Assembly: GCA_963924565.1 (NCBI GenBank) | Contig: OZ004609.1 | Coordinates: forward strand, 23,932,001 to 23,996,000 | Reading direction: 5' to 3' | Source of the DNA: Ascidiella aspersa | Taxonomy: Eukaryota | DNA: 64,000 nt | Shown here: positions 1 through 64,000 of the stretch, piece after piece | Layout: each line of letters starts with the position of its first letter | How positions within the stretch are numbered: the stretch's first letter is position 1 | The notes under the pieces: generated by a model | The model's database searches: none | The model's input: the letters and a program-made list of their open reading frames with translations, nothing else | Told to the model about the DNA's origin: nothing | Made by a program: the position numbers and the translations under genes

Positions 1-3586
<3,586 letters not shown>

Positions 3587-6500
3587 GTCGGCATTTTTGT
3601 TAGTTCTAGGACCAAAATCTGGCCACGCAAGGGAAATGTAAATGCGAGAACGACGCGCCGAAAAATGATTGTGACTAACTGCCAGTTTTTATGTCGTCCT
3701 GCGCGGTAAAAATATTCGCGATTTCTTGCGAAGTTGCCTACTCTAAAGCTTGTATCACGCCCCGACTGGTAGGCTGTTGGTTAATGTGCTCCGTGAAGGG
3801 GTTACTGTTGCGACCACGTCGTGCTTCTATCGTTAGTATTCTTTTTTAGACGGATGTAATGTAAATGTGCTGAATAAAACCACCCACGGCTCTGCATGTG
3901 ATTTGTAATGAGTCGAAGAGGATAGTAGGGATGGACAAACGTGTACAGTACACTGTACAATTAAAGATTTGCTTTAAAAAAAGACACAAACTTCGTATGG
4001 TGAATATTCATTCCTAGAGCAGTCAAGAAAATCATATCGACGAACCGATTTTACACCACTGCTAGATTATAGCAACGCATAAAGTAATAGGCGTATTTTT
4101 TGCCACAACCGACTCTACGTCAATTTACAAGCAATGTAAGTTAATCCGTAACATTAATACCTCGTGCAGAGTTTTTTTTCCGCAATTCGTTTTTTTTATT
4201 TCCGCAATTTTAAATATACATTACGTTTAGTTATGGCGATATCTTGACAGCTTGCTGTGCTGTTATCTATTTAGTTAATGACTTGACTTAAATGCAACTT
4301 ATTACCATTTATTTATTACACAGCGTGGTGTTTAAATGCGACGTATGACAATTGGCAAGCCTAGTGACTTCTACGAAATACCCTAGTAACATACACAAAT
4401 ATATCGCGGCTTTTCATTAAACACAAACCCCTCGTCATTTTTTTTTTAATTTTTCAGTGGAGTAAACACATTCCTATTAAATTATATTTAGTTTAATTGC
4501 TTTGATTGCAAGCTTACAGAGACCGTATGGAGTTTTGAACATAAAAAATGTGGCTGGCTGACTTGACCAGAACCCTGAAAAAAATTAGAGAAATACAATT
4601 TCCGTAACGTTTCGGGAATGTATTCGACGAAAACAGGACACTACAAGCATTTGGGCAATATACATTTTGGCGAGCAACGACATTAAATACTACATTGGTT
4701 TATTTTCAAGGGTTTCAAAGCCATTTAACTATAAAGAAATCAGTCACATTCATTTTGCGAATACCATATGTACATATTAGACGATTAGGTAAAATAATTG
4801 TTCATTTATAGGCTAAGCTGAACGAATAATTTACATATGCACGACAGCAAGGAATTCTGCACCGTACAATGTAGTTTCTGTACCGAAATCCGTTTCAGTC
4901 CGATATGCAACAAAATACATGTTTAGAAGAGAAGCTAGATTTGTGATATAAAGAATCGAAGGGTATTTTCGGCATTTTTTTTCTTAACTATGAAATGCTA
5001 CAGGTTTTGCCAAAATGTTTTTTCAGCGACCAGCGCCTCTCAAAGCATCAACTGCATCGTGATGTGCAAGAAATGTACTACATGGCGAGAAGGCAAATTT
5101 GAAAAAAAATAGACTGTTATAACGCAGCTACCCGGCGGATTTTGTAAATTTGGTTTTACCATTTTAAAGACAATGACTCGTACTAATGACCCTTCTTCTG
5201 CTTTAAGCTTGGGTAATATGGTGCCGCTATTTAGAAAGAAAGACGCGCTGTTACGGCGAGAAAGAAAGAGTGCTGTAACGGCGAGAAAGAAAGCAAAATC
5301 TAGAATGCTGCGAAAAAGCGAAAAGGATAAAGTGAATAAGCGAAGTCAGGACAGAAAAAATGTATTGGGCTAACGCACAATAATGCTGTAACTAAGGAAG
5401 GCCTGTCGCACTGGCGTCCATCAAAAAGGGCAGTTACTAGCAGGTGCCGCAAATAGGGTAAGTTTAAACAACGTTTTGGAGTCGACACTATTTAGCTTTT
5501 AAAAAAGCATTTATCGTCAGCCCTACCCATAACGATAAATAAAAGTTATACTAATAGTTCCGCGATTTTTTATTTGATTTCCGAATTGTCGAAGGAGAAA
5601 TAAACCCCACACTGAAGTGAGTTAACCGGATCACAATAAAAATACATAAAGATAGGCAAAAATATACAATACATCAATAGGTTAAATTGGGCAGAAAACG
5701 TATGCCTTTCCGCAAATACACACTTATTACAACAGTACAACAAAACACACGGAACGCGTTTGTAGTTAGTCTTTATCAATGCCAACACAACAGAAGAAGA
5801 TTACATTAAAGCTACAGCGGAAACACAGTGTTCGAACCGATCACCATTGCAAAGCAGCACCGTGGAACAACAGGCCCAACCTCTATCTAGCAAGCTCAAA
5901 CAACGAGTCGCTTGTACACGGGCGACGTTATGTATTGTCCTTTACGGTTAAAAGACCACATGTATAAAGCAGTGGGGATGAGTTAAATGCGAAGCAAGAC
6001 TTGCTAACTTCATATACACGCATTTAATTAAGAAAGGTGCTCTAGATTTCGATCTTTTATGAGTGATGTGCTCATATCTGTGTCAAGAATAATATGATTT
6101 ATGGTGGATAGCTTATACAGCACGGTAAGACTTGGGGATGGGGATGCTATATTATAAAGCAATCAATTCTTTGAAGACTCCGATGCCTTTGTCAAACAAT
6201 TGTCTGTTGACAATGTGAATATGTGTAAGTGCTTGTAAAAATGGTAAATGTTCCAGGTTCAAATATACAAGTTTCGTTTTTCCGAGTTATGAAGAAATAT
6301 AATGTATTTTTGCCAATTTTGGTTGTGGTCAGTCATTACTTCCACGGCTTGGCAATCTGCCTTTATTGCCCAATTAAGAAACGTGGGTAGAATGACGTGA
6401 CCGCGTCAAGACATGTACCATTATTTACAGTAGATTAGTAGCTATCTACTGATCAAAATAAAAGTCCAAGAATTAATATTTTATTCCACACTAAAAGCCA

Positions 6501-6719
6501 TCCAAAATAGTCGATTTGGGTTGCCTGTTGTGTGGGTCTTTGTAATCCCGTAATTAATAACCTGGTCGATTACGGTTCAGTCGTTCAAATAATGTTTGCA
6601 TAAAAAGAGAGGAACACTGAACATAAATAGTAGTAAGAAACCACCGATAGTTACAAATTTTCCTTTATGGAAAGCAATGACCACCTTATAGTATTCCAAA
6701 AAAGGTTCTTTCGCTGAGA

Positions 6720-9700
6720 TCAGTGCAGGCTTCCAGGCCAAGACATGACGGTCAGGGTAATGGAACCGGGGGTTCCCTTGAGCGCCTGGACCACGGCACT
6801 GTGCGTTAAAGCAGCCGCTTCCCGCCCGTTGATGGCCACGATCTCGTCACCGCACTTCATGTTACCCTGGGTGGCCGCTGCTCCACCTGGCACCACGTAC
6901 CTGGCGAACAAATCACGTCGTTCGTGTGAATCGGGCAACGCTGAACGGTTTTGGGTATAACGCTGAATAGGCAATTTAAGGGTGGTCTTGCGTGCAGCAA
7001 ATCTAGTCGAGTTTGTAAGTTCGAACAATACAGCAGGCTGGTTTTGTACTCTTGATTTGTTTGTATGTAAATACTTCATAGGCGACTGATTTTGGCGCCG
7101 TAATAATCTGTGGTCTGCACGACTACAGAAATGCTAGAAAAGGGATTTGTAAATGATATGTACAAATCAGTTGTACGCAGCAAATATAAATGTATCTATT
7201 TCTAGCAATCAGCACCAACAGAATATGCCGTAAACACGAAGAACAAGTGCAAATTCGAATAATGGACACATGCAGCTTCTTTAGTAGCATTGGGTTCTTT
7301 ATTAACACATTTAATTATTATTAAACCTACGCAAAGACACCGACACTCACTTGACAAAAACGGAGGCGTTCTCGGCTTGGGGGCCGACCCTGCCTCCCAC
7401 GATGCTGAAGCCAAGACCCTGCTGTTGCCTGCGCAGCGACACCTCGCGGACAAGACGACACTGGGGCGGCACGGCAAGCCACATGCGCCACGAAGGGGTC
7501 CACGACGCCCAACAGCTGACACCGTTGACCCCACGACGCCCCTGCTGGTGTAAGACCCCACTGAGCTCTTCCCACAGGGCGAAGTCCTCTTCTTTGCCGC
7601 TGTAGCTCAACTCGATCGCTAAGCGAGATGGAAAGTAAGACTAATTTCGCACGGATTTAATTGCTTTCTATAAATTCGCAAATTTCTGTAACAGTAATGG
7701 CCAGATATATGGTGGTTGAAATGTTGGTAGAAACATTCTTGAATTGGAAAGATAACCAAATATTTTGACGGGTTGTGACCGCAGCACTTGCGAAATTCCA
7801 TGAGGAATTTTAAGAAATAATGTAAAACTGGGGTTTCACATGGCGCAAACTATAGCTTCTGGGGATTTTTCCTTTTATAAGCTTAGTCATTCAACAAGGA
7901 CGTCTGCTGGATTAAAACAAAGATACAGAATAATGATGTGTAGTTCAAAACAAATATTTTACAAAAAATTATGCGTCCGGTAAATCATTTAGTTAATTTA
8001 AAATTCCACGTATTGGATGCGCTAATCCGATTTTCCTTTTCAAATTGACTGACCGAACCTAAAATATTCTTAATTTTAGTTCATTCTGATTGTATTGTTT
8101 CGTAGTTTTCTTGACCATTTAAGTGGGAGGTTTAATTTAATTTGGTGAAACAAAGTCTGTTTTGGTTCACAGAAATACAGCCACAAACCACAACCAAAAC
8201 CCTATAAAACGCACAGAGACTACTTACCGACCAACTCGACTTCCTTGCAATGCTGCGCCGCGTCCTTGAGCACTGATATGGCTTGCGTGTGGCTTAGCCC
8301 GGTCAGCTGGATGCCGTTGACCTGCATCAGGAGATCGCCCCTGAGTAGCTTGCGATCACGGCCCAACACCCCCTGGGGCTGGACGTCCTGCACGAAAACC
8401 GGCAGATCGCCCCTGGATCCCGACGTTCCGCCAGCCACCACTATGCCGAGGCTCTCTTGTGGCGCTTTTGTGACCGAGATGACCTTGACAGGAAAGCAAG
8501 ATCGCGTTTTTTTTATAACTCGTTGTCGTATAACAATAAAATGTAATGGTAAAAGCTTCGCATTAATTAACCGAAAGAACTGCATTAATCAACCGAAGCA
8601 TTGAATGCTGTAAAACATTGCCGCTTAGTTAGGTATATTGCTAACCCACTACAAAAACTCCCGGGTCTTCTCTCAAGCAACTTTTCACCTGTGGTCCTCA
8701 GCCTTTTTGCCATCGCATTCAAAAAGGAGAGAAAAAACGAAAAAAAAAATGGTTAACATACTAAAAAAATGCCATTTGCAGTTGCAGTTGTTCAAACTGT
8801 AATACCTAACTGAAAAGAACAAAAAAACATGAAACTAATACAAATACCAGGTTGTTGCTTAAACTATTTTTTGCCGCTGTAGTAAGTGCAATGCAACACA
8901 ACGAACTATTTAGCAATTCAGTCCGTTATATAAAAATTGTTGTGTTTTTGTTCTACTTTACTACAAACGTGATATGGAATGCAGTCAAATATTGTGCTGC
9001 AAAGAATACAAAGTTACTAAATTAGTGCGTAACTAATATTTCACATTTACGCTGTGCGTAACCTCGCTGAATATCGAACTAAATTGACTCTAAGCAACCC
9101 CGTAGCGCATTTTGCACAAGGCCAGAACGTTTTACCATCAATGTTATCTTTGCAAATTAAAGCATTTAAGGAAATTACAAACTCTGCACCTGGCATTACA
9201 CATACTGGCTCGCTCAATAACAATTGGTTGACACTTAATATTAAGGCGAAGGTTTTCGGCGAGTAATTGGTGGCCCGAAAAAACGCTGACGCCTAACTAC
9301 ATTGCTACATTTGTAGCAAGCACTGTAAATGTTTTGCCAACGCTATATGACCTAATACAAACTTGTCACTCGCGTATGTACAATTAGGCACAACCATCAG
9401 TGGGTTTCAATAAATTACCCGATATAAACGGGAGAGTTAGATTCGAATCCAATTTAGTTTTATTGAGTGTCCCAAAACAGGTCTTCAGGGGGCGAAAAAT
9501 GGACATCGTTCCTATTTTCCATTAGGATTGTTTGTGTAAAGCTATCGTTGTTTGTCAAAATGGCGGGTGATTTTGGTAATTTACTGCTAATTTTTATTTT
9601 ACATTGTTATTTTTCTTCTTCTTTAACATAAAGAAGAGCAAATAATACACGGGGACCCTCCCAGATCCCTGGGTTAGCACCCATTGACCTAAAGGATCCA

Positions 9701-12700
9701 AGACTCTGCTGGTCTGAACTTGAACAAAACGAAACGTACAAAACAAACTGAAATACATAATAATAAAAGAAAAACTATTTAAGAAGCTTAACTAATGAAA
9801 ACAAAGTGCTTCGGAAAACTTTAGCTTATAATAGGCAAGTTTGAAATCACCTTTTCTTTGTACGTAGCGCTGAGCGATTGCAGTTCAGGGACCGGGAGGA
9901 AGTTGGGTGATGGGGACCGGGGTTGGCTAGACGTCGGTGTTGCCTGTCAAGTAAAAAAATATTGGTAAAAATTAAAACAAACGAAAAACGATAAATGTTG
10001 TTTCTATTGATTAAGGTAAAAGTAAAGCCATATGCGATTCTTTTATAAAAAGCAACAATTCGCTTGTTGTCCAACTATACACCCTTATACCTTAAAGTTA
10101 CTGTGTTCTGTTTTTTGTTATAGCTTCATTAAAACTTCACGATTGAAGTGCAAAAAAGATAACAATTTTAGGAGAATAAAAACACCTTTGTCAATTTTAC
10201 AAGGGCTTCTCTATTATTTACGGTCCTCGCATCATCGTTACATATAAATAAGTACTTTATGAGAAATCACTGATTAATGAAATTCATTAGAAAATAGGAA
10301 TAAAAAACTAATGTTGTAACAAAACTACGAAAATAAAAATGAGAGATTATTTTACTAGTATTTTCTTGGTCTTTTTTGTTTTTAGTCTTTTTTATGTTTA
10401 TTATATGTCAAGATATAGTTCGATAACAAAAAAGCTCGTATCATATTGCATTATAAACAATTGTTGCAAAGCGCGTTGGCCTTTTAAGTTAATTGGTGTA
10501 AAAGCATGGTATACTCACTTGGTAGCTTAAGTACTAAGGGTCGAATGTCTAGCGATTTTCAGAAATACCTTCGCGTATTTATTGGTCATGTTCGTCGACT
10601 AAACTAGAATAACAGTGCTAAACAAATTGTTAAGTGTTTTATGATTGGATGCGAACAACACTATGTAGAAAAATTACTGCGAAACTGTCGACTAAACGAT
10701 GAAATTAGTAGCTGGTTTGAATTATTTAAAAAAAAGAAGAGTGCGTTTTGGTGAGGCAAATCCTCAATTTACAATGTCAATACATCCCCTGATGTTTCAC
10801 TTCCGCGCAGCACATTCTGTTGTGGCGATCATGTGTAATTTTATGGGTGTAAATAAATCAACCAAATGCGATTAATCAAAGCGCCGAACAATCTTATAAC
10901 TTTTGTGGATCTCAGGGGACTAATTAATGAGCGGCCACCGGCTACCCGAATAAATATTTTATATTAATACAGAAGGATATCGAATTTAATCGGGTCCTGC
11001 AATACAAAAGATGGGCAGGTGAAAGACAACCTAATATCTCGCTTAACTATGAAAAATGAACCTGTACCCATACTTGAACAACTAGCTAACCCTAGTTTTC
11101 TAGTTTTCAAATTCAAATAGTTATTAGAGCACAATTAGGCTTATTCTAATTCTAATTTGTTAATTGATTGTGTTATCTAATTCTATAGTTCTTAATCTAA
11201 TTCGGATTCTACCAAAAAAATACTCTGTCCAACGACATTTTTGTGTCTCTTATTCGGAAGGTAAAATTGGAATTATTACTTAGTTAGAAATACTTGTACT
11301 TTCATTTTACAGCGAGAAAGGCATAGATTGGTAAAAACTAAAAAATTAGCACATGAAAATTTACCAATTACATTCTTACGAGAATAAATTGCGATTGAAA
11401 CAAATTTGATTTGATTGCGAATTAATTCAATGAGTTCTAGTTCAAATTCTAGTTTATATAAAGAAATTAAACGGAAATGTTTTAATTTTATTTATAATCT
11501 AAAAAAATAAAATAAATCTAGTTGTCCCAGGCTGCCTGCACTGCAATAAGGCGGTGTCTATTTACTGCTCATATAAACATATCGGCATAACCGCAATTAA
11601 CAGGCACGTTGGTGAGGTTTCTCGTTGAGGTAGGTAGCTGTGCAATGAACCGTCCAAACTCTAAAGGAATCCACTAGATCAGCGGTTCTCAACCATGTGG
11701 GCCATGGAAATATTTTCAGGTGGGCAACAGAACAATTCAAAAAAGCTAGATTTATTGAAGAATTGAGATTCATTTTTTATTGTCTAGCAGCAAGTATCTT
11801 ACTTTATATACACTACACAGTTGCATGAATAATCTGTTTTGGAATATGTTCTGCTGTTTTTGTTCTAAAGCTTTTTTGTAGTTTTCTTTTACGAAAAATT
11901 ATTGATCAACAGAATTTTTGTGCAGCAAAAATGGACCACGAAAAAAAACGTTGATAACCACTGAACAAGATACTATTTAAAGACCACAAACCGTATTATG
12001 TTTGCCTATTGTGTTTAGAAAACTGTCGGAATAATACGTAACAAGATGACGTCATAAAAACACAGATATATTTCAATTTTAAACAAATGATAGAGCCTAA
12101 TATTTTTAGGCAAACGTCATGTTGCAGATATGAACGAAGACAACAGGTGTTTTTTTAGGACGCTTTATCAAACTTTTACACCTCACCAGAGATATTATGT
12201 TTTATTTATTGATCAATCATTAAAAGTACCTGTTGCTGCTGTTGAGTGGAGCTCAGGCATCTTGGAAGAGTTTTGTCGGTGGCCCAAGGGTTGACAATGG
12301 TGTCGTGGGCCGACGATCGGGGACTATGTCGGCTCACTACGATATTCACCCGCTCGCCGGAGCTCTGCCGTACACAATATAACGTTAGCGAAAACGAATA
12401 TATGTTGCCAAGTATTTACCGTCAAACATACGAGTCTCACAGGGTTTGAAACTTATAACATCTTCGCCGTTAAAGCAGTCATAAAAACGGCGCGATTTTA
12501 TTGTAAAACGGAATGCAATTAACTACGCGATTTTATAGCATTTGCCAAATGATGGTCTACTTTACCAATGTTAAAGCAAAAACAATTTAAATAGATAAAA
12601 AAAATAATAATCTGTAAAACGGCGCGATTTTATTGTTAAACGGAATGCAATTATAGTAAAAATGCCCACATACCACAACTTCCAACATGTTTTTTTTTTA

Positions 12701-15700
12701 ATATTACTATATTATATGGCGCGTAGGTTGGGTTTTATTTCACCGTACCCGTTTCGTTACATTACAATCTAGTTGCGCAATTTACGTAGCGCGTGCTGTT
12801 CATGTGGAGAAGCAACAATATCGGGGTTAAAGTCGACAGCTTTGATATCAATACAAGCCGAGATAAGCAATGCTATCGACATCGTTCGGCCTCCTATCGC
12901 ATCTCCGACAGATCGCCGTGATATAGGATTAACAATCGGCTTTACGATAGCTTTATGCAACAAAACGCATTTGCAGTGCGAGTAAAGGTTTCGCGTCAAC
13001 AGGGCTTTCTTCGCGGTGCGCAACACGTCAGCGGTTTTGTTATCACACTGTGCAGATGTGCTTGGCTTCTGCGGTCCAGAGATAAGTTCGACAGTTAACG
13101 GACTTTTTGTCGACCCGTCGAGAATAAAGAAACGGCGAGCTTACGGCAGGCTCTAAATCTTGAATAGAATAAGAGGGCCCCAAGCAGTTTATTGATCTGT
13201 TTTCGCGGTCTTCGAGATAGTCAACTTAATTGCCCGACGAAGAAAAAATACGGAGGTAGGCCGAACCAAAACGATGACGTCAATCCTGTTTTGCCAAACT
13301 TTTAGCTTTTAAATAAGATCTCCGCGTTCTATTGCACTGTACATCTATATTACTATATTGCCCCCGGCCTTCTTATCAAATCAAGTTTCGATTAGAAAAA
13401 TGGCAAACATATGGCAAAGCGCAAGTAACTGGCGCCAGGGTTCTGCGCTAAACAATATGCCCGGATTTAAACCGATAATAGTAATTTCAGTGCATTTATG
13501 GCTCTAAACAGATTGCATGCCATTGTACCACAATTTTTGCACCAGCGTGACCAAAAACAAATCACGGCATTTGGCAAACGCTCAGAATTTCAACCGTTGC
13601 CGCTAGAATTCTGACTATGTAACGTACAAACTTATCCATCAATGTCGAGATATTTTAACAGATGTCGCTTTGTCTTTAGTCAGACTGTTCCCAAATAGAA
13701 TTTTCACAAAAACACATTATAGAAAATCACAAATAACAACGTGTTCTGCTATGCTAAGATTTGCTGGGACTAGTTCACCACAGAGAAAAGCACCAGAGCG
13801 AAACAGAACAACGGAATCATATAACCGTATACCCGCAAAAGGTTATCCAACTCAAAATAAGCAACCTAAGGGATATATTTTTCGCTTAGGAAAAAACTTC
13901 ATCGTTTCCATTATCCACATTGGCTTTGTTTTACGGTAATGTTATTTTGCTCTGATGTTCAATGCGCAGTTGTCATGACACTTCACCTTCGTGACCGGAT
14001 CCCGATTGACTGGGATATTAATAAATTGACACATAAACGCAGTGGCTTGAGCTGCGACATGCGAAGAATGAAAACTCGGTGTTTGCAATACGCTGCATCA
14101 TACAAAAAGCTGCAAGCTGCTATACTTAACACCGATATTTCAATCTTCGCATGTCGCAGGTGAAAGCCGTTGCGTTCCTGTGACATATTTTTAAAGGCGC
14201 TACTTAACATTTAAACAAGGAAGAACGTTTTCGTGCTTCCCCAATTAAACAATGGGGCGTGTGGACAAAGCCACTCGAAAAACATAAACAGAGTGGGTCG
14301 CCTAAAAAAAGCGCGTCCAGTTTGAAAGCGTTTCAACCTGGATGATGCGGGCTGCCGACTCTGGGGTCCCGTTGCGTAGGTCTGCTTGCGATATCTCGAG
14401 TATTCTGTCTCCGGGCTTGAGCTTGCCGTTGGCGTGCGCCACTCTGCCCTCCACCAACTCCAGAATATAGACGCCCGGTCGCTCGTCCTCGCATGTCGTG
14501 ATCTGTCGACAGCGTTCAACAAAAAAGGCTTGGTAATAAGAATATCAAAGGCTCAAAGCTCATACAGAAGTAGGTATCATTTTGAACGATTCCATTTTTT
14601 CTTTATTCATTTTGAACATGAGATGTTGAAAATGAATAAAGAGTTATTCGAAACGTTCAAAATGATACCCACTTCAGAATGGGCTTGATATTCTCATAAC
14701 GTCTTACTAGAATCTTTAACCATTATGCTTCAAAGGCTTGGCAAAATTTTGGATTTGGGTAACGTCAAACGTTTTACACGGTTTAGTGGAAAAGTAACCG
14801 CAAATATATTAAAATACCGACATCAAAACGTTGAAGGCTTAAGACAAGCTTAGACGTGAAAGCTTCAAATCGGACGTCTTAATACAGAGTCCCCGTCAGA
14901 AAGTAATTACGCCAAACTGACAAGTTTGCAGCTTTTAATTGCAACGCAAATGGCAAGTGTGAATGAAACAAAATAAAATTTTACTCGCTAGCAAAATAAA
15001 TACGCAATTGAAAAAAACGCTTTTTTGTTAAACAATAGTGTAATCAGGTGGCACTGCATAATGACAAATTGTATTGAGTTCTCGACAAGCTTGTGCACAA
15101 CATTGCTTCATCAGGCCAAAGTAAACAACTACAGCCATATGCAAGGATTATTAAACAATAATATTGATATATATAGTTTCTTCCTATTTTAAAGCTTTAA
15201 TAGCTCACAAAACACAGCGGTACAATATGCGACAAAACTGTAAAAGGAACATCCCACCTTGATGCCGAGTTGCTCAGAGGGAGGCTTGAGGAGAGACACG
15301 GAGATCCTCTCCTCCGGTGCTTCCGTATCACCGCTCGAAGTCGGATCCGAACCGTCGGAAGTGACGAGCTTTTCGCGGAGGAGCGTGAATCGCATGAGGT
15401 GGGCCGACCTGCTCAGGATGGCCCGCGCCTCCACGTGGCCAACGTTGTGGAAGTCTTCACCGTTCACCTTGAAGCAAAGGGTTTGCATTGGAAGCGAAGT
15501 CAAGCTTTTGCTTAACCAGTTATTTTTGTTATGGTGCAGTTAATGTAGGCCTACTCGTCACCCCTAAAACACTTTTGCACGACCCACAGATTGGTAGCCC
15601 TGATTTATATAGTGCGTGCCAAACTAGTGTGCCTTAGGATATTCTGACATGTGTCCCCTAAGTTTATATTATTTAAAAAAGACTGCTTGGAAAACTGATA

Positions 15701-18700
15701 GAATTTACGGATTTCCATTTTGATTTAATGAAAGGCGACTTTCGATTTATGAAGGGCGTTTGTCAAGGAAAATAATTGTTGTTTTGTAGAAATGAAGGCC
15801 GCGAATTTTTTTAATTTGTTTTACCGTGCTGAATTAAACTTAAAATCAGAAAGAGCGATGGCAAACTTAGATAAATAAAACGTTGGTGACAGCAATATTT
15901 TTAGACAAACAACACTCGGGTACATAAATTAAAACAAATACTTGATTTTGTAAGAGGATTACATCAAACTAGTGCTTAACATTAGCGCTTAACAGTAAGC
16001 AAAGGTAACATCATGGATTGGATATATAAGAACAACGAAAACAATATTTCAACTTCTTAAATTCGCCGCATTTGTGCAATAGACAAGAGCAGGTGGCGAC
16101 GATCCCGGCTTACGAGACCATTTTTCCGCAAGGCATTTCTCTGAAACTGGAACACATCCCGATCCCATACAGGCGCTATTTAAGGGTCGTTGGGACAAAC
16201 GCGCGCTTCTCTAGCGTTCAAAAACGACCGCCGCCCTCGCAACACAACAACGAGTATACTTAACGCGCGAGACAAGAGCAAATTTCAATTACTGAAGGAG
16301 TCGGCAAATAACGGCGTGACTCACCTCGATGATGATGTCGCCGGGTAAGATACGGCCGTCCTCGGCCACCAGGCTGCCCGGCATCACCGCTTGCACGATG
16401 ACGTTGCGCAAGGGGGTGTCGTTGCCCCCCACTACCGCCAGGCCAAGCTCAGCGACGCCCTCGGGCCGAAAGAGCTCGACCGTGTGCTTGAGGCAGTCTG
16501 GATAGATCTGGTCGATCGGGTTTCCTACGAAAAAGGCCGACTCGGCGGTTAGATGATGTATATAAATTTTCAGGTAGTGGTTGTGTGGCACACGAAAATC
16601 AAATTAGCAACCTTATGAAAACGATGGAAACTTTACGAAATTAATATTAAAGTTGGGGTGAAACCGGGTTTGTGGGGGATTTTTACTTTTAAAATAAAAA
16701 ATAAAGAATTGTTTTTAGAGCCTAAAAAAATCGCAGTACAACAGCCATATGGCACCGCTATTTGTCACAAGCGGTAGCCTAATAGACCCCGAAGTGTTTT
16801 TTTCGATTTGGCAATATTAGGGCTAATCTTTCGGCGTTCATTGATCGAGGTTATTTGATTCGTCCCAGAGCCGAGACGGCGTATTAGGCAGCATACGGCC
16901 TAGTGCATATTAGGTTTATTGACGGTTAACAGCAAGCGTTGACAAGGTCGGAGTTGATTACTGCAGCACTTTCGCACGATCGTGGCCCGGTATTTGGGGA
17001 CGTGCGTAAAATTGTCTGTTGCATCAATTATTTAGCGTTGTTGCTTCGCATAAGCCACGGACGAATGAGAACCGCGTCGGCTTTTCTCAATCGCGCACGA
17101 ACGCAATAATGCGCTGCACCTTCTTATGGGATTCAGGGCAATTGGTCTGTCACTTCAGAAGGCACATTACTGCGAGGGACAAAAGCGCGAGAGCATCGAA
17201 ACGTGAAAACACAAACGGGGGTCAATCGATTGTCAATAAGGGCTAATGACAACAAAACGATAGAAGATGGCACAGTTTATTGTCCATTGAAAATTTAAGT
17301 GCCATTTCCGGTGGCGAACAATCTATCTTGGCTTAATGCGCCCTTGATTTAGTAATATTTGGCTTAAAATGGGCATTCGGTTATCAAACTAATAGGCAAA
17401 TAAATTATTTCACGCCAATTCTGATACTCTAAGATTGACATGTTACAGACATATGTCATATATTATATATATATATATGTATATATATATATTATATAGA
17501 TGTATGTAAGTGTATAAATTTTAGTAATTGACTTTGGTACACAGTTATCATTGTAATACCTTCATATTGTTGGAACTTGCACACTTTTACATGCTCCACT
17601 TGCTCCACCCTGGGACCCCTGTAAGAGCATCCGTACATTGCTTTTGTACACCTCAGGATACCACCGGGACACCTGTTGTTATACGTACACAAAACATCTT
17701 TGTCTAAACAGATTGGGGCACAGGAAAAGCTTTGTTTACTAGTTGCAATTCGATTGTCAGGAATGAGCTGGGACAGAACAATCAAAGTGACCGCTTAATA
17801 TCAGTGGTAACAAAAGTTTATTGTGTGACTATTGAAAACGATCATTAAAGCAATCAAACCGTGGCTAGGGACAATAACAGTGTATTCATTTTTAAACACT
17901 TCTATGAATGGGGAAAAACTCTACAGCTCACTATACACTCATGTTTCAACCAGAAGGAAAATTATGGCTTGCTTTCATTATTTATTTATATGATGTGCAC
18001 TTAAATATAGAAAAAAATATAGGCTTTAATAGAAATCAGAAAAATAGAAAATAATAACACTTAAAAGTAATTACGAACTCGAGATATTTAAAAAAAGTTA
18101 ACTATAGATAAATGTTTTGGCTATTGTTTTCCCAAAGTGTTTCGGTTTTAATTACATCAGCACATAAATTATTAAAAAATACATTTAAGGTGTAATTTGC
18201 ATGACGTTGAATGGAACTGACTGAGACCCAATTGTGTGAGAGCACTTAAACGCTTGTTAACTCCGGACAAGTCCACAAGTAGGAAAAAATCACATGGCTA
18301 AAAACATAAGAGCACTTGGCAATGCTTTCTGTAGGCTAGATTACTTATTGTAAAAATGGACATATTACAATGTGTATAAAAAAACCCTGCACACTGATAC
18401 GTTGAAAACAATATCATATATCACAATGTGGGTATCATTTCTTCAAACCTTTCTTTTAAATGTGCTTCTAAATCAGTCCTGGGCAACTTGAGTTTACAAT
18501 GATCAGTATGTGGACAGCGAATCTGAAGCTTGTTGACCAGCTTACGCATAACAAGGCTTGATTGCCAGCAATCACCAGCACTGCAAAAAAACACACCAGT
18601 CATTACACTAAAATCATTTAATTCATAGTATCACTTTTTACAGCACAAAAGAAATATATACATAAAAATACTTGTTCAATAAAACGACAACAAAACAAAA

Positions 18701-21556
18701 AATACAATACATATTTAAACTCAAAAACTAAAAATACAATTAAAACATAAATACAGAATTTTTGTTTTACAATATATAGTGTGTCTAATTAATTGTAAAA
18801 TGGTCGAGCTATGTACCATTTTATACACTATGCAACTAGTTGGACAGACCTGAATGTGAGTTCTTTTCTATCTACTGGGCACATCTTTTTTAATAGCACA
18901 TAATTTTTCAGGCATATGCCACAGAAAGTATGTCCACACTTTGTATCATATGGGTCCACAAAAGGCTGCAAGCAAATATCGCATTGCAAGTCATCATCGA
19001 TTTCCTATTGAAATGCAATCAGAAGGTTAAAGAAAATCATAAACTTTGTAGTTAATCGCCAAAAAAATAATTAATAAAATTGAAATATAATGTCAGACAA
19101 TGATTAACTTACATATAGGCTTACATAGAAATGCTAAAATTGTGTTCACTTATCACCATGCAAAAAAGATTTATAATTGTTTTATAGGACTCCAGCCATA
19201 AGACCAAAATTAAATGACATCATTGTGAAACAACAGTTCGGATAAGACCAACATAGGACTTATACCTAATAGTCCTGATAACACCTCAAATCAGGCCTAT
19301 ATAACATTTTACCTAACCCAGAACGCCAAACCGAACCCAGCACTAAGCCCCCTTAAAATTTCAACCCTAACCCAATTTAGGGGGACTAGGGGGGATTTTG
19401 AAGTTTCAAGTTAGGAATTTGATATTTTGTTTTTTTTCTGTTAATTTGTTATTTAAGTGCTATAGTTGTTAAAAAGGCCCAAGGCAGTTAAAAAAGGCTA
19501 ATTGTTAAAAAGGCCAAGGCAGGCATAACTTTATCATATGCAACAATTTAGGTTTTCTTTAAAAACTTTCCAAAACATCAAAAGTTACTTAGTTTAAACA
19601 AAGATTGCCAAGCATTGCTTTTTTTAAGAAAATATCAATTTAAACTATAACCAACACACATCTCAGTTGAGGTTAAAGTTTTAATCTATTCGCACAGTTC
19701 ATTTGTATGTTGTTGGAAGTAATAAGCAGAGCCTAACAAACGTTTCACTGATCTATATGTATAGATCCTTATTACTGCATCACTTTGCGCACTGTGTGCC
19801 AACTGTTCTTAAAGATTACAATTTTAATGAGGTTACACTCTCTTTGTTTTGACATGTTTATAGGTGCTGTTTTTTAGGGGGAATTTAGTTTTAAATAGCA
19901 GTTAAATGGGTCCACAGGATGAAATAGGTTAAGAACTGCTGGTTTAGGTCTTTTTCAAACGATATTAGATGTTTCTTAGCCTCGGATAATTTGGCAACAA
20001 ACAAATAAATATTTCTTTGTAAACAAAATAATAAGCAATACTTAATGATAAATTATTCTTAAATATTTCAATGAAATATTGAAGGACATCCTAAGAAGCA
20101 ATATAAAAACTTAGGATATGAATTTAAAAGTAAAATATCAACTAAAAGTGATAACTTGCCTTGATATAATCATATTCATGATTCTCTGTGAGACGATGAC
20201 GCTGACCACACTGCTTACACAATGGGGAGGCAATCACAAAAGTATTATTCCTATCAGACTTTGGTTTTGATCGCTCTTCAATGTTTGGAGTTGTACTTGC
20301 TTCAGCGTGGGATTGAGTTGTTTCTCCTGTGCTAGGTGTGTGAGTAGCTGTATGTATCCTCCTGCTACGTTTGCTCTTGTGCTTAGTTTGATCTGTGTTA
20401 ATTCGAGACAATTTGTTAGATTCGCAGTAGTGTATCAAACAAACAGAGACAGCCTACTTCACACTGATCTGAATATGTTTGATGTGTCTTATTAATTTAT
20501 GTTTCCTAACTTTGGGTGGTCAGCCTCTAACAAAACTCACCGACTGTGACAATAAAATAAATGCAACATGACGGCTGCACCATGAATACCTACCAGAAGA
20601 ATAAGTAATTGAAACAGTTCTGTTTGGAAAGTGATACTCCCAGGCATTTCAACATAATAACCACAATAATTTTCCAAGTAATGACAAAGCAGGACGAAAA
20701 CACATTATTCCATATTACTACCATTAAAGTTCACTATAATCAAGTTTAAACAAGCAAGAAAAAAAAAGTGTGATAAGCGACAACACGTATTTCAGCACTT
20801 CAATATTTCACATGATAACATACTTACAAATTAATTTAAAACATGTTACCTACCTTTAGTTTTTCCAGTGTTTGATTGTGACGACTCCACATCGAGTTTC
20901 TTTGGTCTTCGAACTTTTGTCGAAGCTCTTTCCTTTTGAGCAGTAGTTTCACTGGGATTGTCACCAGATGGTGACAAGTTTGTGACTGGGTCGGCATTCA
21001 TTGTTAAATCAATAGAGTTGGGGTAACGTACCAAACCTCTGTCAGACTTATCAGAATAAATTGATGGATCTGAAGTATGCCTTGAATGAGAGGCGTGGTT
21101 GTGATCATCACTAATCAGGTGTGACAAAACTGATTCAGCAGGCACAATCGGCTGGTTATTGAGCATTTCAGAAGCGCTATGAGCATTCCTCACTGGACTT
21201 TGAACCCTGTCCTGCTGTTTCTTGTGCCTGTTTTCACTTTTGCTTCGTAATTTTCGCCTTTCCCTATCTGACATGGACACTGGTGTGTCATTATTGCAAT
21301 ACTGAATTTCATCAAAAGAGACTGGATTGTGGCTTGAGCTTTTTGAAAGTCGTCCTACTGCAACAAATCCAACTCCCCCCTGGGCTCCAGTAATTTCAAC
21401 AACATCACTACTGATGCTGGTAGGGTGTGGGGGGAAATAGGAATCTGTGCTGTGTGGTTGTACCATTGATATTGCTGCTGCACTGTAGTGGTTATTGTAT
21501 AGTCTGTCATAAATATGATCTGTGTCCCTTCGGTTACGATAACTTGATGACTCCAT
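6720..21556 (-). CDS. LNX2: LNX1/LNX2-type E3 ubiquitin ligase (Zn-RING-Zn plus 4 PDZ domains), about 947 aa
   Basis: Exons (-): 21556-20854, 20392-20160 (GC donor), 19004-18850, 18580-18449, 17672-17560, 16524-16325, 15467-15258, 14502-14338, 12364-12230, 9943-9851, 8483-8228, 7618-7351, 6900-6720. They total 2844 nt in frame. Motifs: CKQCGQRH..ENHEYDY, RING CDICLQPFVDPYDTKCGHTFCGIC..CPVDR, four PDZ domains (LGLAVVGGNDTP; LGIKI; ESLGIVVAGG; GLGFSIVGG), WTPSWRMWL linker and C-terminal SWPGSLH, typical of LNX1/2. The exon 2 acceptor is the least certain boundary. Confidence 0.92.
11680..11963. mobile_element. Degenerate non-autonomous hAT element
   Basis: TIRs cagcggttctcaac / gttgataaccactg; flanks cactagat / aacaagat (6/8 TSD match). 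Confidence 0.6.
12484..12653. repeat. 38-bp direct repeat in an LNX intron
   Basis: aaaacggcgcgattttattgt(a/t)aaacggaatgcaatta at 12484-12521 and 12616-12653. Confidence 0.8.
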
Positions 21557-21632
21557 TTTTTTAAGTTAAGCCACCAGTTGTTGATATTATTTATAAATGG
21601 CTACATATAAAGAAGCAAAATAAAAATATGAG

Positions 21633-21828
21633 GGCACTGGTCTAGAACCCTACCAAAGTTATGAAATCAACGCACAAAATTTGAATTAGGTTGCGGGTTA
21701 GCGTTTGGGTGTGTCAAGTATTATTATATTCTTTATTTAATAATAATACTTGACCCACCTTAACCCAAACACTAACCCACACCCTAACCCAAATAATGTG
21801 TGTTGTGGTAGGATTCTAGACCAGCACC
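21633..21828. mobile_element. MITE family A copy 1 (GGCGCTGGTCTAGAATCCTACCACA TIRs, 8-bp TSD)
   Basis: TIRs ggcactggtctagaaccctacc / ggtaggattctagaccagcacc; perfect TSD AATATGAG at 21625-21632 and 21829-21836; internal ctaaccc motifs. Confidence 0.9.
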
Positions 21829-22624
21829 AATATGAGTTTAATACTAGCATGAGGGAGTTCTCATACAAGCACCAAAATTGTAAGAAACTGACATGAGCAG
21901 CTACCACATATACAAATTTATATAACCTTTTTCAGTCATCCAAAATAAAGTAAATTTAATCAGATGTTTTATAAAGTCACCAGCTGGTAAATAAATTTCT
22001 AGTTTAATGTATATATACATTACCTGCACTCTACAATCTACATAAAACAACAAAGTAATGTGACACTAATTAAGTGGTCATCTATTAATTATATTTTATA
22101 AAACTACTTTTATAAATACTATTTGGCATTAGTTGTTCGTTGTAAGACAAATGACATAATTAAAGTAAACTAAGGTTTGTTGTTTAATCTCATAATAATG
22201 CTTAGTTTGTTATTTTAATATTTATGATAATGTAGTTAGGAAATCCTTAATTGGCTAGAAAATACCTTAAACATGGGCTGAAAATTTAAGTATTGGAAAA
22301 TTACTATTTTATGAACTTGCTAAATAGACCAGTGGGTATTTTCTCAGAAAAACCCTAATCTTATAGCACAATAATTTTATCTCAATTAAATCTAATTTTC
22401 CTGTTTTAAAATACACAAATGACATAATAAATGATAACAAAGATCAATTTTTTGGCCCATGTCACATATTAAATTCAATTGTTATTATTTTATAATTTTA
22501 GAAACAAAAAACGAAAAAAATAATTATAAATCTCTTTTTATAATAAAAACAACGATTTCTCCTTTTCTCAACAAAATGAAATGTTATTCATAACAATTCT
22601 CGCTAAATGTTTAGCCTTATTCCG

Positions 22625-22825
22625 GGCGCTGGTCTAGAATCCTACCACAACGCGCATTATTTGGGTTAGGTTGCGGGTTAGCGTTTGGGTTAAGGTGGGT
22701 CAAGTATTATCATTAAATAAAGAATATAATAATACTTGACCCACCCACACCCAAACGCTAACCCGCAACCTAACTCAATTTTGTGCGTTGATTTCATAAC
22801 TGTGGTAGGATTCTAGACAAGCGCC
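22625..22825. mobile_element. MITE family A copy 2, inverted relative to copy 1
   Basis: Same TIRs; TSD ttattccg / ctattccg. Confidence 0.9.
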
Positions 22826-23535
22826 CTATTCCGTTGCCAACCAAGCATCTTGTCAACTTTGTGTGGGCGTAAACATTGCCTTTCACTATTACGTAAACAG
22901 AAAAAACATAACATACAACGAGAACGAACAACGACGGTGGTCAAAGTTTGGGTCAGTTTTAAAGTGGGCTATAGAATGCTTAAACTTCGGTGATATATTT
23001 TTATAGCTCTCTAGGGACACTTAGTGTTAAAAAAATTTAATTACGTTGACAATAATGTACTTTTTATTATCTCTAAAAAACTATAAAAACAATTTACAAC
23101 GCGTTTAGTTTTATCATGATGTCATCTAACTCTCTTAATTTTTTTTCATAGAATAGTCATAAATTTAATTGAAACAGAGAGAAAAGCAAATTGGGGACTT
23201 TACCATTTTAATTTAGTTTTTTTTATACAAAATTTATGACCAAGTAATATCAAGCCGTCGATCGAGTAACATTTGCGTTACATTAAGAATGTTTAATAGT
23301 GAATCATATTAAATAATATTTCGAAAAGTAAAATAAACGTCAACAAAAGCCACGCTTTAAAGCGTAATTCCATAAATCGACGCGTTTTGTCTTGACAGCT
23401 GTCAAATTTATCCTTGGTCATAGGCTCTAATTTTTAGCCCTATCCGACCGAAATTTGGGATTTACCAGGGACAACCTTTTTTCGTCAAATGTTGAGGTTA
23501 TTTGCACGAATAAATAAAGACTTTACTGAAATGAG

Positions 23536-26500
23536 ATGGAACGGATTTTATCATTTCGGAGAGTTGTTGTAACAGGTTGGTTTACATAAGCAATAATGGT
23601 ACTTTCCCACATAACATTTGAGAGTAACAATATGTCCTTTAACTTGTTCTATGCTTAAAGGTATTGGGTTGGTTTCGCCGTTGGGCTGCACTCGTGAATT
23701 AGTTTGGACGTCTTTAATCAACAGCAGAAGTGGATTAGTAAAACATCAAGATGGCAATGCTGACATACCATGCAAAGTATTTGCTCCAGTCCCAAAAGGT
23801 TTTGTTTTGTCAATAAGTTTGTAGCCATTAAATAAAACAAAATTGTAAAACAGAATATAAAACGCATACACTTTCGTAGTATGTAGCATTGGGCTTCTAT
23901 TATTTCCAATAAAGTAGCAAGAGCTACATTATTGAAAAACTTTCTAATGATTGTACAGCATGACAAAAAACAATACTGTTAAACAACAGTCTATTTTATT
24001 TATTTCAGGAAATGGAAAGGGCGAATTTGGTGGAGCGCCATCACGTTCAACTTCCCTTGCAACTGCCTATGCCTGTGCTGCAGCAGATGAAGCACTGGGT
24101 GACGCAAATTGGCATCCAGAGAGCAAAACACAACAGGAAAGCACTGGTAATTTTATTATTGTGTTTCATAGTATTACCAAAAAAAGAAATGGGTATTAAT
24201 ATGCAATGCAACTGTATTATTGACTAAACCAGGTGGTCCAAACACATTGCGAGACACAAGTCAACACTGTTAAGTTTAGTAATTATGCCAATTTGTTTTC
24301 TACATTAGTGTGCCATGTGGAGGTTTCAGTAAGCTTTGGTATATCCCTATATAAAAAAAGTACACCAATTAAAAAAATAGTAAGCTAATCACACAAATAG
24401 CACCACAGGATGTAGTGTCTACTGTGTGTGGTCAGCAAGAAATATGCAAAAAAGTTGTCTTATTTTGGACCACTTTGGAGTAAATAAGCTAAATTTTTGA
24501 GCTTAAAACTAGAAATATATATGTACCTAAAAGAAGGGTAACTTTACATATAATTTTTTATTGGGGCATGAAAAACACTGTTTTACAACAGGTGTTGCAA
24601 TTGGAATGGGTATGGTAGACTTGGAAGCTATAGAAGATACTGCATTTAAACTGCAAGATGTTGGATACCGAGCTGTGAGTCCATTTTTTGTACCCCGGAT
24701 TCTCCTCAACATGGCAGCTGGCCAGATAAGCATTAAGCACAAGTTTCAAGGGCCAAATCACAGTGTTTCAACAGCTTGTACCACAGGTTGCTTTATTAGA
24801 AACTCCTTTTGATTTAATTAAACCAATATACAAACTGTATTTTTTGGAAGTTAGGGCTGTGTTATTTTGTGCAATCTGCTGTTAGTTGTCATATAATTGG
24901 CCAGTCCGATTCGACCCTTAATTTTCTTGTGTTTTACAAAAAATTATTGATTATCTTCTCAAAATCAAATCAAATATAGAATGGCTGTGTGGTTTATGGT
25001 CCTTTGCCCATATGTCAACAGTTAAACTTAAACATCATAACACATAAACTTAACATCATAAACACAAAGCAACTATTATCATCTCAGCCCCTTTACAAGT
25101 TAACTCGCTGTAATTAAACAGTTATTCTCTAAATAATCTCTTCTATTTGCCTTATACAATGACCATGGATTATATTTGAATATTTTGCTGTAACGGATAT
25201 CCTATTGATTCTTGCATAAGAACTGTTTACGTGAAGGTGCCCATTCCATCGGTGACGCGTGTCGGTTCATCGCACATGGTGATTGTGACGTCATGGTGGC
25301 GGGGGGCGCCGAAGCTTGTCTCACCCCGGTGGCCATCGCTGGCTTTGCAAAGGCAAGGGCGCTGAGCACCAAATACAATGACCAGCCGGAAAAAGCTTCA
25401 AGGCCATTCCATCCCGACAGGTAAATTAATTATGCTGTTTGACAAATTTGAATTAGTGTCACTTTTGGACTAAATCGGTAATACAAGTCAATATCAAAGT
25501 GTATATTTTGGAGTAGAACTAAGTACACACTGTAAGCCAAAGAGAATATATAGGAATAAGCTAAATATTGGTTTCATGTATTAAAAATCAAGGATAGGAA
25601 CAATGTCTTTTAAACCCAAGGTTACGGCGTTACAGTTTTAAAAGTCGTTAATGATTCCAGGGACGGATTCGTGATGGGCGAGGGCGCTGCGGTGCTGGTC
25701 CTCGAGGAAATGCGTCACGCTAAACAAAGAGGAGCGCGAATATACGCCGAAGTCCTTGGTTATGGTCTCTCTGCCGACGCCTCCCACATAACTGCGCCTT
25801 CGCCCGAAGGTCTTTTAAGTTTTTATATACATATTTAAATACGCACTTTTTTCATATGACGCCAACGCGTTTTCAAAGTTTTTTACCAATCGATCCAAAA
25901 CATTTGATCCTCAACAAAAAATTATCAACTTGATTAGCGTCTGATCACACTAGCAGCCGTCCAGGTGCATTACCTATCAAAATCTGTATTTTAGTTTGAG
26001 GTATACTTCCTTCAAATAACAAGTATGTTGTTTTGCCGGAAATAAAATAACTCGCATACTAAAGCTAGATGTTTTAATTCTCTTTTTGACAAGGTTTAAA
26101 AAAATAAAGCGCCCAACCATGTTTTTTGAATTTATGCCCGCCAGTCAAACAGATCAAGCCGCACTTTACCTTTGCACTTTGCTTGCTTAATTATCGTATC
26201 AAAAGGTACCTAATTTCCCCAACCTTAGCTCACCACGTCATAATTTTCTGCTCTAGGTACTGGCGCTATCCTGTGCATGAGGCGAGCCATGACGGACGCG
26301 GGCGTGAACCCAGAGCAGGTTACCTACATCAACGCGCATGCAACTTCGACACCGCTGGGCGACGCCGTTGAAAACCGAGCCATAAAATCGGTGTTTGGTG
26401 ATCACGCCTATAACCTGGCAGTTTCGTCCACCAAGGGAGCTATTGGACATCTTTTAGGTTTGTGCCTGGAAAGTGGATGTTGTGTTACTTTCGTCTGTGG

Positions 26501-27574
26501 GGTTTGATATTCTTTTTACAATAATAAAATATCTTATTTTGGCTTACATCAATTGTATGAAAATAGAAGCTTTTATTTAGGACGAAAAACGTGACAATGT
26601 TTTTTGGCTCCAATATCCTTCCATTTTACATTTTGTAAACGAAAACAACAGTTCGACTGTCGGTTACAGCAGGGTTTCCCAAACTGTGTCCCGCGGACCA
26701 TTGGTGGTCCGCGACGATATGACAAGAAATTAAAAAAGTCACACATATACGTTGTACAGTACGTACCCTTTCAAAGAAAATTGCTGCAGTTATTCACAAC
26801 TTGATGATTTCGGAAGCTTTTGCTATCCGCATCGCAAACCTTACTTGTGATGCCTTCGTTGTAGTAAAAAAAAAGTTGTTTACGAAAAATTCTCATATTT
26901 CTCGTCTATGACGTAATAATATTATATTCTTATCTCCATTCGAAATTGGCTGTTTTATCATTCTAACTATTTGCCTACGCAAAAGTCAGTGAAACAAAGC
27001 AGAAAGAAGCAATCGCATCCGTCCCATTGATGTTGTCAGTTTTGTAAATAAATGAAATTCGGTTTTATTTGCTTTGTATTGCGGTCCGCGAAAAAACAAA
27101 TTCACAAATTGTGGTCCGTGGTCGTGGTCCAAAAACGTTTGGGAAACCCTGGGTTACAGGATCAATTACAACAGTAAAAACTTCTTTGTTTTGCTTAATC
27201 CATGCGCTAGGTGCGGCAGGTGCCACCGAGGCTGCGTTCACGGTTTTGTCCTGCTACCACGGAGTACTAGCGCCGACCCTCAACTTAGACAAACTAGATC
27301 CGGAGATGGACCTCAACTACGTTCCTTTGTTGAAACAGACGTGGCTGCCACAAAATGCTGAAAGGTAAACACTAAGGAATTTTCCTTGTGTGTGCGCGTG
27401 CGCGTAAGTGTTACGAGCCTGTGTGGTTTCGTTATCAAACTGGGTATTTACAGTGACTTTCAACTCGGATTTAGATAACTTGATTTTCTGTTGTGTGCTT
27501 GTAGGCGAATTGCACTGACAAACTCGTTCGGATTCGGAGGAACAAACGCGAGTCTTTGCATTGGCAGTGTGTGA
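23536..27574 (+). CDS. OXSM: Mitochondrial 3-oxoacyl-ACP synthase (FabF/KAS II type), about 422 aa
   Basis: Exons 23536-23575, 23661-23798, 24009-24146, 24592-24786, 25237-25420, 25661-25809, 26257-26457, 27211-27364, 27505-27574 (1269 nt in frame). Motifs RRVVVTGIG, catalytic [38 protein letters not shown] and NSFGFGGTN. The start codon is uncertain. Confidence 0.96.
24230..24477. mobile_element. Degenerate hAT MITE in OXSM intron 3
   Basis: caggtggtccaaa / tttggaccactttg termini; TSD gactaaac / gagtaaat. Confidence 0.55.
26670..27151. mobile_element. hAT (Charlie/Buster-like) MITE in OXSM intron 7
   Basis: 15-bp TIR cagggtttcccaaac; perfect 8-bp TSD GGTTACAG; subterminal ggtccgcg repeats. 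Confidence 0.9.
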
Positions 27575-30182
27575 CTTGCGGAGTGCCAGAAAGGCTGGAA
27601 AGTAATCACTCTTACCGACAACAGAAGCTCTGTCATTTTCAGTGGATCCTTGTACCGCCTGGATGCCAAGTGGGATTGTGATTTGGCGTAAAGCTCCCCA
27701 ACAAGAAAACACTTGACTTATGTTTTTCTGTTTGTTCAACAAGGTTCCGTTTTGTTAGTTCTATATTATGTATACGGTATGGGACGTATTCGCATCCTGA
27801 TTGTGTGTGAATTGCGAAAAAGTACCGTGACGGTTATATGAAGACTATAATATAACAAGGTAATTCGAACCACAAGTTGATGTAATTACGTTGAAGGGGT
27901 GGATAAAACGACCAAACGATTTTAGTGTAGGATGTTTTTAGCTGCTGAACAAAGATGACACGGATGTAAACAAGACAGCTTATCGAAGGAATGTTGATAT
28001 TTTTTGTACTGTTTATACAGCAAAAGCAGCATTCAACTAACATGATTTCTGAAGTAAGCATTGCATATATGCAATTGTTCAGTTGACCATATAAGACCTT
28101 CCCAAACTGGAAGTTGCACGAGCTTTAGGGTGCGCAAATGGTTCTATATTTATTTCACACAAAGAGTTTTACTGTACTTAAATCCTTTTTCAGGACTATC
28201 GACATGTACATGTGAAAACCAATTCAAAAATATCCCTAACAAAGGTGCACATTGTTTAAAAGGAGTATTGAAGAAGGCAACATCTTTGTTTAAGTCAAAT
28301 GGTCCGGGAAAATAAAAAAACTACCGCACACTGAAAGGTTTAAAAACAGGGTGTCAAACGCGCGGCCCACGAGATCTTTTAAAAACAAATATACTTTTTT
28401 CGGCAAAATTTTAATTTTTTTTGACGTTCTGTGCAAATGAAACTGTTTTAGGTTTATACCTTTACACAAACTCATATGCGGCTCGATTGATATTCTAATT
28501 TTTTACGCCAAAGGGGCATACTACTGTTATATATTTAAAAACGTAACCTAGGTAGTATGTTTAAGTGTTGTCTTTGCGTTGCACCTTTGGGCTGTAAAGT
28601 GACAAACATTCACTGCCGGCAAAAGACTATAATCAGAGTCTGAAGGCATAACGGAATTAAAAGTTTGCATACAAAAAATCTCGCACGAGTTGTCCATAAT
28701 ATCTTAATTGTTACTCTTTATTTACTAAGACCGCAGTGGGACCAAACATTTCGGTTGGCCTTTGGCTCCATCACCCGCCCTAATCCGACCTTAATACCAA
28801 TATAATCTTTGTATTTATGAATTCTGCTAAAACTTCAGAAAACATAGCTGCAATGTAAATAACGCATTTTAATCTGTGTGCCATAGAGGAATTGTCGGCG
28901 CGCTACGGGCAAATGAAAAATAAAACATTAAGATATTTTTTTATTATGCTGTACTATTTCTTAGCCCATCCAGCATACAATACTCAGATTATTATTAACA
29001 TGGAGGCCTGTGTAACGATTCTTAGTGTTGTTAATGCGGTCCACTGATGTATTGAAAAATAAGCAATGCGGCCCAGCAGTGTTGCAACCGGTGATAATTT
29101 TGTAGTGCTAATTAAGCACGTAACAGTTAACCAGTAATTTTGAAATGACGTAAGTCCAAGTCTTGTCATTTGTAAAATAACAAGTACAAAGTATTTTTGA
29201 AATAAATAACAAGCCATGATTAGATCAGGTCAATTCCAAGTGAGGCCCTTGTCATATAAATTAAGCAAGCAAATTGTATAACATGCTTAAAATTCATTAG
29301 CCTAACTTCTTGTTTAACTGTAAATTATTGAGGGAATTTAAAATTTCCAAGGACTAAAATTTTAAGCAACTGTTCTTGTTGCAAACACAGGTTGATATAA
29401 AACTAAGAAGTTTGTCGATCCTTTTTTAGGCAAATAAATAATTATTTCAGCGTAGCCTACTTCTGTAAGTCATTAATCAAAAAAACACTTTAGGGTTTCG
29501 ATCTGACAAGTTTGCAAGACAGCAGAATCTGAGCTTAAACATTTGTTTATCTCCGTGAACTTTTTTATGGAGTTTACCTAGCGAAAAATCACATATTGAC
29601 TCACCACACAATAATGTGTGATCAAGTTATAGCCCGTTCGTTCGATCAGCCGGCTGCATCGTGGTAAACAACGTTATAGAATGGCACTGTCATTATTCCA
29701 GTCGCAGGGTTCGAAAGTGGAATTAGTTGTTTGTTCGAAAAACCTGCGCCATGTTATATTAGTCGCAAACTAAACAAACACAACAATGTAACATCTTTGC
29801 TTTGGGGTATCAGTACTGTCAAACCTAATAGAAAAGGTAAAAGGTCGCGCTGTCCCTCGAGTTCGAGGCTACCTTGTTATCACGTGTTGACATTTGACCC
29901 CATTGTTCGACGATGCGCGACCGCAAGTAAATAGAAGGCTGCAAGGTTTGCGACACAACATCGCAAACTCACCACGATGGCGAAATGTTCGCCTGTCGTG
30001 TGCTTGACCCTGTTTGAACTGGTCGAAATTGAGCCTAGGCGTTGAGTTTTTGTTCCTCATTTGACAAGTGAAAGGCTAAGAAGGACTGGTCGTAAAAGGT
30101 TCAAAGTGCGGTATAAAGTCTAGTGTTGTTATTGTAGTAAATACATCTAAATAAAACAATTAAACATTCGAAAAGGATTTTC

Positions 30183-30385
30183 GGCGCTGGTCTAGAATCC
30201 TACCACAACGAAACACCATTTGGGTTAGGGTGCGGGTTAGCGTGTGGGTTAAGGTGGGTCAAGTATTATTATTAAACAAAGAATGTAATAATACTTGACC
30301 CACCCACACCCGAACGCTAACCCGCACCCTAACTCAAATTTTGTGCGTTGATTTATGAACTGTGGTAGGATTCTAGACCAGCGCC
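30183..30385. mobile_element. MITE family A copy 3
   Basis: TIR ggcgctggtctagaatcctaccaca; perfect TSD GGATTTTC. Confidence 0.92.
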
Positions 30386-30612
30386 GGATTTTCTTTAATC
30401 GAAAATCTGAAAATTTTTGTCCCAAATTTATTAAAACTTTCAAAAATTTGAGGGAAAAAGCCAGTGGTAAGTGGCCTAAATTATAAACAATTACATAACT
30501 CTACTTTAAAAAGTTGTTAGTGATTTAGAAATACTATGAACGCTTAGTGTGTTCGCTATCTATCACTGTTTGATAATACTGCAGAGTTTATTTATGGCCA
30601 AATAATATTATG

Positions 30613-30805
30613 GGCGCTAGTCTAGAATCCTACCACAACAAACATTATTTTGATTAGGTTGTGGGATAGCATTTGGTTTTGGGTAGCTTGAGCAATATTG
30701 TTACTTGACCCTCCCTCAACTGAACACTAACCGACACTCTAACTGAAATATTGTGAGTGCCTTAAAAATTGTTTTAACAATGTGGTAGGATTCTAGATCC
30801 GTGTC
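30613..30805. mobile_element. MITE family A copy 4 (older, diverged)
   Basis: ggcgctagtctagaatcctaccaca ... tgtggtaggattctagatccgtgtc; TSD atattatg / atattttg. Confidence 0.8.
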
Positions 30806-31529
30806 ATATTTTGGTATGCAAGATAAAAAAAAACTGCATTGTATTGGTTACAACCACATATATTCTGCTTTTGGGATATTACTTTTATTGTTTTAACATT
30901 TTTGCTTCTAGGAGAAAGGTTTCCAAGTGTTAATGAACAGTATTCAAGAGAAAAACAAGCTTTGTATATTTATGTAATAAAGATTCTTAAATTAGCATAG
31001 CTGTATTGTAAAAAAATTGATAAATGGAGTACTTGCCACAATGCACAGCTGTTGTCTCAGCTAAAAGCACTACGCAAACCAAACTTTTCATTTTTTTAAA
31101 TTTTATGTGGAACTATTTATTGATTCAGTTCCAGTTTAAAGTCGCAAGTCTGACTCCAGCCAATTGTGCAGCTTTGTTGAGTCTCGGTTTTATTTCAGAC
31201 TCTGCAGCCTGTATTCCACCAATTTAGATGACTGAATGTGTTGGATACTTAAAAATTCACTTATAGGGGTGTTGTTATTTCATACATTTACTCACTACAT
31301 TTGGTTGGAAAAGATCCACCATTGATGCTAATTTATGTTTACAACTTAAAGTTGTTGGCCATATCGCTTAAAGAAGAACTACTACTTGATTTATACAGTG
31401 TGTTTTTGTCTTTTTTAAATGCAGTGTGTTTTAAACAATTTATTATGACTTAAAAGTGTGTTTAATTTTGTTAAATTCAAAATGCTACACTTTTATGATG
31501 TTTAAGCTGAACTACTACTTGATTGCTGC

Positions 31530-31652
31530 CTTAGTGATGAGTGTTCTTATCTTGTTGGTGTCCGAAGCCTTGAAGATGTGCCACAGAGCTCCAGCTTTGT
31601 GTTTCTTGGCTCACTTGATCTGAGCGTTGTCTAAGTCACCCTCCTTTATGAT
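31530..31652 (-). pseudogene. Orphan pseudo-exon of a KDM3/JMJD1 JmjC histone demethylase
   Basis: After an acceptor (ttgttag), 123 nt translate to IIKEGDLDNAQIK*AKKHKAGALWHIFKASDTNKIRTLITK. This resembles the KDM3 JmjC segment EGD...GALWHIY.A.D..KIR. In-frame TGA at 31611-31613; no other KDM3 exons were seen. Confidence 0.7.
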
Positions 31653-32519
31653 CTAACAATCAAATAAATTTGAAACTAATATGTATTAGTTTAAAATTTT
31701 GGTACTATGTATTAGTTTCAAATTTTTGGTTCGGGACTCTGGAAGTTTTATGTGGTCTTACTGGACCCCCATCTGACTCCAGCCAAACAAATCGACTCCG
31801 TCAAGTCCCTAGTCCGACTCCACATTCAATCTATCGATTTTAGTTTACTTAAACAAAAGTTATTTTTATATATATTTGTGGAAACAACACATCTTGTCCT
31901 TTTTCATGATGAAATTCAGTTTAAATAAGACAATTCAAAAGTGAGATTAATGGCTTATTCGGCACTAAGTTTACAAGGTTGTAATAATGTCGCACAATAA
32001 ATTTTGAGTCGTGGTAGGCCAGACCTTGGCAACATATGGCGCAAATTTTCAGAATATTTAGAGACCAAAAAGCGTCCTATGCACTGCTGTACTCTCTACA
32101 ATAAAAGTTTAACAAACGTAGTCTAATATTTATATATTTCTTGTGCTTCGGTCAAATGTATTCCATATTTAAAATTTGAACTAAAAGCAGTCCGTTTTCT
32201 GAACTCTGGTACATACCGATTCACATTTTGTCTACCTAATTTATTTAATGCGTTGTTTTGTGTTTTTCCCGATTTATACAGTCTTTACAATATTGCCCAT
32301 TGCACCGCAAGTAACACTTCGGTACCTTAAAGCCCCCAAAAAAACGTTTTAAGTTTTGTGTGTAAAACTTATATGTATTTTAACCGTAATCTTTGGATCA
32401 ACACGCCCCATAACTTGCCAAATGCCAATATCTCAAGCAATTTACATTTTTTATCTGTGCTTAATGCATGACGCCCCCCTCTATATCTAAATTAGGTTTT
32501 CATTTTAAAACAAATGGCC

Positions 32520-32747
32520 TATATTAATTATAAAGAGGGTTCTTCTGACAATTATTTATTCTGTACCGACGTTTCGATAACCTATCCAGGTATTCTTCAT
32601 CAGGGCATATAAACTTGTAACCTTGCAGAGGTATATATACAGTGAAGAAAAACGACGAAAAAACAAGGTGCGAATAACTGGATAGGTTATCGAAACGTCG
32701 GTACAGAATAAATAATTGTCGGAAGAACCCTCTTTATAATTAATATA
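32520..32747. repeat. 76-bp-arm inverted repeat, probable Penelope-like element (pLTR) remnant
   Basis: Arms 32520-32595 and 32672-32747 are reverse complements with 2 mismatches. Each carries CGAAACGTCGG followed by AATAAA. Confidence 0.85.
32564..32607 (-). ncRNA. Minimal type I hammerhead ribozyme motif (Penelope-type)
   Basis: Minus strand reads UGCC-CUGAUGA-AGAAUACCUGGAUAGGUUAUC-GAAAC-GUC-GGUA. It has the conserved cores CUGAUGA and GAAA, stem I UGCC/GGUA, an imperfect stem II, and a short palindromic ACGU stem III ending at a putative cleavage site after GUC. Confidence 0.65.
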
Positions 32748-33940
32748 ATGCCTGGCAGCAACAGTATATTCAAATGGCCTATAGTTGCAACTTTTTCTTG
32801 TTTTTAAATTCGACTTAAATTGCACATTTGCGCACAACTCTTACCGTAATAACAAGTTCGTTAGCTTCTTTGTTTCATAGCATCGGAGTATTATGTCATG
32901 TTGCATATATTTGGCATCCTATTTTTGACCTGGCCCGCCACAACATTTTAAGTTTCCCATGTGGCCCACACTTATCAATAATTGCCCACCCCTGTGTTCT
33001 AACATTTTAAAACTAATAGTTCTATGAACAATATGTTTCATAGCCTCATCGCCCATGACCTTTCACTGTTACCTTCATTGTATAACAATCTGTATTATAC
33101 AGCCAGAGTTCACATTAATACAATATAACACAGACAGTGCTTAAATATGCCTGTAAATATGTGTGTAAATGTTCTTTGTTATCTTTGTTATTGTTATATA
33201 TGTTGTTTGTTGGCTAACCATTGGATTGTAAGTATAGCTCTGTTAATCAGCACGGATAGCACAATTGAGGTTTTTTGAAATGTAACCATTTGGAATTGTA
33301 AAATAAGTTGCAGATGAATAGTTGGGTTGAATACAAGACTTAAAATATTGTATGTTGCAATTGGGCACCCTTGAAAACATAGAAGTCCAATATGTGAATT
33401 TAGCTTCTGAAAGTGGTGTGAATTTTAGCTTCGAAAAGTGTGTTTATTAAACAATGAAAATTAGCTGTATAACAAGTGTAGTATTTTTTTGACAATTGGC
33501 TGTATAACAAATTAGGTAGGGGGGGCTTGCATGCCATTTTTTATTAGGTTGCATGCCACATTTGGGATGCATGCCGCGTGTTGGATACTCCTGGTTTAAA
33601 ACAACAAAAGGCCTGGTTCCTGACATGTTTATTGTAATGAGGCCTCTTTTGATCCTTAACTAAAGAGTCTTAAAGCCTTTTCTTGCTAACTAATTATGCC
33701 ACCTTTGGGGCCTGTACCCCATTGTTTGACAACACTAAATACAGTAGCAATTTCATTTTGTATGATATTTTAAAGATGAAGTTACCTAGAAATTTCTTTA
33801 CTCAAGCCAAAACACTGACTCACATGTATTACGTCTACATTGAAATAAAACACCATAATATTTTTAAATTCCATTTTATTTTTAGATCTAGTTACCATTA
33901 TTATACCAATAGCAATCCCACAGTAAAACTTTTGCACAAA

Positions 33941-36900
33941 ATGAGTCAGTCAACAGCACAAGGGATGGGAGTGGCAGTACCAGTGCCAATTCGTCGAATC
34001 CAGGTAGGTATATCAGATGCATAGATATTGTTAAAACTGGCAAATATGTTGTTTAAGGCATCAATATTCAATTTTAATAGACGCGTACAAAGCATAATTG
34101 TTGGTCATGTAAAATTTTTATAAATTTGAGTAATTGGGATATATTAATAATTGTATGTGTTTGCACTTCAGTTTTTGTTTTTTTATATTTTAAGTAATTT
34201 GTCATCTTTGAATTATGATAATTTTGTGTGGTGTGGTTACCCGCTGTTATACACATAGAACATAAGTGACAGTTAACTTCACCAAGGTACTAGTCTCACA
34301 TTATTAAATGCACAGCTCAACATATTAGAATCAGGATTCAACTTTTGTATTGCATTGTATAACAAACCATTTATCTTCCAAATAAACAAAACCAACAACA
34401 TGACACTTTCTCCCTAATTTCAACTAATGTTATAAAACAACTGGTTTACAGCTAGGACTTGTTTTTTACTTATTTTAATAGTTAGCTTTAAACAGTAGAT
34501 TGTAAATACATAATTCATTTATTTTGATTGCAGCTTGATCACATGTCTGAGCTGCCTCACAACTATGGAACAACACCAGGTGGAACACTTTTCTCAACAA
34601 CACCAGGAGGTAATTTATGACCTGCAGTTTTGCAAGCACTGCAACTAACCATGCCTGGCCTAGACTTATACATTTAACAGTGGCAGAAGCCAAAAATAGC
34701 AATTATTATTTGTAATAAAAGTTCTGGTTAGCTTACTAGCAACATACAAGGGTATTGTTTTGAAAAAACGTCAACAAAATTTATGTAATAAATGTATGAT
34801 ACTTCAATGTGCTGTCACTTTATTTAGTAACTAACATTTTAGTTCTAATTTTGGTAATATGGATACTTGTTTCAAATTTGTGATTTGTGCTTTTTACCGT
34901 ACAGTTGTTTTAGGAAAACTACTGAATTTGAGTCAAAAGATATATTATATTTTTATTTAAATGCGTTTAACTGCAAAAACACAGATTTGTTGTTTTCCAT
35001 GTGTGTCTATTGAAACTTCTGTAGTATCACTCAACATCAATGAAACTGGATATCCTGTGAAACAAGCGAGTTGTATTCAGGTTTCCTTTGAAAACTCTCC
35101 ATTAAACGCTGGGTGTTTTTAAACACTGATGATGGTGACAGTTTTAATTACAAGTAAAAGCATGTTGTAATAATCTAAGACCATTTTTATTGCAGCATAG
35201 CAACCATGTTTTTAGTTAATTTTAAGATAGTGATATGTTATTAATCCATTTGACAGGCACTCGCATAATCTACGAGCGCTCATTTCTTCTCAAGTGCCGC
35301 AACTCGCCATTGTCCAACACGCCACCGAGCAATCTTCCTGACATACCAGGTGTCACCAGTCCTGACAAATCACCAAGCAAACTTATCACAAGGATTGAAG
35401 AAGAAAAGGAGATTCCCAAGGAAAATGGTGGTATGAGTCCCGATAGCATACATTTTTCATATAATCAATGATAATTAATTTGTAAAAATAGGTCAATGGA
35501 TTTATGCATGCAAATAATTAATTTACATTAAATTTAGGTGGTTAATAAGTACGACATTTCCTTCTGTTTAATTTGTGCAGTGGTCTAAATATTAGTCAAA
35601 TTTCTTTAAAATCTTGATTTCAATGCAGCATGACGTGTTTCTAAGCAGTAGAAGTAGTGAATGACTCATACTTCGTGTGTATGATGCAGCTATTGCATCA
35701 TTGTTTTTATGGTATATTAATATTGTATAGCGCTTGATAGGCATCCTGTGGGTGGTGTTGCTCTGTGTATATAAATTTCAGGCTAAAACTAATATTCGAA
35801 CGTGCATGCTGCTAGCTAGTTTTATAGTGCATGCTCGAAAATGAATGTTTGACGCAGTTAGTGTGCAGGTCATTATTGGCAGCAAAGCCTGCGATCACCG
35901 CCGAGCCTGCCCCAAGCAGCCGGATTCGACGCCTTCCCTGTTGCACAGGGCCCTTTGCAGCAGTATAGGCAACGTAACTTCCTGCTGCAGCAAAACAATG
36001 CGATGGTTGAAAGCGCTTTCACTCCGCCGTCGCCCATATGCCCAGGCCTGTTAAGCCCGAACGCAATGCATCAGCAGCAGTCGCCGATGATGCATTACCC
36101 GCCGGCCTTGCCCCCGCCATTCGACCCCAATAACAATCGTTGCTCGGGCGACGGTCTCTGGCAGTTGGGCCAGACATTCGCCGCACTGCAAAGCAGCAAA
36201 GGCGGGCATCCGACCAGTCAGCTGAACGCCTGGCGACAGGCGAAATTTAATCAAGTCTTGTCACAGGCCGTTACTCAAACGTTGGTTGACACCCCGCAGC
36301 TGCTCACCAGTAGTCTAAGAAGCGCAAACGTCAACAGCAACAACGCAAGCAGCAGTAACGCCCATCATCAGGGTCACGGCTCGTATCGGGGCCGAGGCAG
36401 GGGTGTGCAAATTTCGGCCCCCTTCAACCACGTCAACCTGTGCAAGCCGATGCAAAAGCTCTTTTTGTCGCGGGATCAAGGTCCCGGTCACTTCAACCAC
36501 CACCAGTACAGCAACAGCGCCAATCAGGCGTTCGGCATGCCCATGTACGGCCAGTTGAAAGTTGATAAACCAGACCTGAAAGAAGTCGACGAGAACTCTA
36601 ACCTCGTCCAGTAAGCCCATCCACAAACTTGCAGCACAGTGTGTTTAGTTCAAGTTCTGCACCACCTAACGCTTTAACGTTTTTTGTTTTCAAAGTTTCC
36701 AAATCACCTTTCAGTGCAAAACGCAGCACAGCGTTCAGTTTAAGTTTCATAGAAGGTAAACTTATTTTGTGCTTTTGCCAGTTTAAAGGTAAACAACGTT
36801 GTTGTTTTGTAGCTAAAGAGTTATGACAGCCTTCGCAGGCCACTTTCACTCACCGATTCACTTGCAGTTTACAGCACAGCTATTTTCTACAGTATAAAAT

Positions 36901-37150
36901 TTTCACGTCAAAGGTCACTTTTTTGTGAAGGGCATTTTTGAGTTTTCGTGAGTTGTAATTTTGCATGTTGCATGCGTGTGTGTAATTTGCCTTTTGCAAA
37001 CCTGTAGCTTTTGCTTGTGCCTTTTGTCTCAAGAAACTTTGCCTTGGCTGTGCGTCGTTTGTCCCAAGTTATAGTCTATCGGAAAACGAAAATATTTTAT
37101 CTGCCGCAGATTCGCACAAGGATGAAGACCAATTCGATATGGAAATTTAA
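33941..37150 (+). CDS. EIF4EBP: Eukaryotic translation initiation factor 4E-binding protein (4E-BP), canonical 117-aa isoform
   Basis: Exons 33941-34003, 34534-34609, 35257-35430, 37110-37150 (TAA). They encode [27 protein letters not shown] (TP phosphosites plus the YxxxxLphi motif), [16 protein letters not shown] and the C-terminal TOS motif FDMEI. Confidence 0.95.
35505..36974 (+). promoter_or_regulatory. Cluster of five TGCATG (Rbfox-type) splicing motifs flanking the candidate alternative exon
   Basis: TGCATG at 35505, 35803, 35828, 36962 and 36969. Confidence 0.5.
35869..36614 (+). CDS. Candidate alternative 4E-BP exon encoding a Q/N/P/S/H-rich low-complexity tail
   Basis: GC-rich open frame inside the last 4E-BP intron. 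The acceptor tgcag|35869 joins the phase-1 donor at 35430 in frame with the 219-aa ORF 35955-36614. A GTAAGC donor overlaps the stop at 36611. Confidence 0.65.
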
Positions 37151-38861
37151 CTGCTTGTGTCGCTCGCTGCCTTTTAAGAACTTTACTTTTTGGACCCCTG
37201 GATATCACCTGACCTTCACGCACAACCGCCCGCGTCAAGTCACAACCGTTTCAGTCTGGGACAATTTCGCTTGGTGATTTCGTACAGTATCCGGGAATTT
37301 CGTCCCCTTGAACCGTCCCTTCTTACCCAGCAAAATCGGCCCACCGAAAGACCGCCGCGTTTCTTCTCATGGCTGTAAAACGTCAATACTTCCCAATACC
37401 CCATTATTACAAACCGAAAAACGGCAAAGACTAGGATTAACCCGCCTATGCAATAATAGTTCCAGGATAATATGTTTTCTTCTTCCAACGGCAAATGAAG
37501 CTAAGCTGTTTGCGCTCGCGCGTTTAATGATAGCGAACCACAAAAACCGTCTTTCTCTGTAAGCAAGCCAAAGAAGTCTGTTAGTGTGCTTTATAATTTT
37601 TCTGTGAACGTTTACCGTTGGTGTTCGTTGCGGTTGTTTTTTGAGTGAAAAATGTAACCTGTTCTTTCAGAAAATCCTACAAATATATTCTGGTTTGTTG
37701 ACCGTGCAATTTTTCGCACAACACGTTTGAAAGTAATTCACACCATCACTCTTGGCATTTTGACGTGTTTTCCCCACATTTCTGTCACACCCTTGTGCGC
37801 GGCCGACCCGTTTTTCGTTCGAAATATCCTACTAATGATTTTTCTGTACGGCATTCAGTTTAAAATAAAGAAGTTTGGGTTTATGAAAACTAGTCTGGTT
37901 ACTCGTGCATTACGGAATTGTGTGCTATAAAGGAAACCAACACTAGTGTCAAAATATAATTTGTTAAAATACACATAATTTTCTCGGGATTAAAACTAAT
38001 TTGTGTGAATACTCTTATGCTTTCAGTTACCTTGACATCGACACGATTCTAAAAAAGGCTTCTTTTGATAATCTTTTTGGTTCCACAACGAGCGATCGTA
38101 AACTTATTTAAAGTGCGATTGTTTTACCGAAAGAGGGCAGTACGAGTTTGCTATAGCATTTTATCGTTCATCAATTTAAGTGGTGCTATTAGAAGCATAC
38201 AATTGTACGAGGTGATGACAGTTGCCTCGTGTTAATAACCGCATTTGAAACTGTTTTATTGCAAAGGCACTAAAACGCGCATTTCGCCGCTTGCCGAGGA
38301 CGGAGTAAATGGGCTGACGTGGCAAAAGTGATCGGAAAACTAAATGCAAAAAGTGAGTGCAACTCCTGGCTAGATTAGGCCAAACTGAATAGTTAGTGTC
38401 AAATAATAATAAAAACCATGGAAACACTTTAAACTAGCTAAACGTTCATTTTCGCGTTAAATAGAGTAGCCACTAATATTTAATTAGTAGTTTTTTCTCG
38501 AAACTTATCCCGCTTGTCGTTAATGTGTTACAGGGGTTCCAGTAAACACATCGTATGACCATCTTAGTTTAATGTTGTCTTAGGGACTTTTTTGATTTTG
38601 CCCGTCTTATTCGAAAAAAATGCCAACGATACGATAAACAAACCTAACATCTATTGTAGGAGGCCTGTGATTCAGTAAAGTCGCAAAAAGGGAACACTTA
38701 AATAAAGCACAACCGAGCAGCCAGTGAAATGCACGGTTCAAGCTAGAGTTGAAAGTGAATAACTGCGGTGATTAGAAGAACGCAAACTTTCACCTCGCAT
38801 GTATGGCGCATTTTATGGGCCTTATAACAAAAGAACAGTTTTTACAAATATTTAGTGATTA

Positions 38862-40119
38862 GGGGAAGTGCGGGACCCATGGAACATGGGGACCAATGGA
38901 ACGCCGGCATAATGCGCCCTCTGTTGGCAGAACTAAATAAAATTTTGGTTGTGGCAATGAGATTTTGTGTACGGAACTTTGTCCAAAAAGTTCTACAGCG
39001 TGCTTTTGGGAATAATTAATTTATTCCAAATTTTCACTTTTCGTGGTGAAAAATGTACTTTTTAGCTTGATATTCGTAAGGTGTTTTGATAGTCTTTAGG
39101 TAATTGTAAAGCTGTGAACATTTTTTTGTGAAGAGAGGGGATATCTAGGTAGCTACATGTTGAAAGTAAGTTTGATTAATTGTATTCAGAGTACTGGCTA
39201 GCCATGAGTGTTTTTATTAAATGTGGCGATTAGAGGACCTTTGGAACAGTCTGTTCCACTGGTCTCTCGATCATTTTGTGATCATATTCTTAGATTTTAA
39301 GGATAGTAGTATGCCAACTTTTAAGACCAGAACATCTAATAAGGGGTTGTTCACTGAGGACCAGAGCTGCGGAGACGGACTCGGGACTCGAGTATAAGAC
39401 CACGTAAAACTACCAGAGTCCCGAGTCCGACGTGCGCATGTGCAGTACCAAAAACTGGTATTGCCGTCAACTGCAGTTTGTAACAAGCGGATTAGCATAT
39501 GGTGAATATTTTCGAACGAGTTATTGTGAGTGGATGAATTATTTTATATGATATCCCTATGAGTGGATTGCTAAATATCCACCGTATTTATAGTTACGTA
39601 AATTGGCGGAATATAGGCTGTAAAGTCAGAGTCGGACTCGGGACTCGACGAAATCGAACATTTGACTATTATTATATTTGCAGATATGTTCTCCTAAAAA
39701 AGAAAAACAATTGATATAATAAACCCGGGTTACAAATTCCACCATAAATAATATCATTTCAGCATTTTGTGCTTGTTTCCATGTGTTTTTTTATTTTTAA
39801 TAAATTTTCTTGTGCCATTATTTCTACACCATTAACTGAGTAGTTATGCACTTCAGGAATACGCGCAGTGGTTTTAGATGCAGTCATGCTCTGTTCCAAA
39901 GGTCCCATGGAGTGTTCCATAGGTCCTGTGGGGTGGGACCGATGGAACAAAAAGTTTTTTTATATTTAAAAAAAGGATATGTCAGATTTCAATTATTTTT
40001 TTCATGTAGGTACCCATAGCTGTAAGCTTTCCAAAGAAAATAACCGCGAGTGTTTTTGGGTTGTATTTCGAAAGATATTACCGAAAAAACAAATCCGTTC
40101 CATGGTCCCGCACTTCCCC
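38862..40119. mobile_element. 1.26-kb non-autonomous TIR element containing a nested repeat fragment
   Basis: TIR ggggaagtgcgggacc(c)atggaac / gttccatggtcccgcacttcccc with internal ggacc..tggaac repeats. The nested fragment at 39362-39660 shares taagaccac.taaaact.ccagagtcccga with 31730-31822. Confidence 0.75.
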
Positions 40120-41040
40120 GTTTAAGACCCTTTACCCCACAAAATGATTGAAATTACCCGGCGATGGTGCAACAAAACATGTGATAGTGACTTAGACCCA
40201 AGCTCGGCTAATTATGTATTTTGTTTAATCAGACCTCTATACGGTACCACTACTTGAATAATTTTGTGGCACACCACTTTGTCTGTCTCGGGTGCGCTGC
40301 GCACTCAGTAAAAGCTTCTGCTACGCCGATTGGTTTAAAAAAGAATACGTTTTTGTTTGAAATATTACGGCATTTGTTTAACTACCACTTCCAAGAGAGT
40401 CGTAAAATTTCTTACGTTGGGTTTAACTTACGTGACTTTAACTGCTTCCATTTTGTGTAACCAATATGTCGCGTTTATTGTAACGATACATATATTTACA
40501 TCGCCGGGAAAACGTCAGTAGAGGCCATGTTGCAATTTTTTACATTCCAAGTAAAAGGAGTCTATATTATTAAAACTCATAAATACCCCTTATTCAACCT
40601 AGGAAACGCCAGATATTTAATCAGTATAGCCACCTAAAATAGGCCCGTTGACATAAAAGCTTAAATGCTTTACAGTTAAACTATAAGAAACAATTATCAA
40701 TACCAAAAATTACTAATATTGCAAAATATTATTAAGTATTACCATTGTAATGTGTGCCTTCTTGTTTGGCGTCGCAATTGTGAAAAACATACATCCCGAC
40801 AGGTTTTCCACAAGGAAAATTTAAACGTTTGTCCCCCCCCCCCTATTCTTCTGCAGTGCAGAAGTCGTTTAAATGCTACCCTAACTCTAGGCCAGGATTT
40901 CTTAACTGTGTCCCTCGCCTCCTGTGTGGCCACGAAGATGTTTTTGGGGCTAAGGGGTAGTAGCCATATATTATTTAAACTTATGACAAATTTGAGGATT
41001 CCTGTATGACTTCAGAGGCCCCCTTTTTGACGTTCTATGG

Positions 41041-41668
41041 CAGGGATGGCGACCCACTGACCCGCAGGTCACAAAGTGACCCACCACACATTTTTAGTAA
41101 CCACTTGTCTGTCTAGATTAGAAATACCGAAATGTTATCAATCATTACCGTATCAGGAAAGGATAATATAAAAAATCAATTCTTAGTTAGATAGCACAAT
41201 ATACTGTTTGAATCAGGGTTTTCCAATCTTCGGGTTGTGCAAAAGTGTCTTAGGGGTGATGAGTAGGGCCTACATTAACTGTATTTCAACAAATGCGTGC
41301 TGTAAAGCAGACAACTAAAAGCATTTTATTTATCGCTATAAAACGTAAAGGGTGGCGATCCTTTAAGAAAATTAAGAGCTCGCAGACTAAAAATTCTGAA
41401 AAACCATGCAGCTTTGTGCTGAACTCCTGCAATCCCACAAAAATTACTGAAGCATTTGTTAACTATTTAGATTCTTACTATTCGTAGAAATCCGATCTTT
41501 GGAAATAAAAAACCTTAAATTAGTAACTCAAGGAATAACACTTAAAACGACCCAGCATCAAAGTTTCGCGTAAATTAGCATATAATTAACTATATGACCC
41601 ACTTGTGCATTTTGTATGGATTAAGTTCGTGTTTGTGACCCGCGCGATGAAAAGGTTCGCCATCCCTG
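41041..41668. mobile_element. hAT MITE
   Basis: TIR cagggatggcga / tcgccatccctg; perfect TSD TTCTATGG. Confidence 0.88.
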
Positions 41669-42307
41669 TTCTATGGCATATTTTCCGTGAGCAGGAAAGG
41701 GCAGAAAGTGTTGAGAGCCCATTTGAGGAATCTACTACTCGTGAAAAGGATAAGAACCATATCGTTTTATAAACATGAATACTGTCAAGCAGCCTAAAGG
41801 ATTGAACGTTATGGTCTTCAAAAAAATTGACGGTTTAGACAACGTTTCCAATGGTTTGGGTCAACTCTTCAGCCAACCTCAAGTCGTGAAGATATCTCTA
41901 TACAGGAAACAATGTACCATTGCACTACCATCACCTTTTCTTTTGTCCATTAAGGCGTAACGTTTTTAGCTTTCGCGTACGATCTGTATACACTGCTTTG
42001 TGTCAACATTACTTAGGTCCAGGATAAAAAAGGGCCTTTAGAAAGCCAAATTGTCTGTTGTGGTTTTAAGTGTATTTTGTAGGTGCGCCACAAAATCGCA
42101 AAACAAATAGTGAGCCGCTAGTGTTAAAAGTTAATAAGCCCTGCTATAAAAAGTAGTAGAACTAAACTAATGCGGCATTACACATATTTAGGCTGAACTG
42201 TTGGTTTATTTAATTAAAAAAAAAACTTTCCAAATAGCCTCAAAACTCAAATATATTTTTGCTAAACTTTTTAAATCAAATTTTAGACAGGGTCCCTGGT
42301 TTCAAAC

Positions 42308-42796
42308 CAGGGAGTCGAACCGGAACCGAACCGGAACTTTATGAACCGGTTTTGGTCCAATTTTTCCCGAACCGTAACCGAACCTGAACCGTTTTATGTA
42401 AGATTCTAAAGAGCCGAACCGGAACTGAACCCAATATTTTGAATAAACCTGAACCTTAACCGAACCAGAACCTGTCAACAAAAGCGGTTCACTCCAGCAT
42501 GACGTCACAACCTCTATTTTACAGAGTGATTACATAGAACGTTAGTTTTTTAGTTTTCAGATATTTCGATAACGAGCAGCTTGTTTACGCCGCGTAACTC
42601 TACCCACATTTTCATCTCATATTGCATCCGAACCGGAACTTTATAAACCGGTTTTGAAAATAAATTTAGTCCAACCGAAGCTAAACCGGAACTTTTAAAA
42701 TGCTCGAAACGGAAACCGGAACTGAACCGGATTCCGAAAAAATCCTTGAACCCGAACCGAACCTGAACCGGAAAAGTCAAACGGTTCGACTCCCTG
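42308..42796. mobile_element. hAT-like MITE rich in aaccg(g)aac repeats, directly upstream of the TauD-like gene
   Basis: 15-bp TIR cagggagtcgaaccg; TSD tttcaaac / ttttaaac; contains TGACGTCA at 42500-42507. Confidence 0.88.
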
Positions 42797-42911
42797 TTTT
42801 AAACACATTTAATTCGATATATGACTCAGCTTATTTATGATGACTATGTGTAATGTGTATTCAATATTATGAGTTAAGGTTGCTGACGGTAAGAACTAAG
42901 AAATACCGAGA

Positions 42912-44455
42912 ATGGCGGTTCAATTTTACAGAACTAAACCGCTGTCGTTAGGCATAGAAGTCTTCGGTATCAACCTAAGTAAAGATCTGGGTCAAGAGGT
43001 TATTCAACAAATTAAAAAAGATGTAACAAGGCACCGCATTGTGGTATTTCGAAATCAGGTAAAACTTGGGGGCGCTGGTCTAGAATCATAACACAGCGTT
43101 GAAACAATTATTAAACAATGCACAATATTTGGGTTAGGGTGTCGGTTAGTGTTGGGTGAGGGTGGGCTAAGTATTATTATTTAATAATATTGCTTAACCA
43201 ACCCATAAACACTACCCAAATAATATTCGTTGTGGTGGATTCTATAGACTAGCGCCAACTTGGGTCCATTCCTTTTTACCTGTTAATTTAATTATTATAT
43301 CATAGATGTTAATTTAATTATTATATCATACATGTATATATACTATTTATTCAAGGGCCAAGTGAGTGGCAAACGACATGCTGAGATAAGTCGTTGGTTT
43401 GGTGAAATCGACAATACAACTTTTGCTAAGCACCCTGCTTCACCAAGTGTTGATGTGTTCTGTGTTTCTAATGATCCAAAAAAAGGTTTGCACAAACGGC
43501 TTCTTTTTGTGGAGAGCTTATTGCAAAAAATACATTTCATGACATATTCTGCACTAAAATAACATGTTTGTTTGAACCACACCATGTTACTACAAAACAA
43601 AGATTGTATTGGCACAATTTTCTTTAACATGTAAATATGTATGTTTCACACTGCCAGGTTGTCCTGGAGTAGGTACTACTGGGTGGCACATTGATGGGAC
43701 TTTTAGAGCAAGTCCATACTCCTATTCTGTTTATCACATGTTCAGCGTTCCCAATAAAGGTGGTGACACCATGTTTATTCCCTTAACAGAAATAATTGAA
43801 AGGTAGACAAAATTTGTTTCCTAACCTAAATTTTTATTAACCTATATTTTTGTGTTATTCCAAATAGTCTTCCAAAAAAAACAAGAGAAAAATTAGACAA
43901 ATTATCAATGGTGAGTGATCGAAGAGAGAATATTGCACACCCATTGATATATAGCCACCCAAAAACTGGTAGACCAACCATGTGCTTTCACCTTGGCATG
44001 ATAACTTCTTTTGCAGTGGACTTCAAAAAAACAGTTGGTGTTAACGATTCAGTTGAATTGTTGGATAGCAAGGTGAACTAAATGCATTACATATCCTACC
44101 TACTATTGTACTAGTCAAAAAAAGTGTCTCAGTTAAATTAAAAGATATTTGACTTAAAAGGTAAAGCTGTTTGTTTAAATGTTTTGTTCTGCTTATCCAT
44201 TAGGAAACTGCTGAAATACTGGAAGAAATCAAACAGGCAATTAATAACTCTGGCAAAATTTACTCCCATAAGTGGCAGAAGGAGGGAGACTTCATCATTT
44301 CTGATAACTTGGCGGTTGGGCACCAAGCAGGGCCAATACCAAAAAGTCTAGAGGAAGCTGGGTTAAGAATCCTTCATAGGGTAACTGTTATGGGAACGGA
44401 TCCCCCAAGCAAAACTTATCCTTTTGATTTTTCTGATACCGATTGTGCATATTAA
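42912..44455 (+). CDS. TauD/TfdA-family Fe(II)/2-oxoglutarate dioxygenase (taurine dioxygenase / alkylsulfatase-like), 292 aa
   Basis: Exons 42912-43058, 43356-43485, 43658-43802, 43868-44072, 44204-44455 (879 nt in frame). Motifs LGIEVFGINL..IVVFRNQ, WHIDG (HxD), GGDTMF, HPLIYSHPKTGR, HKWQKEGDFIISDNLAVGH (distal His) and RILHRVT. AATAAA at 44604. Confidence 0.92.
43071..43256. mobile_element. MITE family A copy 5, in intron 1 of the TauD-like gene
   Basis: ggcgctggtctagaatc ... gattctatagactagcgcc; perfect TSD AACTTGGG. Confidence 0.85.
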
Positions 44456-45872
44456 TTTTATATGATTACTTTTTTATTTTTTATATATTGCTATAATCTC
44501 TTCCTTGCTCTTTGCACAATGGTGTTTTGTAATGCAATATATTTAAATCAATCAAAAGTTGAAAAATGTAATTTTCTTGAAAGTTTTATTGCTAAACTAT
44601 TTTAATAAAAGCTATGACATGTGTAACAAAAATGTCACTTGAAGCATAGTATGATTGTGTTGAGTTTTGACATTGGTTGATGGAGGGATTACAGTTACAC
44701 CATGCACTGGTACAAAACATCAGGGTTATTATTAGAATATTCACTGCAAAAAATACTGGACTTGCAGTGCTTCATTCCAAAAAATGGATTTCATGCATTT
44801 AAGCAAATCACCCAACTGAGAACGCAATATTGAAAAATAAATATCGTATTTATCTTTTGTTTCATATATAGTTTCATTTCTGCTACAGAAAATAGCGAAT
44901 AATATAATGTAAAAGGTCTTCGAGTAGGCCCTAACACTTGCCATCCATCCTATTTGTAACAAGCAATGAAGAGTGGTACGTCGCAATTAAGTTTTAAAGG
45001 TCCTAAATCGACAAACGTTATTTTCACATCTGGAATCAACAATTCTAATTATTTATTTGCACGAATTATGCACGCAAAACAATGCAAGGCGAACGGTGGT
45101 CGGCAATATATTGCTATTACTATAATAAATTCTGGCTATTTAAATAATAATAAAAAATGTTGGTAGGTTTCTATGCAATAATAAAAATGAAATATTTCTA
45201 CAGAATACACTTTAGAAATAATATTGCTACACTCGCATTTGAGGTTAAGCAATACAGCTATCAAACATTTGGTACTTTGCTTCTAGTACAAATTTAAATG
45301 GCTTTAACAGCAGAATGATACTGTACGGTAGGGCTTATACGCAATTTATGGTGAATAAAATCTGGTTGGAATTAATATTCTCCAAAAGTAACCAGCGTAA
45401 CATATAGTAACAACAAAAACCGTTACTGGTGACACACTTAAGCTGTTCTATTTAGGCTACATAATGGTCAACCGATTTTGGAGAGGAATATGTCGAGCCT
45501 TTATACCCAAATTACGCGAAAATATCAAGTGCAGACGTATGATGCTATCTATCCAATTGCGGTAGTGGTATAACATTTATAGAATTTACTATCTAGGGAA
45601 AATGCTCGCGCGCGCTCGCACACACAGGTAGATACACTCACTCACACATTTGTACCATGTAAAGCAACAAAGCCGGAGTTTGAGGCCGTTAACATAAAGC
45701 CTCGCTGTTCTCCGTGTATAGTGGATTGGGTAATTGGGAGTATAATATTTACCATGCACAGACGATAGGGAAAAGATTAAAATTGAAACTATTTCCCCTC
45801 GGCAAAATTGAATCTTCAGCTTCTTAGTTTCTAGTCTATCTTGTATACAAATCTCAAGCTGCCCTTGTGTCT

Positions 45873-60838
<14,966 letters not shown>

Positions 60839-61143
60839 CTGCGAAAAACACAAATTGAATGAACTTCAGGTGGTAACAGCTGTTAAAAAGCGTCGAACAA
60901 ACTAATTTACAGATACTTTTACTGGCGGTACAGAGCTGATATATTGAATCCAAATTCGCACTCGCCAGTCGTGCAGTGTCTATTAAATACCCAAAATGTC
61001 GACACGTCGTCTGTTCGTCAATAAAATACTCGTAAGAAGGCCTAGATTATTTTGGACCATGGAATGCGCAAAATTTACCATGTGCACAGAAAGCCATCGC
61101 AAACTAACCGAATCTGGTGATTAATGAGGCAGAAAAACAACTA

Positions 61144-61217
61144 GCTTGCAGTGAGGTTGGAACTCACGACCTATGGCCATACCGGGACTGTCGCTCCACC
61201 AACTGAACTACACAGGC
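61144..61217 (-). pseudogene. tRNA-derived element (tRNA pseudogene or SINE head)
   Basis: GCCTGTGTAGTTCAGTTGGTGGAGC...GTGAGTTCCAACCTCACTGCAAGC. It has an A box, D stem GTTC/GAGC, T stem GTGAG/CTCAC with a B-box-like loop, and a downstream T5. The acceptor stem is imperfect and the anticodon stem is unpaired. Confidence 0.65.
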
Positions 61218-61350
61218 TCATAAGGAAGCGAGCCGAGAAACAACACTGCATTATGTTACTACAAGCAACTTCACACAGAAGGGGACGTACAGTACCATAT
61301 ATTCAAATGAAAGATACACAAACATTTAACACTGTGATCTAGCCTTTCTG

Positions 61351-61422
61351 AAGCTGCTTTTTGACCATTGATAACGCCTTACGTACCATAAAACACCGAA
61401 AGCCTTGGTCAAAAAGCAGCTT
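61351..61422. repeat. 17-bp inverted repeat
   Basis: aagctgctttttgacca / tggtcaaaaagcagctt. Confidence 0.7.
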
Positions 61423-64000
61423 TGTGGTTTTAGAATATTCAGTAACCCGACACATTCACATGATCTTACCTGTAACAAACCTCCAAAAGCAATAGCAAAC
61501 TTTTATAATTTATAAAAACGGTTTCCAGCACGATACTTGTGCCACTGCTAACAATTGAAAACAATTCAAATTGTTTTACGTAAATTTTTTTAAGGTTGCT
61601 GCCTTTTAGTTTTTTTTAAATTGTATTTTTTTTTTTTAATTAGATGCAATATCATAAAACAGGTTACTTATAATTGTTTTGTAGAAACTATTTTTACATT
61701 TTTCACCCCTGTTTCTGTCGGTGTCTATGTCGCACCGCCGCACTAACAAGTTTTTCGGCTTTGTTTTCTGAAAAACTGTATCCTACCCTGTTAACTCCGA
61801 GTTTCCTCTCCATAGCTGTTTCCATTGTCTGATTCAGGTTTTTTGCGAAAAACCTCAAAACTAGACTTTTATTTGATTCTAGGTTCGGACTTCTGGTTCT
61901 ACGTCGACAGCTTCCAGAAACCGCACTTTGCAACAGATATCGTGAAACGCAATGAAGTCGATTTGACAACTACGTGTTAATATGAACGGGTAAACTGCCG
62001 CGCGTACGAATCGCCACGTTGGCCGGAAAAGACGGCGGGGCGGATTGAACTAACGTGACAATCGCTGACAAGATAGATGTAAATCTTTTAACGTTTGTCG
62101 CACGCACAGCAGATTTACTGGCTGTTTTTCTGTGGCACGAAAAAATAGGCAATCGGTACGGTTACCTCAAAAACTAACATCTCAAAAGTTCAGGTATTAG
62201 AGCGTCTCAGTAGTGTAAAGTGCTTTACAAAAGCCATACTGTAAAAATATTTTATTTATTCTAATGGGCGAAGTAGCCGTACAGCAGTAGCCAGCAAGGC
62301 GTAACATACATATAATGAAGTTAAACTTGTAACCTGTTCCGGTTCAAGTTTAGCCAGTGTTAAATATCAACATTAGTTCGCAAGTGTAAGGCATTCGGTG
62401 GTCGCTACACGAGGTTTCATCAACCGATAAACTCGTTATTCTGGTAACAGAAAGCGCTGTAGCATTCGCCTCCGGGCATATTAGACGAGTGCTACTCTCT
62501 TAAGCAATTACGCTTTTACAGCGTACGGTATATTAGACAAATCGAGGAAATGTCTATGATCTGACTCTGTGTAAGCACTGAATACGGATAATATTTAAAG
62601 ATAAAATCAGAAAATAGAACATGATTCAAACAATCGTCCAATTTCATACCTGTTTTTTTTTATGTTGTAGATGAAATAAATATTCGTATTGCCTAAAATT
62701 TCTGAAAAAAAAACATCATACTTGTTATACCATTGAAGGCATATTCACTTAAATACATCAAACTTGTTATACCATTGAAGGCATGAATGGCGATGCAACA
62801 ATCCCTTTCAACACTGCTCTACGCCTGTAGCTTAAACTTCGCCACCATTACTTGTTGTAATGTTTAAACAGCGCCAAAATATAACTACGCCCACTAACCA
62901 AACCGATTGGTGGCGAGGGGCTTTGTGTTGAAAATAGGCGAGACTGGCATAGCTGCAATCTTGCCACGTCTGTCTAGGTACCGGTCCTAAACGATCGGAA
63001 GGATTGGTCAACGGCTCAAAGAGTGGCATGACGCAGTTCTAAAGCTACTGACTTTTCGTTATTTACTCTACAGGTATCCGCCCTTTTATAACAGCAGTAG
63101 CTTCAATTTACAAAACTGTTCAACGTTAACGACAGGTACTAATTGTTGAGAATTAGAACAATCCTACAAAAATCAACTACGTTAAAATTGTGTAACTCCT
63201 TGCAAGAAGCTTTCGCACTGTTGCGGTTTAGTAAAATCAACTGTGAATTTTTGGCTTATAGTTTAGCCTTATAAAATCGTTGTGCGAAAAACACGTTACT
63301 TTTCGCAAAATGTGCTTGTTGGGAGAAAAATTACCAAAAAATAAACATTTGAGAGCAATAACGACAAGTCAACCTTGCACTATGCTCGCCACTTTTGACA
63401 AGCGTCAGCTGTTAATACTTGTAAAACCCTTTACTCTTCGCTACATACATTAACTGAATCGTGCGCAATAATTCTCTCGAACATGTATGTGCTGGTGCAG
63501 CTCTGCGTCCTTTTTCTCGCGGAACAAGAACGCAAACAGTTTTGCAGAGAAAACGACGTGGCAGTTTATAATCAAGTTGTACAACAGCCGCAACAGGTTT
63601 CTGTCTTTTAAAGCAGTAGCGTGACTGGGCGGCTTTGCGAAATTCTCCCAATGCCTAACATCTGACGCTAAACAAGCCAGCGTGTCTGGAAAACGGTGGA
63701 GGTTACAGAACACAGAAAAAAGTCCCGTTTACTGAAAAACACAAGAAAGTACAATCGCTGCCAAGTGTCCATGTTGGGCTCTTTATGGTCCTGTGTATCT
63801 CAGGTCTTAAAGCATTTATCAAAAGCTGCTGATGGCCAAAGTTTACATGCATGACACAGCAACATGGGTTTGACAACTTCTATAAATCATTTACTTTGCC
63901 AGCAAAGCTGTTCAAAAATTGGTTGCCCTGCAAATAGGAAGTAGATTGAGCCTAGTCATTGAAGTCATTCTAAACGACATGACTTGCAAATAGGTGGTTT

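Follow-up and report, generated by a model that had tools for sequence, protein, structure and literature searches.

Structure of the 4E-BP gene and its two ends

The window, by which we mean the whole 64,000-nucleotide stretch of Ascidiella aspersa DNA that was analysed, contains a 4E-BP gene on the + strand, and all of the features described below lie on that strand. Coding exon 1 (33941..34003; MSQ...IRRIQ, phase 0) was placed by reading the sequence and by tblastn with the Phallusia mammillata protein P0001; the phospho-site repeats TTPGGT are encoded in exon 2 (34534..34609), whose end is in phase 1, and exon 3 (35257..35430), which is common to both of the isoforms discussed here, ends with KENG and one further G, also in phase 1 (G/GTATGA, the slash marking the splice junction here and below). 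The exons were searched singly against Pfam PF05456, which has a curated cut-off of 24 bits, and exon 2 matches profile positions 22-45 (E 9e-10, 38.9 bits) and exon 3 profile positions 47-95 (E 4e-17, 62.6 bits); exon 3 is moreover 91.5% identical to the Phallusia protein. Both the canonical eIF4E-binding motif (YERSFLL, of the form Y-x4-L-hydrophobic) and the non-canonical one (DIPGVT) are encoded in exon 3, and putative proline-directed phospho-sites (two copies of TTPGGT, and SP...TPP) are present in exons 2 and 3.

Two ends can be read from the exon 3 donor. Splicing from 35430 to 37110 brings in a short last exon (37110..37150) that contributes 13 residues, with the TOS motif FDMEI at their end, and a stop codon, giving a classical 117-aa 4E-BP. 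Splicing from 35430 to 35869 replaces this TOS exon with an alternative coding exon, the tail exon (35869..36614; 248 codons and a TAA), giving a 352-aa product composed of the 4E-BP core and a 248-residue tail. An earlier sequence-only reading had proposed this in-frame phase-1 junction and the length of its product, and both the coordinates and the arithmetic hold; homologues have the same junction. The tail exon is preceded by an intron (35431..35868) and followed by a stretch from its stop codon to the TOS exon (36615..37109), which could serve the long form as 3′ UTR or be spliced out as a further intron. Candidate donors after the tail are found at 36611, 36756 and 36789, and the first of these, a GTAAGC, can be joined to 37110 in a shifted frame that ends QFAQG and a stop, just as that reading had described.

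The N-terminal 105 residues are like those of the canonical 4E-BPs (mammalian 4E-BP1/2/3 and Drosophila Thor; PF05456), sharing the TTPGGT repeats, YERSFLL, SPxxxTPP and IPGVT, and the short isoform has the TOS end FDMEI as well. None of the canonical proteins, however, has a 248-residue tail, and the long isoform, which lacks the TOS motif, fits the PF05456 profile only to about position 95-106 of 117. The proposal that the long form keeps YERSFLL and loses FDMEI is borne out, in that no TOS-like pentapeptide (F-[DEM]-[MILFV]-[DE]-[ILFVM]) is present in the long isoform or in any orthologous tail among the 14 sequences examined. A RAIP-like N-terminus and every one of the phospho-sites are retained in the long form.

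Conservation of the tail exon

The open frame of the tail extends from 35862 to 36611 (250 codons), the last in-frame stop upstream being a TAG at 35859-61 and the terminating codon a TAA at 36612-36614, and the phase of the acceptor (gtgtgcag/G at 35869) matches that of the exon 3 donor. The tail exon has a GC content of 56.6%, a GC3 of 0.68 and a CpG observed/expected ratio of 0.94, with 32.9% GC in the intron on its 5′ side and 39.5% in the stretch on its 3′ side, confirming that a GC-rich, stop-free frame occupies the last 4E-BP intron; both GC and GC3 are higher than in the 4E-BP exons. By our own arithmetic the chance of a 250-codon open frame at the composition of the tail is ∼1e-4 per start position, and a chance origin is excluded by the homology to the Phallusia protein (E 2e-49). 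The GC jump could reflect foreign or horizontally acquired DNA, an explanation that we rejected because the 4E-BP exons themselves have 48-54% GC and tunicates share the tail exon as an orthologue. We likewise rejected a transposon or a repeat, the latter a possibility that the earlier reading had raised, since the tail exon is single-copy in the 308-Mb genome.

Proteins in which PF05456 is followed by the tail are present in Phallusia mammillata (P0001, 325 aa), Clavelina lepadiformis (P0003, 319 aa), Styela clava (P0006, 384 aa) and Ciona savignyi (P0004, 313 aa). These database proteins are automatic gene models, of which the Phallusia entry presumably derives from mRNA. P0001 aligns with the window tail at 51% identity over 94% coverage, and the junction falls at the identical residue (KENGG/YFWQ in Phallusia and KENGG/HYWQQ in the window), as it does at a second genomic locus from another species, L002 (KENGG/NVWEQQ). 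At L002 exon 3 is followed by an intron of 318 nt and then by the tail exon, with 494 nt separating the latter from the TOS exon, and the donor and acceptor phases are the same as in the window. Conservation extends to the acceptor context AGTTAGTGTGCAG/GT, in which 14 of 15 bases are common to the two loci, and the TOS exon DNA is 88.6% identical between them.

The frame is preserved in Phallusia, Clavelina, Styela, C. savignyi and L002, and the comparison of tail codons points to constraint at the protein level: synonymous sites are saturated (pS 0.87) compared with a pN of 0.36, and the same residue is found at 96 of 212 aligned codons (45%), 60 of those 96 using a different codon. Aligned globally as DNA, the non-coding flanks are uninformative and show short collinear blocks only.

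The tail could be a separate gene nested within the last 4E-BP intron and expressed from its own promoter or by SL trans-splicing at 35869, in which case the 'fusion' proteins in the databases would be gene-model artefacts. Operons and the trans-splicing of many mRNAs are features of tunicates (ANISEED 2015, PMC4702943) and lend this some plausibility, as do the calls of the tail alone by prokaryote-style gene callers (P0002, P0007, P0048 and P0049) and the elevation of its GC and GC3 above those of the 4E-BP exons. In neither the window nor L002, however, does an in-frame ATG lie between the upstream stop and the first conserved motif of the tail; the earliest ATG within the exon is out of frame, and the tail-only ORFs owe their 'M' to a GTG or TTG start chosen by the caller. 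In two species, moreover, the acceptor is in phase 1 and so fits exon 3, whose donor is in phase 1 as well, and in the clade of P0029, P0054 and P0062 intron-less contigs of 0.9-1.8 kb contain a single ORF that passes without interruption from the 4E-BP core to the tail, introns being present at the corresponding points in both genomic loci (the window and L002). A nested gene is therefore highly improbable.

Beyond these homologues the tail has no recognizable relatives in the databases searched. A Pfam search gave no match, a PDB sequence profile search found no relative outside the tail family, and ESM Atlas searches found none outside that family either, all structural neighbours lying below TM 0.35. 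A HMMER search with a tail profile against 1.84 billion representatives returned five matches, all of them tail-like, from a library apparently lacking P0001, P0003 and P0006. No homology to 4E-T, Cup, Mextli or GIGYF-type proteins was seen in the Pfam, PDB or HMMER searches. Among the databases searched the tail is apparently confined to a narrow and, it would seem, tunicate group. Judged by these sequence comparisons, the tail exon genuinely codes for protein and is an alternative to the TOS exon, and we put at about 0.8 the probability that this is one tunicate-like 4E-BP gene with two alternative ends after exon 3, of which the long end is TOS-less and conserved.

Motifs and predicted structure of the tail

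The tail is predicted to be disordered except for two conserved helices. An AlphaFold2 model has a mean pLDDT of 50.5 with helices only at tail residues 28-49 and 117-135, and the Atlas model of P0001 has a pTM of 0.21. Seven short conserved motifs are distributed along the tail. The first of these, motif 1 (35952..36017; residues 28-49), coincides with the first predicted helix and is the most widely conserved part, being present in 13 of 14 sequences; the exception is an ORF that starts downstream of it. Motif 3 (36216..36275; residues 116-135) corresponds to the second predicted helix, and its S, L, W, R and K positions are invariant. Another of the conserved motifs, the arginine-glycine motif YRGRGRG (36384..36404; residues 172-178), is found as such or as a close variant in 10 of 14 sequences by regular expression, with FGRGRG in Styela.

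Two further motif candidates were considered. A relaxed eIF4E-binding pattern, Y-x4-[LFM]-hydrophobic, fits motif 1 in 11 of 14 sequences, but a second canonical eIF4E-binding motif (YRQRNF[LMIV]) is a weak lead only, as some lineages lack its Tyr or Leu position. A PAM2 motif in the tail was set aside, its spacing not being that of such a motif.

The long product had been described as prion-like, and it could be that Q/N-rich and RG-rich regions of a condensate-forming 4E-BP drive granule assembly. The predicted disorder of the tail, its Q+N content of 20% and its conserved RGRGRG motif are consistent with this, and the relaxed pattern in motif 1 could make the protein bivalent. Classical prion domains are richer in Q and N than the tail, where Q+N reaches a maximum of 25% per 60 aa (17-33% in relatives), and the N/S-rich patch at residues 152-170 is a species-specific insertion that is absent from the orthologues. 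It is the discrete motifs that are conserved and not the composition; there is a single short RG run, and the Tyr or Leu position of motif 1 is missing in Styela and in the P0049 clade. The prion-like description is thus not upheld, and we regard a granule-forming role as unlikely.

Choice between the ends and its possible consequences

The hexamer TGCATG (UGCAUG in RNA, an Rbfox-type motif) occurs at 35505, 35803 and 35828 in the intron upstream of the tail exon and at 36962 and 36969 after it, and is absent from the tail exon itself. These five + strand copies fall within 933 nt of flanking sequence where 0.29 would be expected (p 1e-5), and L002 similarly has five copies in 812 nt of flanks where 0.57 would be expected (p 3e-4). 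These UGCAUG clusters flanking the tail exon in two species are new, and their position on both sides of it, as candidate Rbfox sites in flanking introns, makes regulation of the choice between the ends probable, with an Rbfox-type factor as a possible regulator. A six-frame search of the genome with PF12414 (Fox-1_C) gave no match, although this is a poor test because the domain is short, intron-split and of low complexity.

Both the window and L002 lack AATAAA and ATTAAA in the stretch that separates the TOS exon from the stop codon of the tail, and the long mRNA therefore most likely uses the shared poly(A) site past the TOS exon. The C. savignyi gene model, which is doubtful, continues from the tail into the TOS exon; it disagrees over the 3′ end and is the sole exception to the lack of a TOS motif. 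Splicing from a donor well downstream of the tail stop could expose the long mRNA to nonsense-mediated decay. This possibility bears on another explanation, in which the tail exon is an unproductive 'poison' exon whose stop codon triggers decay and so tunes 4E-BP levels, with no stable long protein being made. With no poly(A) signal after the tail stop the exon may be internal, placing the stop before the last junction, and regulated cassette exons typically have UGCAUG clusters in their flanks. A stop codon alone would suffice for such a role, however, whereas here some 250 codons have stayed open and conserved in amino acid sequence in tunicate lineages distant from one another, although their synonymous sites are saturated; and a tail that continued as one terminal exon as far as the shared poly(A) site would have no junction after its stop and so would escape decay. 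We consider a poison exon very unlikely.

Returning to the reading of one gene with two alternative ends, the consequences of exchanging the TOS exon for the tail can be considered in the light of what is established for this family. In textbooks it is the 4E-BPs that connect mTORC1 with cap-dependent translation, and their regulation is regarded as TOS-dependent; the motif has an established role in Raptor binding and in 4E-BP phosphorylation. TOS-motif mutants of 4E-BP1 such as F114A, which lack Raptor docking, are under-phosphorylated and bind eIF4E more tightly. Those mutants are laboratory-made, whereas the long isoform would be their natural equivalent with the addition of a conserved tail. 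Lacking the Raptor-docking motif, it would be expected to be phosphorylated poorly by mTORC1 and to continue binding eIF4E, and we infer that it is uncoupled from mTORC1; some mTORC1 control may nonetheless survive, because the RAIP-like N-terminus and all of the phospho-sites are kept.

The motifs of the tail may recruit other partners, so that in its action the long form would resemble the large tethered repressors that bind eIF4E and would not be a nutrient switch. The best analogy for its action is probably with 4E-T, Cup, Mextli, GIGYF1/2, Maskin and Neuroguidin, in which an eIF4E-binding motif is combined with a long, mostly disordered region containing short partner motifs, and which, like the long form, are without TOS control. 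The likeness is one of design: there is no sequence relation, and here the core is a true 4E-BP, encoded by the gene that also makes the classical form. A chimeric product arises from a 4E-BP locus by alternative splicing in mammals too, in the ANKHD1-EIF4EBP3 (MASK-BP3) read-through, where a 4E-BP3 exon is joined by splicing to a gene lying upstream and the 4E-BP portion is not known to be retained as a functional eIF4E binder. In the tunicate gene, in contrast, the 4E-BP core is retained and only the C-terminal exon is swapped.

The sequence-only reading knew of no such isoform, which stands for the literature, in that our searches found no paper describing a long 4E-BP isoform, but not for the databases: the long form is already in RefSeq, UniProt and Ensembl, unnamed and listed as 'uncharacterized protein'. 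A protein family so far without a function thereby gains an anchor, together with short motifs from which binding partners can be sought.

A broader interpretation can be offered tentatively, as less likely than not: that in tunicates a regulated choice of 3′ exon, possibly through Rbfox, turns the main 4E-BP from a switch under mTORC1 control into a constitutive, partner-recruiting eIF4E-binding protein, the tail adding interaction surfaces in the form of its two predicted helices, of which the first is like a second eIF4E-binding helix, and the RG motif. The scope is limited to tunicates, within which a natural isoform that drops exactly the TOS motif would be a ready-made experiment on a 4E-BP freed of Raptor docking. 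If the interpretation is true, it would represent a lineage-specific use of splicing by which, in particular tissues or at particular stages, cap-dependent repression is uncoupled from nutrient signalling.

The tail exon and its place in the 4E-BP gene

The window carries a four-exon 4E-BP gene on the forward strand at 33.9-37.2 kb, consisting of exon 1 (33941-34003), exon 2 (34534-34609), exon 3 (35257-35430, with a phase-1 donor at 35430) and a last exon (37110-37150) that contributes only 13 residues ending in the TOS motif FDMEI. When the exons were searched one at a time against Pfam, exons 2 and 3 each scored well above the cut-off for the 4E-BP family, PF05456. The last intron contains an open frame of 250 codons (35862-36611) closed by a TAA at 36612-36614, and the phase of the acceptor gtgtgcag/G at 35869 fits the donor at 35430. 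A sequence-only reading had proposed a hidden alternative exon here (35869-36614, the tail exon) that lengthens 4E-BP from 117 to 352 aa, and its coordinates, junction and both protein lengths are borne out by reading the sequence. The exon is 56.6% GC with a GC3 of 0.68, and the flanking stretches are 33% and 39.5% GC. Because it is single-copy in the 308-Mb genome, the possibility that it is a repeat can be set aside.

The tail might instead belong to a separate gene nested in the intron, but several features speak against this: the first conserved motif of the tail lies 5′ of every in-frame ATG, both here and in a second genomic locus (contig L002), a TAG stands three codons ahead of the acceptor, the first ATG of the exon is out of frame, and the initial 'M' of tail-only database ORFs is a GTG or TTG start from a prokaryote-style caller. 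With no in-frame ATG ahead of this motif and an upstream TAG, the tail would be translatable only once it is spliced to a coding exon further upstream; 4E-BP exon 3 has the matching phase. On the sequence evidence we take the tail for a true coding exon of 4E-BP and not for a nested gene.

Two other features of the gene and its chromosome were recorded. At 33520-33580, roughly 370-410 nt 5′ of the 4E-BP start codon, TGCATGCC is present three times at intervals of about 20 nt; these copies could represent a repeat element or a cluster of regulatory sites. On the same chromosome, 14 Mb away, there is another 4E-BP-like exon (G000:C3:9727851-9727985, L005; L008:850-1010; PF05456 E 3e-13), which reads 36 residues, then a basic stretch, then a stop. 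A regular-expression search of about 10 kb on each side found no TTPGG exon, TOS motif or tail. This exon could be either a fragment or a TOS-less paralogue that has diverged.

Core-and-tail proteins and an independent genomic locus

Searching with the tail alone identified a 325-aa Phallusia mammillata protein (P0001, 'Uncharacterized protein LOC100187288'; 51% identity, 94% query coverage, E 2e-49) in which a 4E-BP domain is followed by a homologous tail, with an identical junction residue (KENGG/YFWQ in Phallusia, KENGG/HYWQQ predicted for the window). With this protein as the query the same architecture was found in Clavelina lepadiformis (P0003, 319 aa), Styela clava (P0006, 384 aa) and Ciona savignyi (P0004, 313 aa), species that between them represent the three traditional ascidian orders. 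The Ensembl-derived C. savignyi model departs from the conserved tail frame after the third motif (residues ∼255-313) and finishes with the TOS exon (KDEEQFDMEI); this model is either a faulty prediction or represents a third isoform with a partial tail and a TOS motif. A further clade (P0029, P0054, P0062, P0061 and P0063) comes from JGI/ENA contigs of 0.9-1.8 kb, each with a single ORF uninterrupted from 4E-BP core to tail. Because introns are present at these points in both genomic loci read, the contigs are probably mRNA-derived or else come from an intron-losing lineage, and with either origin core and tail are one polypeptide. The Phallusia entry is presumably mRNA-derived. ANISEED 2015 (PMC4702943) documents only that this species has ESTs and developmental RNA-seq.

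Core-and-tail proteins are not new to RefSeq, UniProt and Ensembl, where they are labelled 'uncharacterized'. A full-text literature search on ascidian or Ciona 4E-BP, on the name of the Ciona locus and on TOS-less splice isoforms found no account of such an isoform, and an mTOR paper on Oikopleura handles 4E-BP as the classical protein (PMC6883708).

A metagenome search yielded two near-identical contigs, L002 and L003, of another ascidian-like animal, and the exon order in L002 matches that of the window. Exon 1 has its ATG at 2421, exons 2 and 3 end at 2611 and 2856 (the latter in KENG+G), a 318-nt intron follows, and the tail exon starts in frame at 3175 after aatgtgcag/G and stops with a TAA at 3816-3818; an exon encoding FDMEI lies 494 nt past this stop. 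The acceptor regions have 14 of 15 bases in common and the introns are otherwise unalignable. Between the two tails synonymous sites are saturated (pS 0.87) and pN is 0.36; 96 of 212 aligned codons encode the same residue, 60 of these with a different codon. The frame proposed for the hidden exon is kept in L002, Phallusia and other relatives, and selection on the tail acts at the protein level. CpG o/e and GC3 are 0.94 and 0.68 in the window's tail exon versus 0.34 and 0.42 in its L002 orthologue, a species-specific shift in the composition of a single exon.

Choice between the two ends

In both loci, forward-strand TGCATG sites cluster to either side of the tail exon and are absent from it: at 35505, 35803 and 35828 upstream and 36962 and 36969 downstream in the window (5 in 933 nt of flanks versus 0.29 expected, p 1e-5), and at 2915 and 3070 upstream and 3967, 4045 and 4125 downstream in L002 (5 versus 0.57 expected, p 3e-4). 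UGCAUG is the element bound by Rbfox, which makes it plausible that the choice of 4E-BP end is regulated and perhaps tissue-specific. A six-frame genome search for Fox-1_C gave no match, a result that carries no information for a domain that is short, intron-split and of low complexity. Two short collinear blocks, TTTTGCATGTTGC and GCTTTTGCTTGT, are common to the window and L002 some 100-150 nt before the TOS exon.

Neither AATAAA nor ATTAAA occurs in the stretch from the tail stop to the TOS exon in either locus. Because the first canonical poly(A) signals lie beyond the TOS exon, the simplest model is one terminal exon, closed by a single poly(A) site, with 35869 and 37110 as its alternative acceptors. 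The tail might instead be a cassette exon using a donor at 36611, or at 36756 or 36789. The 36611 donor is conserved in L002 as CA/GTAAG. The Phallusia and Clavelina proteins stop inside the tail and do not have the frame-shifted ending F(A/S)Q(G/R), which counts against this donor in those species. The tail stop codon overlaps this good donor-like CA/GTAAG (window 36609-36616, L002 3813-3820), and its use would shift the frame of the last exon for 4-5 codons, QFAQG or, in L002, QFSQR before the stop; the GTAAGC route and QFAQG ending described previously are correct as read.

Nature of the tail and proposed function

The tail has no match among Pfam families, PDB chains or Atlas neighbours. 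A tail-only HMMER profile returned five proteins from 1.84 billion representatives and a six-tail profile nine from 5.8 billion clusters, all tail-like and, P0001 aside, without a name; the HMMER library seemingly lacks P0001, P0003 and P0006, so the blank outside tunicates is weak evidence. The family appears to be narrow, and tunicate as far as named members show. AlphaFold2 with a 10-row alignment gives a mean pLDDT of 50.5, a pTM of 0.18 and only two helices (residues 28-49 and 117-135), and conservation is concentrated in seven short blocks: PLQQYRQR(N/S)(F/L), SGDGLWQ, SQL(N/S)AWRQAKFNQ, YRGRGRG, a fifth of ten residues, P.YGQL and VDENSN. The pelagic-looking P0029 clade retains blocks 1-3 only. 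Block 1 fits a relaxed eIF4E-binding pattern (Y-x4-[LFM]-hydrophobic) in 11 of 14 sequences; because the Tyr or Leu position is missing in Styela and the clade of database protein P0049, a second eIF4E-binding helix is only a weak lead.

The tail had also been called prion-like and possibly condensate-forming, which we find unsupported: Q+N is 20% overall and at most 25% per 60 residues (17 to 33% in relatives' tails), and the N/S-rich run ahead of the RG motif is inserted here and absent from the orthologues. A better description of the tail, on the predicted structure, is a disordered stretch that carries short linear motifs.

The sequence comparisons confirm that 4E-BP has a genuine and conserved second ending, the tail exon, with which the TOS motif is lost. 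As had been proposed, the eIF4E-binding motif is kept: the predicted long form retains every known eIF4E-binding element and all proline-directed phospho-sites and loses exactly the 13 residues bearing the TOS motif, and none of the tails examined contains a TOS-like pentapeptide. 4E-BP1 docks on Raptor through its TOS motif, and mutants of this motif are under-phosphorylated and bind eIF4E more tightly. Uncoupling of the long form from mTORC1 can soundly be inferred; as a 4E-BP, this form would respond poorly to mTORC1, and its conserved helices and RG motif may bring in other partners, the analogy being with 4E-T, Cup, Mextli or GIGYF.
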